A stretch of DNA of 64,000 nucleotides. It comes from a virus. The stretch covers positions 1 through 64,000 of the IMG/VR virus record IMGVR_UViG_3300021405_000009. The stretch is one strand, 5' to 3'. Under the pieces are notes generated by a model. The model was given only the letters and a program-made list of their open reading frames with translations. It did no database searches and was not told the origin of the DNA. The position numbers and the translations under genes were made by a program. This document shows, piece after piece, positions 1 through 64,000 of this stretch. Position 1 is the stretch's first letter. Each line of letters opens with the position of its first letter.

Positions 1-1365
1 CGTGGGCGCATTGATCACGAGAGCCTGGGTTTGCAAGCCGCGCAGAGTTTCCTGCTGCTGCTTCAGTTCATCGGCGCGCGCCTGGTCGTTCTGGTTCTTG
101 GCTTCGATGATGCTTTTCTCCAGGGAGTCAATCTCTTTGGTCAGAGTCCCGGCAATCGCAAATGCGGCCTTGGGATTCTTGGCGCTCAACTGTTTCAGCG
201 CATCCTGGGTGGTCGCATTCGGGTCCGTCTTCTTCATTTCATCGAAGGTCTTGTTCCACTCAGTGAGGCCACGGTCCAGGAGCTGAGAATTTTTCTCGTC
301 CTTGCTGGCCCGACCAGCCTCGGCGGAGTCCTTTAGGGCGGCGGCGTCCAACTGCCGAATGCGCGCCGAGGTCTCGCCATTCTTCAGCTTCTCGTTCTCG
401 TTCGCCAGGGTCTGCTGGTGCGCTTTTTCATATTGACCGGTGAGGACAGAGAACTGTTGCACCGGTATCGATTGACCAACGCGTAACTTCTCGGTCGTGC
501 CAGGATAGTAGGTGTCGATCTTCGATTGCTTCAACAAGTCGAGATATTCTTTTGTAAGCGGGACCGAGGCGTCCTTGTCGAACGCGCTATACACGGGAGC
601 GTAGGAAGATGTAGTGTTCCCGGCCTTGTCGGTGGTTAGAATCGTTTTAACGCCGGTCTGTTCCCAGTCCCACGCGGTAGCTTTCGGGTTCGCCTTGATG
701 ATGGCGTCCATCTCCTGTTGCGACTTATTGTCTGCCATCGGCGCAACACCGGCTGCCCGGTAAGGCGAGAACTTGGCGATGCTGTTTTCCGCTTCGCGCT
801 GGTATAAGCCAAACTTTCGGTCTTCACTGAAGGCGTTGATGGTTTGCTGGGTCCTTAACGTCTCCAGGTTCTCGTGGGCGATCGTGGCCCTCCGCATCTC
901 TTGCTCAGTCTGAAAGCCCTGGGCCTCGCGCTGATTCTTCTCGTCCTCTATCTTATTGCGGCGCTGTTGTTCCGTCTGCGCGCGCTGCCGGTCCTGCTGC
1001 TGCTGCGCGTTCTGCTGTGCCGAGGCCGCACCTTTCCCCAGGCCGCCGAGGAAGCCACCGCCGCCCACGCCCGCCAATCCCATCATCGCGCCCATCACCA
1101 TCGAGCGCCCCCACTGTCCTGGGGACTTCGGTTGACTCGGATCTCCACCACCCATGAAGTCACTCATCGCCTTGCCGAGCATGGCGTGCTTGGCGACGGC
1201 GGCTACACGCGGATCTTGTTGCGGCTGCTGCGGGGTAGCCGGTTGTGGTCCCTGAAACTGCGCCATCCGCTGCTGCAGCGGAGCATTGCCCACCTGCCCT
1301 GGGTCCTGTTGAGGTCCGGGCGGAGCCTGCTGCGGTTGCTGCGTCTGCATGGGTAAGTCAGCCAT
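1..1365 (-). CDS. Large internal virion/ejection protein (5' part only; runs off window)
   Basis: ATG at 1365, frame open to position 1 (MADLPMQTQQPQQAPPG...). Gln-rich N-terminus, Gly-rich hydrophobic stretch, helical/coiled-coil remainder; lies after tail genes, as podovirus ejection proteins do. Confidence 0.6.
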   Translation of the reverse strand, partial: MADLPMQTQQPQQAPPGPQQDPGQVGNAPLQQRMAQFQGPQPATPQQPQQDPRVAAVAKHAMLGKAMSDFMGGGDPSQPKSPGQWGRSMVMGAMMGLAGVGGGGFLGGLGKGAASAQQNAQQQQDRQRAQTEQQRRNKIEDEKNQREAQGFQTEQEMRRATIAHENLETLRTQQTINAFSEDRKFGLYQREAENSIAKFSPYRAAGVAPMADNKSQQEMDAIIKANPKATAWDWEQTGVKTILTTDKAGNTTSSYAPVYSAFDKDASVPLTKEYLDLLKQSKIDTYYPGTTEKLRVGQSIPVQQFSVLTGQYEKAHQQTLANENEKLKNGETSARIRQLDAAALKDSAEAGRASKDEKNSQLLDRGLTEWNKTFDEMKKTDPNATTQDALKQLSAKNPKAAFAIAGTLTKEIDSLEKSIIEAKNQNDQARADELKQQQETLRGLQTQALVINAPT

Positions 1366-1397
1366 GAAATTCCTTTTGTGCTTTTGTAAGCTAGAAG

Positions 1398-1778
1398 CTA
1401 GGTCGTGAAGTAACTCAGTGGCGTCGTCGAGTCAATCGCCTGGTCAGTGAGCGCCCGGCGCAGAAAGCTGACAACGGTACTTACACCGCCGAGTTCCTTG
1501 ATGCCGTAGACGCCGAGAACGTTTGCCAGTGTGCTGGTGGGTTGCAGGCCAGCGCGTGACTTGCCGGTAATCTTCAGCTCCATGTCAAACAGCGCGGCCT
1601 TGTAACCACTAAGCAGGGAAGCGAACACACGTCGGCCCTGCTCGTCGGTCTCATGCTTGCCCGGCCGCGCGAAGCTGCGAATCAGTAAAGGGTTGCGCAG
1701 CCGGTAAGCTTCGGATTCAGGATTGTGAATGCCATTCGCTTTACCGATAGCATCCACTAAGGCTTCGATCTTGTTCAT
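1398..1778 (-). CDS. Putative lysozyme-fold virion-associated protein
   Basis: AYRLRNPLLIR...VFASLLSG...TLANVLGVY loosely resembles RxNNPGN-type phage muralytic domains; located among ejection genes. Confidence 0.35.
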   Translation of the reverse strand: MNKIEALVDAIGKANGIHNPESEAYRLRNPLLIRSFARPGKHETDEQGRRVFASLLSGYKAALFDMELKITGKSRAGLQPTSTLANVLGVYGIKELGGVSTVVSFLRRALTDQAIDSTTPLSYFTT

Positions 1779-1781
1779 AAG

Positions 1782-2420
1782 TTAGAGTGAGCCCAACAGT
1801 CCGGCAGCTCCACCGCCCATGCCGCCCGTCATCAGGCCCATAGCTCCGCCGCCCACCAGGCCGCCGATCTGCTGCAGGGCCTGCTGATTCTCCTGGTAGT
1901 TAATGCTGGCCGAACTAAAGGCATCTTGCCCGGACGTGTTGGCCGCGCCCGCCAGGCCGGTCGGGTTATAGGTTGAGGCCGCGCCTTGCAGGCCGCCCGC
2001 CGCCGCCAGATAATTCTGCCGCCCTTGTGCGTATCCCGCCTGGGTAATGCCGAGCTGTTCGCTCGATTCCAGGCCCGCAGCGGTGTTCGCGTTCTGCCCT
2101 GCAATCTCCGCCTGGGTTCCGCTGGGCAAGAATTGATTACCGCCGCCAACCGCCGCGACGTTCTCATTGCTGGCTCGGGCAGCCGCAGCATATTGTGAAG
2201 CTGTGCCGCTGGTGGCCTGCGAACGCAGCGCCGAATCCTCGGCCGGACTAAACCCGTACTGGTTAATGCCAGCTTCCAGGATAGGAGCGAAGGACTTCTG
2301 CAGGCTGCTCAGGATGTTGGTTTGCCCTGAAAACATCTGCGAGTAGCCCTGCTGCAGGGTGCCATAGAAGGACGCCTGCTCGGCGGCGAGTTGATTTTGC
2401 TGGGAGCTGGGACCGCACAT
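1782..2420 (-). CDS. Ejection (DNA pilot) protein, T7 gp14/P22 gp7-like
   Basis: MCGP start, Ala/Gly/Gln/Ser-rich, C-terminal GLVGGGAMGL hydrophobic Gly stretch; synteny. Confidence 0.6.
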   Translation of the reverse strand: MCGPSSQQNQLAAEQASFYGTLQQGYSQMFSGQTNILSSLQKSFAPILEAGINQYGFSPAEDSALRSQATSGTASQYAAAARASNENVAAVGGGNQFLPSGTQAEIAGQNANTAAGLESSEQLGITQAGYAQGRQNYLAAAGGLQGAASTYNPTGLAGAANTSGQDAFSSASINYQENQQALQQIGGLVGGGAMGLMTGGMGGGAAGLLGSL

Positions 2421-2422
2421 AG

Positions 2423-2827
2423 TTAGCCTTGAAGATCTAAGAGGTAGTCATTCGTGTCCGCAATGCGGACAAAGCCGAAGTGCTTCTGGCAGAACCGAAT
2501 CAAAGGTTCGGAGACGCTGTCAAAGACGAGGTACTTCATTCCGGTTCCCCGGATGCGCTCGCGCACGGCAGGGAATTCACGGGCCAAAGCCACCGCCGTG
2601 CGTCTCGGTTCCTGCGGAGCGAACTGAATATGTAGACGAACAATCTCGGCGTCGAGTGGCTCGATGCGGAGATACATGACCGGACCGACCTTATCTTCGA
2701 CGGCCAGGTTCAGACTGTCGGACTGGCGGAAGAAAGCTTCCGTCATCCTTCTCGCGGAATGATCTTGATCGTGCGAGATCCAGTCACTAATGATTGGTCG
2801 GTCTTTGTCAGAAAGATGTCGCAGCAT
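2423..2827 (-). CDS. GNAT-fold internal virion/assembly protein (T7 gp13/P22 gp14-like)
   Basis: C-terminal LIRFCQKHFGF GNAT-like motif; position between tail fibre and ejection proteins. Confidence 0.5.
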   Translation of the reverse strand: MLRHLSDKDRPIISDWISHDQDHSARRMTEAFFRQSDSLNLAVEDKVGPVMYLRIEPLDAEIVRLHIQFAPQEPRRTAVALAREFPAVRERIRGTGMKYLVFDSVSEPLIRFCQKHFGFVRIADTNDYLLDLQG

Positions 2828-2832
2828 TCTGA

Positions 2833-3945
2833 CTAAGCGGGGCCTATCGCAAGCCAGGTAAACGGTGAGCCATCAGAACTGATAGTCGAGAAGCTGGTAG
2901 TGCCGAGAGCGTTGAGCTGGGTGGTGCCCGTGCCAGGTCCGGTGCTTAACAGCACGATTGGGGTTCCACTGAAGGCGACGCTAAAGGTAATCGTGGTTGT
3001 GCTGACGCCGGTGCCAAACTGCAGGCGCAGGCCGGTAGCGGGTACCAGCATCGCAGCGGTCTGCCAGTCGGCCGTCGATGAAGAAGTGGCTACCAGAGCC
3101 TGGCCAGTCGTTGGGGTGCCGCTGACCGTAACTCCGCCGATCGAGCTAGGCGTTCCCCAGCCTGCGGTGGTTCCGCTGGTAGCGGTCAGCACTTCGCCAG
3201 CGGTAGGGGTTCCGCTTACGGTAATGCCACCGACCTGGTTCGCGTTGTTGATGCCCGAGCCGCTAGTCTCGATAGCCGCGCCGGTTCCCACCGTCATCAC
3301 AGCGGTCGTGTTGGTGCCCGAAGAGAGCGCCGCGAAACTTCCGACCGCGCTCGATGCCGCGATCCACTTCGTTCCAGTCCCGGTGGAGCTGAGGATCTGG
3401 CCAGCGGTCCCATTCGATCCCAAGCCATCGGTCAAGGTGGCGGCAATCACCAGATCGAGCAACGAGGCGTTCCACGGGGACGCGGCCGTGCCCAGCCTCT
3501 GGCTGGTGTTTCCGATCGCGGGCAGCAGGTTGTCGGCCGTAATGGTCTGATCGCCCGACGGACTTAACAACACCGCCGTGCCCAGCAGGCTGGGGCCGGT
3601 GCCGCTCACCGGTATCCAAGTGCCTACATTGAAGGGCGACGGAGAAGATGGGACGAGATAGTTCTGCTGGTTGAGGCCAGCCTGGGTGCCGTTCGCCCGG
3701 TAGGTGTTGACCAGGTAATACGATCCAGCAGGAGTAAGTTGGTCGTTAGGCCAGACGAAGACCGCACCGGCAATGTTGCCGTTCGCGTCCAGCGGAATGC
3801 GCAGCGGGTATCCGGCCACAATCTCGCCTGGATCGACCGGCTCCTGCGAGTCGTGCGAGAGCTGCATGGTGAGATAGCCGTTAGCTAGCGGGTTGCCTTC
3901 GAAGTCTTGAAACGCTCCGCCTTGGATCTGTGTCTTGCCCGACAT
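2833..3945 (-). CDS. Tail fibre protein
   Basis: N-terminal GNPLANG..LDANGN attachment domain, tandem GGxTVSGTPTxGxxLxATS repeats, C-terminal LQFG..ITFSVAFS..WLAIG fibre tip. Confidence 0.7.
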   Translation of the reverse strand: MSGKTQIQGGAFQDFEGNPLANGYLTMQLSHDSQEPVDPGEIVAGYPLRIPLDANGNIAGAVFVWPNDQLTPAGSYYLVNTYRANGTQAGLNQQNYLVPSSPSPFNVGTWIPVSGTGPSLLGTAVLLSPSGDQTITADNLLPAIGNTSQRLGTAASPWNASLLDLVIAATLTDGLGSNGTAGQILSSTGTGTKWIAASSAVGSFAALSSGTNTTAVMTVGTGAAIETSGSGINNANQVGGITVSGTPTAGEVLTATSGTTAGWGTPSSIGGVTVSGTPTTGQALVATSSSTADWQTAAMLVPATGLRLQFGTGVSTTTITFSVAFSGTPIVLLSTGPGTGTTQLNALGTTSFSTISSDGSPFTWLAIGPA

Positions 3946-3958
3946 CGAATGGAAGCTC

Positions 3959-4186
3959 CTACAAAGAAGGGGTGATGATGCGCGACTGCGGGATCATGCC
4001 GTCGCGATAGAACTGCCGCAGCGAGTCCGGGGTAACCACCACGGGCGGCAGAGGGCACCGTAGAAATGGGTTGGGACCAGGGGGAAAGACCGGGGAAGTG
4101 AAAGGCCCAGAGATCGACACGGCTGGCATCACCGGAGAGTAGCCGGTCATGTCACGTGGTGTGGTGGCCTCGGCTAAGGATGGCAA
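3959..4186 (-). CDS. Small Pro-rich hypothetical protein
   Basis: Fills the gap between tail genes with tight spacing. Confidence 0.5.
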   Translation of the reverse strand: MPSLAEATTPRDMTGYSPVMPAVSISGPFTSPVFPPGPNPFLRCPLPPVVVTPDSLRQFYRDGMIPQSRIITPSL

Positions 4187-4188
4187 CG

Positions 4189-6993
4189 CTAGTCCTCCTG
4201 CATGAAGCCGCCGAACAGCGTCATCGACAACAGTTCGTTCTGGAAGTTCTCGGCAGGCCAGGCAATTTGAATTTGTAAGTGCCTGCAGAGTGCGGGCTGC
4301 TTTGTCTGAGAGAAATAGAAGCGCTGGTTGTATGTGCTGGTACTCTTCGGAAGTTGCGGAGGGTCGGAAGTAAATAGCAACAGCGATTCGAAGTTGCCAG
4401 AGACTTCATCGATCAGCACGCCGGGCACGGGCTGGCCTCCCAGGGCCAGGGCGTCGGTCGTAAGAAAGCTGAGTTCGGCAATCTGGCCAGGCTGTGCCAG
4501 CACCAGCGAGCCGATGGTGAAGTTGGCGGGGAAGGGTGTGCCATTGTCGGTCCATACCGTTAGGTCGCGTTTAAGAATGGGGCCAGTCGCGGTTGAGCCG
4601 ACCAGTAACTGGTGCAGGCCGGGCGACACTTCCACCGACTGCACCGCGTGTGCGCCGCCTGTAATGGTGGCAAACGGGCTCCAGGTCAAGCCGGACTCGG
4701 GCGCGGCCGTGGGTGTCATGCGGAACCATCCCGTGGAACCATCCGCGACATAGAGCGCGTGGTCCTGCGATCCCGACACGTGCCAGGTTACATAGGCCGT
4801 GGCTGGACTCCAGTTCGATAGTTGGAACTGATCGCCGATCGGAAAGCCGACTTGGCTGATCCCGGAAGATGGATCGAGCGAGATGACCTGCGAGTCTGAC
4901 GTGAATAGATAGATGGTGGTCCCGTTGACCGCCAGCGCGTTGTATGAGAGCAGGCCGATGCCGGTAGCGTAGGGTGAAGAGAATAGCGGGTTGGGAGTGG
5001 TTCCTTGACCAAGGATGATGTAGATATCGGAAATAGTGAAGACGATTGCGCCACCGCTGGTGGGTACGATACGTGAGACGCGCGAGGGGAAGGTGGCGGA
5101 ATTGACCGCAGGAAACGTTACACTGCCGTTACCAACAACCGTGTCAGGCCCACCGCTCCAAAAGACTACATTGTCCACGCTACCAAAGACGCGGCCTAAG
5201 TGGTAAGTCAAGTTGACCAGGCCGGTTGGCGGCGGGTTATTCGCCCCCGCCTGTGGTCCAATTAAGAATAAGTCGAGGTTGGAGTCCGGGTTCTGGTCGA
5301 AGAAAGACCACTGCGCCCCGCCTCCAGGGTTCGGGATACTGGCCAAGAATAGCGGCGTTGCGCCACCATCTGTAGTGCGGAAGATCCAAATCGAATCAAC
5401 TTGAGGGTCGGCTGAACCAACCCCTCCAATTTCAGCCCCGTCCGCGACAGCATTGGTCAGCGGCGTGAGTGGCGACAGAGTACTTACCGAGCCATCCACT
5501 GCGTGGTAGCTATAACCATACTCCCAGCCAGTGAAGGCCAGAGTTAGCCACGGCCCGACATTGGTCCAGGTTAGGCCATTGTCGGTTGTCGTGCCGCTGT
5601 AAGTAACGTTCCACGCTGGTTTGCTGCTTCCGGTTGGCCCGCTGCCAGCTCTGACCTGCTGCAGATTGCCATTCGAATCCACGCAGACATCGCCGTTGAT
5701 ACCACCAGAAATGACCGGAGTCTTGCCCGGTGCCCAGGGCTGCGGGCCGTTAAGAATTGGCCCGGATGAAACCGACCCAAGCCAGTAGCTCTGGGTCCAT
5801 CCGTAACCGCCATCCGAAAGAGAACCATTTCCGCTGACCGTCGGAGGCTCAAACGCCGGGAGTCTGCCGCTGGTTGGGCCACTGCCGACAGCAGTCCACA
5901 CAAAATCATTCGAATCGGAGATCATTGGAGTGGCCACTGCGTAGCTCGCAAAAGGCTGCCAGATAACTAAACTGGCTGCAGTGATGCCATTCCCGTTGAG
6001 CGGATTCTGTGGCGAAAGCGCAGGCGCTTGGGTTGGCGGTGTGACGCCCCAGTTAAAAACCGGCGTTCCATAATTCGTCCACGTGCTCAGGCCGTCGGCA
6101 GTCGTTCCGCCGAGCGATCCAGACCACGCTGGAACCGATGCGCCCGTAGTGGCGGGTGTGCCAACGTCCGTCGTTGTGGCTGTGCCAAAATCCGCAGACG
6201 ATGCGTAGTTCGCGTGGTCGAAGTATGCAGTGACGAGAAACGTGGAGCCACTGGGTACGACAGATAGACTGAATAGGCGGTTGCCGTTCAGGAAGCTTGC
6301 CCCGCTTAGCCCGCTCGGTGTAAAGCTCATCCCCGTAGTTGCCGAGAACGAAGCGCTCAGAAACGTCAACAGGACTGTCTTCCCGGTTACAGCTACGGTA
6401 GTAATCGTCCCTACTTGGTAGGCGCTCAGATATTCCAGGTTGCCGTTCGAGTCGATAACCGTGGTTCCAACGTCGTAAGTCGATGTCGCCACCGCCGTGT
6501 TTGGCACCCATAGTCCGGGTTGCATCCACTTCTTCTGGTCAACGCCGTCGCCGAAGTAGAGCGTGTTACCCACGCTCTGCATGAATGTTTGTCCAGCTCC
6601 GGCGCTCTTCATCCAGATTGCGGTCTTCGTGCTGGGGCCGGTGCCGTTATAGAGAATGGTCGGCGTGTCCACCATCACGGTGATGGTTTCGCTGGAGGCA
6701 GAGAACTGCCGGAACTCGTAGAAGGAATCAACGTCCGTGAAGGTCGAAGAGTTGTAAACCGACAAACCGGGCCGACGCGTGGGCGTCAGCCGGTTCGAGA
6801 TTTCCGTGTTCGAGCCAGCGATCATGGCGTCGCCACGCGCGCCGTAGAACTTCTCTTCGATGCGCGTCGATCCGGCATCGCGCAAGGGGTTGCGTTGCGT
6901 CCACAACCCCTGGAAGAATCGGTTGGTGAAGATGGGCGCGAGATGAACCGGCCTGGTAGTCTGTGCGCCGGAGAGTTGTAGTTGGTTCGCCAT
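4189..6993 (-). CDS. Tail nozzle/tubular protein B-like with inserted repeat modules
   Basis: 934 aa beta-rich, N-terminal RRPG motif, three DSN..(DG/DN)xxxWT modules; synteny after adaptors. Confidence 0.65.
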   Translation of the reverse strand: MANQLQLSGAQTTRPVHLAPIFTNRFFQGLWTQRNPLRDAGSTRIEEKFYGARGDAMIAGSNTEISNRLTPTRRPGLSVYNSSTFTDVDSFYEFRQFSASSETITVMVDTPTILYNGTGPSTKTAIWMKSAGAGQTFMQSVGNTLYFGDGVDQKKWMQPGLWVPNTAVATSTYDVGTTVIDSNGNLEYLSAYQVGTITTVAVTGKTVLLTFLSASFSATTGMSFTPSGLSGASFLNGNRLFSLSVVPSGSTFLVTAYFDHANYASSADFGTATTTDVGTPATTGASVPAWSGSLGGTTADGLSTWTNYGTPVFNWGVTPPTQAPALSPQNPLNGNGITAASLVIWQPFASYAVATPMISDSNDFVWTAVGSGPTSGRLPAFEPPTVSGNGSLSDGGYGWTQSYWLGSVSSGPILNGPQPWAPGKTPVISGGINGDVCVDSNGNLQQVRAGSGPTGSSKPAWNVTYSGTTTDNGLTWTNVGPWLTLAFTGWEYGYSYHAVDGSVSTLSPLTPLTNAVADGAEIGGVGSADPQVDSIWIFRTTDGGATPLFLASIPNPGGGAQWSFFDQNPDSNLDLFLIGPQAGANNPPPTGLVNLTYHLGRVFGSVDNVVFWSGGPDTVVGNGSVTFPAVNSATFPSRVSRIVPTSGGAIVFTISDIYIILGQGTTPNPLFSSPYATGIGLLSYNALAVNGTTIYLFTSDSQVISLDPSSGISQVGFPIGDQFQLSNWSPATAYVTWHVSGSQDHALYVADGSTGWFRMTPTAAPESGLTWSPFATITGGAHAVQSVEVSPGLHQLLVGSTATGPILKRDLTVWTDNGTPFPANFTIGSLVLAQPGQIAELSFLTTDALALGGQPVPGVLIDEVSGNFESLLLFTSDPPQLPKSTSTYNQRFYFSQTKQPALCRHLQIQIAWPAENFQNELLSMTLFGGFMQED

Positions 6994-8042
6994 TACACTT
7001 TCTTAAGGTAGGCCAGCCAGGTTCTAACGCTGGCGTTGTCGTACTGTTCCAGGTTCTCCAGGTTCGCGGCGAGGATTGCCGACTTCTGCGGGGAGTTGGT
7101 CACCTTGTCGAGTACGGCCACCATAGCGGGCGCGTTGGTGGGGTCCGCGAAGCATAGTGGAGACGCCCAGGTTACTTCTGACGACGCCACCAGAGGGACC
7201 TTCGTTGCCACCGCATCGGCGGCGGTGATGTTAAAGGTCTCCGTGAACGACACCGCCATGGAGGCATCCATCGCAGCCATGGTCACGAGAAACTGATCGT
7301 GCGTTTCCCAGCCATGTTCGATGAGGGTGTGAGCGGTTCCGGCGAACAAGGCGCGCAGGTTGCGCAACACGTTCTCGCCATGCTGCTCGCAGCGCGTGCC
7401 ATTGATGTGGAAGTGCAGCACTTTCCTAGTGCGGTCGGCGAACTCGATTGCCGCCAGAGCCTGGATGAGTTGGTTCTTCAGCGGCCGGATCGCTCCGAAG
7501 CAGGCGATGTTGAGAATCCCGTGCTCGGGCTTCTGCTTCTTGGCCTGGTTCAGCGGATACCAGTTGGGCAGGTACGACACCTTGTCGTTCGCCATCCAGT
7601 CGCCAAACCGCTGCGTCACAATGGCGCGCAGGTCAAGCGTTGCCCGCTCAGAGTTGCTGGCCAGCGTGACGTTGTCGTAGTTCAAGTATTCTTTGATCCA
7701 CTCAATGGCCACGCCTTCAACCGCGAGGAACGGGACTTCGCTGTGGATTCGGACTACCCACCGCACAGAGGGATGAAGCTGGGCCAGTATTTCGAACTTG
7801 CTGGGCACAACCCAGAGCGCCTCAATCACGGCGATGTCAGGCTTGAACTCGGTAACCTCGCGGTCGATGTCATTGTTGTCGGTGACCTGCACCAGCTCGG
7901 CGACCATGCCGTGCTGGTTCAGCATCTGGACTACGAAGAGGGCAGAGTTATACAGACCGCCCAAGCAGTCCGAGTAAACACGACCAGGGCCGTACTCGTC
8001 ACAGTAATCGGCCCGCTTCTTGATGATGAATAAAATGCGCAC
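6993..8042 (-). CDS. Glycosyltransferase (GT-B/GT4-like)
   Basis: FGAIRPLKNQ and SFTETFNITAADA motifs equivalent to GT4 GRxxxxKN and ExFGxxxxEA. Confidence 0.8.
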   Translation of the reverse strand: MRILFIIKKRADYCDEYGPGRVYSDCLGGLYNSALFVVQMLNQHGMVAELVQVTDNNDIDREVTEFKPDIAVIEALWVVPSKFEILAQLHPSVRWVVRIHSEVPFLAVEGVAIEWIKEYLNYDNVTLASNSERATLDLRAIVTQRFGDWMANDKVSYLPNWYPLNQAKKQKPEHGILNIACFGAIRPLKNQLIQALAAIEFADRTRKVLHFHINGTRCEQHGENVLRNLRALFAGTAHTLIEHGWETHDQFLVTMAAMDASMAVSFTETFNITAADAVATKVPLVASSEVTWASPLCFADPTNAPAMVAVLDKVTNSPQKSAILAANLENLEQYDNASVRTWLAYLKKV

Positions 8043-8091
8043 AGAGATACCTCGGGAGATGGAAGCGAACCGGGAAAGGAAAGTTGAGAAG

Positions 8092-9147
8092 TTATTGACC
8101 CCAGTAATCGAAGGGCCAAGCAGGCCCGATGGGCATCCCGTACTTGTAGGGACCGCCGCCCATCATGCTTTCGCTGGGATAAAAAGATGTGTCGTCGCGT
8201 TCGCGGTCAGCGCCGCGCAGGGCCATCATGAGCGCCTCTTCCCACTTGGCGTAGGATTCGCCAGCCATCTTTGAGCCCGCGTGCTCGTACAGCATGGCGA
8301 TCATGCCTTGCCGTAGAAGGTAGGCGTACTCGTCGGGGATGGGAGCGATGGTCTGCAGCAGCGAAGTCAGCGTCGGCGGCTTGCGTTGATAGACGGGAAT
8401 AATCAGCCAGGCCAGACCCGAAAAAGCTGGCAGAGGAGCCAGCCGCATGGCGTATCCGTTCGGATTCGCGACCGTCCAAGTAACCGTGCCATCCAGCACA
8501 GTGGTCCCGGCAGATGCACCGATGGGAGCGGAAGGTTTGATAGAACCGCTGATTCCATAAGGCGAGCCGGGTGGCAGTGTAATCGGGCCGGTGGTGAAGC
8601 CTGGGCTATTGATGTTCAGGCCCAGCACGGTTGAATTGATGAACAAGATGTTGCCGTTGCCGTCGATGAACTGCTGGATCGGCGTCATCGGCGTCATCGA
8701 CTGGCCGTAGCCGCAGCCGTAAGAAGTGTTCGCGAACCACTGCCCCATGAAGGCCAGTGAGTTCGGAATATAGGACACGTTGAACGGGATACCTTGATAG
8801 GAAGTCTGTCCCAGGTCCCTCACTGACTCCATGGTAAAGATCGGCTTGGGCGCGAGGTTCCCGTTGTTGGTTGAGTTATTAATGTCGATGCGCCAAGCGC
8901 TTTCAAGCCATCCTAAGTCAGTTACCTGGGTGACATAGTCCTGCTGTAGGGCGACGGTGAGGATCGACGGCACATAGCCACGATTCCACTTCCAGTCCAG
9001 CGACTGCGCGAGAATGCGTTGCATCACGTCGTTGGCGACGTTCATGAACGGCCGCTGAGTCCAGCCACCAGCTCCGAACAGGGGGTTCAGTTCCGGGTAA
9101 GACTTAATGTCATCGGCGATCGATTGCAACGTGAGCGTGCTAGCCAT
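8092..9147 (-). CDS. Head-tail adaptor/tail tubular protein A-like (paralog 1, with insertion)
   Basis: WKWNR, QDY, GWLE and APIPD motifs shared with 9511-10242. Confidence 0.6.
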   Translation of the reverse strand: MASTLTLQSIADDIKSYPELNPLFGAGGWTQRPFMNVANDVMQRILAQSLDWKWNRGYVPSILTVALQQDYVTQVTDLGWLESAWRIDINNSTNNGNLAPKPIFTMESVRDLGQTSYQGIPFNVSYIPNSLAFMGQWFANTSYGCGYGQSMTPMTPIQQFIDGNGNILFINSTVLGLNINSPGFTTGPITLPPGSPYGISGSIKPSAPIGASAGTTVLDGTVTWTVANPNGYAMRLAPLPAFSGLAWLIIPVYQRKPPTLTSLLQTIAPIPDEYAYLLRQGMIAMLYEHAGSKMAGESYAKWEEALMMALRGADRERDDTSFYPSESMMGGGPYKYGMPIGPAWPFDYWGQ

Positions 9148-9157
9148 GGGCTTCCTT

Positions 9158-9511
9158 TTAGTGGTGAGACAAACTCCAGGCCGCGCCCGCCGCGTTGTCG
9201 GCGATCGAGTATGCTCGCACCGTGATAGCCAATCTGCGGTGGCGTGGGCGGAGCCAATGTACGGCCACGATCTTGACTGCCGCCTGAATGCTGAAGTAAG
9301 CGATCAGCGTTGGCCGGTTCCTGACGAACGGCCTGGCGACTGGATTAAATTCGTGAAACCCGAAGGTTTGGCGGTTGCGGTCAGTGGCGTAAGCGTCGGC
9401 ACCAGTCGCGGCCAGTTGCACCACGTCCAGTAGGAGCGTCGGTTTCTCCGCTGTTTGCGCGGAGATACAAACATGCGCCAGTAGTATCAAGGCGAGGACA
9501 ACGGAGCGCAT
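9158..9511 (-). CDS. Signal-peptide/membrane hypothetical protein
   Basis: MRSVVLALILLAHVCISA signal-like N-terminus; HEFNPVARPF motif. Confidence 0.5.
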   Translation of the reverse strand: MRSVVLALILLAHVCISAQTAEKPTLLLDVVQLAATGADAYATDRNRQTFGFHEFNPVARPFVRNRPTLIAYFSIQAAVKIVAVHWLRPRHRRLAITVRAYSIADNAAGAAWSLSHH

Positions 9512-10242
9512 TACGATAACCCGCGACCTTGGCGTCCCATCTGGGTGTTTTGCACTCCTGACTGCTGCGTCGTCGCCGAGTTCACCTGGTCGGCCAGGAA
9601 GATGTTGACCTGGCTGTCGGTCAGTGCGCCGTTGGCGGCAATCACCTGGCGCAGGAAGGTAGTCAGCATCGCGCCATAGCGGCTGTCGTTGATGTACTCG
9701 TAAGTCTTCGCCATGAAGCCGGAGTTGTAGAGGTTCGAGAAGTAGTCAGGGATCGGTGCCCAGGTGTCGGCAGTGGTCTTGAACAGCGGGCAGGCAAGCT
9801 GGTAAGTGAGGGTTACGGTGTAGACCTTATCGGGTGGCGGAATCAACCGGAAGGTGATGTTGCCGTTACCGTCGTCGAGCCGCGCTGCAATGCGAGTTGG
9901 CAGGTTCTGCTGAGCCTCTTCGCTGAGGTTTAGTACAACGTCCAGCTCATGCACTGCTGGTGCCGTTCCGGTATTGTCGGTGACGGTCGCCTTCTCCAGC
10001 CAGCCAAACGTTCCCAGACTTTCTTCGTAGTCCTGCACTGCGGCGATCGTCGTGAAGGTAGCGGTCGAGCGGTTCCAGCGCCAGGCAAAGGGCGGTGAGA
10101 GCATGAACTGCCGCACCCAGTCGCCAATGGTGAACGCCGGATCATTCGTCCCGCTGAACGTCAGTGGGGCGTTCCTCACGAAGTTCTGCGCCACGTTAAT
10201 GGTTCGGCCGATCGTGTTCGTAGAGTTCGGGGGATTCGACAT
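9511..10242 (-). CDS. Head-tail adaptor/tail tubular protein A-like (paralog 2)
   Basis: WRWNR, QDY, GWLE, FRLIPPPD and APIPD motifs. Confidence 0.6.
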   Translation of the reverse strand: MSNPPNSTNTIGRTINVAQNFVRNAPLTFSGTNDPAFTIGDWVRQFMLSPPFAWRWNRSTATFTTIAAVQDYEESLGTFGWLEKATVTDNTGTAPAVHELDVVLNLSEEAQQNLPTRIAARLDDGNGNITFRLIPPPDKVYTVTLTYQLACPLFKTTADTWAPIPDYFSNLYNSGFMAKTYEYINDSRYGAMLTTFLRQVIAANGALTDSQVNIFLADQVNSATTQQSGVQNTQMGRQGRGLS

Positions 10243-10250
10243 GGCGTCCT

Positions 10251-10294
10251 AAGCAAGAACGGAGCGAGCAGGCTTTCGTTCCCGCCCGCTCCGT
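10251..10294 (-). terminator. Probable intrinsic terminator/attenuator
   Basis: 14-bp stem ACGGAGCGGGCGGG/CCUGCUCGCUCCGU followed by UCUUGCUU on the minus strand. Confidence 0.5.
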
Positions 10295-10316
10295 CGCTGT
10301 GAATGTGTTGGTTTGG

Positions 10317-10817
10317 TTACCGCGTAGCCATCGCCTTGGTCGGGTCCTTGAAGCTGCGTTGGCCCGCGCGCGACATGCGGTTCGCGCTCTTCTTGCTGAA
10401 CCACTGCGCGTCGGCTTCATCGTTCGACCAGATCTGTTTCTGGCAGTTGGTGCAGATCCCCACGACGACGCCGGTGTCGAGCTGGTGCATCACAAACGAT
10501 TGCAGTTGGCCCTGGAATTCGCTCAAGGCGTTCGAGCCCTGCAGGTGAGCGCAGTGCTTTCTGCTGTATTCAATTTCGGCGTTGATCCGGGTGTGGACCT
10601 CGCGCATCTGCTCGCGCATGACCTTGTCGTTCTGCTCGGTGCGCGGATCGACGTAAGGCTTGCGCGATTCGATAAGGGCGTTGGCGATCACCTTACTTGA
10701 GGCTTCGACGGCCTGGCTGACCGAGGCGCTAATCAGCGCCTGCAGTTCATCCATCCCGATCGAGATCTTGCCGCTCTTTACTTCAGGGGCGGCCTTTGCT
10801 TCGTGAACTTCTGGCAT
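10317..10817 (-). CDS. Hypothetical protein with CxH/CxxC metal motif
   Basis: ATG at 10817 after GGAG; CAH...CTNC. Confidence 0.6.
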   Translation of the reverse strand: MPEVHEAKAAPEVKSGKISIGMDELQALISASVSQAVEASSKVIANALIESRKPYVDPRTEQNDKVMREQMREVHTRINAEIEYSRKHCAHLQGSNALSEFQGQLQSFVMHQLDTGVVVGICTNCQKQIWSNDEADAQWFSKKSANRMSRAGQRSFKDPTKAMATR

Positions 10818-10853
10818 GTGTGCTTCTTCTCCTGGGCTAATCCGGCCCACTGG

Positions 10854-11537
10854 TTAGTCTGCTGTTTTGTTGTTACGGTATTCCCAAAGTCGCCGGTACC
10901 ACACGGTCGATGCCGGTCCATCAGCGCGGCCAAACTCACGATCGCTTTGTGCTTCAGTCAGCAAGCCGGTGCGAATCAGCCTGAGTAGCACGGTGCGCCA
11001 GCCGCGTATTCGCTCGCGCACGGGAATGTCGCGCGCGTCGAACTCGTAGATGCTGTACTCCGGCAACGCCCCCGAGGGGCAATAGAACAGGTACTCAAAG
11101 TCGCGGCCGTCGAGCTGGGGCTGGGGGCACGGGTAAGTGCGAAAGATGGCAACACAATTCTCGATGCGGCCGTCGGTGTAGTGAAGGCAAGGCACAAGCT
11201 TTCGTACTCTGCCGAGAAAGTTACCACTCTGCATGGCGCGGCCCACGCGGGCGCGGTCGTCACGGTAGTCATCCTGGTTGGCCCAGCGCTGCCGCCTTAC
11301 GGCCTCAGAATTGTAATTACGCTCGCGCAGGCGCGCCGTGTGCTCCTCGGTGCTGAGCCGAGGAGCGGATGCGCAGGTAGTGCATAGATCCTTACGCCCA
11401 TCTCGATAGCTGCTGTCGCGATTGAAGAAGGCGTAAGGAAGGATGCGGAGACAACCGATACACTCTTTACCCAGGAGTTCGTTACTTTCAACGACCTCCT
11501 GAGAGACAACATTGGCTGGATCGTTTATTTCGTGCAT
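10854..11537 (-). CDS. Hypothetical protein with N-terminal Zn finger
   Basis: CIGC...CTTC; in operon. Confidence 0.6.
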   Translation of the reverse strand: MHEINDPANVVSQEVVESNELLGKECIGCLRILPYAFFNRDSSYRDGRKDLCTTCASAPRLSTEEHTARLRERNYNSEAVRRQRWANQDDYRDDRARVGRAMQSGNFLGRVRKLVPCLHYTDGRIENCVAIFRTYPCPQPQLDGRDFEYLFYCPSGALPEYSIYEFDARDIPVRERIRGWRTVLLRLIRTGLLTEAQSDREFGRADGPASTVWYRRLWEYRNNKTAD

Positions 11538-11549
11538 GGAGGGAAAGGT

Positions 11550-12227
11550 TTAGAGTTGGGTGATCGAGAATTCACTGACGGCCGCAACCCCGCCGACTCC
11601 GTTACCCCAGGTCGAGGTAGCGCAGAACTGGATGTTCGCTACGGCGGCAGCAGTCGCGGTAGTGGGGTTGGTGGTGGCCGCCCAGGTGTTGTAACTCCGG
11701 GTGGTACCGTTGAAGTCGTACCAGTACTGCCCGATGACTACCTGTGCCAGCGAGTCCCAATGCAACTGCGCTTCGAGGAGAAACCCGAAGGGCGCTACGG
11801 ACGTGGCTTGGGCGGCGGCGCTGACGCTGGTTAAAGCCACACCAGCCTTGGTCGTGCCCAGATATAAGGTCGCCTTGTAGGTGTTGCCCGCGTTCGAGGC
11901 CGGGGTAATGGTGCCTGCGAGCCGCACCAGGAAAGGCTTGTCATTGTCAAAGACGCCGCTGTTATACGGCACCATCGGCGCAGCGGCATATCCCTGCCGC
12001 GCAAACGAGGCGTCGAGTAAGGATGGGTTAATCGTCTGATCGATCGGGCTCTGTGAGCCCAAGATCAGCGACTGCGTCGGGAGAGAAAGCACGGCAATGA
12101 CGGAGGTCGAGGCCGAGTCGTTCCCAATCTTGAATTCCGTTTCAGTAACGGCCGCCAGAGTCTGGGAGAGTATCTGGTTTCGTCCGGTTCCGCCGTAGTA
12201 GGCAGCAATTGCACCTGGTCCTGACAT
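11550..12227 (-). CDS. Virion structural/decoration protein (paralog family A)
   Basis: Shares QTLAxVTET, LSxPTQ, PFxxRxxG and WGNxVGG..EF with 16852-17529. Confidence 0.55.
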   Translation of the reverse strand: MSGPGAIAAYYGGTGRNQILSQTLAAVTETEFKIGNDSASTSVIAVLSLPTQSLILGSQSPIDQTINPSLLDASFARQGYAAAPMVPYNSGVFDNDKPFLVRLAGTITPASNAGNTYKATLYLGTTKAGVALTSVSAAAQATSVAPFGFLLEAQLHWDSLAQVVIGQYWYDFNGTTRSYNTWAATTNPTTATAAAVANIQFCATSTWGNGVGGVAAVSEFSITQL

Positions 12228-12262
12228 GAATGGTTCCTTTAGTTAACTTGGGTTTTGTGTTT

Positions 12263-12898
12263 CTAGGTAATTTCCTGGCCCCTTGCAGATGACGCCGGGC
12301 GCGGCTTGAAGATTGGTTCTGCGTCGAGCTTTCCATTCTCGATATAGATCGCGGCTACACCGCCTGGTTCAACCAGGGTGTAGTCGTGGTGGCCGCCGAG
12401 CATGGTTCCAACTTCGTGGATAATGCTGGAGTGAGCGACCAGTAATATGGGCTCGCCGATATGTAGTCCGATCCGGATCGCCTCAACGATCAGCGGGCGG
12501 ATGCGGCTTTGAAATTCGTAGAGCGATTCGCCGCCCGGCAAGGGGATGTCCGGATGCTGGACGTGGTAATCGACTAACTTGATGTTCTCGGCATTCTTAG
12601 GCTGTCCACCCAGGTCGCCCACATCCCACGCGCGCAGCCGAGGGTTCTCGGTCAGCATGTTGCGGTCAATGCCTTTGTGGTCGGCGATGATGTGCGCGGT
12701 CTCGCGCGTGCGCTTGCGGTCCGAAAGCACGATGCCAGATACGGCAATCGGCTCCAGATAGTAGGCGAGCTTATGCGCGTCGCGCTTACCCCTGGCGTCG
12801 AGGGGCGCATCGATCGGCCCCCGGTACGCGTCCTTGGCATTCAGGTCCGTGGTACCGTGGCGCGCCAACAGCACGAGCATGTGCTTTTCGCTAGGCAA
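12263..12898 (-). CDS. Histidine phosphatase (phosphoglycerate mutase family)
   Basis: LARHGTT catalytic motif, SDRKRTRET, PGGES, LVAHS. Confidence 0.9.
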   Translation of the reverse strand: MPSEKHMLVLLARHGTTDLNAKDAYRGPIDAPLDARGKRDAHKLAYYLEPIAVSGIVLSDRKRTRETAHIIADHKGIDRNMLTENPRLRAWDVGDLGGQPKNAENIKLVDYHVQHPDIPLPGGESLYEFQSRIRPLIVEAIRIGLHIGEPILLVAHSSIIHEVGTMLGGHHDYTLVEPGGVAAIYIENGKLDAEPIFKPRPASSARGQEIT

Positions 12899-13253
12899 CA
12901 GTTTCGTCCTGGGTAAGATTGGCGGTGGTGAAGGAAGCTTTCAATGCGCCGCTAGGCTGTGAGTTAACCTCGTCAAGGGGCGCTTCGATCGCGCTCTCGA
13001 CAACGGACTGCACTTCGTCTTTGGCGTCGCGTCCAGCTTTAACTTCAAGCAACAGTGCGAACAGGTCGGGATGGTTGACTTCGGGGTAGCCCTTGTCGAG
13101 CATCAATTCAATGGCAGCCTTGCGCCATTCGCGCGTGGCTGATTCATTGCGTGCCAGGTCGCGGAGGATGGGGCCGGGGAGATGGCCGAGCTGGTCGTTG
13201 CGCTGGGCAAATAAGCGCCGAGCATTGTCGGCGCGGGCAAGGGATTCATTCAT
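12891..13253 (-). CDS. Hypothetical protein
   Basis: Overlapping operon gene. Confidence 0.6.
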   Translation of the reverse strand: MNESLARADNARRLFAQRNDQLGHLPGPILRDLARNESATREWRKAAIELMLDKGYPEVNHPDLFALLLEVKAGRDAKDEVQSVVESAIEAPLDEVNSQPSGALKASFTTANLTQDETVA

Positions 13254-13256
13254 GGT

Positions 13257-13637
13257 TTAGCCGAGCAGGATGAACTCAATATTCGTCGCTAGCGCCGACG
13301 CTGTAACGGATAGGGCTGTGATGCCGCTGGTCGCATTGGTCTCGACATAAACAATGGTCGAGCCAGGCTGCAGAGTGATGATCGTGGCCGTCGAGCCGCC
13401 GTTCGGCGTCCAGGTTACGGTTACCGTCGCGGTGGTGCTCAGGTTCTTGATGTAGAGGAACTGCGTCGGGCTGAGGGGAAGACCGAGCGTAGTCGGACTG
13501 GTGCCGACTGCCAGGCCCTGCGCGTAGTCGAAGATAGTGCCGAGGTACTGAAACACCAGCGCCTTGGTAAGTTGGACGCTGCCCGACAGGTTGTCGGTCA
13601 TCGTGATGTTGCCGTTAAGCGCGCCGGTGATAGGCAT
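13257..13637 (-). CDS. Beta-rich structural protein (capsid decoration candidate)
   Basis: Thr-rich, FLYIKNLS..TLQPG jelly-roll-like pattern; close to MCP. Confidence 0.5.
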   Translation of the reverse strand: MPITGALNGNITMTDNLSGSVQLTKALVFQYLGTIFDYAQGLAVGTSPTTLGLPLSPTQFLYIKNLSTTATVTVTWTPNGGSTATIITLQPGSTIVYVETNATSGITALSVTASALATNIEFILLG

Positions 13638-13660
13638 CTATATATCCTCGTGGTCGATGG

Positions 13661-13876
13661 TTATGAGATGGAAGGCAGGAAGATGCTCAAGAGCCAGAGG
13701 ATAGCCACGACGACAACGATGACGGTGACCACCTTGCGAATGGGTTCGGGCACGCCGAGATAGCCCATCGCCCAGAAAAGCAGGTAGCAGAGCAGGGCGA
13801 AGACGATGCCGATAATAATGAGATGGACCAGGCCGCCTATAGCAATAACAGGGGCGGTGAGCAGGGCAAGAAACAT
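13661..13876 (-). CDS. Small 2-TM membrane protein (holin candidate)
   Basis: Two hydrophobic helices separated by VPEPIRK. Confidence 0.55.
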   Translation of the reverse strand: MFLALLTAPVIAIGGLVHLIIIGIVFALLCYLLFWAMGYLGVPEPIRKVVTVIVVVVAILWLLSIFLPSIS

Positions 13877-13935
13877 TGAGGGCTCCGAGCAGTACTGTAT
13901 GTGCGGAGATTAGAGACGGTATTCTCCGCAAGGTG

Positions 13936-13963
13936 GCGGGGCGTGCCTATGAACACGCCCCGC
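13936..13963 (-). terminator. Hairpin downstream of major capsid gene
   Basis: Perfect 10-bp stem GCGGGGCGTG/CACGCCCCGC; weak U tract. Confidence 0.45.
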
Positions 13964-13980
13964 TCCTAGTTAGTCCAGGG

Positions 13981-14967
13981 TTAGCTGGAGCTGGTTTCAG
14001 ACTGCAGGCGACGGATCACCATCGTCGAGCCCGGCCGCAGCGTGTTGGTGTACTTCACGTTGTAGCTGACCCATCCACCGATCTGGCGAGCCGGATCGGA
14101 GACGCTGCCCTGGGCAGGAGCTTCCTGCACCATGAGGCGGTAGTTCTTCTCGCCGCTCTCGGGGTTTTTGCCCAAGAAGACGCTGAACAATGCGTCGTCG
14201 GAGAAGAGGTAGGTGTTGTAGTAGGTGTTCGAGCTGATGGTCACGGACGGGGCCGTGGTGGTCTGCTTGAACCGTACTCCCGCGAACTCGATGACATCCT
14301 CGTTCGGCAGGGGCGCGAGCAACTTCTGCGCCATGGTGTCGTTGCGCTTCAGGATGTCAGTCAAGCCGTTGAACGAGGTATCGTTCAACACATCGTGAAC
14401 CACGAACGGGTGGATGATTCCGCCCCAATATCCGTCCTTAGTCAGGGGACGAGCATTGACGCCAGCGAGCTGCTGCACGGCGGTACGAATGTTCGACGCG
14501 GTCAGGTAGGAGCCGTTCGCCAACTGGATGTTGACGGAGCTGTCTACGCCGGTCGCGGCGTCGGCCGTGAGCTGTACGAGCGAGTTGAGGGTGAGGGCCA
14601 GGCGGTAGTTCAGCTCGGTCGCCAGGTTCTGAAGCAGCGAAGGATCGTCGATCGCTACATCCATTGCCAAGTCGGACGAGTTGATGAAGTCCGCGTACTG
14701 CCCGATCGTCGCCACGATCTTCGTGGACGATTCAGTGATCGGGGACCCAACCGTGCCTTCCGCTGCCTGGTTGATGTTGCCTGCGAGCAGGGAGTAAGTG
14801 AAGAACTGAATCTGGTTGCCTGAGCGAAGAGGAAGCGGTTTCTGCTTCGTCATGCTCATAAAGGGAACCTGAGCCTTGAGGTTGGGAATCGCCTGCCGCT
14901 CGTAGTAGATGGCCACTAAGTTCGGCAACGCGCCCGAGGTCAGAATTGAGGCCGGTGAGAAAGCCAA
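13981..14967 (-). CDS. Major capsid protein (N4-gp56 family)
   Basis: PLPLRSGNQIQF, EGTVG, IGQYADF, IIHPFVVHD, GVRF and DPARQIG motifs; follows scaffold. Confidence 0.85.
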   Translation of the reverse strand: MAFSPASILTSGALPNLVAIYYERQAIPNLKAQVPFMSMTKQKPLPLRSGNQIQFFTYSLLAGNINQAAEGTVGSPITESSTKIVATIGQYADFINSSDLAMDVAIDDPSLLQNLATELNYRLALTLNSLVQLTADAATGVDSSVNIQLANGSYLTASNIRTAVQQLAGVNARPLTKDGYWGGIIHPFVVHDVLNDTSFNGLTDILKRNDTMAQKLLAPLPNEDVIEFAGVRFKQTTTAPSVTISSNTYYNTYLFSDDALFSVFLGKNPESGEKNYRLMVQEAPAQGSVSDPARQIGGWVSYNVKYTNTLRPGSTMVIRRLQSETSSS

Positions 14968-15001
14968 TGTGTTACCTCAGTATGTTGCTGGGTTGTTTCT
15001 T

Positions 15002-16180
15002 TTAGCGCCGAGTCTGGCTGGCATAGCGGCGGACGGCGGCAAATTGGGCCGCGATTTCCGCATCGGTCATGCTTTCAAACTCTTCGTCTGAGGGCGGCCG
15101 TGGAGCGCCGGTACGCGGAACGTTCACCGTTTCGCGTTGCCGTAGTCCTAAGCCCGCTCTCTGTCCAACTCGTACATTCGCAATACGCGAACTTGGAGCT
15201 GGGGCGGCAGGCTGTGCCGGGAGTGCCGGTGCAGGAACTGCCTGTGGTTCGGGTTCGTCCTCATCGGACGGGCCAGGCTCTAACTCAAGTAATCCGTCTT
15301 GAGCTAAGTCCTGGAAAGCTTCGTCGAGACTCTCTGGAGTCCAGGCTCCGGCGCGACACACCGCGTCCATCATCTCGTCTTGATTCTTGTCGGTCAGCGT
15401 TTTGCCAAGCTTGTACTTGGCGAGCCAGCCGAGCATAGCCTTGTAGTTGTCGTCGAGCATCAGATACTCCGGATGCTGAGACTTAAAGACTCTGACGGTA
15501 GCTTCGTTGTCTAACTCGCTTTTGGCGAGGCTGCCCTGGTTGGCCAACCCGACCAGTTGATCGATGGTCAGGCCGGTACGCTTCTGGAAGTAGGTATCGA
15601 GAGCCAGGCCCGGATCGTCCTTGAGCTGGTTCTTGATTTCGAAAATTTCGTCGGCCGTCAGCGGGCGCGCTTGCGGTACCGGTTGCGCGGTCTGAGGCGG
15701 CAGCGCGGGGGCGGGGCGCGCGGTCAGTTTGATCTTACGATCGAGGTCGCGGATGTGCCGCGTGGCGTGCATCTTCGCCGCCGCCACATTGCTCCACATC
15801 TCGTCTTTGGTTTTGCCGTAGAAGATCTCGGGGTTTCCGCTGCCGCTGTCTAAGACAGCTCGCCATCCCTTTCCGGTCTTATCAATCGAAAGCGTCGAGC
15901 CATCTTCATACTCGATAACTTCCGGAGCGGGCGGGGCAGCAGGTGCAGGCGGGGGAGCAGGCGGCGCAGGCGGCGCGTCCTCTGCGTCAGGAAGGGCAGG
16001 GCCGAGCTGTTCTTCTTCAGCGATCTCTCCAAGCTGGTCAGCAAAGCTGGCCGGGGAGGGCCTTACGTCGAGAGGGGCGAATAACTCATCCGCGAAGCCA
16101 TCCGGGGGCGGAACCTTATTGGACGGGTCATCAGAGGGAGTAAGGTCTACGGGCGCAAACTGTTCTTCGGTGCTTAGCAT
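15002..16180 (-). CDS. Capsid scaffolding protein
   Basis: Acidic and Pro-rich, C-terminal EFESMTDAEI helix; directly upstream of MCP. Confidence 0.7.
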   Translation of the reverse strand: MLSTEEQFAPVDLTPSDDPSNKVPPPDGFADELFAPLDVRPSPASFADQLGEIAEEEQLGPALPDAEDAPPAPPAPPPAPAAPPAPEVIEYEDGSTLSIDKTGKGWRAVLDSGSGNPEIFYGKTKDEMWSNVAAAKMHATRHIRDLDRKIKLTARPAPALPPQTAQPVPQARPLTADEIFEIKNQLKDDPGLALDTYFQKRTGLTIDQLVGLANQGSLAKSELDNEATVRVFKSQHPEYLMLDDNYKAMLGWLAKYKLGKTLTDKNQDEMMDAVCRAGAWTPESLDEAFQDLAQDGLLELEPGPSDEDEPEPQAVPAPALPAQPAAPAPSSRIANVRVGQRAGLGLRQRETVNVPRTGAPRPPSDEEFESMTDAEIAAQFAAVRRYASQTRR

Positions 16181-16224
16181 TCAGGCGGTATCCTCAAGCA
16201 ATCCGGCTTGACGGGTGGTTAGGG

Positions 16225-16605
16225 TTAGAGACTTTCTGGGGGTACTGGGCTGGAGCGCTTTAAGCCTTCCTTCACTACTTCAGGAACGCTGGCGCTGGCG
16301 ATGATGAGGTTTTGTGCGTCTTCGACAAAGAGGGCGTAGACGCGGGTGGCGGCATAGGCAATGGCGTGAGCAGCCAGGACCTCATCCTTATTAGCGGGGT
16401 CGGTCGAGAGCAGGCGCTGGGCTTCCTTGGCGGCGTAGCTGCCGAGAATCTCCAGCACGACATCCCAGCCGGGTGAGTTGACAATGTGCGCCAGCTCCCG
16501 GCCTTTCTGCCAAGCATCGATCTGGTACTGTTCTTCCTCGCCCAGGTTGCGACCATTGATGGTCTCTAACTTCTGGGCGAGTTCCTTACTGGGCGCACGA
16601 GGCAA
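16225..16605 (-). CDS. Hypothetical head-module protein
   Basis: TTG start at 16605 behind AAGGAG; IVNSPGWDVV motif typical of small genes after P22-like portals. Confidence 0.6.
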   Translation of the reverse strand: MPRAPSKELAQKLETINGRNLGEEEQYQIDAWQKGRELAHIVNSPGWDVVLEILGSYAAKEAQRLLSTDPANKDEVLAAHAIAYAATRVYALFVEDAQNLIIASASVPEVVKEGLKRSSPVPPESL

Positions 16606-16846
16606 GGTTCTGGTCTCCTTGGCACTGCATCTGCAGGTCACCTTGTAGGCCGCCATAACTCTGACCGTAACTCTGGCCGCTGCCGACCTGTTCGGCGTAG
16701 CCCATCCCAAGTGTGTTGACGCCAACAGCCTGACCCAGCGTGCTGGTGCCGCAGTAGGGCTGATAGTAAGGGGTGTAAGGGTGAGGGTAAGTGTTGTTGG
16801 ATCGCCCGCAATGCGGGCAGTAACCACAGACTGGACAAGCGCTCAT
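16586..16846 (-). CDS. Small Cys/Tyr/Pro-rich protein
   Basis: MSACPVCGYCPHCGR...YPHPYTPYYQPY; ATG 5 nt after upstream stop. Confidence 0.55.
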   Translation of the reverse strand: MSACPVCGYCPHCGRSNNTYPHPYTPYYQPYCGTSTLGQAVGVNTLGMGYAEQVGSGQSYGQSYGGLQGDLQMQCQGDQNLASCAQ

Positions 16847-16851
16847 AGTTC

Positions 16852-17529
16852 TTAGAGCCTTTCGAGTGCGAATTCGTTCACTTGCAACGTGCCACCAACG
16901 GCATTGCCCCACTTCGCGGTGGCGAAGAAGGTGAGACCAGAGAGCGCGGCAACCGCCAGGGGAGCGGCGTTCGCGGTCACCGGTGCCACATAGGTTGAGG
17001 CAGTTCCGAAGTTCCCGAGCGACTGATAGAAGCCGCCAAGCAACCCCGAGGCCAGATCCCATAGCAGGGTACTTTCGAGGCTGAAGTTGTACTGGCCGCC
17101 AGCTACCGTGGCAATCGCGCCGGTCGAGCCGAACACGTTGGCTGCGGTCCCGATGTTGGTCGTGGTCCCGCAGTAGATCTTCACGGTAATGCTGGCCGCA
17201 GCGTTCGCCACAGCCAGTCCGACGCCAGAAATGCGAAGCCGGAAGGGCAGGCCATTAAAGGAGCCGGTGTTGAACTCCGGACGCTGAACGCTGCGACCGA
17301 GAATCGGAGCCTCACCTTGCTGCGAGAGTCCACGGTTCACGTTGATGTCGAGCGGACTTTTCGACCCGACAATCGAGGTCTGGGTTGGCACGCTAAGAAT
17401 CGCGGTCGAGCCCGAGCCCGTGTCAGTGTTGAGCAGGAATGCCGTTTCCGTCACCGTGGCCAGCGTTTGCAGGCCGATGAAGTTGCGGAGAGTCCCGCCC
17501 GTAAATCCGGAGAAGGTGTTGAAGTTCAT
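16852..17529 (-). CDS. Virion structural/decoration protein (paralog family A)
   Basis: Paralog of 11550-12227; ends NEFALERL. Confidence 0.55.
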   Translation of the reverse strand: MNFNTFSGFTGGTLRNFIGLQTLATVTETAFLLNTDTGSGSTAILSVPTQTSIVGSKSPLDINVNRGLSQQGEAPILGRSVQRPEFNTGSFNGLPFRLRISGVGLAVANAAASITVKIYCGTTTNIGTAANVFGSTGAIATVAGGQYNFSLESTLLWDLASGLLGGFYQSLGNFGTASTYVAPVTANAAPLAVAALSGLTFFATAKWGNAVGGTLQVNEFALERL

Positions 17530-17532
17530 GGG

Positions 17533-17706
17533 TTATTTGCTCACGGGGTCAGGGGTGTGGTTGTAGAGAGCCAGTGCAGCCTGCGCGGCCGAGATGACTC
17601 CGGCGAAGACCGCTTGGTAATGGGGTGGTACCAGAGTGGATGACAGAACCGCGATCTCTACGACGATCGCGAGGAATTGGAGGATGCCGTGCGTTAACTT
17701 ATTCAT
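17533..17706 (-). CDS. 57-aa 2-TM membrane protein (holin candidate; not in ORF track)
   Basis: MNKLTHGILQFLAIVVEIAVLSSTLVPPHYQAVFAGVISAAQAALALYNH..., with AGGAG RBS. Confidence 0.6.
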   Translation of the reverse strand: MNKLTHGILQFLAIVVEIAVLSSTLVPPHYQAVFAGVISAAQAALALYNHTPDPVSK

Positions 17707-17720
17707 GAGTTACTCCTGAG

Positions 17721-19808
17721 TTAGGCGTTCGAGCCGAAGCCAACATTGCCGGGCTCGCCGCCAACCGCTTCGGGTGTTTCGGTGGTTTCCAGGGTGTGCC
17801 GCAACACTTCGCGGCCCGCACGATCCATATTCTCAACGTCAACCAACTCCATCGCGTTCTGGTGTTTCTGTTGGAGCTGCTGACCTTGGGCTTGAATCAT
17901 CTGCCCCTGCCGCGCCTGCGCCTGCGCGCCGGGCTGCATCTGCATGAAGCGCTGTTTCTCCTGGTCGTCCATCTTCACGACCACGTCGTTGAAGTTCTTC
18001 CAGTCGGAGACTTCGAAGAACATGCGCATGATCTCGACCACATCGACGCGATAACCGGCGATGGCGAGCTGCTGAGTGGTTTGTTCGTTGGTCAGGAACT
18101 GCACCAGGATGGGCAGAGCCTGCGACATATTCTTGCGGGCCTGCATCTTCGAGGCCGCCAGGATCGAGAACTTGACGCGCGCATTCAGCAATCGCACCAG
18201 GTCGCCCGAGTCCTTCATGTACTCATGCTCCAGCTCTTCACCCAGGATGTAGCGCAGGGTAGCCACCGGCATGAGGGCGCGGTTGAGTTCGTGCGCCGAA
18301 TAGAGGAAGGGGATAATGACTTGGCCAGCCAACTTCTCAACGAAGTCGCTGGTCCGGTTGCCCGCGCCCGAAGTGAGCGCCGAGATCCCGGCCGCCGAGC
18401 GGGCGGCATTAGAGTGTCCACTGGCACCCGCGATACCCTGCGAGGCCATCTCGTTCGCGCCCGAGACTTGCTCGGCGCGCTGCTGCGACAGGCCCAGGTG
18501 TTGGGCCGCTTCCGGCACAGGCGGCAGACGTTCGAGGACTTTGAAGTCATCCTTATTATCGACCTCGACAATCTTGCCGGGGGCGATGCGGATGGACTGC
18601 GTGGGCACGCTCTTGCCGCGTACCCGAATGAATACGCCGTTCAGGTTCAGCGCGGCGTTGTCCAGCCAGAGGTTGGTCACGCCCTGTTGCAGGCGTTGTT
18701 CTGAGCCGATCGTCTTCGCCAGACCCATCGACCAGAAAGCTTCCGGAACATCCCACCAGCCCAGGCTGAGGAAGGGGATGATGCCGTAAGGATTGTCATC
18801 GTTGCAGATCACGAGCTTCTGCTGCAGCACGACGATGTATTGCTTCTCGTCCCAACGCTCCAGCACTTCGAGCGGCTGGTTGAAGGGGTCAACCGTGGTC
18901 TCTTCGAAGCGCGCTTCAGCGCGCGCGTCCCACAGCGGGTTGCGAACGGAGAGTTCTGAGAGCGCTGACTTAGCTTCTTCCTTGGGCGGGAAGAACAGCA
19001 TGAGCAGTTCTTCGCGGCTGGGGATGTTGAAGCCCGGCCGGTCGCGCATCTTGTCGAGCTGGTTCCAGGTCAGGTACTGCCGGTGGATGACATACTTCGC
19101 TTTGCGAATATCCGGGACGTTGAGTCCTGGGTCCACCAGCACATGGCGCAGGTTGACGATGTGTTCGAAGCTGGGGCGATCGACATACTCTTCGACCGTC
19201 TCCTCTTCTAGGTCTTCGTCATCGTCCGCGATCTGAATGTCGGGCGATCCCTGAATGGGACTGGGAAGTGTGAGTGGTTGGGTCTTGCGCCGGTAGATCT
19301 TGCGCTCGCGCGTGAAGGTCTCCCAGCCCCACTTCCATATTCCGGTGCCGAATAAAATTGTGTTGGTTACGCCGAGGCGTAGCTCTTCGCGGAAGTTGAT
19401 GTCTTCAAGCTGGTAGCCCAGAAGAGCGCCGACTGCGCGCGCCGCCATGGCCGTTGTTCCCGGCCGCTGCTGCACCATGAACGGCGGGTTCTCGTAGAAG
19501 AGCCCATTCAGAACTTGCGGGACAATCGAATTGGTCGCTGTCGCGACAGTGAAGAATGGGACATTGGCTCGCTCGGTCTGCGTACCTTCCCAGTAGCGAG
19601 CCGCGAAAGGCGACTGATATAAGGTTGCTGCGGTCGGCCATTGCATCACCCACTGCTTAGAGCCTTCGTAGTTCTCCGCGCGGATCGCGTCCTGCACCAC
19701 GAGCTGCAGGGCTGAATCGTCCGACCATAGGCCGGTATTCAGAGCGTGCAGCGCGGCTTCCGGGCGGAGTGGCCGCTGTAGATCTACGGCCGGTTTATCG
19801 AGTAACAC
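17721..19808 (-). CDS. Portal protein (P22-like)
   Basis: 695 aa; FGTGIWKWGW, VLVDP, NPYGIIPF, FWSMG, Gln-rich C-terminal barrel; next to TerL. Confidence 0.85.
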   Translation of the reverse strand: MLLDKPAVDLQRPLRPEAALHALNTGLWSDDSALQLVVQDAIRAENYEGSKQWVMQWPTAATLYQSPFAARYWEGTQTERANVPFFTVATATNSIVPQVLNGLFYENPPFMVQQRPGTTAMAARAVGALLGYQLEDINFREELRLGVTNTILFGTGIWKWGWETFTRERKIYRRKTQPLTLPSPIQGSPDIQIADDDEDLEEETVEEYVDRPSFEHIVNLRHVLVDPGLNVPDIRKAKYVIHRQYLTWNQLDKMRDRPGFNIPSREELLMLFFPPKEEAKSALSELSVRNPLWDARAEARFEETTVDPFNQPLEVLERWDEKQYIVVLQQKLVICNDDNPYGIIPFLSLGWWDVPEAFWSMGLAKTIGSEQRLQQGVTNLWLDNAALNLNGVFIRVRGKSVPTQSIRIAPGKIVEVDNKDDFKVLERLPPVPEAAQHLGLSQQRAEQVSGANEMASQGIAGASGHSNAARSAAGISALTSGAGNRTSDFVEKLAGQVIIPFLYSAHELNRALMPVATLRYILGEELEHEYMKDSGDLVRLLNARVKFSILAASKMQARKNMSQALPILVQFLTNEQTTQQLAIAGYRVDVVEIMRMFFEVSDWKNFNDVVVKMDDQEKQRFMQMQPGAQAQARQGQMIQAQGQQLQQKHQNAMELVDVENMDRAGREVLRHTLETTETPEAVGGEPGNVGFGSNA

Positions 19809-19820
19809 TGGCTGGCGTCC

Positions 19821-20027
19821 TTATGGGGTTGAGCTGTTCTTCTGGTCGTCGCGCTCCGCTTGTCGCCCCTGGGCGTGAGCTGCGGTGAGCAGTTCGTCGA
19901 GGCGGCTATTTAAGCTGAGATGGATCTCGGTGATGGACTTGCGGTTCCGCAGGTTCAAAAACAGAGACAGTAGCGACGCGATGGTCGGCGGGATGGCCGC
20001 GATGATGGCAACCCAGATGGGGATCAC
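19821..20027 (-). CDS. Small membrane-anchored protein (lysis accessory candidate)
   Basis: N-terminal TM followed by EIHLSLNSRLDEL coiled coil. Confidence 0.55.
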   Translation of the reverse strand: MIPIWVAIIAAIPPTIASLLSLFLNLRNRKSITEIHLSLNSRLDELLTAAHAQGRQAERDDQKNSSTP

Positions 20028-20573
20028 TTACGAGCGGCCAGAAGGGATACTGGCCTTGCCTTCAGGAACTTCTTTGACGCGGGTCTGGCTGTAGCCTTTG
20101 GCTTCAATCATCCCAGTTGCGAGGTTCACGCTTTCCGGAATAGAAATCTCGCCGCCCTCTTGATTGGCTTCGCCCTTGTTCACGCGAACCGGGAAGGCTG
20201 AGGCGATCTTTCCAGATCGTCCACCACTCTCCCAACTCGTCGGGCTGCCAGAACCTTTCGGGCCAGGGCCGCCGTCTTCGAGATGGCGCGGGCCACACTG
20301 GTTTTCGCTTTGCGAGGCCAGCATGTCAGTGCCTTCGGCAGTGCCATGAGCGCCGCTCTGGCCGGTAGCGTCATCCACATCGGCGACCGGAAAGTCCGAG
20401 CCCTTGGTCTTATAAGGATCGAACTGCATGGGGGTCATCGGAACGAGGTCGTCTTTACCGCCACCGTCCGAACTCTGGCCGTGGCCTTCCGTCACGCCGC
20501 CCTTGCGCGCGCCGCTGGGACCTTGGTTGACCTTCTCGTTGTTCATATTCTTTGGAGCCTTACTCTGTGCCAT
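20028..20573 (-). CDS. Disordered Gly/Ser/Lys-rich hypothetical protein
   Basis: In operon, AAGGA RBS. Confidence 0.55.
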   Translation of the reverse strand: MAQSKAPKNMNNEKVNQGPSGARKGGVTEGHGQSSDGGGKDDLVPMTPMQFDPYKTKGSDFPVADVDDATGQSGAHGTAEGTDMLASQSENQCGPRHLEDGGPGPKGSGSPTSWESGGRSGKIASAFPVRVNKGEANQEGGEISIPESVNLATGMIEAKGYSQTRVKEVPEGKASIPSGRS

Positions 20574-20599
20574 TCTTGTGTTCCTTTGTTAATAGATCG

Positions 20600-22606
20600 T
20601 TATCCGCAAATGCCGCTGCCTAAGATCGGGTCCAGGCCAGGGGCTTGTACTTCGGCCGGTGGGCCTGTCTCAGGTCCCGGCGCAACTATGGGGTTGGGTA
20701 AGGCTTGCGTCTGCCACTCTAGCTGCCCGGTTTGGGCGTTGTGCTCCAGCAGAAAGCCGGTGAAGGGTGACGCATAGCCTTCCTCGAACATCAAGTGCCA
20801 GGCGGCGTCGGCGCGCGTGCCCGTGGGCATGTCGCTGGTCCGAATCAAGCTCGCCATCGCAGGCGCGTACTTGGGCTGCCGCGAGATCACGTCCGGAATG
20901 TCGTCGTGATGGTGGCTATGCAGGCAGCGTTCAAATTCGCTGTAGAGCGCATCGAGATGCGGCAGGTAGGCGGCAAACTTCAGGCGATCGTTCATCAACC
21001 AGGGATGCAGGGTTGCCATCCGCATCTTCTTCGAGTCTTTCTGGTTGTCGGGGATCACCCAATCGATCTTGCTGCATACGGCAATGACTTGGGGCTGGCC
21101 GGTCCGTTGAGCCTCGGCGATGATCGCAGGCTCAAGGAACCTCGAACCACCAGCGTCTTCCACGCCAATCACAAATGGCCGCCACTTCATCGCGAAGTCC
21201 ACAACGGCCTTGGCTAGATCGTTATGGAGGAAGCGGCCACGGATAAGATCAGTGATGAAGCACTGGCCTTTATCGTTCCATACGGCGCATGACGCAGTAG
21301 AGTAATCTCGTCCTTTTTTCTTGCTGAACGCGAAGTCCCAGGTTTGAGAGATCGGGCCACGGAATGGCATGTCTTGAAATGCCACCGTGTTCTTGACCAG
21401 CAAGGTTCTCGGGAACGGCGTACTGCTAGCCGGTCGAGGGTTTTGGTTGTATTGTCCCTCGAACGAGAGTTCGTCACGCGCCTGCTCTTGACGCAGGAAC
21501 GAATACGTTAAACTTTCCGGGAAGAGGAGATCGTAATGCTCCTCGGTAAGGGCGGCATAGGTCAGCACTCCCGTTTCGAGCTGACGAACAAAATCTGGCT
21601 TAATCTCCCACGCCCGGCCGATCAGAATCTTCAGGCCGGTGGTAAGGTTCTCGACGCGCTCCCAACAGGGGCCAGTCTCGCGCCGCAGGTCACCGACATT
21701 TTTTTCGATGATCTCGCCGTAGTAGTCTTCGTCGGCATAGCGCGTGCCGATCGCATCGAAGTAGCCGTAAGGCCGCAGCATTTTACGAATGCTGAGGTTG
21801 ATCTGCTTGATGACTTTCTTGCACTGGTCTTCGTTCTCGGAGTTGCGGTTCGAGATCACGTCATCGCCCTTGATGACTTCGAAGTGCAAGCCTGACAGCG
21901 TGGCCGTAATCGAGGCCGACATCACCGTGCGCTCGCGGCGCACTTTGCCCTGGCGTCGCCACACCGGGCAGGTAAACTCCATGCGGGCTTCCGCGCCAAG
22001 TTCTTTTTCGGTGATGCAGAACTCAGGGAAGAACAGGTTCATCAGGCTTTTTTCGTAGAGATGCTCCACGAAGTGGCCTTTGGTCTCATCCACGAACCCG
22101 ACCGCTAAATCGTCGGCAGCCGTCAGAAACAGCACGCGGATGTTGGGGAAGTTCAAGATCCATTGCACGGTGTCATAGACATCGATCGTGCTCTTCATGG
22201 AGCCGCGTGGATACAGCACCATGCGCTCCTTGCAGAACTTATCCTGCTCGGCAACGCTCTTCGAGTCATCCTTCTTTACGAACATATCGCATAGGCGGCG
22301 ATGCACGTGTTCGAGGATGAGGTTATCTTTGAACTGTTTCCCGGCGCTCTCCGGGTTGGTTTCCCAGAGGATGTAGCGCGAGAGGAAGTAGAGATCAGCT
22401 TTTGAGCGGCGGCGCGTCTCGATCGCGAAGTCCTGAGTGAGTAGCCACTTCAGGTACTCTTCGAGTCCCAGGGTCTCGCGCTTGACGCCGAGCGCCAGGC
22501 GCGCCTGCTTCTCGGCAACCGCGAGGTACAACTCATTATCTGGGATCTGTTCTGGGGACCCGTATCGGGCTTTCAGTTCAGCCCACGGCGTCATCTGTTC
22601 CGGCAT
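20600..22606 (-). CDS. terL: Terminase large subunit
   Basis: PRGSMKST Walker A, IKGDD Walker B, GTRY coupling motif, QYNQNP, RNase H-like WDFA..DYS and HDDIPD. Confidence 0.9.
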   Translation of the reverse strand: MPEQMTPWAELKARYGSPEQIPDNELYLAVAEKQARLALGVKRETLGLEEYLKWLLTQDFAIETRRRSKADLYFLSRYILWETNPESAGKQFKDNLILEHVHRRLCDMFVKKDDSKSVAEQDKFCKERMVLYPRGSMKSTIDVYDTVQWILNFPNIRVLFLTAADDLAVGFVDETKGHFVEHLYEKSLMNLFFPEFCITEKELGAEARMEFTCPVWRRQGKVRRERTVMSASITATLSGLHFEVIKGDDVISNRNSENEDQCKKVIKQINLSIRKMLRPYGYFDAIGTRYADEDYYGEIIEKNVGDLRRETGPCWERVENLTTGLKILIGRAWEIKPDFVRQLETGVLTYAALTEEHYDLLFPESLTYSFLRQEQARDELSFEGQYNQNPRPASSTPFPRTLLVKNTVAFQDMPFRGPISQTWDFAFSKKKGRDYSTASCAVWNDKGQCFITDLIRGRFLHNDLAKAVVDFAMKWRPFVIGVEDAGGSRFLEPAIIAEAQRTGQPQVIAVCSKIDWVIPDNQKDSKKMRMATLHPWLMNDRLKFAAYLPHLDALYSEFERCLHSHHHDDIPDVISRQPKYAPAMASLIRTSDMPTGTRADAAWHLMFEEGYASPFTGFLLEHNAQTGQLEWQTQALPNPIVAPGPETGPPAEVQAPGLDPILGSGICG

Positions 22607-22609
22607 TCG

Positions 22610-22804
22610 TTATTTCTTTTTCGGCAGGACGCGCTTGAGGCGCGGGTTACTTTTCTTCGCCGCAGGCGATGCCTTGCGGGTGGCGGCGGCCAATACGGCG
22701 GCCGGATTCTTGATGCCTGAGCGTTTGCCGATCTTCGCGGCGGCGGCGGTGAAGCCGGGGTGTGCTTTGGTTTGACCTTTACCCATCTCTGATGCTGCGG
22801 CCAT
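22610..22804 (-). CDS. Small Lys/Ala-rich basic protein
   Basis: HPGFTAAAAKI...ASPAAKKSNPRLKRV. Confidence 0.6.
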   Translation of the reverse strand: MAAASEMGKGQTKAHPGFTAAAAKIGKRSGIKNPAAVLAAATRKASPAAKKSNPRLKRVLPKKK

Positions 22805-22806
22805 GT

Positions 22807-23265
22807 CTATCCCATTTCCTTTTGTGCTTGAGTAAGTGCGATTGCAATGGCCTGCTTCGGGTTACTAACCTTCGGGCCTTTCTTGCTCCCACTGTGTAGC
22901 GTGCCCGCTTTGAACTCGCCCATGGTCTTCTTGACTTTGCTCTTGGCTCGGGGCGACTTCGGCGCTTTCTTCTTGCCAGCGCCCAGGCTGGCGGCAGCGC
23001 CCTTGGTGAGGATGTGTTCGCCCTTGTGAACCTTCGCCCAACCGGTTCGCTTTACGCGTCCGCCTCGGCGAAAGGTTGCGGGCAGCGCCATGCGCACGCC
23101 AGGGCTGGGGGCATCACGCACCGGCCGCATCGCCGTGCCGAAAGGCTGGTCCGGCTTTTCTGGGCCGACACGCCCGCCTAACACTGGTTTTTGAATCGGG
23201 TTCACCGGAGCGGGTGCGCCGGTCGTAGACTTGAATTGGTTCAAGGCACTCCAGAGGTTCGGCAC
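22807..23265 (-). CDS. Basic protein with DUF6496-like C-terminus
   Basis: KVKKTMGEFKAGTLHSGSKKGPKVSNPKQAIAIAL. Confidence 0.65.
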   Translation of the reverse strand: MPNLWSALNQFKSTTGAPAPVNPIQKPVLGGRVGPEKPDQPFGTAMRPVRDAPSPGVRMALPATFRRGGRVKRTGWAKVHKGEHILTKGAAASLGAGKKKAPKSPRAKSKVKKTMGEFKAGTLHSGSKKGPKVSNPKQAIAIALTQAQKEMG

Positions 23266-23577
23266 TTACATGGCCTGCGGCTGAGGTTGAGCGCCCTGGG
23301 CCTGGGGTTGCATGTTGTCGCCCACGTGTTGCTGCAGCGCGTCCATGTCAGGCACCGCGTGCTCTTCCGGCTCCTGCGGCATACCGCCGCCGCCGCCCTG
23401 CTGGGCAGGCTGGGGCTTGAAGTGATGTTTCACGATGAAGCCGCCGCTCTTGGCATGGCGAATGTGCATCTCGTGAACGGGCTTGCCGCCCTTCTTTGCT
23501 TTCGACTTGGGCTTCGACTTCGACTTCGACTTCTTTTTGCCGCCCATGGCGGAACCTACGCGGTCTTGATTGCGCAT
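23266..23577 (-). CDS. Small basic His/Gln-rich protein
   Basis: KKKSKSKSKPKSK, HEMHIRHAKSGGFIVKHH. Confidence 0.6.
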   Translation of the reverse strand: MRNQDRVGSAMGGKKKSKSKSKPKSKAKKGGKPVHEMHIRHAKSGGFIVKHHFKPQPAQQGGGGGMPQEPEEHAVPDMDALQQHVGDNMQPQAQGAQPQPQAM

Positions 23578-23599
23578 CTTCGTATCCTTCTATTGAGTG

Positions 23600-23995
23600 T
23601 TAGGTCCCGACGAAAGCGACCGTGATGGGGCCGATGGTTCCCGTGGCCGTGGGCGTCCCACTTAACACACATGAGGTTCCTGTGGAAGTGAGAGCCAACC
23701 AGCTTGGAAGCGTGCCTGCCGAGAGCGTGCAGGTGACTGAGGTCTTCGGTCCAACCGTCAGCAAGGTAACGCTGTAGGGCGTGCCGAGAGAGATGGTGGG
23801 TAGAGGACAGACGGTAAACGCTGGCGATGGTCCAGGCTGGCAACTGGTGGTGCCGACCGTTACGGGCGCGAATCCCCAGACGGCCGCAGAGAACTGGCCG
23901 CTTAGAGTTACTGTGCCAGTGGCTTGCGCAACAGCCTGTCCATGACCGAAGGCAGTGAAGGCGAATAAGGCGATGACGAGCAAATACTTTCTCAT
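23600..23995 (-). CDS. Secreted Ig-like (He_PIG-type) protein
   Basis: Signal peptide MRKYLLVIALFAFTAFG; LPT..LGTPYSVTL..GTLPSWLAL..LSGTPTATG. Confidence 0.65.
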   Translation of the reverse strand: MRKYLLVIALFAFTAFGHGQAVAQATGTVTLSGQFSAAVWGFAPVTVGTTSCQPGPSPAFTVCPLPTISLGTPYSVTLLTVGPKTSVTCTLSAGTLPSWLALTSTGTSCVLSGTPTATGTIGPITVAFVGT

Positions 23996-24006
23996 GTTAC
24001 CTCTTC

Positions 24007-27000
24007 CTAGTGATCTGCGAACGGGCCTGGGCTTCCGCACGGTGTGGCGCAAACGTATTGGTTGAGAACTTCGGCAGCCAGGGTAGAGGTTGGGTTAAAG
24101 CCAAGATCAGTTCCGTCGGTGGCTTGGTGTGCCGATCCCGCAGCATACAGACTAGCTTTGCTGTTACACGAAGCGTCGGTTGACTTACATAGACGGTACT
24201 GCGTCCAGTCGCTCACAATGATGGGGAAGGATGCGGCACTCATCGCCGCCAGCACGCCCGCGCAGTTTCCCGTCGCTGGGTCGTTGCCGGAACAGAACGA
24301 TGCCGGGACGCCGTAGAGTGTCGCGGGGGTTACTGCGACATACGCCGGAGTGTACTCGGTGTAGCAGGCCGCCATGCCACCGGCGCTCGGAGAGCCGTGG
24401 CCAGGGCAGGTCACAGAGCCGTCCACCGAGGGAAGCAGCGTGTTGTTGAACTGCATCGAGACCGGATCGTACATTCGGGTTGAGGTTCGCGTGCCCGCTC
24501 CGGCCGTGGAACTCAATCCACCATTGATGAGAATGCTGTTGGTGATCGTGAAATTACGCGCCAGTGGGAAGATGTTTGTGCCGCCGTTGGCCGAGTTCGA
24601 TGGATTGTTCTGGCTCAGCGGATCGTCGATCATCGTGATGTGCGAGAAGGCGTAGTAGTTTGGCCAGCCCTGCGCGCTAGATAGCGTGCAACCTGTAACG
24701 CCTGAGCCCGCCCCGCCTACACCCGGATTCGAGTACACGACGGTCAAGCCATTCAGCAGGGTGCCAGTCAGCGCCGGTGGCCCCATGACGTTGTTGCCGA
24801 CGTTGAAGCTTGTGTCGGAGCATCCCGTCACTGTGATCGGATCGCCGACCGCGATGTCGCTTACTCCCAACCCTGAAGCCGCAGTCAGCGTGAGTGTGGT
24901 AACGAACCCGGTTGGGTCGCGTAGTGGAGCTACGGCCCAGGTATTTCCCGGCACCGATGAGCCAATCCGCCAGCCGTATTGCGGAGTCGCGCCCGCGCAG
25001 GAATTTGACGTGAGGTTGCTATTCGGATTTCCCAGGAAGAACACGCTGGCGTTGTAGACCAGCCAGTTCGACCCGAAGAAGATCTCGTTGGGGAGCGATA
25101 CTCCGCCACCATTGCCACCGCCCGCATCAGACCTATCTCCAAGACTGGGACCATTGCAGGAGTTGCGCGCGACGATGTTCGTCACCGTCACGTTGTCAAG
25201 GGTTGTCCAGGTGTTCGTGGAGAGCACGCCGGAAGAAGTCTGCGCGGTCTTATGCGAGAAGTCGGTACCGTTTTGTGCTCCCGCATTGGTCACGTTCTCG
25301 TAGATGTTCCCGTCTTCAAGAACTCGCTCGCCAAACTTGTATTCGTGAGCGTTCTTACGCGTGTAGCCGTTGGTCACACTTGCATTCGGGAAGTAGCCGG
25401 TGCCGATGTTGACCGTGCCACTTGTGCCTGATCCGCCAGTTACACTAAGTCCGTTCGCCGGAAAGTATCCCGTGCCAGCCGTGGTCACCGTTACCGCCGT
25501 GATCGTTCCACCCGCGCCAACCGCTGTAATGGTTCCAGTTCCGCTGCTGCCACCAGTCTGTACCACCGTGATGACATCGTTGACCAGGTATCCGGAGCCG
25601 GTGCCAGCGCTTCCGTTCTTTGAGATCTGCCGAATGATCGGGACGTTCTCCGCCAGCATCCACGAATAAGGATAGGTGTAGCGGTTCGCGCGGTCTTCTT
25701 CGTCCTGGCAGGTCACGAAGTTGGTGAAGCTGATGGCGTTCGAGAACCCGCCGCAAAGCTTGCCGATCGCCTGCCCTTCGACCCAGTTGTGGGTGTACTT
25801 CGTCTGCTGCGCCAGCAAGGCTGAGATGGCGTGACCTTCGCTGCCTGGCCGGATGGCCTTGTCCATATAGACATAGACCACAGAGCAGTAAACGCAACCA
25901 TTGAAGGCAACCAGGCTCGGTAAAGAGTTCGCGCCCGTGGGCGCGCCGGTAGCAATGCACGTGCTCGGGCAGCCGCTCATCGGGGCGTCGGTCCAGTCCC
26001 CGTGCAGATAGCTGTAAGCCAGGTGGATATGCGTCGGCAGTTGGGTTTGAATCGTCTCGGTGTTCTGCCCCATGGCGAAGGGCGCGGACGATCCCACTAA
26101 CCCAGCTTGCGGCCGTAGTTCGGCATTCAGGACTGCGAAGTGATGCGGCCCGACGTTGTTGATGTCCCAGGTCGCGGACTGAATGGCGTTGCAACTGTTG
26201 GCCGTGCATTCGATGGTGTACATCGAAGCGATGTCGTTATAAGCCGACGTGTTGGTCGCGGTACCATTGGCCAGCGTAAACGCGCCCGATGAAACTGCGT
26301 TGATCGTCGTACCCAGTTGGTACGACATGTTGGCCCCAGTGCATCCCAGGTTGCGGATTCCTGGCTGGGTAGCCAAGACAATGTTGTCTTCGACTCCGTG
26401 CGAGCACGCAGTCTGCCCCGGCGTCAGTGGGCTGGTCGAGGTCAGAACGATGAAGTTCGTCGAAGTGTCGCCAGCGGTCTGGGGAAGAGTAATTCCATTT
26501 GCGCCGGTGTACAGCGCCGGAGGAATCGCGATCGTCGTTCCACTACCGTTCGCCGTCCGGCACGACTCCGCATCATTCACCGCCTGCTGCAAACTCGACT
26601 GACTGGCTGCCGTATAAGGGCCGTAATTTGTCGCGCCACAGGTCCACGATCCCCCGGTACTCGATGCCGGGAAGTTGATCGTGTTCGTCGTGGTGCCGTT
26701 GTACTCAGTGTTATTCACCCAAGTCAGCGGCAACTGCGGGGCCTGGAAGGTGGAAGTAACTGCGGTGTTCACCCTCAGCGTCAAGCTGCAGGGTAGATTG
26801 TTGTCCACCGTGAGCGTGCAAGGTGGGCTGGAGAATCCCGCATTCACATAGGGCAGGCTGGCCGTTTGCGTCAGCGTTACAACCGTGCCGTTGGCAAAGC
26901 TCGGAGTGCAGGTCGGCGGGCAAACAATTCCGCCAGGATTGATCGTCGTGGTCCCGGTCCCGGCAGGCGTGACGTTGAGAGTCGGCGTGACGGTCGAGAA

Positions 27001-29760
27001 CCCAAAAGTAAAGTTGCCCGATCCCGCTCCGGTGCCGACCGTGCTGCCTGCGGCAAAGGTCGCGGTGCCAACCGAGCTGTCGGTCCAGCCGCTGGCCATG
27101 CCGATCGCGGTAAGCGTCTGGGGGGTGACCACCGAAACAACGCCTGTATAAAGGATGGCGGGCGCAACGCAGGTTCCGCTTCCATTGGAAGCTGGAGTCG
27201 CTCCGTCCGTCCGGTAGCAGATCGCGAGCGACTGCGCCTGCGAGATGGTTACCGTCTGAGGCGGAAAACCGCCTACAGGAGAGAATGTCGGCGCAGCTCC
27301 CTGCAGGGTGTAGACATAAGTGTTGACAACGCTGTCGGTGTTGATGTTCGTGCCAGCGATAATCTTGAGGGTCGTGTTGACCGCAATCGAAACCGTCGCG
27401 CCGCTGGTAAGCGAAGTGCCGGTCGTGCAGCCCGTGCCCAGCGTGTTGGTCGCTGGCGTCGATCCGTTCGTGGTGTAGCACTGCACCGTCGTACCTGAGT
27501 TCGGGTTAGTGCAGGCGGGAGTCTGGGTAGCCGTATAGGTGCCAGTCCCTGGTGAGCAAGTCGAGGCCGAGGCCGCAGTCGAGCTAACGATGAAAGTCGC
27601 CGTAGCCGCAGTGCTGGTATCGGTGATGGTCAGCGTGCCTGCGATGGTGCCAACTGTGAGCACGGCAGATGCGGTGGTGTTTGAAGTTACAGTCGGAGTA
27701 GCCAGGCTGGCCCCGGTTCCGCCGCTCAATGAGAACAGCGTGCTAGCCGTCTCAGAAAGCCATAGGCAAGGGCCGGTGCAGGTCAGCGCCAAGGTCGGCG
27801 TCGTGCCGCGATTTCCCAGGGTAGGGAAGATGCCGAGCGTTGCCGTCGAGACTGTGATCGTAGTGGTGATCGAGTCTGTAGTGTCGGTAATGGTCAGTGT
27901 GCCGGTGCCAGAGCCGGTCGTGATCTGCAGTGTCTCTGAAGTCGCAGAAGAGTTCGACTTACTGGCCAGCGTAGCTCCGGTCACGCCAGAGATACTGAAA
28001 GCCGTGCTGCCGGTCCACGCCGTGTTAACCCCAGTGCAGAGCACCGCGATGTTATTGGTGTGATGCGAGGGGATGGTCGTGGGCGTACAGGTGAAGCTGG
28101 CGGGGGCTGTGTTGAACTCGTAAGATCCGGAGTCCCACGCTCCGCTGCCGGGGCGGGCATTGATGGTGGTGGACGGATAAGTTGCGATGAAGCCGCCCCA
28201 TGACGAGGACTCGCTCACACCACCGAGACTTGAACACAGGTCATTGGTGATCCCCCCAGTCCCGCAAGTGGAGGTTATATTATTGCCCTTGCCAACCGTG
28301 CTGTCAGTGCCGGATGTTGGCTGCCAGAAATTGGCGATGGTGTACCCGCCAGTCGCGGAGAAAATTTCACCACCATTGTCCGTGGTCGAGCAGACGTTGT
28401 GCGGCGTCACCGCTCCTGTGTTGCAGTTGAAGAAAGAGCTACCGCTGAACACGCCGCTACGGCCAGTGAGTTGGTTGTTCTCAGCGGTGATGGAAGATCC
28501 GCTGGCCCACGTGCTTAGGTGTGCGGTCATCCCGCAAGTGCCATCGGTGGAGTTGTTCAAGAAAGTCACGGTGATGACCGTGAAGCTATTGTTTCCGGTC
28601 GGCTCCAACAGGAAGCAGTTTCCATCCGTGGGAGGCTCGTGCTGGTCATTCACGACGACGTTGTTATAGATGTACATCGTCGGGGCGGCGGGATTCCACA
28701 TCTCGCCTTCATTCACGTTCGCGACGATATTGTTGTAGGCGGTGAATGTGCCGGTACTCTGCGACAGGGTCTCGATCACGTTTCCGTGACGGCCGTATCC
28801 AGGCTCAAAGATGAAGTCGAAGAAGTTGTCGTGGAGTAGAACGATACTGCCAGCTTCACAGCCTTGCGACGTGTGGATGAAGATACTATAGGCGAGAGTC
28901 GCACAATCGTCCATCGCCCAGAATGTCGCTGGGATTGGCGACGGAGTTCCGCTGCCGTTCCAGACCGAGGCTACGCAGCTTGAGACCGTGCAGACCTGGC
29001 TGGCGGTCGAGTCGGTGCCATCAAAGACATCGTAGTAATAAATGTTAGTGGTGCCGCCGCCGCCGTTAACGCCGCGCCAAGTGTCGTCCGAGGCGCTGGT
29101 ACCGGCCGTCCATCCGTGAAAATAGCTTCGCAGTACACCGCCGCTTGTGCCGGAGTTCACATAAGCGCCAGAAGGGTTTCCATTCCAGCAAGCTCCCGTA
29201 AACTCGATTCCATCAACGAAAATGTTCGTTCGACTGGACCAATCGAACAGCTTTAGCGTGTTGTCATCCGCCGCGCTGCAACTGGCCACAAAGGACGTGG
29301 ACAGTGTGTTGTCCATCGATAGGATTGGACGCGCGAACGACCCACCAGAAAACCATGTCGGGTCGATCGTGTAGTAGATCGGATTCGTGCCGTTGCCACT
29401 GGCCGTCGGCGTAATCGTCCCGCCAGTTGCAGGCGTCCCAGTGGTGTAGTGCCAGGTATCGCCGCCGCGAAAGATGAACGCGTCTCCGGCGATCGTGGTG
29501 TGGGTTCCAGTGAAACTGGACATGCCAGGAGCGTGGAGCCAGGAGTGGGTTTCGTCTACGCCGGTGTTTGAATCAAGCCCGCTGGAGCTGATGTAAAAGC
29601 ACTGCAGAATGCCCTGGCTAGCCAGCGTGGAGCTGCCAGAGTTGCCGCCAGTTCCTGGGCTCGACAGGTTGACATAGTTCGATCCGGACGGACAAGTGCC
29701 ACCCCATGCAGACAAGCTGATGGCGAAGAAACAGAAGAAGTAGAGAAGTTTCCTTACCAT
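24007..29760 (-). CDS. 1917-aa secreted beta-helix/Ig-like adhesin or tailspike-like protein
   Basis: Signal peptide MVRKLLYFFCFFAISLSAWG; N-terminal beta-helix, chitobiase/FN3-like APTFSP..YxTDGxTP domains, second beta-helix; many Cys pairs. Confidence 0.7.
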   Translation of the reverse strand: MVRKLLYFFCFFAISLSAWGGTCPSGSNYVNLSSPGTGGNSGSSTLASQGILQCFYISSSGLDSNTGVDETHSWLHAPGMSSFTGTHTTIAGDAFIFRGGDTWHYTTGTPATGGTITPTASGNGTNPIYYTIDPTWFSGGSFARPILSMDNTLSTSFVASCSAADDNTLKLFDWSSRTNIFVDGIEFTGACWNGNPSGAYVNSGTSGGVLRSYFHGWTAGTSASDDTWRGVNGGGGTTNIYYYDVFDGTDSTASQVCTVSSCVASVWNGSGTPSPIPATFWAMDDCATLAYSIFIHTSQGCEAGSIVLLHDNFFDFIFEPGYGRHGNVIETLSQSTGTFTAYNNIVANVNEGEMWNPAAPTMYIYNNVVVNDQHEPPTDGNCFLLEPTGNNSFTVITVTFLNNSTDGTCGMTAHLSTWASGSSITAENNQLTGRSGVFSGSSFFNCNTGAVTPHNVCSTTDNGGEIFSATGGYTIANFWQPTSGTDSTVGKGNNITSTCGTGGITNDLCSSLGGVSESSSWGGFIATYPSTTINARPGSGAWDSGSYEFNTAPASFTCTPTTIPSHHTNNIAVLCTGVNTAWTGSTAFSISGVTGATLASKSNSSATSETLQITTGSGTGTLTITDTTDSITTTITVSTATLGIFPTLGNRGTTPTLALTCTGPCLWLSETASTLFSLSGGTGASLATPTVTSNTTASAVLTVGTIAGTLTITDTSTAATATFIVSSTAASASTCSPGTGTYTATQTPACTNPNSGTTVQCYTTNGSTPATNTLGTGCTTGTSLTSGATVSIAVNTTLKIIAGTNINTDSVVNTYVYTLQGAAPTFSPVGGFPPQTVTISQAQSLAICYRTDGATPASNGSGTCVAPAILYTGVVSVVTPQTLTAIGMASGWTDSSVGTATFAAGSTVGTGAGSGNFTFGFSTVTPTLNVTPAGTGTTTINPGGIVCPPTCTPSFANGTVVTLTQTASLPYVNAGFSSPPCTLTVDNNLPCSLTLRVNTAVTSTFQAPQLPLTWVNNTEYNGTTTNTINFPASSTGGSWTCGATNYGPYTAASQSSLQQAVNDAESCRTANGSGTTIAIPPALYTGANGITLPQTAGDTSTNFIVLTSTSPLTPGQTACSHGVEDNIVLATQPGIRNLGCTGANMSYQLGTTINAVSSGAFTLANGTATNTSAYNDIASMYTIECTANSCNAIQSATWDINNVGPHHFAVLNAELRPQAGLVGSSAPFAMGQNTETIQTQLPTHIHLAYSYLHGDWTDAPMSGCPSTCIATGAPTGANSLPSLVAFNGCVYCSVVYVYMDKAIRPGSEGHAISALLAQQTKYTHNWVEGQAIGKLCGGFSNAISFTNFVTCQDEEDRANRYTYPYSWMLAENVPIIRQISKNGSAGTGSGYLVNDVITVVQTGGSSGTGTITAVGAGGTITAVTVTTAGTGYFPANGLSVTGGSGTSGTVNIGTGYFPNASVTNGYTRKNAHEYKFGERVLEDGNIYENVTNAGAQNGTDFSHKTAQTSSGVLSTNTWTTLDNVTVTNIVARNSCNGPSLGDRSDAGGGNGGGVSLPNEIFFGSNWLVYNASVFFLGNPNSNLTSNSCAGATPQYGWRIGSSVPGNTWAVAPLRDPTGFVTTLTLTAASGLGVSDIAVGDPITVTGCSDTSFNVGNNVMGPPALTGTLLNGLTVVYSNPGVGGAGSGVTGCTLSSAQGWPNYYAFSHITMIDDPLSQNNPSNSANGGTNIFPLARNFTITNSILINGGLSSTAGAGTRTSTRMYDPVSMQFNNTLLPSVDGSVTCPGHGSPSAGGMAACYTEYTPAYVAVTPATLYGVPASFCSGNDPATGNCAGVLAAMSAASFPIIVSDWTQYRLCKSTDASCNSKASLYAAGSAHQATDGTDLGFNPTSTLAAEVLNQYVCATPCGSPGPFADH

Positions 29761-30254
29761 AGGTTCTTGTGCTCGGTCCAGTTCTTCAGGTAGACGCCGT
29801 GGCGGATCAGCGCGGAGGCTGGGGGCTTAAAGGCAGACATCGCCAATGGCGCGGTTACGCCCGGTTGAAATAAGTCAGAGTGCCCGTGGTAGGGCTTGAA
29901 TAGATCGGGGTGGCCGTAGTAAGTACACTTCACAGGCTCGTGGGTGCAGACCCTTGCGCCGACTCCGAATGAAACACCGTTGCCATCCATCCAGCAGTAG
30001 GACGTGATGTGCCTCTGGGCAACATCGGAGACGACCGCGTAATGGTCACAGCCGACGATGATCTTGCCGTCGATCTTGAGAGCTGCCACCCATCCAGGTG
30101 CGTCGTCCATAGGGCCGCTCATGTAGGGCTTGTAGGGAAGACTTCCCCAGTGAGCTACCTGCTCGAAGCCTTGCGGGTTCGACCTCGACCACTGCACATA
30201 GATCCGTGCGGTCTGGGCGGGGGCCATGGCGAGAAAGAGCCATAGACAGGCCAC
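29754..30254 (-). CDS. Hypothetical (probably secreted) protein; start uncertain
   Basis: Frame open to 30791, but the upstream part is antisense to the methyltransferase; hydrophobic LVACLWLFLAMAPAQ segment; stop overlaps next gene start. Confidence 0.5.
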   Translation of the reverse strand: MACLWLFLAMAPAQTARIYVQWSRSNPQGFEQVAHWGSLPYKPYMSGPMDDAPGWVAALKIDGKIIVGCDHYAVVSDVAQRHITSYCWMDGNGVSFGVGARVCTHEPVKCTYYGHPDLFKPYHGHSDLFQPGVTAPLAMSAFKPPASALIRHGVYLKNWTEHKNLW

Positions 30255-30278
30255 TAAAGCTGTAGTAAGGTTCCGGGT

Positions 30279-30872
30279 ATGTTTAGAAAACTGTGCGATG
30301 AGTTCTTTCCTCGGCCAGATCTTTTTGATCGCCAACATGGCACTAAGACATCTGGTCATTCTTGTCTTCCGTGGACCCGCGTTCTTCATGGCAAACGGGA
30401 CGAGACTTGCCGGTATCAGGGCATCGATCCCGCGCTGTTCTCCGCCGCCGTGAAGGACCTGCCGCGCTGGCCGTTTATTGATCTCGGTTGCGGCCGTGGG
30501 CGCGCTCTGATCCTGGCGCAGGAGGCTGGATTCACTGATCTGGCTGGCGTTGAATTCTCTCCAGCGCTTTGCCGCTGTACTCGCGCGAACCTGGCCAAGA
30601 CCAACACCGACGCCAAGATCATCTGCGGAGACGCGCGCGACTATGCGTTTCCCGCTAACCCGTCCGTGGTCTTCATGTACAACCCGTTCGGTGAGTCCAT
30701 CATGCGAACGGTTTTTGCTAACATGCAGGGGCATCCGCGCATCGTCGTGTATGTCAACCCGAAGCAGGCGCATGTATTTCGTCCATTCCATGTTCTGCGT
30801 TCCGACGAGAACACTGTGATCTTCAGCGATAGCGATAAAGGCGGGGACTTAGAGGGCGGTGGTCTTGGGTAA
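30279..30872 (+). CDS. Class I SAM-dependent methyltransferase
   Basis: FIDLGCGRGR motif I, GVEFS motif II, GDARDY, FMYNPF. Confidence 0.85.
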   Translation: MFRKLCDEFFPRPDLFDRQHGTKTSGHSCLPWTRVLHGKRDETCRYQGIDPALFSAAVKDLPRWPFIDLGCGRGRALILAQEAGFTDLAGVEFSPALCRCTRANLAKTNTDAKIICGDARDYAFPANPSVVFMYNPFGESIMRTVFANMQGHPRIVVYVNPKQAHVFRPFHVLRSDENTVIFSDSDKGGDLEGGGLG

Positions 30873-31604
30873 GACGGTGGTCTTCGGCACTATGGTGGTT
30901 GCTGGCAGGGCCGAACCGGCAAAGAACGATATGGTGTAACCGGTAATCGCCATGCCGGTGGTGATGTTTAATACTGGGGTGTAAGTGGTGGCCGCGCCAA
31001 CCGTCTGGTACTCAACCGCGCCACTCTGGTTACCACCACTGGCTTGCCCGTTGGTTGAGATCGTGTAACCAGTGCCGTTCGTGAAGGTGTTGTTAGTCGC
31101 GCCATTCCCGCCCGATGTAAGCACAAGATCCCCGGTCTGCGTCGTGGTAATTGCAGGCATGGTGCAGGCCGTACAACTGGCGATGGAGTTGTTAAAGGCC
31201 CCGACATCGAAGGCGGCCGATGTTGCCACCCCCGAAAATTCCTGCCCCATACAAACGCAGAAGGTAGTCCCGCCCGTGAAGGTCACAGTCGTTGTCACCG
31301 TTCCCCCCGCGATGTTCGTGGCGTAACAATAGAACACGGCGTTCGCGGCGTGGAGCGTGGTGTAGGTATTCGTGCCGTCCGTGCAGGCAACTGTGACCGC
31401 GCCGCTGCTGCTGTTATATTCCGCGCCAACAATCACCAGTAGGTCGCCTGCCGTCGTAGTACCACAGGACACCGTGAGCGAGGCCACGTTACTGGACTGA
31501 TTGTTCGGCGTGCAGTCTTTGCGGAAGGCGATCGCGGCGTGCGCGGAAGAGGTCGCGGCTAGAAAAGAAATTGCGAGTAGAAGTAGCCAGAGTAATTTCT
31601 TCAC
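30849..31604 (-). CDS. Secreted beta-sandwich protein (fibre-tip/lectin-like)
   Basis: Signal peptide KKLLWLLLLAISFLAATSSAHA; TTAGDLLVI and EFSGV motifs; C-terminal PKTT repeats. Confidence 0.65.
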   Translation of the reverse strand: MKKLLWLLLLAISFLAATSSAHAAIAFRKDCTPNNQSSNVASLTVSCGTTTAGDLLVIVGAEYNSSSGAVTVACTDGTNTYTTLHAANAVFYCYATNIAGGTVTTTVTFTGGTTFCVCMGQEFSGVATSAAFDVGAFNNSIASCTACTMPAITTTQTGDLVLTSGGNGATNNTFTNGTGYTISTNGQASGGNQSGAVEYQTVGAATTYTPVLNITTGMAITGYTISFFAGSALPATTIVPKTTVLPKTTAL

Positions 31605-34600
31605 TTACTGGAGCCTCGTTGCGACCGCGCTCAGGGCATAGGTGGCGGTGCCGGTATTGCATTGGGAGAACGTCGTTGCGTACTGGATGACTGTACCGTT
31701 GGTGTCGATGTTGATGTCACCGCTACCCCAGGCGTTAACTGTCGTTGCCCCCCAGAGCATGATGCCGCTGGTAGCGAAGGCCGCGATGCTGGAATTCGTG
31801 ATGATCGGTATCGTCTGCGCTGAGTGAGCCGTCCCATTCGCATCAGTCCAGGTGAGCGAGAAGAGAACGCCCCCGGTAGTGTTCGCGCTGCAGGCGGCCC
31901 CCGACTGGTAGAGAGCGATGTGAACGTGGTAGGTGCCAGCCGTGTTGCACGCCCCAGCCGAGGCCGCGCAAAGGGTTGCCGTTCCAACTGAGGCCACTAA
32001 GGCCGTGGAGCGAATCGCGCCTGGCTGAGCCCGGACCATGGTTCCATAACTGGTGCTGCCGTTGGTGGCAGCCTTCCATTCATGTGAAGTGCTGTCGGGG
32101 TAAAGGTTCGACGTGCCGGAAACGTTCGTTGCCGACGTGCCTTCTGTCGCGCACAAACCGCCAGCGGTGCCGAAGCTGGTGCAGTTGGCTGCGCCCAGCG
32201 TCATCGCGCCCGCCGCCGCCAGGTTGCCGGTGGCTCCGAAGCTGAACTCTTTCGTGGCTCCAGAAGTCGAGAACACGCCGCTGGTGAAAGTGCCGAGAGT
32301 GTAGAAGTCAGCCAGGTCGCCAGCCGCTACCGTCTCGTTGACAATCAAAGGAACCTGCCCGGTGCCGCCCGCGCCCGTGGTGTTGATGCCAAGAGAGCCG
32401 GTGGTCGTGGTGGTCGTGTTCGCGTTGGTGAAGACGTAAGGGTAAGTTAGGTTCGCCGTCTCGACGCCCGCGCGCGTGATCTCATGACCAATGCCGGTCT
32501 CGGTGACTGTGGTCTGCGCGGCCGACCCGGTTAGCAAGCTTTCTGCCAGGGTCACGCCCGCGAGAACTCCGCCAGCACTTAGTGTGGCAGTCGCGTCCGG
32601 AGTCTGCGATGCCTGAGAGCCGCCGCCCGTCATCAGCGCCGTTGAGGTCAAGGCCGCCGCGCTGGTGACGCAAGTCGCGCAAGCAATGGTGCCGGTCGTG
32701 GTAATGGTGCCGCCCGTGATCGGGCCGGTCGTCGCGATGGAGGTTACTCCACCGGCGCTGGCCGTCTGCGGATTTTGCAGTTGCCACTCCGTGCCGTCAT
32801 AGATGGCATCGGCGATCGCCGTGGTCGTAAGATCGTTGGCGACCAGCGCAGCCGTTCCAAGCTTGGTGACGCTCTTGGCCGTCAAGCCGTTGACCGCGAG
32901 GGTCGGACCTGAAGTCGTGTTAGCCGCCAGCGGAAGCCAGCGAACTTCTACGCCCGTGGTAAGAGCTGTCACGGCCGGAGTGAAGGTCGCGGTTTGCGCC
33001 TGCGCCGTGCCGCCGCCCGCCACATAAGCGTTCGGGCTAACGTCTGAAGTACCAATCAACACAGCCGCTGGCGCTGTGGTTGAGGCCGTGTTATTGCCCC
33101 AGAACTGATGAGCTGTGAAGTTACTAACTACGGTCGAGCTGGCGTTCAGAACACAGCCTTCATCGACCGTCTGAAACACAACGTCGAAGCAATGGTTGGC
33201 CGCGTTGGCGTACCAGCCGTCATCGCCGGAGATCCCGGTGAACGCCGTGCCTTCTACTGCAATCCCGCCGCCACCGGTGCCCACAGTCGGGTTCGGAGCG
33301 CTCGCGCCGACAAAGGTGGTGCCAGCTACGCCGACGCTGAATACAGAAGATCCGCCCACCTGCAGGTCAGCCAGTTTGCTTCCCGCGCCAGAGGCGGTGT
33401 TGGTCACGTTCTCGAAGATCCCAGCATCCACCACACCCGAGGTATTCCAGGTCGGAGTGACCTTGAGCGCCGGTACAGTCTGAGTTCCAGTGAGCGAGTC
33501 GGACACAGTCAGCGGAACGGCCGTCGATCCGGCTAGGGTCGCGATCAGTACTTCCTGGTCGCTGGTTCCGGTGGCTGCGGTGGTCTCGCCGAAGGTGAGG
33601 GCAACCTGTGAGTTTGTGGATGTAGCCGAGTTCAGCGCCCAGGTGTTGTTCCCGTTCGCCAGCGTGGTGTTTGAAACCAGCGCCGTCACCGCACTCAATG
33701 CTGGAGTGGTGGACGCGCAGCTTCCGCCGTTGCACTGGTCGGCGTTGACGTGACCGCCGCCGAAGGCTTGAAACACCCCAGCCGTGGTCATCTCCGCGCC
33801 GTTGGAAGTGCCGCCAGCGGTAATCAGGATGGGCAGCGCGGTCGATCCGCTCTTGGTGGAGATCCCTACTTCAATGTCTCCCGTGCCGGTGGCCGCCGTC
33901 CCTTCCGTGAACCCAACGGCGGTCTGCGTATTTGTGGTCGTCGCCGACTGCCAGATTTCGTTGAAGTTCCCGTTGTTGATGGTGGTGTTGACCGTAGACG
34001 CGGTCACCGCGCTGAGCGCGGGTGCGCCGGTTTGCGCCACACAATCGCTCGCTTGCGGAGTGAAAACAAAGTTCGCGGTGTTACAGCCGGTCAAACCTTG
34101 AACTAAGGTTGCCACGTTCGCGGCCGTCGCGGAGATGGGCTGCTTCGACGAGTTCGATCCCAGCACCAGCGCCGAGGACGGCACCGCTCCCAGATTGATC
34201 TCGTCTGCACTAACATGCCCCGTGCCGCTGGCCTTGAATACGCTGGCAGAGGTTAGTACCACGCCATCGGTAAGGTTGCTTCCAGAGTCCGGTACGCCAG
34301 CCGTGAAGATCGAGGTCGAGTTCGATTCGCACTTCTCGATGTCGAGATAGCCCGCGTTCGGGTTGGTCGCGAAAGTGGTATTTAGAGCTACCCAGCCGCA
34401 ATCGCTGATCTGTTTGATCGGTGCGGTCCAGGCCAACGCCGAGGTCGAACCTTCATAACTCGCGGCGTATGGGTTGGTAACATTGTTGACCGGAAAGAGA
34501 AGCGCCAAGGGCGGCTGTGAATACGAGCTGCCACTCTGACCACTCCAGGTCCACTGATCGAAAAATGCAGTCGGAATGCTGACCGTGCCGCTGCCCGTGG

Positions 34601-36014
34601 CCGCCGCAAAGCCGCTGCCGAAGGCTACGCTCGAAGTGCTCGAACAACCGAAGCTGATGGTGCTGTTGTTGTAGCTCAGCCCAGTCGCGCAGTTCGGAAC
34701 CGTCGCAGCCTTAAAGACGCCCGACGAAGCTCCAATCAGAAGTTGGCTGGCAGCGATCGCAGTGGCCGTACCCGCGCCCGCGCCCGGAACTGCGGCGATC
34801 TCGCCCCAGCCCGCGTTGGCCACGTCATCATAGAGATTGCCGTCGCCTGAAACCGCCATGCCAGAGTTGCCCGTCCCGGCTGCCGCTGGTGTGCCGCTGG
34901 CCGCGATCGGAACCGTCGTCATGTAATACGGGCCGGTGAGCGTGAACTTCGACGCCACGATCCCGCCAGACGGCGTGTAAGTCAGGGTCGAACTGTTGTC
35001 CGATAGGTTGGTATCAAACGCGCACAGGCCGGAAGAGTTGGTGTAAAGAAAATTGCCGATGGAGGCCGTGACCCATGTAAGGTTGGTCGCTCCGGAGTTC
35101 ACGCACGGTACCTGCCCGGCCGTTGGGGAGCCATCGTTCACCTGGCTCAAGCTGACTGGGTTCGCGCCCACGAAGGCGTCGGTGGCAACGTCGGCCGAGG
35201 TATCTCCAGGCGTCTGCGTTACCGCCTGCGTGCCGGTGGCCAGGGTCGAGCTGACTGACCATGTGCCGGTGCTAACCTGCGCTACGCCGTTGGACGCGGA
35301 AGTACTGATTCCCGTCCCGCCAATCGCAGTGCCGATCGTGACCAGGCCGCTGTTCGGAATCGAGCCGTTGGTAATGTGCGAGCCATTCACGACAGTAGGA
35401 GCCGTCGCGCTGCCGCCCAGGTCGGTGTTTAGCTCGATCAATCCGAGCGTGCCCACGGCCGCGCTGGCCACGTTGAACTGGACGTTTGAACCCGATGGGT
35501 TGGTGGCTGTAGTGTTCGTGCCACTCTGAAAGTTAATGGGCGACAGAAGCGACGAGCCGCCGTTCACAGTGATAGCCGTGCTGCTGCAAGGGATCGCGCC
35601 CAGGACGCCGCCCGAGGAGAAACCAAAACAAGGCGTCGTCAAGGTGGGGGCGGTGCCAAAGGTGAAGGGCGATCCGCTGATGGTAAGGCCAAGTACAGTC
35701 GCGGCGTTCGAGCCCGAAGTCGTAACCTGCCCGCTCAGCTCTGAGGCTGCAGGCGTGGTGCCGTCGCGCAAGATGCCGGTCCCGGCGCTGGTCGAGTTCA
35801 ACCCGCCGTTGGCGCGCGTGACTGGCGAGGTTAGGTTCACCGTGACCGTGCCGGTCGTACCACCGCCACTTAGCCCCGTGCCCGCCGTAACTCCAGTGAT
35901 CGTGCCACTGCCGCCGCTGCCGCCACCCCGCCCGGTGTAACTCGGGGCCTGGCCAAACAGCATTGCCGCAGATAGCAGCCATAAGGCTGCGAGGAAGCTT
36001 AGTTTCCTGACCAT
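31605..36014 (-). CDS. 1469-aa fibre-like protein with signal peptide
   Basis: Signal peptide MVRKLSFLAALWLLSAAMLFG; phage fibre repeats GTITGVTAGTGLSGGGTTG and VTSIATTGPITGGTITTTGTI; internal PALSAVTA duplication. Confidence 0.7.
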   Translation of the reverse strand: MVRKLSFLAALWLLSAAMLFGQAPSYTGRGGGSGGSGTITGVTAGTGLSGGGTTGTVTVNLTSPVTRANGGLNSTSAGTGILRDGTTPAASELSGQVTTSGSNAATVLGLTISGSPFTFGTAPTLTTPCFGFSSGGVLGAIPCSSTAITVNGGSSLLSPINFQSGTNTTATNPSGSNVQFNVASAAVGTLGLIELNTDLGGSATAPTVVNGSHITNGSIPNSGLVTIGTAIGGTGISTSASNGVAQVSTGTWSVSSTLATGTQAVTQTPGDTSADVATDAFVGANPVSLSQVNDGSPTAGQVPCVNSGATNLTWVTASIGNFLYTNSSGLCAFDTNLSDNSSTLTYTPSGGIVASKFTLTGPYYMTTVPIAASGTPAAAGTGNSGMAVSGDGNLYDDVANAGWGEIAAVPGAGAGTATAIAASQLLIGASSGVFKAATVPNCATGLSYNNSTISFGCSSTSSVAFGSGFAAATGSGTVSIPTAFFDQWTWSGQSGSSYSQPPLALLFPVNNVTNPYAASYEGSTSALAWTAPIKQISDCGWVALNTTFATNPNAGYLDIEKCESNSTSIFTAGVPDSGSNLTDGVVLTSASVFKASGTGHVSADEINLGAVPSSALVLGSNSSKQPISATAANVATLVQGLTGCNTANFVFTPQASDCVAQTGAPALSAVTASTVNTTINNGNFNEIWQSATTTNTQTAVGFTEGTAATGTGDIEVGISTKSGSTALPILITAGGTSNGAEMTTAGVFQAFGGGHVNADQCNGGSCASTTPALSAVTALVSNTTLANGNNTWALNSATSTNSQVALTFGETTAATGTSDQEVLIATLAGSTAVPLTVSDSLTGTQTVPALKVTPTWNTSGVVDAGIFENVTNTASGAGSKLADLQVGGSSVFSVGVAGTTFVGASAPNPTVGTGGGGIAVEGTAFTGISGDDGWYANAANHCFDVVFQTVDEGCVLNASSTVVSNFTAHQFWGNNTASTTAPAAVLIGTSDVSPNAYVAGGGTAQAQTATFTPAVTALTTGVEVRWLPLAANTTSGPTLAVNGLTAKSVTKLGTAALVANDLTTTAIADAIYDGTEWQLQNPQTASAGGVTSIATTGPITGGTITTTGTIACATCVTSAAALTSTALMTGGGSQASQTPDATATLSAGGVLAGVTLAESLLTGSAAQTTVTETGIGHEITRAGVETANLTYPYVFTNANTTTTTTGSLGINTTGAGGTGQVPLIVNETVAAGDLADFYTLGTFTSGVFSTSGATKEFSFGATGNLAAAGAMTLGAANCTSFGTAGGLCATEGTSATNVSGTSNLYPDSTSHEWKAATNGSTSYGTMVRAQPGAIRSTALVASVGTATLCAASAGACNTAGTYHVHIALYQSGAACSANTTGGVLFSLTWTDANGTAHSAQTIPIITNSSIAAFATSGIMLWGATTVNAWGSGDINIDTNGTVIQYATTFSQCNTGTATYALSAVATRLQ

Positions 36015-36772
36015 GTAACCGTAGCTCCCGTCGTCGAGGCGACGACAAAAATAGCGTTGGAATTACTTACGGCTGGACAGTAGCCCGCTCCAGGAGGTAT
36101 CTCAATGCCGGTCGAGGTAGTAACTCCACTCGGTCCGACAAACACGCTGATCGTGTTGGTACTCAGTCCTTCAATACACAAACCCTTGGCCAGTAAGTTC
36201 GAGGCCAGGGCCGCCGCCGTGCCAGTTACTGCCTGCTGACCGGAAACAATCGTGGTCGGCACCGTCAGCACTACCACCTGCGGACTGGGAAAGTTACTCA
36301 CCGTGACCGCACCGGCAGCCGCTGAGGCCGGGTTGTTCACGAAGCCGAACAGGAAGACAGTCACCGAGCCTGAGCCGGTAACGGTTGGGGTGATCTTGCC
36401 CTGGGTCGCGAAGACCGCCGAGCCGATCGTGTTCGAACCGGCGCTGGTACAGGTCTGAGAAGTCATCAGACTGCCGGTGGTGTAAGCCGTGCCAGCCGCG
36501 TTCAGTCCATCGACCGTCAGCGTACATCCCGACACCGTGCCTTGCGGTACCCAGATCATCTGGTACCAGCCAATGCCCTTGGTGTTGAAGCTCGCAGTCT
36601 GCACTGAGCTGCTGGTGAAGGTGTAGGCCAGGCCAAGCTGGTAAGGCACCGCCACGGGATAGATGATCTGGCTGGGACCACCTGTCTGCGAGAGCGCCGG
36701 GGGCGCGACCACCAGACTCAGTAGACCGACCATGAAAAGGATTACTAATAGGTTGCGCACGAGCTTCTTCAT
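35999..36772 (-). CDS. Secreted structural-type protein
   Basis: Signal peptide MKKLVRNLLVILFMVGLLSLVVAPPALS; C-terminal NTISVFVG..GIEIPPG jelly-roll module. Confidence 0.65.
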   Translation of the reverse strand: MKKLVRNLLVILFMVGLLSLVVAPPALSQTGGPSQIIYPVAVPYQLGLAYTFTSSSVQTASFNTKGIGWYQMIWVPQGTVSGCTLTVDGLNAAGTAYTTGSLMTSQTCTSAGSNTIGSAVFATQGKITPTVTGSGSVTVFLFGFVNNPASAAAGAVTVSNFPSPQVVVLTVPTTIVSGQQAVTGTAAALASNLLAKGLCIEGLSTNTISVFVGPSGVTTSTGIEIPPGAGYCPAVSNSNAIFVVASTTGATVTWSGN

Positions 36773-37056
36773 TACTCTTCGTCCTCGTCCTTGCGGCCGA
36801 TCCGCCACACATACTCACAACAGCCCTCGGGATCAACCTTGACTTTCCCGTCAGGCAGGCGCGGCTGCTTCGACTTGGCTTTCATATCTTTTTGGTTACA
36901 GGCTCCCGGCTTCGAGAACCACTTACAGTTCTCGCACTCAAACTCGCCGAGATTCTTCGCCGCCTCATAGCCAGTGCCGGGCTCACCGCGAACGGCGGCC
37001 TGGTTGATGCTCACAAGTTTGCTGTGGCCGGAGCCGAGTTCGTCCTTAGCTGGCAT
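36772..37056 (-). CDS. HiPIP-like Cys-rich protein
   Basis: CENCKWF....C....VDPEGCCEYVW matches HiPIP CxxC..C..GWC spacing. Confidence 0.5.
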   Translation of the reverse strand: MPAKDELGSGHSKLVSINQAAVRGEPGTGYEAAKNLGEFECENCKWFSKPGACNQKDMKAKSKQPRLPDGKVKVDPEGCCEYVWRIGRKDEDEE

Positions 37057-37107
37057 AGGTGGGCAAAGTTGCGGGGCGTCCTCGGTCAAGAGAACGCCCC
37101 GCTGGGG

Positions 37108-37743
37108 TTACACGCGATCGATGGAGAACTCGGTCAACTGCACCGCGTTCGGGGAAGTCCCGGCCGAGAAGGTGAAGGTGAGTTCGAAGTTCAAGTCAGC
37201 GAACTTCAGCCCCGAGCCGATCGTGCCGCCAGAGAGCACGGCGTTGATCGTGTAGGCGGGAGTGGTGGTGAAGTTCGTCCACGACGTGGAGCAGAAGCCG
37301 CCCAAGCTGCCAGCGGTCGAGTTGAAGAGCAACTGCCACTCGTACATGAAATCGACGGTCGCCACGTTCGAGCTGGCGATGGTCGCGCAGGTGTGGAGCA
37401 AGGTGCAGCCGGTGCCTACAACGCCCGTCGAGGTCACGCTGCCCGCAGCCCCAATCACGCCCACGGCAACGCCGTTGACTTGGTAAAGGATGGGGATAAT
37501 CGTGGCCGCGCCACCAGTCGTGGTCGCCTTACCGCAGGCGCGGATCTTCAGCGGGTGGACATCAGAGTAGCCGGAAGCGATATCCGGAGTGGGCGAAACC
37601 GTCAGGCCAGCGCCTGCAGGAAGCACAGGAGAGGGAAGGCCGGGATAGCCGGAAGCGGGAACAAGAAACACGTTGGCGGTGGTGCCACCGGCCAACTGGG
37701 CGGGCAGGTTGTAGAAGCCGTAAATGGTGTTGACGTTACTCAT
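37108..37743 (-). CDS. Virion structural protein (divergent member of paralog family A)
   Basis: PLKIRACG, EWQLLFNS, ends TEFSIDRV (compare SEFSITQL, NEFALERL). Confidence 0.5.
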   Translation of the reverse strand: MSNVNTIYGFYNLPAQLAGGTTANVFLVPASGYPGLPSPVLPAGAGLTVSPTPDIASGYSDVHPLKIRACGKATTTGGAATIIPILYQVNGVAVGVIGAAGSVTSTGVVGTGCTLLHTCATIASSNVATVDFMYEWQLLFNSTAGSLGGFCSTSWTNFTTTPAYTINAVLSGGTIGSGLKFADLNFELTFTFSAGTSPNAVQLTEFSIDRV

Positions 37744-37830
37744 GGAAAGTTTCCTTTAGAAAATTGAAGGTGGGGATGGACTGCGGGTGCCGGGAATACG
37801 TTCGCCTAGCGGCGCACTATCAATCCCGTT

Positions 37831-38130
37831 TCATGCGAAAAGCGTCTGGAGGGCCGCCCTGAGTTTGGCGCGGAAAGTGGGTGGAGGCGGAGGCGGCTCA
37901 ACAATCTTAGCGGTGACGCGGTACACTTCGCGGCCTTCGCCGTTGCAATACAAGTCGGTGAAGTAGCGCTCCACTGCAGGGCCTGCCACGGTCTCGGTCG
38001 AGAAGTAGCGCGCGACCATGTACTGGCCGGTGGCCTCGACTGAGAACAACTCCATGTCTTCGCCGTTCCTGGCCTTGGGGGCTGCGAAGTCCGGGTTTGT
38101 GCTCTTGATTCCGACGAGCTGGATGAGCAT
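37831..38130 (-). CDS. Hypothetical protein, first gene of late operon
   Basis: ATG with AAGGA upstream. Confidence 0.55.
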   Translation of the reverse strand: MLIQLVGIKSTNPDFAAPKARNGEDMELFSVEATGQYMVARYFSTETVAGPAVERYFTDLYCNGEGREVYRVTAKIVEPPPPPPTFRAKLRAALQTLFA

Positions 38131-38181
38131 CTTTACTTAAAATCCTTCTGAAGGCCGCGTCTGTACGCTACCGCACAATTT

Positions 38182-38212
38182 CACTTGACACGGCAGAGTA
38201 CAGTCAAAGTTA
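38182..38212 (+). promoter_or_regulatory. CACTTGACA-N8-TACAGT promoter-like element
   Basis: One of three intergenic copies; an A follows 7 nt after the hexamer, at the base of a hairpin. Confidence 0.55.
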
Positions 38213-38312
38213 TCCATGCCGTAGAACCAGCCTGACGGAGTGGATCTGGGCTCCCGCACTCGCTCGGTCATAGAGGTTGGCTCCTCTACAAAAACCCTGG
38301 GGGCGGGAGTCC
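38212..38312 (+). promoter_or_regulatory. Structured leader or sRNA
   Basis: AUCCA/UGGAU hairpin; GGGCUCCCGC/GCGGGAGUCC stem enclosing UAGAGG/CCUCUA; G-U pairs favour the plus strand. Confidence 0.45.
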
Positions 38313-38321
38313 TTAATTTCG

Positions 38322-38471
38322 ATGAAAGAAAAAAGTGAACGCTTAGATGCACTGCGCGAGATGGAGCGGCACGGGGCATCGAAGCTAGCGATCGCGGCCA
38401 TGCGGGCCGAGATGGAACGCGGGCGAAAATCAGGCCGGGCGGTGGTGAAGAAAAAACCGAGGAAACGGTAG
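38322..38471 (+). CDS. Small basic protein
   Basis: MKEKSERLDALREMER...; SD lies within the upstream stem. Confidence 0.45.
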   Translation: MKEKSERLDALREMERHGASKLAIAAMRAEMERGRKSGRAVVKKKPRKR

Positions 38472-38519
38472 GAGCCCCGCGACTATTACGGGAGCTGTTC
38501 TGACTTTCACAGATTTACA

Positions 38520-38614
38520 TCGCGGACAAGGGATGCGGCTGGAATTTGCAGGAGTCGAACCTGCGACGCTTTTTGAGCGTTTCATCAGGATAACCAGCTC
38601 ACTTCGGCCCGCGA
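38520..38614 (-). ncRNA. Y RNA, YrlA-like (tRNA-mimic)
   Basis: Terminal stem UCGCGGGC-C(bulge)-GAAG / CUUGUCCGCGA (Ro60-binding helix; compare GGUCCGA/UUGAC), GCUGG/CCAGC, GUUAUC, ACGCU/AGCGU hairpin, canonical T arm GCAGG-UUCGACU-CCUGC. Confidence 0.75.
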
Positions 38615-38633
38615 ACTTTTTAGGAGGACAGGA

Positions 38634-38882
38634 ATGCCAAACTTGGGAGACAAGGTACGCGATAAGATCACGGGCCACGAGGGTATCGTCATCGCCCGCA
38701 CGGAGTGGCTCTATGGCTGCGTGCGCTATGTCGTTCAGGGCCAGACGCTGCATGAAGGCAAACCCACAGAGCCCCACACTTTCGACGAAGACCAACTCGT
38801 CGTCCTCAAGGCCGATGCTCTCAACGACAGCGAAGAGAAGCCTGCCGGTGGCGATCGCGATTATGTTGCCACGCGGCGCTGA
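38634..38882 (+). CDS. Small SH3-like conserved phage protein
   Basis: LGDKVRDKITGHEGIVIARTEWLYGC..FDE; AGGAGG RBS. Confidence 0.75.
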   Translation: MPNLGDKVRDKITGHEGIVIARTEWLYGCVRYVVQGQTLHEGKPTEPHTFDEDQLVVLKADALNDSEEKPAGGDRDYVATRR

Positions 38883-38986
38883 CGACTTTATGGGCGCTAC
38901 GACTGCATGTTCTTTACATCTAGCAGTGGGGAAGAAATCACCAAAGAACCACTGCGGCGTGGAGGCGGCTAGCGCCCGCCAAAAAG

Positions 38987-39017
38987 CACTTGACACGGGC
39001 TACTAGAATAAAATCCA
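38987..39017 (+). promoter_or_regulatory. CACTTGACA-N8-TAGAAT promoter-like element
   Basis: Second copy; the A after 7 nt is the first base of AGGAGAGG. Confidence 0.55.
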
Positions 39018-39030
39018 GGAGAGGATCACG

Positions 39031-39522
39031 ATGCGACATTTTTACTTACGCGACCGAGATACATTGTTTCCTGTAGCCTGTATCGCCACCGAACGACAAA
39101 CCAACGACACCAAAATTGCTTACGCCCTGTCCGTGTTCCATGAGGGCGATGACATGGACATCCGAATAGCCCGGCGCATCGCGCGCGGAAGACTTGAGGA
39201 ATACATCAAGGGTCGGTACGACCAGAAGAACGAGGGCTGGGCCAAGTTCGGCGTCGTGGTGCTGGAAGATCCAAAGTCCAACGCCAAGGTGAAACTGTTG
39301 GCCACCGTTGCGGCCGATCCCGAAGTCCCGAGCGTGGCACGCAAGGCCGCCAAGGAGTGGCTGAAGAACATGACCGGCACACCTGAGCAACAGGCGGTGC
39401 AGCGCAAGCTCGACAAGGAATGCCGCATCATCAACGGCACGCTCCAGGTGCAAGACTGGTGGCGCGCTAAGGCCGTCGCGCTGCAGATGGAGCTGGACGA
39501 ACTAGTGAAGGCCGTGGCTTAA
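39031..39522 (+). CDS. Hypothetical protein
   Basis: Good RBS, 163 aa. Confidence 0.7.
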   Translation: MRHFYLRDRDTLFPVACIATERQTNDTKIAYALSVFHEGDDMDIRIARRIARGRLEEYIKGRYDQKNEGWAKFGVVVLEDPKSNAKVKLLATVAADPEVPSVARKAAKEWLKNMTGTPEQQAVQRKLDKECRIINGTLQVQDWWRAKAVALQMELDELVKAVA

Positions 39523-39605
39523 CGGGTGTCGTCACTCGTCCGGGGTGGCGGCTCGAAGGGGGTCGCTACGCCCCGAGTGTGGCGGCCTCCGACGAAAGGG
39601 GACCC

Positions 39606-39890
39606 ATGCTGGTCGTCGAAGTCCCGATGTCAAGTTGGCAACTGCTGCCACCGCGACCGGATGTTTGTCAGGAGTGTGCCACGAATCATCCTGCAGAGCA
39701 TCCGCATAACCAGCAGAGTCTGCATTACCGGTACCATTTCTATCTCAGGACTGGGCGCTGGCCAACCTGGACTGACGCGATGCGGCACTGCAGTCTTGAG
39801 ACGAGGAGCGCTTGGACGGCGGAGCTGGAGAAGCTTGGCGTCCAGGTGCGTGAGGTCTACAGAAATTGGGGGAACCCTGAGCGATGCTGA
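39606..39890 (+). CDS. Cys/His-rich conserved phage protein
   Basis: CQECATNH..HPHN..GRWPTWTDAMRHC. Confidence 0.65.
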   Translation: MLVVEVPMSSWQLLPPRPDVCQECATNHPAEHPHNQQSLHYRYHFYLRTGRWPTWTDAMRHCSLETRSAWTAELEKLGVQVREVYRNWGNPERC

Positions 39891-40093
39891 CTGAAATCGA
39901 AGAAGGCGACAAGGTAGTCCGGATGATCGCTGGGACGATCCCGCATCCGCTCACCGTCACCAAAGTGACTGCGCAGGTGATCGAGTGCGGCCCGTGGATG
40001 TTCGATCGCGCCACCGGTGCTGAGATCGATGAGGATCTCGACTGGGGTCCGCCACCGAGAAGGACTGGCAGCTTTATCAAGGAGCAGGAATGA
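39884..40093 (+). CDS. Hypothetical protein
   Basis: Overlapping operon gene. Confidence 0.6.
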   Translation: MLTEIEEGDKVVRMIAGTIPHPLTVTKVTAQVIECGPWMFDRATGAEIDEDLDWGPPPRRTGSFIKEQE

Positions 40094-40539
40094 AATCGAT
40101 GAAGGCCCGCGTGCTCGCTGCCTGCGACTGCTGCGGCGATCTCGACGTGAGGCACCCGATCACCGGCAAGCGCGAACGGCTGGAGAGTCGTAGCCCTAAG
40201 CTCGCCGCCAACCTCATGGCCAGACTGGCTCGACGTGAGCCGGTCGAAATCAGCGTGACGATCGGCGAGACCGTCGAAGAGTGCGTGCAGGCTCACCTGA
40301 ACTTTGTCGGCCAACTGGCCGCTCAGCTAGGGCAGCGCTTCGTGCCGGAGTACTCTGCGGCTAAGGAACTTGCTCAACAGACCGGGCTCGGATATGTCAA
40401 CCTGAACGAAGGCTACGACCAGTGGCTGCTGAAGACGCTGCAGGCCAACCTGGGCGATATCGAGGGCAAGATTGCCGAAGCACTGGAGGCCGGGGTCATG
40501 CCGATCATCCACTGGGATGTGGATGAGGAGACGAACTGA
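40090..40539 (+). CDS. Hypothetical protein
   Basis: ATGA overlap. Confidence 0.6.
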   Translation: MKSMKARVLAACDCCGDLDVRHPITGKRERLESRSPKLAANLMARLARREPVEISVTIGETVEECVQAHLNFVGQLAAQLGQRFVPEYSAAKELAQQTGLGYVNLNEGYDQWLLKTLQANLGDIEGKIAEALEAGVMPIIHWDVDEETN

Positions 40540-40796
40540 TGGCCGCGAGCATCCACGATCTCCGGCAGTGGTTCCTCGACGGCGTCGCCACCGGCGCTAC
40601 CCACGTGATTGTCGTGTGCGATACCTACGACTACTCCGACTATCCCGTCTACGTCTACGTCAACGATGACGTGCGCAAGGTGGCGGGAAAGTATCAGCTC
40701 CGCTCAGGCAATATGCAGAAGGTGATGGAGGTCTACAATCTCAGTATGGACATGGAGCAGCAACTGGCGTCGGAAGAGCTGGTGTTCAATTACTGA
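40539..40796 (+). CDS. Conserved phage hypothetical protein
   Basis: GATHVIVVCDTYDYSDYPVYV..MEVYNL. Confidence 0.7.
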   Translation: MAASIHDLRQWFLDGVATGATHVIVVCDTYDYSDYPVYVYVNDDVRKVAGKYQLRSGNMQKVMEVYNLSMDMEQQLASEELVFNY

Positions 40797-40818
40797 CTAC
40801 CACAAGTGGGCGGAGCGC

Positions 40819-41031
40819 GTGCGAACACTGAACGACGTGTGGGCTTTTGTGCTAGTGACGGCGCTGATCGGGCAATGCGCGGCGCTGATGTTCGGCCGAC
40901 GAACCCTACTCTTTATCGCCTGGGTACCGACCGTGATCCAGACTGTAGGGACGATTTGCTTCCGGGGTTGCCCGCTTAGGAAGCTGGAGAAATGGTTGCG
41001 AAGGCGCGGGAACGGGAGGAGTGATCTATAA
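40819..41031 (+). CDS. Small membrane protein
   Basis: Hydrophobic; GCPL..LEKWLR. Confidence 0.5.
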   Translation: MRTLNDVWAFVLVTALIGQCAALMFGRRTLLFIAWVPTVIQTVGTICFRGCPLRKLEKWLRRRGNGRSDL

Positions 41032-41052
41032 GCGTACCTGTTCGAGTGAGTT

Positions 41053-41226
41053 ATGGATAGCTTCGCCTTCTATCGAGTGACCGGCCCCTTCGTGCAGTTC
41101 GAGGCCCTGCTGGGCGAGATCCAGATCGAGTTGCTCTTTTACAAGCACTACGTCCGAGGACGAATCGTCAACAGGGTGTACCAACCCGCAAACCAGGAAC
41201 GCCGGAGAGTAGCTCATGGAAGTTAA
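41053..41226 (+). CDS. 57-aa hypothetical protein (not in ORF track)
   Basis: MDSFAFYRVTGPFVQFEALLGEIQIELLFYKHYVRG... Confidence 0.45.
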   Translation: MDSFAFYRVTGPFVQFEALLGEIQIELLFYKHYVRGRIVNRVYQPANQERRRVAHGS

Positions 41227-41383
41227 CCGCGCGATCGACAGCATAGCCGACATGAAGCCGCGAGGAGTAATCGCACTCGCGAACGCTGTCGCCTGGACGC
41301 CATGCCAGCACTTCAAGCAGTGTGTTGGCCTCTGCCCAGTCTGCTGGGCGCTCTACCTATTCCGGCCCGAGCCGAGTAAGTGA
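41216..41383 (+). CDS. 55-aa Cys-rich protein (not in ORF track)
   Basis: CQHFKQCVGLCPVC; GGAG RBS. Confidence 0.45.
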   Translation: MEVNRAIDSIADMKPRGVIALANAVAWTPCQHFKQCVGLCPVCWALYLFRPEPSK

Positions 41384-41557
41384 ATGCGGACCCTGAGCCG
41401 TAGCTTTATCGTGATGCACCTGGCCATCTCGCTGGCCTACACCTACATCGTTACCCGCCTCGGATACATGACCCGGCCCTGGGTCCTCTTTATATTCGGC
41501 GCTTACTGGGCAGGCGTTATAGGTCGGTGGATACAAGATCGCAGGTCCGGCCGGTGA
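41384..41557 (+). CDS. 57-aa membrane protein (not in ORF track)
   Basis: Two hydrophobic segments; abuts upstream stop. Confidence 0.45.
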   Translation: MRTLSRSFIVMHLAISLAYTYIVTRLGYMTRPWVLFIFGAYWAGVIGRWIQDRRSGR

Positions 41558-41570
41558 AGGAGAAAGAAGA

Positions 41571-41774
41571 ATGCGGACCCTGGGCCGCTTACAGGAAGCA
41601 CTCCAAGTGCTGAGCACTAACTTCACCCAGAAGGCTGGAGTCTTCCGGCGCAACGACCCGACCTATATTCCGACTCCGCTCGAATCTGACGCCATCGACT
41701 ACCTGTGCTACGAGTGGGACTATGGCTATGAGGGAGGTTTGGTAAGCGAAGAAAAGGGACCCGGTACCTGCTAG
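41571..41774 (+). CDS. Hypothetical protein
   Basis: AAGGAG RBS; AIDYLCYEWDY. Confidence 0.6.
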   Translation: MRTLGRLQEALQVLSTNFTQKAGVFRRNDPTYIPTPLESDAIDYLCYEWDYGYEGGLVSEEKGPGTC

Positions 41775-41780
41775 GTGACT

Positions 41781-42151
41781 CGGGGTACTTGGGGGTAGGC
41801 CAGGGGGTAAGGCCGGGGTATAAGCCTCGACAAAAGCGTAAAGTAGTACTCCGCCAGACGCGAAAAGAACAACACGAGTTCCCACCGAACCCACCACAAA
41901 CGAGCTAAGTGCATGAAAACAAGCGCAATCGGCAAATAGCGGCGAGCCGATTGCTAAGCTTTTGTCTAGGTCAGCGTTGCCGTTGCCGTTCGTTGCCGAC
42001 CTGTGTCAGGATTGACACACTGCCAACATGGTGCAGCATCGGCCGCGCCATGACGGCGAACAAACGGCGAACGAAAAACTGCTAGCGAACGAACGGCGAA
42101 AGCGAAGCAAAAGCGAAACAAACTTTTTTCGCTTTGTTTTCAAGTACTTGC
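41781..42151. repeat. Non-coding repeat cluster (probable genome terminus/packaging region)
   Basis: Four GGGG(G)TA units, imperfect inverted repeat 41904-41925/42130-42151, CGTTGC x3, ACGGCGAA x3 plus further GCGAA units. Confidence 0.5.
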
Positions 42152-42156
42152 CGACT

Positions 42157-42201
42157 ATTTAAAAAATTGTGTTGACAAACTGCGGCAATTCGTGAAATAC
42201 C
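42157..42201 (+). promoter_or_regulatory. Early promoter (UP-like A tract, perfect TTGACA, degenerate -10)
   Basis: ATTTAAAAAATTGTG-TTGACA(42172-42177); -10 only weakly matches. Confidence 0.55.
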
Positions 42202-42213
42202 GATCATGCAAGC

Positions 42214-42255
42214 CGGGGTTGCAAACGCACCCCGAGATAGCGGCTCTTTGACAAC
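42214..42255 (+). promoter_or_regulatory. rrn-like boxB hairpin plus boxA antitermination site
   Basis: Hairpin CGGGG(U)UGC-AAAC-GCACCCCG, then GCTCTTTGACAAC, one mismatch to rrn boxA GCTCTTTAACAA. Confidence 0.65.
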
Positions 42256-42263
42256 CCAACAGT

Positions 42264-42690
42264 CCGACAGTTCGGCGTCGGCGCTTAGTTCAGCCCAGCC
42301 CAGATGTGGCACGGCGTGAGCGGAGGGATAGCTTCTAAGCGCGGGCAACGGTGATTCTGTCGGCACGATTACTGGGATACTCCGCGTCGTGAGACGTGAG
42401 CGAGTCCTGACACGGTAATCGTCTGACCCATGGCTCTGAGAAACCTAGCGCATGTGGTCAGTCTAAGCCGGGACCATGGTCAGCGTTCAGCCTAGCGAGG
42501 CAATGCGAGCACGGACACAGCAACGAATAGCTAGAGCGCAGCATGTTATGCCACCATGGCACAGCGAAACCCAATGCTAACTCTTGTGGGGCACGACTAA
42601 TCACCGTGCCCTACTCTTTGAGCGCCTAGGTAGCTAGGCGTTGAAAGAGTAACCAAATAGGCTTGCGGATAGCCCTAAGCCGCAGATAGG
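42264..42690 (+). ncRNA. Large structured leader/ncRNA
   Basis: About eight stem domains, mostly abutting, with G-U pairs and GNRA loops; no plus-strand ORF in the track. Confidence 0.55.
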
Positions 42691-42698
42691 AATACACC

Positions 42699-43037
42699 AT
42701 GAAAAACCCGAACAACAACGTCGTCACGTCCGCTGTCCCCACACCCGAGGAATACGCCGCTCTGTTGGCCAAGGTCACCGAACTCCAGTCCAAGGTGGAC
42801 CGGAAGAAACGGCAGGACTCTGGCTCAGTCACCCACAACGGATTAAAGCAAGTCGTGTCCGAGAAGGGCGGGGTCAGCGTGTATGGATTAGGGCGCTTCC
42901 CGGTCACGCTATACGCTGAACAGATGCTCAGACTGTTGGATGCTGGCGCGGACATCCGCACGTTCATCGCCGAGAACATGGCCAGCCTGAAGTTCAAGCC
43001 CGCGAAGGATGAGCAAGCTGAAGCGGCTGCCGCCTAA
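42699..43037 (+). CDS. Conserved hypothetical protein (SEKGGVSVYGLGRFPVTLY family)
   Basis: Recognisable motif after an N-terminal coiled coil. Confidence 0.75.
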   Translation: MKNPNNNVVTSAVPTPEEYAALLAKVTELQSKVDRKKRQDSGSVTHNGLKQVVSEKGGVSVYGLGRFPVTLYAEQMLRLLDAGADIRTFIAENMASLKFKPAKDEQAEAAAA

Positions 43038-43116
43038 TCGTTGCCGAGGTCACTAGCAAGCCCATGAGCGTAAGGCTGGTGGGCTTGCCTAGCCATCTAG
43101 GCTATGGAGGACTGGT

Positions 43117-43365
43117 ATGTCCAGAGCATTCGATCTATCGCAGGTAGTCCAGTTCGTGCCCACGTCTAATCTTTGCGGCGTGGACGCGATTGTTTGTCAC
43201 CCAGACGATACCATGCGCGTTGCCACTGAGAGCATGTGCGTTAGCTTTGGCGGGAAGGAGAAGGTCGAGTTCATCCTTGCCGCCCTAGAGTACTACCGCA
43301 AGCACGTCATGATCCATGCTGAACCGGGGCAGGTGGGCGGATGGTTGCAGTTGCCAAAGCATTAA
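43117..43365 (+). CDS. Early hypothetical protein
   Basis: GGAGG RBS. Confidence 0.6.
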   Translation: MSRAFDLSQVVQFVPTSNLCGVDAIVCHPDDTMRVATESMCVSFGGKEKVEFILAALEYYRKHVMIHAEPGQVGGWLQLPKH

Positions 43366-43472
43366 AGCGCATGGCCAACTAGGCTCCGGCCTAGCAATGG
43401 GCTCACCCGAGTCTGTTGCTAGTCCGGATCACGGGCTAATCCGCCGCAGGGCGTTAACCTGGGAGTAGAGTT

Positions 43473-43616
43473 ATGCAACGAATTGTCCGCAAACCAAAGT
43501 TCAACCCGCGCAACAGTGACGGTTCATTCAAGTCCATCGACCAGATCATGCGCGCAACCATGACCGTATTAGAATATGGGCGTATGCTTGCCCAGACTCG
43601 GAGGCCAGGGTATTAA
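43473..43616 (+). CDS. 47-aa early protein (not in ORF track)
   Basis: MQRIVRKPKFNPRNSDGSFKS...; GGGAG RBS after hairpin motif. Confidence 0.5.
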   Translation: MQRIVRKPKFNPRNSDGSFKSIDQIMRATMTVLEYGRMLAQTRRPGY

Positions 43617-43837
43617 TGCGCAAGCCCAAAGTGCCTGACTATGTGCCCCAGCAGTCCATACGCTGGCTGATGGGGCGAGTGCATGTCGGTACGCCTGATG
43701 CTGAGGTTGAGGCCGATATGCGTAAACGGTGCAGTAAGGCCACCGAAGAACAGGCGGCAGCTTGCGTGGAGTTTGCGCTGGCTTGCCACCATGAGAACCA
43801 AGGGCTGTACAGGTCTGTGATGTCTGGGAGGCTGTGA
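43616..43837 (+). CDS. Early hypothetical protein
   Basis: TAATG overlap; HVGTPDAEV motif. Confidence 0.65.
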   Translation: MRKPKVPDYVPQQSIRWLMGRVHVGTPDAEVEADMRKRCSKATEEQAAACVEFALACHHENQGLYRSVMSGRL

Positions 43838-43940
43838 TGTTATCCCAATTCCACGCTGCGCATCCAGTGCTCTACGCCATTGCACTGTGCTGCGTCTACG
43901 TCGAGGCCATGCTTATTTCGATGGCCATGAGGAGGTGACT

Positions 43941-44390
43941 GTGCCTAACTATGTGGTCAGCGAAGAACACGCCGCGAAGATAGCGGAATGGATTAAAGCG
44001 CGCGGCGGTATCGCCATCTGGGAGTCGATCAGCCTAAACTGTCCGGGCGAGTCGATGACTACGCCTGTCCGCAAAGCGGACGGAACTCCAACCACCAAGC
44101 CAGACTGGAAGCTGGGGAACACTCCAGCGCGGATCATTACCGACATGGCTGAGGTTACTGTGTCGCAGGATGTCGAGGTCAAGCGCTTTCATGTGGCCGT
44201 GCGTTTTGGAGCGCAGGGCCTAGCTCTCAAGGTCACCGATGGCGGCACACGCCGTATTCAGCGTGAGGTTGCCAAGGCAGGCGAGGGAGCGTATTACGTG
44301 TTTGACTATGGCAGCGAGGAGAATGCTGTCATCATGAAGCCAGCGAAGCTGATCCCGCTGACTGAGTGGCTAACCGCCGTGGGGCGTTAA
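43941..44390 (+). CDS. Early hypothetical protein
   Basis: GTG after GAGGAGG; WIKARGGIAIW. Confidence 0.7.
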   Translation: MPNYVVSEEHAAKIAEWIKARGGIAIWESISLNCPGESMTTPVRKADGTPTTKPDWKLGNTPARIITDMAEVTVSQDVEVKRFHVAVRFGAQGLALKVTDGGTRRIQREVAKAGEGAYYVFDYGSEENAVIMKPAKLIPLTEWLTAVGR

Positions 44391-44473
44391 ACCTGGGGGA
44401 TGTACAATGCAGAGCTTTATGGAATGGGTGCATGAATACCTTGCATCCAAAGACCGCCGTGGGGCGTTAAACC
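44373..44473 (+). repeat. 21-bp direct repeat ACCGCCGTGGGGCGTTAAACC
   Basis: Copies at 44373-44393 and 44453-44473. Confidence 0.85.
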
Positions 44474-44491
44474 ATGGGAGCACACCAGCCA

Positions 44492-44791
44492 ATGCCAATG
44501 ACGCTACAGCAAGCTGCCAAGGAAGCGATCGACTGTCAGAACGCAGCCAACCTGTCCGGAGTATTGGACAGCTTTCACCGGGTAGTGATGGAAGTGATCT
44601 GGCCCGAGGCCCGAAGGCAGGGTAAGGGCACAGACTTCGTGAATACCCACCCCGTTGTCTATCTGTTCCTCGACAAACTCACCAGCCTGAATCACAGGCA
44701 ATGCCTGTGCCACGACAACATGGACAATTACCACGAGGCGTACACTCAGGCGCAAGAGATGGCGGCCGAGATCTACTGCGACGCCAGTTAG
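44492..44791 (+). CDS. Early conserved phage protein
   Basis: AIDCQNAANLSGV..NTHPV..DKL. Confidence 0.7.
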   Translation: MPMTLQQAAKEAIDCQNAANLSGVLDSFHRVVMEVIWPEARRQGKGTDFVNTHPVVYLFLDKLTSLNHRQCLCHDNMDNYHEAYTQAQEMAAEIYCDAS

Positions 44792-44844
44792 CCGCGAGCA
44801 TGAGGCGTAGGGCACAGCCTATGCCGATTGCTGGAGGCTTAACT

Positions 44845-45213
44845 ATGCGATACGGCAAAACAGTACACGTGTCAAAACTACACGTTGGCGATGTGGTGCG
44901 CCCAGTTCGCGGGCCATCATTCCCAACGGCGTCCAAGGCTGGCGATGCGGATGACTTCCGCGAAGGCTACGATGCCATGGTTGTGGTCTTTGAGGACGAT
45001 AAGTACCTCACGTTCCACAGACCGCACATCGAAGTCTATCAGGACGGCATTCCCAGCGTGAATCACGTCACAGTCGGGGTTGAGATCGTGAACATGGTGC
45101 CCAGAGACCATACGGGGCTGTACTACGAAGTCCTTGCCTACGGCCCGGCTCACGTGGACGACAAGGGCCACCAAGTCAGCCACTGGCAAGTCAGCCACTG
45201 GGAGAAGGTGTAA
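44845..45213 (+). CDS. Early hypothetical protein
   Basis: GGAGG RBS; MRYGKTVHV. Confidence 0.65.
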   Translation: MRYGKTVHVSKLHVGDVVRPVRGPSFPTASKAGDADDFREGYDAMVVVFEDDKYLTFHRPHIEVYQDGIPSVNHVTVGVEIVNMVPRDHTGLYYEVLAYGPAHVDDKGHQVSHWQVSHWEKV

Positions 45214-45341
45214 GCTACCCTAGCCTTGACTGGCTAGGTGGATGCTGGGATAACGGAACTTATGGACCCGTGGGCTGTTATGAGCAGCCTGTCCCAGTGT
45301 CCACTTAGCTTGTCCGGTAAGCGGACAGGTGAGGAGGAGTT

Positions 45342-45542
45342 ATGGCACAGTTCGAGTGTCGTATCATCGAACGCCTAGTTCGCGTCTATCGGGTTGAGGC
45401 CAAAGACGCGGATGAGGCGGATATGTTATTGCAGATCGGAGACAGTCGGTTGTATCAGGTCGATAGCTTTCCGATTGACTCCGAAGACGGCGAAGCATGG
45501 CACGAAGTGGCTGGGGAGTACGGGGAGGCGCAATGCCTGTAG
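45342..45542 (+). CDS. Early hypothetical protein
   Basis: GAGGAGG RBS; YRVEAKDADEA. Confidence 0.65.
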   Translation: MAQFECRIIERLVRVYRVEAKDADEADMLLQIGDSRLYQVDSFPIDSEDGEAWHEVAGEYGEAQCL

Positions 45543-45781
45543 TGATCGAGCGTGACCACATTGCAGGTGCGCGACTACTGACGCTGAGGTCTGCGTTTGG
45601 ATTAGAGCTGAAAGGCATGTCCAGACGCGGGCGCTCGGTGTACAGCATCGTGAAGCGGGAGTTTGGGCTTCGCGGGAATCAACAGCGGGTATACGACCAG
45701 TTCGATACGCTCGTTACTGAGCGGACAGGAGTGGCGCGTCATGGCGAACCAACTGGACCACGCCCAGCTCTACGCCCTTGA
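45533..45781 (+). CDS. Early conserved phage protein
   Basis: LELKGMSRRGRSVYSIVKREFGLRG. Confidence 0.65.
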   Translation: MPVVIERDHIAGARLLTLRSAFGLELKGMSRRGRSVYSIVKREFGLRGNQQRVYDQFDTLVTERTGVARHGEPTGPRPALRP

Positions 45782-46142
45782 AGTGTATGCGCGTGAGCAT
45801 GGGCGCAACTGGAAGTCTAAGCTCAACCTCGACTGGATGACTGGCGGCACTACTGGAACACTCCAGCAGATACGCAATTCATTCGGCCCAACCTGGCTCA
45901 CGCGATTCAATCTCAAGCGCGAGCTGGCGTCAGACTGGTATCGGCGCGTATCCTGCGACCAATGCCAGATGCTGGCCATTAATGGGGTAGCCTGTCACGA
46001 GACAGGTTGCCCAAACATGGGCGCGCGATGGGATCGGGAGAATCAGGTCTGGGTGAAACAGCGCAAATGCTTCGACTGTGGCTATATGGTCGATCTGGAT
46101 GACATGTGCTGCTCTGCGCCCATGGAGGGAGAGGACGAGTAG
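45741..46142 (+). CDS. Two-domain early protein (helical domain plus Cys-rich Zn domain)
   Basis: HGRNWKSKL..LQQIRNSFGPTWL fused to CDQC..INGVACHETGCP. Confidence 0.7.
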   Translation: MANQLDHAQLYALEVYAREHGRNWKSKLNLDWMTGGTTGTLQQIRNSFGPTWLTRFNLKRELASDWYRRVSCDQCQMLAINGVACHETGCPNMGARWDRENQVWVKQRKCFDCGYMVDLDDMCCSAPMEGEDE

Positions 46143-46345
46143 CAGAAGGGATTGCAGTATTCTTCGGGATGGCCCTTGTCCAGCAAGCACGCCAGTATCC
46201 CCTCGGGCGTAGGGCAAGGCTTCCCGCATTTAGTGGTCCAGATAATCATGAGAGGACGGGAGTTGAGATAACGCGCGGCATTAAAGCGCGTCGATGCCAA
46301 GGTACTACAGCCGGGCCGCAATGCCCCTAAACTAGGAGGAGAGAA

Positions 46346-46558
46346 ATGAAGCGAGCAGGCAAGCCTGAGATCATCAACGCGGCTGCGAATGTTGTGGAAG
46401 CGCAGATCGCCGTTGACCATGCGGAGAAAGCTGGCGACGATGCCAAGCGCTATCGCGATGCACTGGCAAGTTGCGTTTACAGCTTGCGGTGGCTGATAGA
46501 GCGCGACAGGCCGGAGATTACAGCACGCTTCCGCAGTGCCGAGGCCGTAACCAAGTAG
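46346..46558 (+). CDS. Early hypothetical protein
   Basis: AGGAGG RBS. Confidence 0.6.
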   Translation: MKRAGKPEIINAAANVVEAQIAVDHAEKAGDDAKRYRDALASCVYSLRWLIERDRPEITARFRSAEAVTK

Positions 46559-46634
46559 CGCGGCAGTCCTGCCTTACTCGCTAATACAGGAGCTGGGCAG
46601 GGTCAGCCGTACTAATGGCTGGGAAGGAGTAATC

Positions 46635-47198
46635 ATGTCCGAGTACACGGAGCAAGCGGAGGAATTCATGCGCAAGCATGAGCTAACATTCCGCGTCGTT
46701 CACATCGGCAGCGATTGCCCGACGTTCTGTGAAGATAGGGTCAAGGGAATTGCGATGGACAAGCTCGACGAGTTCCCGCGCAAGTCCCACATTCATGGCC
46801 ATCACTATCTTTGCACGATTAGCGGGAAGGAGCGGAGTGCATTCCAGATTGACTTCTGGAATAGCTATGCCGACGAGTTCCACAACTGGGCACTCAAGCA
46901 TCGCATAGCAGCGATGCCGTGGGCTACAACCATCTCCAGCATGTCCTATAAGCTACAGGACATGATTAAGGCGGAGCTGAAGAAGGGCAAGCAGCGCTCC
47001 GAGCCCACTCCCTACGATGTCCTGGCTTGCATCACAAAAAGCGAGCCGGGTAGCTTTGAAGAGTTTTGCGGAGAGTTCGGCTACGATACCGATTCCCGCA
47101 AAGCCGAACAGGTCTATCTTGCCGTGCAGGCCGAGTGGTCGAAGGTCCGCAGGTTCTTCACGGCGGAAGAGATCACCGAGATGCAGGAGATCTCATGA
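46635..47198 (+). CDS. Early conserved phage protein
   Basis: PTPYDVLAC..SFEEFCGEFGYDTDSRKA. Confidence 0.75.
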   Translation: MSEYTEQAEEFMRKHELTFRVVHIGSDCPTFCEDRVKGIAMDKLDEFPRKSHIHGHHYLCTISGKERSAFQIDFWNSYADEFHNWALKHRIAAMPWATTISSMSYKLQDMIKAELKKGKQRSEPTPYDVLACITKSEPGSFEEFCGEFGYDTDSRKAEQVYLAVQAEWSKVRRFFTAEEITEMQEIS

Positions 47199-47392
47199 AG
47201 TTGAAGCTGGTCATCACGATGGACAACGCAGCCTTCGAGCCTAACAACGGCGTAGAGGTTGCTCGCATCTTACGCCAACTCGCCGACCAAGAGGAAGGTA
47301 ACCAACTGTCGCCCGGCGATAAGTGGAAGTTGCGCGACATCAACGGCAACACAGTCGGCGAAGCTGTTATTCGTCAAAGCCGCCGGAGGTAG
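47195..47392 (+). CDS. Early conserved phage protein
   Basis: DNAAF..EVARILR..LRDINGNTVG. Confidence 0.7.
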   Translation: MKLKLVITMDNAAFEPNNGVEVARILRQLADQEEGNQLSPGDKWKLRDINGNTVGEAVIRQSRRR

Positions 47393-47394
47393 CA

Positions 47395-47622
47395 TTGAAA
47401 ACAGTAACGATCAGCGAGCGGAGTAAGCACAAACTACTCCACATCGAAGCACCGGGCTGCATTGTCAACATCACAGTTGGGCTAACTGACAGTAGCCATC
47501 ACGCTATAACTGCGGTCCACATCAAATGCGATGAGTCAGGCGAAGAATCGAGTCGCTTGCCTGACTTTGGCGACACAACCCATCTCGGCGTCCGCGTGAG
47601 AATGCTGAAGCCGCGACAGTAA
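47395..47622 (+). CDS. Early hypothetical protein
   Basis: TTG after GGAGG; LHIEAPGCIVNI. Confidence 0.6.
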   Translation: MKTVTISERSKHKLLHIEAPGCIVNITVGLTDSSHHAITAVHIKCDESGEESSRLPDFGDTTHLGVRVRMLKPRQ

Positions 47623-47663
47623 ACCCACTAACCGTGCATGGCACGTTAAACAGGAGAGCGCCT

Positions 47664-48521
47664 ATGGAGAATGCGAAGCCAAGGTGCCCGTATCTCGCGA
47701 TCAACATCCCCGGTGAGCGTCCCTTTGTGGTCGAACGACGGTTGTACGAATCGGCCACGCGGGGCATTCACATCGTGGACACCACGCTCACCAAAGAGCT
47801 GGTGAAGGATCATGGCGAAATATGGGTGCTGACCGTGAAGCACGACAGCGGCAGGGTGCGCGGAACACTCAAGTTCTACAGCCTGCTGCAAACCAAGTTC
47901 AAGGGTACCTACTGGATATTCAAGCGCGACTTGGCCGATTGGGCCGCGCGCGCGTTCAAAAAGAAGTGCGCCAGTGTGGCTGGTCCGCCAAGCAAACACG
48001 CGAAGCAGATTGCCCGGCTGGAACGTGAGCTGGCAAAGCTGTATGCTCATCAGCCAAAGAATCCACTGCTGCGGGAGCCCAGCGTGTACCACATGGGCCG
48101 CGAGTATACCGAGCGATGGTACGGTGATCGAAGCCAGCGAATGCAGTTGGCTCTAATCGGTGGCTGGGTTCTAAAGGGAGTGATTACGCCTGTTAAGGCG
48201 TATGAGCTTCTGGAAGAGGCTGGCTACAGCGTGCGGCGATTCAGTAAAGTCACGCCCAACACGCGCAGGCACTACGATGTCCACTTCGACGTGGACTATT
48301 GGAAGAAGCTGTACTGTTTTGCGTCGGGGCTGGAGGACAGGCGCAGAACGTTTGTAGATACGCCGTTGCCGCAACAGCTCACCGAGCACCGTGAGCACCT
48401 GATCCAGTTCATCGAGAAGAGACGAGAGATTGTCTCCATCGAGAACCAGATCGCATCGATCAAACTGTTGGCCGAAGCTGTTGTACCAGCGGCTAACGAG
48501 ACTGGGGTGGTGTACGCATGA
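47664..48521 (+). CDS. Early hypothetical protein
   Basis: AGGAG RBS after hairpin motif; 285 aa. Confidence 0.7.
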   Translation: MENAKPRCPYLAINIPGERPFVVERRLYESATRGIHIVDTTLTKELVKDHGEIWVLTVKHDSGRVRGTLKFYSLLQTKFKGTYWIFKRDLADWAARAFKKKCASVAGPPSKHAKQIARLERELAKLYAHQPKNPLLREPSVYHMGREYTERWYGDRSQRMQLALIGGWVLKGVITPVKAYELLEEAGYSVRRFSKVTPNTRRHYDVHFDVDYWKKLYCFASGLEDRRRTFVDTPLPQQLTEHREHLIQFIEKRREIVSIENQIASIKLLAEAVVPAANETGVVYA

Positions 48522-48763
48522 AGCCGGACAAGGTCAAGATCACAGTGCAGGTACTAAACGGTGCCACGGGCGAAGTACGCGAAGTGGTTGCCAATGTCAC
48601 AGCCGTCAGCGAGCAGCACGCGGTTAACGTGTTGTTTGCTCGGGCGCGGCGTGACGATTACTACTACCGCTTTCTCGCATCGTCCGGCATCATCGGCCCA
48701 CAACATGAGCACGCAAAGGCCGTGGAGCATGAGTCGATGACGTATTGGGCGCTGGAAGGCTAG
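48518..48763 (+). CDS. Early hypothetical protein
   Basis: ATGA overlap. Confidence 0.6.
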   Translation: MKPDKVKITVQVLNGATGEVREVVANVTAVSEQHAVNVLFARARRDDYYYRFLASSGIIGPQHEHAKAVEHESMTYWALEG

Positions 48764-48771
48764 GGGGTTAA

Positions 48772-49224
48772 GTGGAGGATAAAGTCACCACGATCACCGT
48801 CACGCCAAACTACGAGGCGATCTTCGAGCAGTTCAGGCGAGATGCACAGCTTCACCTGAACTCCTTCACCTACAACCAGAAGAAAACTTTCACGCGCAGC
48901 GAGGTCTATGCATTCGTAGCCGCAATGCGTATTGCACTCGGAGCGGCTACCACCATCCCGAACATCGAAGCATTACGCACGGTGTTGGACGATGGCGGGG
49001 AGAAGATGTTCGCCGTGCTGCAGGAGGAGCAAGAGCCAGTCGAGACGGTCTGCGTTGTCTGCAACGAAACCAACCTGCTAGAGCATGGGGAAGACCTGAA
49101 GACTCGCGTCTGCGATGACTGCAAGCGCGTGGGTTCGGTCATGCTCATGTCCGAGTACAACCTGCTCCCTGTGGCAGAGCTGGAGCCATTGCGAAGGAGG
49201 ACGATTGAGCAGAACAAGCGCTGA
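48772..49224 (+). CDS. Early protein with C-terminal Zn finger
   Basis: CVVC..CDDC. Confidence 0.6.
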   Translation: MEDKVTTITVTPNYEAIFEQFRRDAQLHLNSFTYNQKKTFTRSEVYAFVAAMRIALGAATTIPNIEALRTVLDDGGEKMFAVLQEEQEPVETVCVVCNETNLLEHGEDLKTRVCDDCKRVGSVMLMSEYNLLPVAELEPLRRRTIEQNKR

Positions 49225-49384
49225 CGTGTACTTAGGCGGTCGCCTAATCGACGGCTACGACTACGCGAATCAGGCATGGGTCGTAGACGGGAAGTATGTG
49301 CGCTGCGGGCATCCGGAGTCGATGGCTTGCGGATGCTATGGGCGCGTTCATGCCGGAGAGGAGACTCGTGCCAGTGCGGGATAG
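49205..49384 (+). CDS. Small Cys/His protein
   Basis: TTG after AAGGAGG; GYDY..QAWV..CGHP..CGCYG. Confidence 0.6.
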   Translation: MSRTSADVYLGGRLIDGYDYANQAWVVDGKYVRCGHPESMACGCYGRVHAGEETRASAG

Positions 49385-49653
49385 AAAGTGGTATCTCGTT
49401 GGGTATGGCGGTATCGGATGCGGCCATTACCACAAATCAGCAAGCACAGCACGGCGGTGCTTGCTGCGCTTCCGCGCGTGCGTTAGCGACCGAATGCGGA
49501 GATATTGGGGCGTCTACGCGATGTCGCGCAAAGGCGGCAAGTTGCATCATGTTAGGCTGAAAACTGCATCACGCAAACCTTGAGCACTCATCCAGCGCAC
49601 TGGCCAAGCAGTGCTCTGGAGTGGCTGCTCCACAGCCAGAAAGGAGGACCTAA

Positions 49654-49824
49654 ATGAAGGCTAGCGATGTAGTCTACAAGCTACAGCGCATGATTAAAGC
49701 TCACGGTGACTTGGCGGTCGAGGTTGAGACCGATCAGGCCATTGTGCCCGCACAAGGGATTCGTCTGATGCGTTCCGATTCGGAGCGCGGGGATACCATC
49801 ATCATCAGGGGAGGCCAACAGTGA
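49654..49824 (+). CDS. 56-aa early protein (not in ORF track)
   Basis: MKASDVVYKLQRMIKAHGDLAV; AAGGAGG RBS. Confidence 0.65.
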   Translation: MKASDVVYKLQRMIKAHGDLAVEVETDQAIVPAQGIRLMRSDSERGDTIIIRGGQQ

Positions 49825-50420
49825 AAAAGAAAACTAAGGCGCGTATTAAAGCGCAACCAAAACCTGCCACGGTCACCGTCACGCTGTCATCGAATGACTT
49901 CGGTCAGATGATGGACGGACTACGCGAGCGGCAGACCGCGTGGAGGATCACTGCCGAACACTGGCGCGGCGAGGAAGATCATGCCGAGGCCATGGAGTAC
50001 GGGATACAAGAATGCTCAGGCGAAGACGAGGCCCAGAAGATCGCGGATCATTACCAGAAGCTGATCGCCGATCTGGAAGGGCAGCAGAAATGGCGCGGCG
50101 ACTTCGATCTGCTCGAAAACGTTGCCGCCATCTCCGCCGAACTATGGGGTGGAGATACCAAGCGCAACTTCTACGTCCGCTTCGGCGCGGAGCTGAGCGG
50201 ATTCCCCGGCGTGTGGGCGTATTCCGTTCAAGCGGCGCGCGCTTTCACGAAGGCGGAGGAACGATTCGCGAAGGAGATCGGCAGGAAGCCGGAACACTCC
50301 TACGAATATCTCGACGCGATCCTTCACTTTGCCGAATGGCTGGCCACAGCGGAGACGCTGCCAACCACTGCCGAGCTTGAGGCGAAGGCATGGGGAGCAT
50401 TACTGGCAGCGCGCAACTGA
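49821..50420 (+). CDS. Early hypothetical protein
   Basis: GTGA overlap. Confidence 0.65.
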   Translation: MKKKTKARIKAQPKPATVTVTLSSNDFGQMMDGLRERQTAWRITAEHWRGEEDHAEAMEYGIQECSGEDEAQKIADHYQKLIADLEGQQKWRGDFDLLENVAAISAELWGGDTKRNFYVRFGAELSGFPGVWAYSVQAARAFTKAEERFAKEIGRKPEHSYEYLDAILHFAEWLATAETLPTTAELEAKAWGALLAARN

Positions 50421-50438
50421 AGCCAGAAGGGAGAAGAA

Positions 50439-50861
50439 ATGACGGAGAGCCAGGAACAAACCATTCAGATGCTCAAGTGGTTCCGCGACTGCCACGCCAA
50501 CAACGGCGTACCGCAGAGCTGGTTCTATAAGGGGCCAGCGGACCTGTTGCTGCGCGAGGGCAAATGGTACGACGAGGGCCATGTGATTGACTGGAAGCGC
50601 AGCGTACCGCAAGCATGTTTCCGCAACGCGGCTCTGTACGCCATGCTGCACCGCCTGCCTTACATCGAAGGCTACGCGACCGGCATTATTCCAGTGCATC
50701 ATGCGTGGTGCCTCGACGCCGTGGGCCGCGTGTGCGAGGTCACATGGAAGGAGTTGGGCACCGATTACTTCGGCGTTGCGTTCAAGCCGAATCTGGTCAC
50801 GCGCGGCGCTGTGCTGTTCAATGAACAGGATTGCTCGGTATATACGCGAAAAGTGCGGTAA
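50439..50861 (+). CDS. Papain/transglutaminase-fold protein
   Basis: QACFRNA, YIEGYA, HHAW and EVTW motifs (Cys-His-acid triad). Confidence 0.6.
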   Translation: MTESQEQTIQMLKWFRDCHANNGVPQSWFYKGPADLLLREGKWYDEGHVIDWKRSVPQACFRNAALYAMLHRLPYIEGYATGIIPVHHAWCLDAVGRVCEVTWKELGTDYFGVAFKPNLVTRGAVLFNEQDCSVYTRKVR

Positions 50862-50899
50862 AATCCGTCCGTTAACCGGACGTTAAACTGGAGAACCGA

Positions 50900-51211
50900 A
50901 TGCCCGTTGAAATCACGTGCGAGTCGCCGAAGGGTGGCGCTGCGAAGCTGGGGAAGGATGTGACTGTGAGCTACGCCGTAGCTTCGGTCGCCGAATACCC
51001 AGCCTCTGAGCTTTTCTACGCCTGGGTCAAACTGCCCAACGGAAAGACTGTATCGCTGTTCGTCAACCGCGAGACTGGGCTGGTCGTGGTGGACGTTGTC
51101 CGCAAAGATGAGCGCGGGGGGAACGAGATCCTGCGCACAACCGTGGACAGGGTAGTCATGCCAACCAAGCGCCAGCTCGACGCAGCGGAGGTTGTGGACC
51201 CTACCTCGTGA
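50900..51211 (+). CDS. Early hypothetical protein
   Basis: GGAG RBS after hairpin motif. Confidence 0.65.
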   Translation: MPVEITCESPKGGAAKLGKDVTVSYAVASVAEYPASELFYAWVKLPNGKTVSLFVNRETGLVVVDVVRKDERGGNEILRTTVDRVVMPTKRQLDAAEVVDPTS

Positions 51212-51600
51212 CCCTCGCTGAATTCATCGCGGCGCACACTCTGGGGTTCACCTGTGAAAGGGTGAGTCCCAGGCTGTGGCGTTGCCGCATCACGTGCGGG
51301 GTTACCAAAGAGGCGGAGCGCGGGATGAGTTTCTTTCATCTCAGCTCCACCGAGCCCACCTTGGCCGATGCGCTCAGCCGTCTGGCGAAGGTGTCTCACC
51401 AGCACGTGGCCACGAAGCTGCCAACCGGACTGGCTGCCAGTCGGGATAAGGCGTCATTCCAACACTGGTGCGTGCTGTACGATCACGATCCCGAGTCGCG
51501 TAAAGATCGGGCGCACTATCTCACTATCCGGCGACGCGCCGAGCAGCTTAGGTATGTGCTCGGTACTGCCGCGTTCAAACAATTACTGGAGGTCGCGTGA
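51208..51600 (+). CDS. Paralog of 46635-47198
   Basis: PTLADAL..SFQHWC..YDHDPESRK. Confidence 0.6.
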   Translation: MTLAEFIAAHTLGFTCERVSPRLWRCRITCGVTKEAERGMSFFHLSSTEPTLADALSRLAKVSHQHVATKLPTGLAASRDKASFQHWCVLYDHDPESRKDRAHYLTIRRRAEQLRYVLGTAAFKQLLEVA

Positions 51601-51893
51601 CGGCGCTAAAGCGAACCCGAACCTGTAAGCGTTGCAAGCGCGAGATGGATAAGCACCACTACTTCTACTCGCCGACTGACGACGTTTGCATCGAATGCGG
51701 TCCTGATGTCAACTTCCTTAAACAGTCAAAGAGGCTGGCCCGAGAGCACGGTACTGGTGCGCTCGAAGCCAAGTTCCTCGACTACATCCGCCGCGCACGA
51801 TTAGTGCGCGAGGTCATGCGCGGCCTTAGAAGGGAGGCTAAAGACGGATCATCCACACCCAGACAAACGACACGTCGTCCGCCAAGTGCGTAG
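51597..51893 (+). CDS. Zn-finger hypothetical protein
   Basis: CKRC..CIEC. Confidence 0.55.
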   Translation: MTALKRTRTCKRCKREMDKHHYFYSPTDDVCIECGPDVNFLKQSKRLAREHGTGALEAKFLDYIRRARLVREVMRGLRREAKDGSSTPRQTTRRPPSA

Positions 51894-52258
51894 ATACCTA
51901 CTGGCGGCGAAGATGCGGTTTAGCTCTGACAAACTGCCACAGCCGGGCGGGAAACGAATCCCAAGACGTGGGGCTAGAAGTCTCGTGCATTACAGGGATC
52001 TCATAGCCACATACCAGACGGCCAAGCGGCAGTTGCTGACCGAGAAAGGGGGGAACAGTTGAGACTACTGAAGATGATCGGTCGCTGGGCGAAGTGGCTC
52101 TATGAGGAGACCTTCAACACTAGCGAAGCCAAGCGCCGCGACTTCGAGCGGCGAAGGAATCAAACCCCGCTGTAGAGTGCGATGCGCATCGCGTCCGGTC
52201 CATTTAGAAAAAGTAGTACACAATTTCTTAATGGCCTTGGCGCGGTGCGGAGTGCGCT

Positions 52259-52627
52259 TTATGCCCGTGGCGGCAAGTCGTAGTTCGGTCGCGGCTCGGT
52301 GCGCCCTTCGCGCCGATCGTCGGGCGGAATTACATTCACGGGCTCCAGGTTGATTGAGTTGTGGGGCTCGGCGGGCGCGGTCAGCACCATGTCGAGCATC
52401 TCCGATAACTCTCGCGCGTAGCTGCGGACGGCCGGGTTGTTGTGGCCCATCATGCGCCACAGCACGATCTGATCCTGCCCCCGGTAAGCTTCTTCGATGG
52501 CTGCGCGCTGATCCTCGGGCATCCGGGGGCCGCCTACGGGCAGCGCAGCCGGATGAAGGAGCCGGTGAGCACAGGAGACGCTCTGTCGCGACTCGTCGAA
52601 GTAGTCTAAACACGCGGGGCATTTCAT
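52259..52627 (-). CDS. Hypothetical protein
   Basis: MKCPAC; ATGA overlap. Confidence 0.55.
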   Translation of the reverse strand: MKCPACLDYFDESRQSVSCAHRLLHPAALPVGGPRMPEDQRAAIEEAYRGQDQIVLWRMMGHNNPAVRSYARELSEMLDMVLTAPAEPHNSINLEPVNVIPPDDRREGRTEPRPNYDLPPRA

Positions 52628-52812
52628 CGGGGTGGAATCTCCGCATTTTCTGCGGAGAATAGGGCCGATAATTCACGCATCACCGACCGTTCCGCTAGCA
52701 GCCCGGCCTGCTCTTCTTCTTCGGTCATGCGCCTGCAGCCTTCGCAAGCTTGATCGAACCAAGGATGAGACGCGGCGTGGTGCCGACCGGTATGGGATGG
52801 GCTATAGGCCAT
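52624..52812 (-). CDS. Hypothetical protein
   Basis: Chained overlaps; CEGC. Confidence 0.5.
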   Translation of the reverse strand: MAYSPSHTGRHHAASHPWFDQACEGCRRMTEEEEQAGLLAERSVMRELSALFSAENAEIPPR

Positions 52813-53177
52813 TAGACGCCCAAGGCATTCGGACCCTCGGGCTTAGGCAAATCCCGTGGCGCTTTCGGCTTAGCTACGCCGAGCACGCGCTTGGTGATCT
52901 CAGCCTGGGCCTTGGCCATGCGGGCGGCGCGAATGCCGCGCTGCTCTTCGAGCTTGGTCTGCTGCTTAATTTCTTCGGCCTTGGTGTCGGCCCGCTCCAG
53001 CTCCATGAGCTGCTCTTTGGCCTTCAGGATTTCTAAGAGCGGAGTGCTGGGGCTTTCGGCGATCCGCAGCAGGACAGCGAATAGCCTGGCGCGTAGCCGG
53101 TTGCCAGGGTTGTTGAGAGTCTTCAAGTTTGTCGATCGGCCGGTGAGTGTGCCACGCGGAGTTAAAGGGGCTGCCAA
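52812..53177 (-). CDS. Helical/coiled-coil protein (weak TerS candidate)
   Basis: SxNLK..NPG N-terminus, LKAxExL helix and coiled coil; no TerS found next to terL. Confidence 0.4.
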   Translation of the reverse strand: MAAPLTPRGTLTGRSTNLKTLNNPGNRLRARLFAVLLRIAESPSTPLLEILKAKEQLMELERADTKAEEIKQQTKLEEQRGIRAARMAKAQAEITKRVLGVAKPKAPRDLPKPEGPNALGV

Positions 53178-53320
53178 AATGTGGGCGGGTTTTATATCGT
53201 GCCCGCCCGATCACGCTCAAGTCTAAGTAGCCTCGCCGGTGAGGGCCTACGGTCGGTTCGCCACAGTGTGGGCTGAAGTGTAGGGCATCAGAAGGAATGC
53301 GCGAGAGCGCGGGGCAGAGG

Positions 53321-53665
53321 CTAGGGCTTGGAGTCCTCGGTGTAGTTGTCTTCGGCTACACCATAATTGTCGGAGAGGGGTTTGCTTTGCGGACCAGTTT
53401 CGGGGCCATGTTCTTCGCCTAATGGACACTCGGGCGAGGCCCTGGCCAGCGGCTGTGGAACTACCGTGCTGGGCGTGTTGCTCTGGTCATTGCGCGGGTC
53501 GGTGTCGTGGTAGTCCCAACCATAGCTGTTGCGCTGCGGGTACAGGCCGCGCGTCATGGCCAGCCCTTCGCGTTTGAGTATCTCTTCCCAGTACTCTTGC
53601 GAGTTGGGGTCCAGCGTGCTTAAGTCTTTCTGTGGCTTACGATACCGAGATCCGGCCAAGTACAC
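53321..53665 (-). CDS. Hypothetical protein
   Basis: GTG start; YWEEILKREGL. Confidence 0.55.
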   Translation of the reverse strand: MYLAGSRYRKPQKDLSTLDPNSQEYWEEILKREGLAMTRGLYPQRNSYGWDYHDTDPRNDQSNTPSTVVPQPLARASPECPLGEEHGPETGPQSKPLSDNYGVAEDNYTEDSKP

Positions 53666-53689
53666 CCTCTATAAGTATAAATTTCCCCG

Positions 53690-53702
53690 TAAGTCGTTGA
53701 TA
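53690..53702. promoter_or_regulatory. IHF consensus site
   Basis: TAAGTCGTTGATA is an exact YAANNNNTTGATW match, with an A/T-rich flank, between divergent genes. Confidence 0.55.
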
Positions 53703-53737
53703 ATGCGTAGAGGCGACGCTCGGCGGACTTGCAACGC

Positions 53738-53766
53738 TTGCAAAGATGCATAAGATATTATACCAT
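53738..53766 (+). promoter_or_regulatory. Sigma70-type promoter
   Basis: TTGCAA-17-TACCAT. Confidence 0.6.
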
Positions 53767-53787
53767 AGACTGAGAGGAGGATACAAG

Positions 53788-54075
53788 TTGGCGACGTTTA
53801 TCGATCAAAACAGCAACGCAGTGAACGTGACACCGGCAAACCAGAAGCGAGGTTTCACTCTTCAGGAGCTTTACTCCATCATCGACTGCAATACCGTGCA
53901 GGCAGTTCAACTGGCTGACGGCCGGACGATGTGGATGGATGAGGACGCCAAGCTTCGCGAAGGGCTCCAGTTCGTCAATCTCAAGGCCACCATACTGCTG
54001 GCTGAAGCTGGCGGCATCCCTGGGGACGAGGTTATCGGTCACGTCCTCATCACCCAACCTGGAGAAGTGAAATGA
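53788..54075 (+). CDS. DUF3846-like protein
   Basis: TTG after GAGGAGG; FTLQELY..MWMDEDAKL..VNLKAT..IGHVL. Confidence 0.7.
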   Translation: MATFIDQNSNAVNVTPANQKRGFTLQELYSIIDCNTVQAVQLADGRTMWMDEDAKLREGLQFVNLKATILLAEAGGIPGDEVIGHVLITQPGEVK

Positions 54076-54287
54076 AACCCACCAAGGCCGACATCGGCCA
54101 GCAAGTTCGCTACTGGGAGAATGGCTGGCACTTCGCCAAGCTCGTCGAGCTGGGCAGGCGCTGGGCCAAGGTCTCACACCCAACACGCGGGCGCAAGAGT
54201 CCCAAGACCGGACAGCGCCTGCCTTACCGCATCCCCGTATCCAGCGTCCAGAGCCTGGGGACTACAGCCTCCGGCTCTGCGGCTTAA
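54072..54287 (+). CDS. Small SH3-like hypothetical protein
   Basis: ATGA overlap. Confidence 0.55.
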   Translation: MKPTKADIGQQVRYWENGWHFAKLVELGRRWAKVSHPTRGRKSPKTGQRLPYRIPVSSVQSLGTTASGSAA

Positions 54288-54352
54288 ACCCTTTCACCCT
54301 TGACACCGTGCGGCTCCAAGCGCACGCTAATCTCAATGAAACGAGGCGACAC

Positions 54353-54814
54353 ATGGCAACACCCGAGACAAACTCACCCGAGGGAAAGCCAAAGCAAGCC
54401 AAGCAACTCACGGAACGCCAACTAGCTACCATCTTGCACGCCCTGCGCATGTTGCAAGAAAGTGAAAGCCACACCACCAAGGCTTGCACCACAGGCCACT
54501 GTGAACATTTCGCGGACGTGAGCGAGATGGATAACGATGAAATCAACGAACTGTGCGAGTCGCTGAATGTTGACTTCGAGATCAAAGAAGGGGAAGAGGA
54601 CCAAGGCCGTTACACCAATCACTATCTCTGCCCTAACGACAACACGCGCTGGGATGATGACTGGTCCTCGACCTGCAATGACCGCTGCCCTGACTGCGAC
54701 GCCGAGATCGAGCCTTACGCTTCGACCGACAACCGAGACCAGAAGGTTACCATTTACGCTCAGGATGTTTACGACCGAGCTAACTCAGTTGATCCCGAAC
54801 AACCAAAGGGGTAG
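54353..54814 (+). CDS. Two-domain protein with Zn ribbon
   Basis: LATILHALR..INELCESLN plus NHYLC..WSSTCNDRCPDC; TTGACA-17-CACGCT upstream. Confidence 0.65.
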   Translation: MATPETNSPEGKPKQAKQLTERQLATILHALRMLQESESHTTKACTTGHCEHFADVSEMDNDEINELCESLNVDFEIKEGEEDQGRYTNHYLCPNDNTRWDDDWSSTCNDRCPDCDAEIEPYASTDNRDQKVTIYAQDVYDRANSVDPEQPKG

Positions 54815-54817
54815 AAT
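54789..54817 (+). promoter_or_regulatory. Sigma70-type promoter
   Basis: TTGATC-17-TAGAAT. Confidence 0.6.
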
Positions 54818-54851
54818 CCCACTTATCCTTGAAAGGAGCACCACTCCACTC

Positions 54852-55193
54852 ATGCAAGGTATGCAAAACGTAGTAGCCAGTATCCGCAAAGCAAGAGACG
54901 AACACCATCGCGAATGCCAGCGCCTCGACCAGGCGCTCGTCGCGTTAGGTGTAAACCATTCAATCCACCGGGGCGTTCGCAGGCTGTCCAAAGATGCTCG
55001 CGAACGGATCGCGGCGGCACAACGCGCGCGCTGGGCTAAAATTAAAGGCAAGTCAAAGCTGCCTTCCACGAGCACCGCCAGCAAGTCCAAGTCGGCCGGG
55101 ATTGCGGGCTACTGGGCAAACATGACGCCAGAAGAGCGCAAGGCCGAAGTAAAGCGAAGGCAGAAGTTGGCGGCGAAGAAGAGAGCCGCGTAA
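54852..55193 (+). CDS. Small basic coiled-coil DNA-binding (NAP-like) protein
   Basis: RLDQAL..RRLSKDARERIAAAQRARWAK; AAAGGAG RBS. Confidence 0.7.
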   Translation: MQGMQNVVASIRKARDEHHRECQRLDQALVALGVNHSIHRGVRRLSKDARERIAAAQRARWAKIKGKSKLPSTSTASKSKSAGIAGYWANMTPEERKAEVKRRQKLAAKKRAA

Positions 55194-55197
55194 CCAG

Positions 55198-55296
55198 TTC
55201 CCCGGCTGGAGTTCCTCCCCGTCACTTTATCCAGCCGGGAACCCGCACAGGGAAGGGGGAAAGAAGCAGTCTCCCCTGTGCGGGCTTAATTTTTTG
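55198..55296 (+). terminator. Tandem hairpins plus U tract
   Basis: CCCGGCTGGA/TCCAGCCGGG and CCCGCACAGGG/CCCTGTGCGGG, then TTAATTTTTT. Confidence 0.65.
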
Positions 55297-55307
55297 GAGG
55301 GGAAACA

Positions 55308-55634
55308 ATGCAGACGCCAGTCCGAGTCTCCCTGCTTGAGTTCGCACTAAAGCGCAATGAGTGGATCAAGGCTCATTGCCTAACCGATGGCGAGCGCCAG
55401 CTATGCGTGGACTGCAAGACGCCAATCGAGATTACCGGCCCGTACATGTCGATCCACGATGCCCGCTTCGGCAATCATTGCGCCGGGCCAGGCGCAGTCA
55501 TCCGGCTGGCAGTTCCGTTCTGTCCGAAGTGTGAGGCCAGCCCCCAGGAGCGGGGCTGCCTTCATGAGGATCTTAGCCAGTGGCTTAGCGCCAGGCTCGC
55601 GAAATCAACCGCAGACACTGGGATGCTCTGTTAG
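55308..55634 (+). CDS. Zn-finger hypothetical protein
   Basis: CVDC..CPKC. Confidence 0.6.
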   Translation: MQTPVRVSLLEFALKRNEWIKAHCLTDGERQLCVDCKTPIEITGPYMSIHDARFGNHCAGPGAVIRLAVPFCPKCEASPQERGCLHEDLSQWLSARLAKSTADTGMLC

Positions 55635-55849
55635 TCCTTGTTGGATTCCCACACCGCGTCGAACTTCGCTTCGGGGATGAAGTAAACTGCGCGCAATGCG
55701 CCGTCGAAGCGCCGCGCAAAGATCAGCATGGTGGAGCAATCGCACTTGAACGCGAAGTTCTCCCCCTTGCCGCCGCCGATGGCGTAACTCTTCCCGTGGT
55801 AGTCGGTAGAGGTTAACTGCGCCCCGCATAGTGGGCAATGGATGTTCAT
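55631..55849 (-). CDS. Zn-ribbon hypothetical protein
   Basis: CPLC..CDC. Confidence 0.55.
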   Translation of the reverse strand: MNIHCPLCGAQLTSTDYHGKSYAIGGGKGENFAFKCDCSTMLIFARRFDGALRAVYFIPEAKFDAVWESNKD

Positions 55850-56112
55850 ACTCCCTCCGGAACGTCATCCACCGGGCCGTCCGTGAATCCCACCACGCCG
55901 TAGCCTTCGAGGATTACGATGTAGGTGTCCCACCCAGTCCTGTCATCGTAGCCGTAGTAAGATTCGATCTTCAGTTTGTCCACGCGCACGCCCCACGGAG
56001 CCAGCAACCCCCGCACATGCGTGAGCAGCGCGGGGTAACTGTAGAGCCGGACCGTGGTGGCCAGCGACTCGTCCAATCCCCCGCGATGCTCACGAAACCT
56101 TGAGAATGACAT
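55846..56112 (-). CDS. Conserved phage hypothetical protein
   Basis: FREHRGGLDESL..DDRTGWDTYIV..GFTDGP. Confidence 0.65.
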   Translation of the reverse strand: MSFSRFREHRGGLDESLATTVRLYSYPALLTHVRGLLAPWGVRVDKLKIESYYGYDDRTGWDTYIVILEGYGVVGFTDGPVDDVPEGV

Positions 56113-56314
56113 GCGCCTCCGCGATGTGCTTGCGCACGACTTCAATGTCGGTCGGCAGGGCGTGAACGTCAGAGCCATGCAGGCCGGTCCTACTAAAGCA
56201 GAGGCGGCAAGCGTAATGTCGCTTGCCGCCAAACAGACTGACTCCGAGGGGCTCGCTCCACGGGAAGGCCGGGAACTCCCGCTGTATCCAGTCGTCAAAC
56301 TCCGCCTGCGTCAC
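56090..56314 (-). CDS. C2H2-like small protein
   Basis: YACRLC..HIAEAH. Confidence 0.55.
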   Translation of the reverse strand: MTQAEFDDWIQREFPAFPWSEPLGVSLFGGKRHYACRLCFSRTGLHGSDVHALPTDIEVVRKHIAEAHVILKVS

Positions 56315-56318
56315 AAAG

Positions 56319-57206
56319 CTAACTCGCCCTGGCAGAGTCAGAGTCGATCATCTCTGGCAGGTAATACTTATCGTCCACATAAAGCAGGTCAACGCCCTTT
56401 TTCCCGAGCCCCAGGACGGCCTGATAAATTGTGCCCTCGTTGCGGTCGGGATGCGCCTGGCAAAGGGCTGCGACCAGTTGCTTTCGGGTCATGGGGACTT
56501 TCATTATCGCACGGACTTCTCCCGCCCAATAACCGTTCGGCATCACGACCTTCTTGCCGTTCCCGTTAGCGTGTCCGTTGCCGTTCGGCCTGGCGACCGG
56601 GCCGGTGGTGAGTTTCATCACATCGCGCAAGCCGCTGGCCACCTGGTCCCAGCGCGCCTGTTCCTGCTGACAACGCAGAACCTCAGAGGCGTAGTGTTTC
56701 GCTTTAGCCTCGGCGTCTCGTAGAGCGTTTTCGAGAGTACCCCCGACTTCGACAACAGACCTAGGTTCCGCTGCGCGCGTGAGGGTTTCAGCCATATCAG
56801 TGTGCATGGTCACTGTGTTGTTCTCCTTAAGTTGTTGCAGATAGTCGGAGACAGCTCGCTCTCCGCCGTTGGTTCGTAAGACGTTGATGGTGCGGATAAC
56901 TTCGGGACTGTACTGGAAACAAATTCCAGCCTTGTGCTTTCGACGCTTAGGTAGGATGGGAACGACGAAGCGCATATTCAAACCCTCCACCGTCGATAAC
57001 CGGGGCGCGCCTTCGATAAAATCGCGAGGCCGACTCAGGTGAAACATCTTTGGCTGGGGTCGATTTAAGGCAGGATCAAGTGCGGCTCGCGCACGGCCAC
57101 TATGGGGCCGCGAGGTTCTCACTCTGGTGGGACATGGGCTCCCAATCACATCGCGAGCTTTTTCTCTCAACAGTTGGCTGGCGTTGAAAGTTTTCTTCTT
57201 ACTCAT
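56319..57206 (-). CDS. Putative DNA-binding protein (coiled coil plus C-terminal wHTH-like)
   Basis: Leaderless ATG 7 nt after TACAAT; PMTRKQLV..IYQAV..YYL. Confidence 0.5.
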   Translation of the reverse strand: MSKKKTFNASQLLREKARDVIGSPCPTRVRTSRPHSGRARAALDPALNRPQPKMFHLSRPRDFIEGAPRLSTVEGLNMRFVVPILPKRRKHKAGICFQYSPEVIRTINVLRTNGGERAVSDYLQQLKENNTVTMHTDMAETLTRAAEPRSVVEVGGTLENALRDAEAKAKHYASEVLRCQQEQARWDQVASGLRDVMKLTTGPVARPNGNGHANGNGKKVVMPNGYWAGEVRAIMKVPMTRKQLVAALCQAHPDRNEGTIYQAVLGLGKKGVDLLYVDDKYYLPEMIDSDSARAS

Positions 57207-57236
57207 TGAGACAATTGTAATAGGGCTTGTCAAGTG
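57206..57236 (-). promoter_or_regulatory. CACTTGACA-N8-TACAAT promoter-like element
   Basis: Third copy; the A after 7 nt is the A of ATG. Confidence 0.6.
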
Positions 57237-57253
57237 AAAACCGACAAGCCCCC

Positions 57254-57892
57254 TCACCGGGACAACTTACGCCTAACCAAGCCCGCGATGGCCAGCAAAC
57301 CGGTCCCCATCGTGACCAGGGTCCCCGGCTCTGGCGTCACCGTCCCAAGGAAGCGCTCGCTATTCATGTTAATCTGGCCCACGCCCGTGGTACCGCATAG
57401 ATCGCCACTGCCATAGAACCCTGAGTTCACGCCGCACACCCCCAGGCTGTCCAGGTTCAAAGATTCACTAAAGCTTCCAGAGACGAGATAGACGGCGAAC
57501 GCCTGCGTGTGACCAGGCAGCCGGACAAATTCCTCGCCGGTAAACGTGCCCGAGAAAATCCCGGTGCTCGGGTTGTATATCGTGCTGGTCATGGTGAACA
57601 CCGGCTGGCCGAAGGCGGACTTGTAGCCCATGGAGTAAGCTTCAGGGCCGAACGGCGCGTTCAGGAAAATGTGGTTGGCGCTCAGGTTGGCGCTGCCGCC
57701 AGCGAATGCCGCCCCAATGCCAACGCCCTGACCGCCCGGCCCAATCGAGCCTTCCAGTTCGACAAAGGTGCCAGAGCTTAACGTGATGGAAGTGATGGGA
57801 CTGGGCAGGTCGCGCATCGAAGAGCCGACCATCTTCTGTGGAGTTACCGCCAGCGTCAAGAAAAGCAAAGCCAGAACAGAGTAGGTTCTCAT
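57254..57892 (-). CDS. PEP-CTERM sorting-domain protein
   Basis: Signal peptide MRTYSVLALLFLTLA; C-terminal TPEPGTLVTMGTGLLAIAGLVRRK. Confidence 0.9.
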   Translation of the reverse strand: MRTYSVLALLFLTLAVTPQKMVGSSMRDLPSPITSITLSSGTFVELEGSIGPGGQGVGIGAAFAGGSANLSANHIFLNAPFGPEAYSMGYKSAFGQPVFTMTSTIYNPSTGIFSGTFTGEEFVRLPGHTQAFAVYLVSGSFSESLNLDSLGVCGVNSGFYGSGDLCGTTGVGQINMNSERFLGTVTPEPGTLVTMGTGLLAIAGLVRRKLSR

Positions 57893-57923
57893 GTTGAGTT
57901 TCCCCCGGCAGCTCTTATACCAC

Positions 57924-57958
57924 AAAAACCAGGCCCGGAAGGGAGCTTCCGAGCCTGG
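57924..57958 (-). terminator. Intrinsic terminator followed by extended -10
   Basis: CCAGGCUCGGAAG/UUCCGGGCCUGG plus UUUUU, then TGGTATAAG. Confidence 0.7.
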
Positions 57959-57990
57959 AGCGAAGAAGTAAAGCCGCCAACTCTTCCCCT

Positions 57991-58254
57991 CTAGTTGCGG
58001 TTACGCCCCGCGTTAGAGTTCTCATTGTCCTCGCCTTCGAGGTCGATCTTGGTGCAGGTGTAGGGCAGGTTGGTTCCGGGGCTCAGCGTGACCGCTTCGA
58101 TCGACCCCACCGGAGTCCAGGACTTGATCGAATGGCCCTCGGCAGCCACCACAATCGCGGACTGTCCGCCGCGCTGCACCAGGAAGGTTCCGTGCTCGCC
58201 CCGCAGGGTCAAAGCAACGTCGTAGGTTTGGACGGGCTGGTTGAACTTCATCAT
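57991..58254 (-). CDS. Hypothetical protein
   Basis: GAGG RBS. Confidence 0.55.
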   Translation of the reverse strand: MMKFNQPVQTYDVALTLRGEHGTFLVQRGGQSAIVVAAEGHSIKSWTPVGSIEAVTLSPGTNLPYTCTKIDLEGEDNENSNAGRNRN

Positions 58255-58333
58255 ATTTCCTCTTTTCCGGCTCCCCTACATTCGCGATCTTCCCGCTTCA
58301 CTGCCTGTGATGTCAAGTGATAATATTCCGTGC

Positions 58334-58753
58334 ATGAACGAAGAAAATCGTCCCAACTTAAATGCGGTCGGATTGCTCACTGACATCCTGCAGGCCATCG
58401 ACAAGCGGCGGCGCGGCAAGGCTGGCGGCGCGCCCATGGCAGAGCTGATGGGCCTGGTGTCGGAGGACGTGAAGAAATTCGTGGAGCTGATCGACTCGCT
58501 GCTGGATGACCGCTTCGGCGACTCGCACGACATCGTCATCCGCAATCCGGCCGACAGTGAGATGTTGTTTATGGTCGCAGCCACCAACAAATTCTTCGAG
58601 GATGCGATGAACAGCATAGTCGCTCCCGCTACGCGAGCCTGGACTGATTACAAAGTCCAGAAGGTGGAGCAGATCATCGTGAAGCCCGGCGACATCGAAG
58701 AGAATGAAGCGCGCTTCACCGTGGTGTTGCACGCCAAGCGGAGGAACACGTGA
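58334..58753 (+). CDS. Hypothetical protein (leaderless)
   Basis: TTCACT-18-TAATAT, then ATG 7 nt later. Confidence 0.6.
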   Translation: MNEENRPNLNAVGLLTDILQAIDKRRRGKAGGAPMAELMGLVSEDVKKFVELIDSLLDDRFGDSHDIVIRNPADSEMLFMVAATNKFFEDAMNSIVAPATRAWTDYKVQKVEQIIVKPGDIEENEARFTVVLHAKRRNT

Positions 58754-59022
58754 ACAAAGAAGCAGTCGCGGCCTCCTGGTTGAAATTGCTTAAGTCTTGG
58801 CAGGCGCTGGCGTTGATGTCAGCCGAGCACATCGCAAACTGCGATATCTGCATCGCGGCGGGATTGTTTCTAGGCAGCTATTGCAGCGTCGGCAACGCGG
58901 CATGGGCGGAACTAAAGGCGATGGAACTGCGCGTCACTGCCATCCTGCCAGAGTTGCGCGCGGCCGGGATTGACGTGGACCAGGCGATCCAACTCATCGC
59001 AGACGGAGCAGCGATAAAATGA
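58750..59022 (+). CDS. Hypothetical protein
   Basis: GTGA overlap; HxxxCxxC. Confidence 0.6.
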   Translation: MNKEAVAASWLKLLKSWQALALMSAEHIANCDICIAAGLFLGSYCSVGNAAWAELKAMELRVTAILPELRAAGIDVDQAIQLIADGAAIK

Positions 59023-59306
59023 CGCCCACACGGAAGGACGTGTTTAATCAGTTCTTGGAGCTGAACGAACTACAGCGCAACGCATTCTTCGCGCAGCTCA
59101 TGATGTGGACCGATCTCAATCTGCCAGACGGCACATTCATGGTCATCACGAAGGACCAGTACCGGCGCGCCACCCAGGGCGTCATGATCCCGGAAATTCC
59201 AGAGCTGTACGAAGTAGCGAAGCAGGTGATGCACTCCTTCGGTCTGACCTACACGCATCCTGTAACCGGCAAGAAATTCCCGCCGCCAAGGAAGAGGAAA
59301 AAATAA
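59019..59306 (+). CDS. Hypothetical protein
   Basis: ATGA overlap. Confidence 0.6.
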   Translation: MTPTRKDVFNQFLELNELQRNAFFAQLMMWTDLNLPDGTFMVITKDQYRRATQGVMIPEIPELYEVAKQVMHSFGLTYTHPVTGKKFPPPRKRKK

Positions 59307-59677
59307 TGAGACACGGTGTAGTAGCTGCAGCTCTCCTGTTAGCCCCCATCCTGCTGGGCGTGCCCCTGCAACCTGGCGATCTGGTGGACGGCAAGGTTGA
59401 ACTGATCCCCGTCGAAGACGCGAAGACGTTCCAGCTCGCCATCCGTGTGGCCAAGGGCGTGGACGCGGATCAGGCCGTCGTCACCATCCACTACAAGGCC
59501 GACGTGCCACAGCTCGGCGAACTGTGGCTGACCAAGACTTCCGTCGTGGACGTTATTCCCGACGTGGCCGTCATGGCCGATGGCGTTCCGGTCCCGCGCG
59601 AGAGAGTGCAGCGCATCGAAGTGACGCTGGTGAAGAACGTGGAGTCGCACACCTTCCAGATGGCGGAGAAGAAGTGA
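59306..59677 (+). CDS. Secreted hypothetical protein
   Basis: MRHGVVAAALLLAPILLG signal-like N-terminus. Confidence 0.6.
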   Translation: MRHGVVAAALLLAPILLGVPLQPGDLVDGKVELIPVEDAKTFQLAIRVAKGVDADQAVVTIHYKADVPQLGELWLTKTSVVDVIPDVAVMADGVPVPRERVQRIEVTLVKNVESHTFQMAEKK

Positions 59678-59790
59678 TGCTCGGCCCGCAGTTCTGGAAG
59701 GGCTTTTTCTTCGGCGCGATCTGGGGCCTGGTCGTTGGCGGATTCCTAACCTGGTTCTGGTTGATGCTGAAGCACGGCAGGCGGCTATGA
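59677..59790 (+). CDS. Single-TM peptide
   Basis: FWKGFFFGAIWGLVVGGFLTWFW. Confidence 0.5.
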   Translation: MLGPQFWKGFFFGAIWGLVVGGFLTWFWLMLKHGRRL

Positions 59791-60041
59791 AACCAGAAGG
59801 AGAAATAGGGCGCGAGCTGAAGGCGTCGGAACTCAAGCCGGGCACAGTCGTGATCGTCGCGCCTTCATGTCATCCACGCGCAATGCTGAGTGTGTGGGTG
59901 AAGGCCGTGGATTCGAAGCTGGTCGTGTTCTACGCTGGGGAACTGAATCTGCACATTATCAACTTCGTCCAACCGGATGGCTCGATTCAGGATGACCATG
60001 GAACGGTCGTCCGGGTGTACGAGTACCTGGGGCAAGCATGA
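59787..60041 (+). CDS. Hypothetical protein
   Basis: ATGA overlap. Confidence 0.6.
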   Translation: MKPEGEIGRELKASELKPGTVVIVAPSCHPRAMLSVWVKAVDSKLVVFYAGELNLHIINFVQPDGSIQDDHGTVVRVYEYLGQA

Positions 60042-60370
60042 CAGAGGAGATACACAAACTGCGCGACATGGCACCAGAAGATGCGCAACGCGAGTTCCGT
60101 GGACTGATCGTCCACCTCGGCATCGTAACCGAGCAGCAGGCGGCGGCCGTGACCTTCACGCGCGTCAATCCCGCCGATCATCCGGAGATCCCGCGTTGCA
60201 CCTGTGAAAGCTGCAAGAATGACACGTCGTTCATGGCGTTCGGTATCGACCAGGAAAAGCTGTCGCCGATTCAATTTAAGCTCATCGTGGCGACCTACAA
60301 CAAATACGCCGGACCATTTATTCCAGCATCCGCTGATCCTTCCGAGTGGACAAGGAAGAAGCCGCAATGA
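60038..60370 (+). CDS. Hypothetical protein
   Basis: ATGA overlap. Confidence 0.6.
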   Translation: MTEEIHKLRDMAPEDAQREFRGLIVHLGIVTEQQAAAVTFTRVNPADHPEIPRCTCESCKNDTSFMAFGIDQEKLSPIQFKLIVATYNKYAGPFIPASADPSEWTRKKPQ

Positions 60371-60747
60371 AGAATGTATTCATCGAAGTAACCAACGGCC
60401 CGCAGAACTGGGGCAAGTTCATGGTCGCCCAGTTCGACGACGAGTGGCGGCGTGGCTCGAAGATCAGCGAGTCCCGCTCACTGCTCCGCACCATCGGCTG
60501 GGGCGCTAACGACATCGTTGTCTTCGATCTGCAGACGCTCGAAGGCGCAGCATTCTCTCCACATGGCGGACACGGCAACGCGCACTGCGACCTGGAGAAG
60601 CATAAGGTCTGGGTATGTCCAATGTTCGAACCGTTCCTGGCCTGGCTGTACAAGCAAGACCTCAGCGACCTCGACAAACTGCCGAACCACGTCGATCTGC
60701 CGGACGCGCCGTTCGCGATGCACGGCTACCGCCGCGAGGGAAAATGA
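60367..60747 (+). CDS. Conserved hypothetical protein
   Basis: NWGKF..DLQTLEGA..DLEKHKVWVCPMFEPFL. Confidence 0.7.
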   Translation: MKNVFIEVTNGPQNWGKFMVAQFDDEWRRGSKISESRSLLRTIGWGANDIVVFDLQTLEGAAFSPHGGHGNAHCDLEKHKVWVCPMFEPFLAWLYKQDLSDLDKLPNHVDLPDAPFAMHGYRREGK

Positions 60748-60941
60748 CGATCAAGCTTACTCCAGAGCAGCGCGAGCGCGTGATCGCAGAACTGCAATCG
60801 CGGACGAAGCCTGTCGCGGAGATGACCGACGAAGAGATTATGGGAATGATCCAGCGCGGCCAGGGCCTGATGATCGAGTGTGATCCAGAGTACGCGGCCA
60901 AGTACGCGCCAAAAGAGAGGAAAAAGAAGGGCGCAGCATGA
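60744..60941 (+). CDS. Hypothetical protein
   Basis: ATGA overlaps. Confidence 0.55.
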   Translation: MTIKLTPEQRERVIAELQSRTKPVAEMTDEEIMGMIQRGQGLMIECDPEYAAKYAPKERKKKGAA

Positions 60942-61513
60942 AAACCATGAACTGGCAAGACAAGTTCCGCATTTACACCCTCCTGCTGCTGATGGTGCTC
61001 GGAATCGTCCCCAGCCTCCAATGGCACCAGGTGATCAAGCAGCGCGCGAAGCTGAATGCCGACATCAAGGCGTTCAATGCCGACGTTAACGCGAAGCTGG
61101 CACAGATCAAAGAGCTGCAGAAACATACCGTCGAGCTGCAGAAACAGACCGGCCAACTCAGCGGATGTCTGGCGGGTCCGAAGCCAGAGATCGGCGGCCC
61201 ACACTGTCACGCGGTCACCGTGAAGAAAACCAATGGAGGTTGCGCCCAGCACGACGGCGCGTTCTCCTGTCACTACGACTTCCTGCAGCCTCAGACCTGG
61301 GGTCGCTGCCTCATGGAGGTTGACAACAGTCTCGACTGCGAGAAGGGTGGCGTGTTGTCCCACTACGAAGACGGCGCGGCAATTCCAGCCTGGAACCTTG
61401 AAGCCAAGAGTTGCCCGTTGTTGAAGGACCAGATCGCCAAGTTCGGCCAGGACCCGACGATGACGATGCCAGTGACGATCGAGATGCCGCACAAGGAAGC
61501 GCCGAAGACATGA
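60938..61513 (+). CDS. Membrane-anchored coiled-coil Cys-rich protein
   Basis: N-terminal TM, coiled coil, Cys-rich domain. Confidence 0.6.
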   Translation: MKTMNWQDKFRIYTLLLLMVLGIVPSLQWHQVIKQRAKLNADIKAFNADVNAKLAQIKELQKHTVELQKQTGQLSGCLAGPKPEIGGPHCHAVTVKKTNGGCAQHDGAFSCHYDFLQPQTWGRCLMEVDNSLDCEKGGVLSHYEDGAAIPAWNLEAKSCPLLKDQIAKFGQDPTMTMPVTIEMPHKEAPKT

Positions 61514-61851
61514 GCGAAGACGGTCTCGTAAAAGTATTCGGCGGCGAGCATCCCGACCTGGAGAGCATCCCGGTTCCGGTGGGGGAGTTGTGCTTCCATT
61601 GTGAGGAAGTGATTGCCGAAGGCGAGCGCGGGTTCAGCAGCATGTACATGGGCGAGCAAGGTTCACGCCGTATTTATTTCCATCGCGACTGTTTCCTGCG
61701 CGGCATCACCGGCAGCGTGGCCCACATTCAGCACAAGTGCTCCTGCTATGTGCCGGGCGCAGAAGAAGGCGATCCTCCGGGGATGACGAGGCGGGAAGCG
61801 GCGCAGGCAGCGGTGCTGGAGTGGGAGTTCTTCCAGAAGCGGGTACAGTGA
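61510..61851 (+). CDS. Zn-finger hypothetical protein
   Basis: CFHC..FHRDC..HKCSC. Confidence 0.65.
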   Translation: MSEDGLVKVFGGEHPDLESIPVPVGELCFHCEEVIAEGERGFSSMYMGEQGSRRIYFHRDCFLRGITGSVAHIQHKCSCYVPGAEEGDPPGMTRREAAQAAVLEWEFFQKRVQ

Positions 61852-61853
61852 CT

Positions 61854-62084
61854 ATGCTGCGAGCTGAGATCATGCTGCTGACCTTCGGGCGCGCGCGCAT
61901 CGTCATCACCGATGACCACTCGGTCTATAACGCCTGGTGATACGACACTCCCGAGGCGGCGGTCGCCGCTTTAGCGAAGTGGGACCGGAGCGTGCAGCCT
62001 GAGCCCGAAGGCTGGATGCGTAATCCCCAGACGGGACGGCGGCGGCCCGGTGGAGATCCCGCGAAGGAGTATGTGGACTGGTGA
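61854..62084 (+). CDS. Candidate selenoprotein (UGA recoded at codon 29), 76 aa
   Basis: ..SVYNAW-TGA(61938-61940)-YDTPEAAVAALAKWD..EPEGWMRNPQTGRRRPGGDPAKEYVDW; frame continues to 62084, 1 nt before the next ATG; SECIS-like hairpin downstream. Confidence 0.6.
61953..61972 (+). promoter_or_regulatory. Bacterial SECIS-like hairpin
   Basis: GAGGCGGC-GGUC-GCCGCUUU starting 12 nt after UGA; apical loop 20 nt from UGA, begins with G and contains GU. Confidence 0.5.
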
Positions 62085-62085
62085 A

Positions 62086-62313
62086 ATGATTAGCGGCCAG
62101 AAAGTTCGCTTCACCATGGGCAGTCAAACGCTGGACGCTGTGGTCGAGTTCGGTTCCGGCAATGGGCGGGCCTTATTCCTTCGCTTCAACGGAGCGGCAC
62201 GCACGAACGACGGCGGGTTGTACATTGGGACGATGGCAGTCCTGCGCGACGAAAACGATCGGTGGATAGATTTACGCGGCGAGGAGATCGCGCTCGAATG
62301 GCTCTCGGAATAG
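62086..62313 (+). CDS. Hypothetical protein
   Basis: Operon continuity. Confidence 0.6.
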   Translation: MISGQKVRFTMGSQTLDAVVEFGSGNGRALFLRFNGAARTNDGGLYIGTMAVLRDENDRWIDLRGEEIALEWLSE

Positions 62314-62510
62314 AAACCTGGGTGATCTACTGGAGCCCGCGAGACGTTCCGGGCTACTGGGTAATGCGGCGCTGGGATGGGTTGGTGCCAGATCGCATCG
62401 GCTCCATCCATAACACGCTCGAAAGCGCGCGAGCAATGATCCCGGAACATTGCGTCAAGCTGCACCGATCTCCCAATGACGATCCCGCGATCTACGAGGT
62501 ATGGTTATAG
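62298..62510 (+). CDS. Conserved phage hypothetical protein
   Basis: WVIYWSPRDVPG..TLESARAMIP..RSPNDDPAIYEVWL. Confidence 0.7.
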   Translation: MALGIETWVIYWSPRDVPGYWVMRRWDGLVPDRIGSIHNTLESARAMIPEHCVKLHRSPNDDPAIYEVWL

Positions 62511-62512
62511 CC

Positions 62513-62779
62513 ATGGGGCGACCGAGGAAACGCTTCTGCCCTTACGGGCACGACAAAGATGCTCCGGGCGGGTCTGCCTGGAGCCGGGCCAAAACCTACA
62601 AAGGCGTTTACATTGCGAAGCGGGTCTGCGCGGAATGTAAGCGGCGGTGGGACCGGGAACACAAGAGAACGAGAAGTGCTGCCAAGATGTCGATTTACCA
62701 GAGCCGATATCGAGCCAAGAAACGGGCGCAGATGGTCAGCAATGTCCTCCATCTGGACTGTGCAAACCCTGATGAGTAG
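62513..62779 (+). CDS. Zn-binding basic protein
   Basis: CPYGH..RVCAEC. Confidence 0.6.
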   Translation: MGRPRKRFCPYGHDKDAPGGSAWSRAKTYKGVYIAKRVCAECKRRWDREHKRTRSAAKMSIYQSRYRAKKRAQMVSNVLHLDCANPDE

Positions 62780-63062
62780 AGAGCAGTACAACGATTCCTG
62801 CCCCGGCTGCCGACCCGTCTTGATCGACACGACAACGGGACAGGTTTTTGCCGACGATTCACCGACGATGCAGGCGGTGAAGCGCGCGTGGAACGGAACG
62901 ACCGTGGAGGAGCGGCAGGCATGGCACCGCGTCACCTGTCTGAACTCGCGGCGCATCTACGACCTGAATGTCGTCGCACGGTTCAGTGAGAGGATCAAGG
63001 AAGAGCTGGAGAAACTACCCAGAGGAGGTATGGATGACGGAACAAGTAAAGACATGGGTTGA
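62772..63062 (+). CDS. Conserved hypothetical protein
   Basis: CPGCRP..ERQAWHRVTCLNSR. Confidence 0.6.
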   Translation: MSREQYNDSCPGCRPVLIDTTTGQVFADDSPTMQAVKRAWNGTTVEERQAWHRVTCLNSRRIYDLNVVARFSERIKEELEKLPRGGMDDGTSKDMG

Positions 63063-63447
63063 GGCGCTATTGGCAGAAGTGCAGGAGTTCGATTTCAAGA
63101 TGTTCCCGCCGACCGGCAAGATCAAAAAAGGCGAGACCGTTCTGGGTAGCTGCCCGGAGAACGCCAAGCCGCTTTTCTCCCTGGCGCAGTATTACTTGCG
63201 CGAGTGCCAGCGCATAAAGCTGGAAGCGGAGTACCAGCCCGGTGGAATGTCTAAGGACGATCAGGTCCGGTTCAAGCAGATGGACCAGAAAAACGACGCG
63301 CTGATGGAGTTGTTCTGGGGCATGGTCTACGACGGGTTGGGTATCTGGGGCACCAGGGGTATTGGCGTAAGGGAGGAATGGAAGATCATCGAGACCAAGG
63401 CAGACAACCCACTCCAAATGCTCGCCGGTATCCTGGGGACGGGGTAA
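63034..63447 (+). CDS. Hypothetical protein
   Basis: GGAGG RBS. Confidence 0.65.
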   Translation: MTEQVKTWVEALLAEVQEFDFKMFPPTGKIKKGETVLGSCPENAKPLFSLAQYYLRECQRIKLEAEYQPGGMSKDDQVRFKQMDQKNDALMELFWGMVYDGLGIWGTRGIGVREEWKIIETKADNPLQMLAGILGTG

Positions 63448-63486
63448 ACATTGCAACCGATGCAAGCGATGTGGTAGAATGTTTAC
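63444..63486 (+). promoter_or_regulatory. Promoter for xis flanked by an inverted repeat
   Basis: TTGCAA-18-TAGAAT with TG extension; GTAAACA/TGTTTAC inverted repeat. Confidence 0.55.
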
Positions 63487-63489
63487 ATC

Positions 63490-63705
63490 ATGGTTCCCGA
63501 AACCGAACGCCCCTACAGCATCCAGGACCTCTGCGTCCTGCACAATCTCAGCCCGGCGACGATCGTGAAGTTATACGAGAACGAGCCCGAAGTGGAGAAC
63601 ACGCAGGCGGCACTTCCGCCACGAGGGAAGTGCCGCCGTTACCGCACGCTCAACGTCCCCAGGCACGTGTACCTGCGAGTGCGGGCAAAAATGCGCAGCC
63701 GTTAA
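63490..63705 (+). CDS. Excisionase-like HTH protein
   Basis: YSIQDL..LSPATIVKLYENEP..YRTLNVP; adjacent to integrase. Confidence 0.65.
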   Translation: MVPETERPYSIQDLCVLHNLSPATIVKLYENEPEVENTQAALPPRGKCRRYRTLNVPRHVYLRVRAKMRSR

Positions 63706-64000
63706 TCCCAGCAGCGGACGGGGAGTTTACCGAAGCGCTCTTCCGCCCGCTTGCTGGCCGTCGTCTTATAATGCTTCTCGACCACAGCCACGGTGTCACC
63801 CAACGCATCGGCCACATCGGTCAGCGTCCAGCCCTGTCCCAGCCAGAAGTCCACGGCCGTATCGCGAAAGCGATGCGAGAGGTTGCCCTTGATGTAGAGC
63901 CCGGCGTCCTCCATGAGAGTTTGCAGGTCGCGCTGCCACAACCCCGTCGCCGACTCGGCCAGGCTCGTGCCGTTCCAGAAGACATAGCGCGGGTTGCTGT
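63702..64000 (-). CDS. int: Tyrosine integrase (C-terminal part; runs off window)
   Basis: SHRFRDT (HxxR), LGD, EKHY catalytic Tyr. Confidence 0.85.
   Translation of the reverse strand, partial: SNPRYVFWNGTSLAESATGLWQRDLQTLMEDAGLYIKGNLSHRFRDTAVDFWLGQGWTLTDVADALGDTVAVVEKHYKTTASKRAEERFGKLPVRCWD

Follow-up and report, generated by a model that had tools for sequence, protein, structure and literature searches.

What do six early genes of an uncultured soil phage (contig of 98 kb) share immediately before their start codons, and how might it act? Within the window (the whole 64,000-nucleotide stretch of DNA), the original prediction had placed six copies of a hairpin-containing motif at early starts, all of which are present; the positions it gave correspond to the C immediately 5′ of each stem.

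A hairpin-UUAAAC motif before early starts

The six plus-strand copies (m1–m6, Table 1) conform to C-[4–6 bp GC hairpin]-YUAA(A)C-N1–3-GGRG-N7–11-AUG. The 3′ base of the hairpin directly abuts the core TTAAC, TTAAAC, or CTAAAC in 6/6 copies, and the core is followed after 1–3 nt by a GGRG-type Shine-Dalgarno (SD) sequence and then, after 7–11 nt, by ATG. The full pattern gives six matches, all on the plus strand and within 7.5 kb (the 43.4–50.9 kb early block), against a chance expectation of 0.25 on both strands (maximum, 3; 200 first-order Markov simulations of the 98-kb genome), and the contig contains no further real copies beyond the six; a GC hairpin abuts 3.8% of random positions. A semi-conserved 5′ flank (CTAAYC or TAAAATC) was absent from the original prediction, and UUAAAC and the 5′ CUAAYC are the sole A/U-rich single-stranded stretches in the six leaders. 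The hairpin-UUAAAC motif is real, and its position, strand bias, and restriction to the early block are established.

The motif was correctly described as start-associated: its distance to the start is fixed (17–25 nt), whereas that to the upstream stop varies from overlap to 170 nt. Five copies precede clear genes, each after an intergenic gap, while m2 precedes an ORF with poor coding statistics (GC3, 0.47), so that five of the six proposed early starts are solid and one is doubtful. The m2 hairpin codes for the final residues (TAVGR) of the upstream gene 43941–44390, the stop codon of which is the TAA within the m2 core. The proposed exact repeat between m2 (at 44373) and m3 (at 44453), 80 bp apart, was verified at a length of 21 bp.

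Table 1. Positions in the window of the six motif copies and of the other early genes considered
Feature	Span	Strand	5′ flank	Stem	Loop	Core	SD-type sequence	Start	Remarks
m1	43436–43475	+	CTAATC 43436–41	CGCC 43442–45 / GGCG 43450–53	GCAG	TTAAC 43454–58	GGGAG 43461–65	ATG 43473	47-aa gene, 43473–43616
m2	44370–44409	+	CTAAC 44370–74	CGCC 44375–78 / GGCG 44383–86	GTGG	TTAAAC 44387–92	GGGGG 44395–99	ATG 44407	72-codon ORF, coding quality doubtful
m3	44450–44494	+		CGCC 44455–58 / GGCG 44463–66	GTGG	TTAAAC 44467–72	GGGAG 44476–80	ATG 44492 (likely), 19 nt past core	99-aa gene, end 44791
m4	46307–46348	+		GGGC 46313–16 / GCCC 46323–26	CGCAAT	CTAAAC 46327–32	GGAGG 46335–39	ATG 46346	70-aa gene; 3′ end of 203-nt intergenic gap
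m5	47628–47666	+	CTAAC 47628–32	CGTGC 47633–37 / GCACG 47641–45	ATG	TTAAAC 47646–51	GGAG 47653–56	ATG 47664	285-aa gene
m6	50859–50902	+	TAAAATC 50859–65, includes upstream stop codon	CGTCCG 50866–71 / CGGACG 50877–82	TTAAC	TTAAAC 50883–88	GGAG 50890–93	ATG 50900	103-aa gene
Context region	43900–49653	+						43941, 44845, 45342, 46635, 49654	Five further gap-preceded early genes

Pairing of the stems and the other early hairpins

In a model-fitted alignment, pairing at the four outer positions is complete (100%; 24/24 cells), with two-sided changes at three of the four pairs, compared with only 25–58% pairing in slid registers used as a control. Four different stem sequences occur among the copies with pairing kept and loops free; the closing C-G/G-C pairs are identical in five copies, so that the variation lies mostly in the inner stem. 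The covariance model that had been proposed as a check was built from copies 1–3 alone, and it recovered copies 6, 5, and 4 at ranks 4, 5, and 7 (128 kb searched). The claim that stem sequences vary while pairing, UAAAC, and SD are kept is supported. To call the stems covarying would nevertheless be an overstatement, as the copies compared are six paralogues within a single genome, and three of them have the same stem. The 4-bp stems are of marginal stability and are predicted to form only partially in the ensemble; such weak stems would be typical of sites that require a bound partner.

The five further gap-preceded genes of the block have a 6–8 bp hairpin ending 0–8 nt before the SD, without UUAAAC, and in all ten gap-preceded (uncoupled) genes of the 43.4–51 kb region a hairpin adjoins the ribosome-binding site. 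Of 32 early starts, 10 have a stem of 6 bp or more in front of them, against a background of 9% (P = 3e-4). Several of the hairpins lacking UUAAAC carry G·U pairs on the sense strand, which, together with the location of the hairpins at ribosome-binding sites, points to RNA rather than duplex DNA. The predicted accessibility of the ribosome-binding site was 0.50 for tagged genes and 0.45 for other early genes (p = 0.15).

Relatives and known systems

The motif is absent from Tunturiibacter phage Tunturi_3 and from 13 IMG/VR phages sharing one early gene, several of which have their own, different start-associated leaders. The family of gene 43941–44390 is common to otherwise unrelated phages, and these carry private, lineage-specific leaders before that gene and other early genes; such tags thus appear to be tuned to the phage rather than to the gene. 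Close relatives also exist (P0003, P0005, P0008, and P0010 are proteins from their contigs). Homologues P0002–P0006 of the m5 gene product begin at the same Met. Among homologues of gene 43941–44390, P0008 (97% identical) diverges exactly at the 5′ edge of m2, and P0010 (76% identical) ends in TAEGR, compatible with the same hairpin having another loop.

The hairpin-UUAAAC leader is a further lineage-specific case of the phage start-associated sequences (SAS). The SAS of cluster K is a short repeat in one orientation, confined to the non-structural part of the genome, which lies a few nucleotides before the starts of a subset of genes of unrelated families, contains the SD core, sometimes overlaps the upstream stop, and often has an inverted repeat before it (PMC3203893, 2011; PMC12699233, Yasnaya_Polyana survey 2025). 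Here too, the element has one orientation, is located in the early block, and includes the SD, with ATG 7–11 nt beyond. The SAS is, however, a fixed 13-bp asymmetric consensus, GGGATAGGAGCCC, in 11–19 copies with at most two mismatches (PMC3203893; PMC12699233), whereas the fixed part here is YTAA(A)C-N1–3-GGRG in six copies and shares only GGAG with GGGATAGGAGCCC. Likewise, the ESAS consists of inverted repeats of 17 bp, imperfect but conserved in sequence, around a spacer of 4–13 bp, and its departures do not preserve RNA pairing, for which reason its authors favoured DNA binding (PMC3203893; PMC12699233); in contrast, the arms here are 4–6 bp and free in sequence, with pairing kept. The element is neither a cluster K SAS by the 13-bp consensus nor an ESAS.

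The promoter-early stem-loop (PeSL) cassettes of T4-type phages join a stem-loop resembling a terminator to an early (sigma-70) promoter close to consensus, and their recombination is documented (Arbiol et al. 2010, PMC2839356; Comeau et al. 2014, PMC4122927). Both they and the present element are small repeated stem-loop motifs between early genes in a plastic region, proposed as exchange points. The differences are that the conserved part here abuts the SD, that recombination is only hinted at, and that no promoter is detectable: a promoter scan returned no sigma-70-like promoter for any of the six copies, whose flanks lack a −35/−10 pair, and this sets the element apart from PeSL. By a PeSL-style boundary criterion, applied at the protein level only, the signs are the P0008 divergence at the m2 edge and the m2/m3 tandem pair.

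Among systems that act on RNA, T4 RegA, through its translational operators, and RegB, which cleaves GGAG within early SDs, shut off many early messages together. There, as would be the case here, a single factor targets ribosome-binding sites across numerous early messages, but those sites have neither an obligatory hairpin nor UUAAAC. Cas6/Csy4-type sites are hairpins cut at the 3′ base by a Cas6-family endoribonuclease; the phage genome has no match to Cas6e (PF08798), Csy4 (PF09618), or RNase III. A search of 41.5–52.5 kb against Rfam (E ≤ 1; preQ1-I riboswitch included) assigned the element to no curated family and gave a single hit, to mir-610, which is spurious and lies elsewhere within that interval.

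Integron attC sites (57–141 bp) comprise R″/L″ and L′/R′ boxes with a GTTRRRY core and are served by the cognate IntI tyrosine recombinase. The present element resembles them in flanks like RYYYAAC/GTTRRRY around a folded palindrome and in an ORF following soon after the core, but with 20–27 nt it is too short for pairs of R and L boxes, and several genes occupy each interval. The core fits in 4/6 copies (not in m4), and no tyrosine recombinase/integrase (PF00589) was matched in the genome, the control being positive in 14/14 genomes; the element is not an attC. Nor does it match an N4-type promoter, which has a 5–7 bp stem and a 3-nt loop and accompanies a giant virion RNA polymerase gene: here, loops are 3–6 nt and stems 4–6 bp, and no T7-type or other phage RNA polymerase was detected in the genome in a search run without a positive control. 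As for intrinsic termination, only UU follows the stem, U-tract terminators are not enriched, and 0/6 copies were picked up in the terminator scan.

A proposed leader tag and its alternatives

We tentatively favour, at a probability of roughly 0.4, the view that each early gene cluster is tagged in its RNA at the ribosome-binding site and that a trans-acting factor reads the tag. The six elements would be leader modules of an early polycistronic transcript, each comprising a short GC hairpin, free in sequence but with closing C-G/G-C pairs, followed by single-stranded UUAAAC abutting the SD, and each marking the first gene after an intergenic gap. The helix/UUAAAC junction would most likely be the docking site of one trans-acting factor, with a phage early protein and a host RNA-binding protein or endoribonuclease as candidates. 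Placed 1–3 nt before the SD, a factor at this junction could govern in concert how ribosomes load onto the tagged cistrons or how these are cleaved, which would give a subset of early gene clusters a shared post-transcriptional tag comparable to T4 RegA/RegB. Action in RNA, reading by a factor, and any direction of change in expression are what we infer. Among the functions originally suggested, a protein-binding or nuclease site is the most plausible, while nothing observed points to a translational enhancer, the ribosome-binding sites being predicted to be no more accessible than those of other early genes. No Pfam or PHROG function was found in any of the early proteins tested. Several observations run against the tag: loops and bulges, the usual protein contacts, vary among the copies; m2 sits within a coding sequence before a doubtful ORF; no candidate factor turned up among the phage proteins tested; the copies number six, three with one stem; and tagged and other early genes do not differ in accessibility.

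An autonomous cis-acting leader, with a hairpin that insulates the ribosome-binding site from upstream RNA and no dedicated factor, is unlikely, though it suits the restriction of the element to gap-preceded genes, where translational coupling is impossible, and the hairpins at 10/10 such genes. The hairpin might also be a protective 5′ or 3′ end left by a host RNase E-type cut in the A/U-rich flanks: stem-loops at 5′ ends are known to stabilise mRNAs, and cleavage between genes is known from the T7 early operon. By inspection, however, the site fits the RNase E consensus (RN|WUU) poorly. UUAAAC could be a ribosome (S1) standby or enhancer segment in an otherwise GC-rich message, but six occurrences of an exact hexamer at an exact junction are more than a generic A/U-rich enhancer would require, and the weak 4-bp stems and unremarkable accessibility also speak against an autonomous leader. 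A DNA-level recombination handle or cassette junction, at which shared leaders swap early blocks by homologous (PeSL-like) exchange or a site-specific or single-strand recombinase, seems distinctly improbable. The m2/m3 tandem, whose spacer looks like the remains of another 3′ end of gene 43941–44390, the P0008 break and P0010 end, the spread of that gene family, and the flanks reminiscent of a miniature attC (by inspection, GTTAAAC fits GTTRRRY and the flank CTAAC the inverse core) all favour it, but the protein-level clues are indirect, and the handle as first proposed retains anecdotal support only. A shared stretch of about 10–21 bp offers homologous exchange little to work with, neither a tyrosine recombinase nor an IS200-type transposase is present in the genome, the element is small relative to an attC with two binding boxes, and a purely DNA-level role leaves the tight SD spacing unexplained. 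Still more speculative, and very improbable in our estimate, are miniature integron-like or HUH-type single-strand recombination junctions, in which the hairpin would be flanked by RYYYAAC-like and GTTRRRY-like cores and an incoming block would be spliced onto the resident UUAAAC-SD leader. If true, this would explain both the m2/m3 tandem scar and the homology break at the m2 edge.

Little likelihood attaches to non-functional relics of local duplications of one leader: m2/m3 is a recent duplicate, and m1 resembles m2 (73%) and m5 resembles m6 (77%), each over 26 nt, but neither the flanks nor the downstream genes are related, the stems differ with pairing and hexamer intact, and the position relative to the SD is strict. 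We consider it slightly less probable still that the element is a transcription signal, either a promoter recognised by a modified or phage RNA polymerase (e.g., an N4-type DNA hairpin) or a pause or terminator hairpin. The hairpin with its conserved downstream hexamer formally resembles N4 virion-polymerase promoters, and since a U tract is likewise missing from the hairpin behind the putative capsid gene, host terminators may be U-less. Against this, no sigma factor family was detected in the genome and its giant virion proteins have no PHROG match, the loop length varies, transcripts starting 6–12 nt past the hexamer would have the conserved SD shortened or missing, and the 4-bp stems are too weak for termination. 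A target of phage-encoded antisense RNA is extremely improbable and has no supporting evidence in this genome: every GTTTAA/GTTTAG site is coding or the motif's own opposite strand, which was also the sole outlier in a genome-wide duplex scan against the six targets, so that an antisense RNA encoded in the 98 kb in hand is largely refuted; a small RNA from the missing part of the genome or from the host may be a source.

The leader tag would bear on the biology of a very poorly known group of soil phages, the hosts of which are probably Acidobacteriota. Known since 2011, start-associated sequences still lack an explanation, and this variant, being small and limited to six copies, adds little by itself to the testability of that open question. 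What it conserves is a structure, in which any stem will do, and a single-stranded tail of six bases beside the ribosome-binding site, a design that points more clearly to RNA-level recognition than does the mycobacteriophage case. Altogether, the private leaders on a shared early gene suggest a general, lineage-specific layer of early-gene control.

Structure and significance of the start-associated motif

The six copies of the motif named in the original prediction were all found at the predicted positions (table below). From 5′ to 3′, each copy consists of a C, a perfect Watson–Crick stem of 4–6 bp, no fewer than three of them G-C, a 3–6-nt loop whose sequence is not conserved, and a core (TTAAC, TTAAAC, or CTAAAC) abutting the stem, with a GGRG-type SD 1–3 nt on and an ATG 7–11 nt further. 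The flanking sequence on the 5′ side, CTAAYC or TAAAATC, is semi-conserved, and in some copies its UAA(C) can pair with the (G)UUA of the core, lengthening the helix over a one- or two-base bulge. A strict descriptor of this arrangement matched the plus strand six times, always within 43.4–50.9 kb, as compared with a mean of 0.25 and a maximum of 3 matches in simulated genomes. The single minus-strand match is regarded as a coincidence, lying in the stop-codon region of a putative capsid gene and followed by a strong hairpin. Directly 3′ of this putative major capsid gene is a strong 10-bp GC hairpin without a U tract; terminators may do without this tract in both phage and host.

A covariance model trained on m1–m3 alone (the first three copies) placed m6, m5, and m4 at ranks 4, 5, and 7 when both strands of the whole window were searched, and a model built from all six copies gave no further match in 560 kb comprising the phage's own genome and 24 other loci. 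All copies pair at the four outer positions of the model-fitted alignment, with two-sided changes at three of the four, and pairing falls to 25–58% in slid registers, statistics that come from a small sample and an alignment biased towards structure. The proposed "covarying" is too strong a term: pairing is kept despite stem changes, but among six paralogous copies of one genome, three of them with the same stem. The closing C-G and G-C pairs are common to five copies, and the actual variation is that of the inner stem. The 4-bp stems are partly formed in the predicted ensemble, and those of m1 and m4 are absent from the minimum-energy fold. The copies also precede starts, as proposed for six early genes, but the open reading frame after m2 has poor coding statistics. 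The m2 copy itself lies inside the 3′ end of the gene 43941–44390, which takes its TAVGR codons from the hairpin and its stop codon from the TAA of the core; a stop-codon role was rejected, the core being in frame with the upstream gene at m2 only. Translation of the motif as an N-terminal extension was likewise rejected, as the homologues all begin at the same Met. Altogether, the motif is a real, statistically secure, small start-associated leader.

Coordinates of the motif copies and other features in the record under study and in compared phage loci
Feature	Record or locus	Position	Remarks
m1	this phage	43442	
m2	this phage	44375	
m3	this phage	44455	
m4	this phage	46313	
m5	this phage	47633	
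m6	this phage	50866	
Descriptor match	this phage, minus strand	13989	
GC hairpin	this phage, minus strand	13935–13962	
Non-coding stretch	this phage	41780–42700	TTGACA boxes at 42172 and 42249; long A/C-rich repeats (CGAACGAACGGCGAA...)
Repeat ATTAAAGCGC, exact	this phage, plus strand	43361, 43992, 46280, 49845	
Repeat ATTAAAGCGC, one mismatch	this phage, plus strand	43612, 47918, 49693	
Record ends	this phage	1–148, 98139–98239	final ~100 nt repeat positions 48–148, not the extreme start
Leader CACAC-N-TAAAAC-N3-4-TTTACAGGAGA-N5-9-ATG	L045 (IMGVR_UViG_3300050821_003884), L047 (3300031823_000002), L048 (3300045012_000066)		12–13 copies per 20 kb, ahead of small genes
Second leader, ending ...ACCGGGAGG	L045		17 copies
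Identical leader TTAAGGAGTCAGTCATG	L053	6432–15315	10 gene starts, often after a strong hairpin
PeSL-like cassettes: ATGAAC...GTTCAT stem-loop + TTGACAAAC-N17-TAnnnT promoter	L049	1293–14302	7–9 copies
CRISPR-like array	L049 (157-kb virus record)	19905–20402	8 repeats of ~36 nt, period 66 nt

Placement in the early block and phage setting

The window, which is the first 64 kb of one 98,239-bp IMG/VR virus record (GC content ~59%), carries minus-strand late and structural genes over the interval 1 to ~39.7 kb, including an SU10-type portal and a large terminase, followed on the plus strand (~39.9–52 kb) by a block of small genes of unknown function that is broken by a ~900-nt non-coding stretch at 41.8–42.7 kb. 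This stretch, upstream of the tagged genes, is probably an early promoter and leader region. The record is linear according to IMG/VR, with a completeness of 77% by CheckV estimate. The nearest terminase of a cultured phage is that of the 97.6-kb Tunturiibacter (Acidobacteriota) phage Tunturi_3 at 30% identity, which makes a host in Acidobacteriota plausible.

Between 42.7 and 52 kb, ~26 genes were delineated by GC3 and SD criteria, many of which abut or overlap the preceding gene, and the motif is confined to starts preceded by a gap. The start lies at a fixed 17–25 nt from it, whereas the distance to the upstream stop varies from overlap to 170 nt; therefore, the motif belongs to the start, not to the stop. 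The other five gap-preceded genes at 43.4–51 kb have a hairpin of 6–8 bp ending 0–8 nt before the SD, without UUAAAC, and hairpins of at least 6 bp at −26 to −9 occur at 10 of 32 early starts (9% background; P = 3e-4), several of the early-gene hairpins containing G.U pairs on the sense strand. Therefore, a general operon rule is observed, in which a hairpin stands against every uncoupled ribosome-binding site, with the UUAAAC tail at half of them. A second repeat, ATTAAAGCGC, is found on the plus strand only in the same 43–50 kb, with 10 matches in the window at one mismatch or fewer versus 2.9 expected (none of 100 shuffles reached 10); some of its copies are coding, one lies over a stop codon, and one over a stop/start junction.

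Relatives of the early genes and leaders of other phages

The early region of a close relative was found in none of the collections scanned (GenBank phages, IMG/VR, JGI metagenome, and GTDB). Against GenBank phages, neither megablast of the early region nor tblastn of two early proteins gave a match; IMG/VR, scanned with five queries (early or TerL), returned only an unrelated phage and two fragments of the structural region, the JGI metagenome scan one 1-kb fragment, and the GTDB genomes none. For the 285-aa gene that follows m5, five homologues (59–62% identity) were found, of which two lie on a 97-kb and a 98.5-kb contig. An IMG/VR scan with the pattern CGCC-N4-GGCG-TTAAAC-N0-3-GGRG gave 31 single matches, as many as expected by chance, and a second copy at no locus. 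Also, the motif was not found in Tunturi_3, in the compared record G001, or in 13 loci carrying relatives of the gene 43941–44390.

The 149-aa product of the latter gene has no Pfam or PHROG match and is one of a family with at least 161 members from many otherwise unrelated soil phage contigs, with a C-terminal tail that is hypervariable after PLxEW. A 'ribosomal protein S6' label on its relatives in a few sources looks like a mis-annotation. The 13 IMG/VR loci have no other early gene in common with this phage, and its terminase was absent from all five of the family's records tested, while several loci have start-associated leaders of their own (L045, L047–L049, and L053 in the table). The gene family thus moves between phages, gaining a different, phage-specific leader in each. 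T7-type RNA polymerase was not detected in L045, L047, and L048 in a search made without a positive control. Without its hairpin, the present leader (CTAAC [hairpin] TTAAAC AGGAGA) would look like that of the L047 type (TAAAAC, short spacer, TTTAC, AGGAGA), by either homology or convergence.

Possible roles and comparison with known systems

The favoured reading, with a probability of about 0.4, is that the element acts as a tag in the RNA for recognition by a trans-acting protein, which would occlude or cut beside the ribosome-binding site and so place the tagged early clusters under joint control. This tentative reading is based on the fixed junction, a C-G/G-C-closed helix followed by UUAAAC, located 1–3 nt from the SD, together with the free loops, marginal stability, strict sense-strand orientation, and confinement to some of the early cistrons. 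In phage T4, RegA and RegB give joint control of this kind. Cas6e, Csy4, and RNase III were not detected in the phage, nor were a tyrosine recombinase and an IS200-type (Y1) transposase. The main rival, which we consider unlikely, is a factor-free leader composed of an insulator or stabiliser hairpin and an A/U-rich standby site; in tagged genes, the ribosome-binding site is predicted to be no more accessible than in other early genes (0.50 vs 0.45, p = 0.15).

A recombination handle, suggested originally for the shuffling of early genes, is quite unlikely as the primary role, although several indirect clues fit exchange at the element. The m2 and m3 copies share 21 identical bases 80 bp apart, and the translation of their spacer (...FMEWVHEYL...) is similar to the C-terminus, variable in sequence, of the family to which the upstream gene belongs (PLxEWL...; one homologue, P0009, ends in PLMEWLHHPEKGDE). 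The spacer may be what is left of a second allele of the upstream gene. A 97% identical homologue (P0008) departs right after EWL, i.e., at the 5′ edge of m2, and the C-terminus TAEGR of a 76% identical one (P0010) corresponds to the coding of the same hairpin with a different loop. These clues are at the protein level and anecdotal. Attribution of the copies to neutral duplication, of which they would be relics, is very unlikely. A transcription signal is also very unlikely: a consensus scan found no promoter site at any copy and no −35/−10 partners are visible, the stems are followed by UU only, unlike a canonical terminator, and neither a sigma factor nor, in a search without a positive control, a T7-type RNA polymerase was detected in the phage. 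For a phage polymerase signal, a start a few bases past the hexamer would remove the conserved SD. Giant virion proteins gave no match. An antisense target is hardly credible, as the complements of the core all lie either in coding sequence or on the opposite strand of the motif itself, the latter being also the sole return of a duplex scan of the whole genome with the six targets. A known RNA family or riboswitch was rejected with no Rfam match, and a frameshift heptamer, a sigma-54 box, and a preQ1-like tail did not fit on inspection; an ESM Atlas search with the first early protein gave no functional lead.

Among described systems, the closest in kind is the start-associated sequence (SAS) of Cluster K mycobacteriophages with the extended inverted repeat ESAS (PMC3203893, PMC12699233), which is the same in placement, orientation, and gene class and is likewise unexplained in function. 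However, the SAS is unrelated in sequence, and the ESAS arms are long and sequence-conserved without keeping pairing, whereas the present arms are short, sequence-free, and always paired; on these grounds, the element does not belong to the SAS/ESAS family. T4-type PeSL are alike in their stem-loop and proposed shuffling role, but contain a promoter (PMC2839356, PMC4122927). Resemblance of the flanks to attC fails on length, and no integrase was found. The element is a lineage-specific variant of the known, unexplained start-associated leaders, and its proposed mechanism is read from the copies of one genome.
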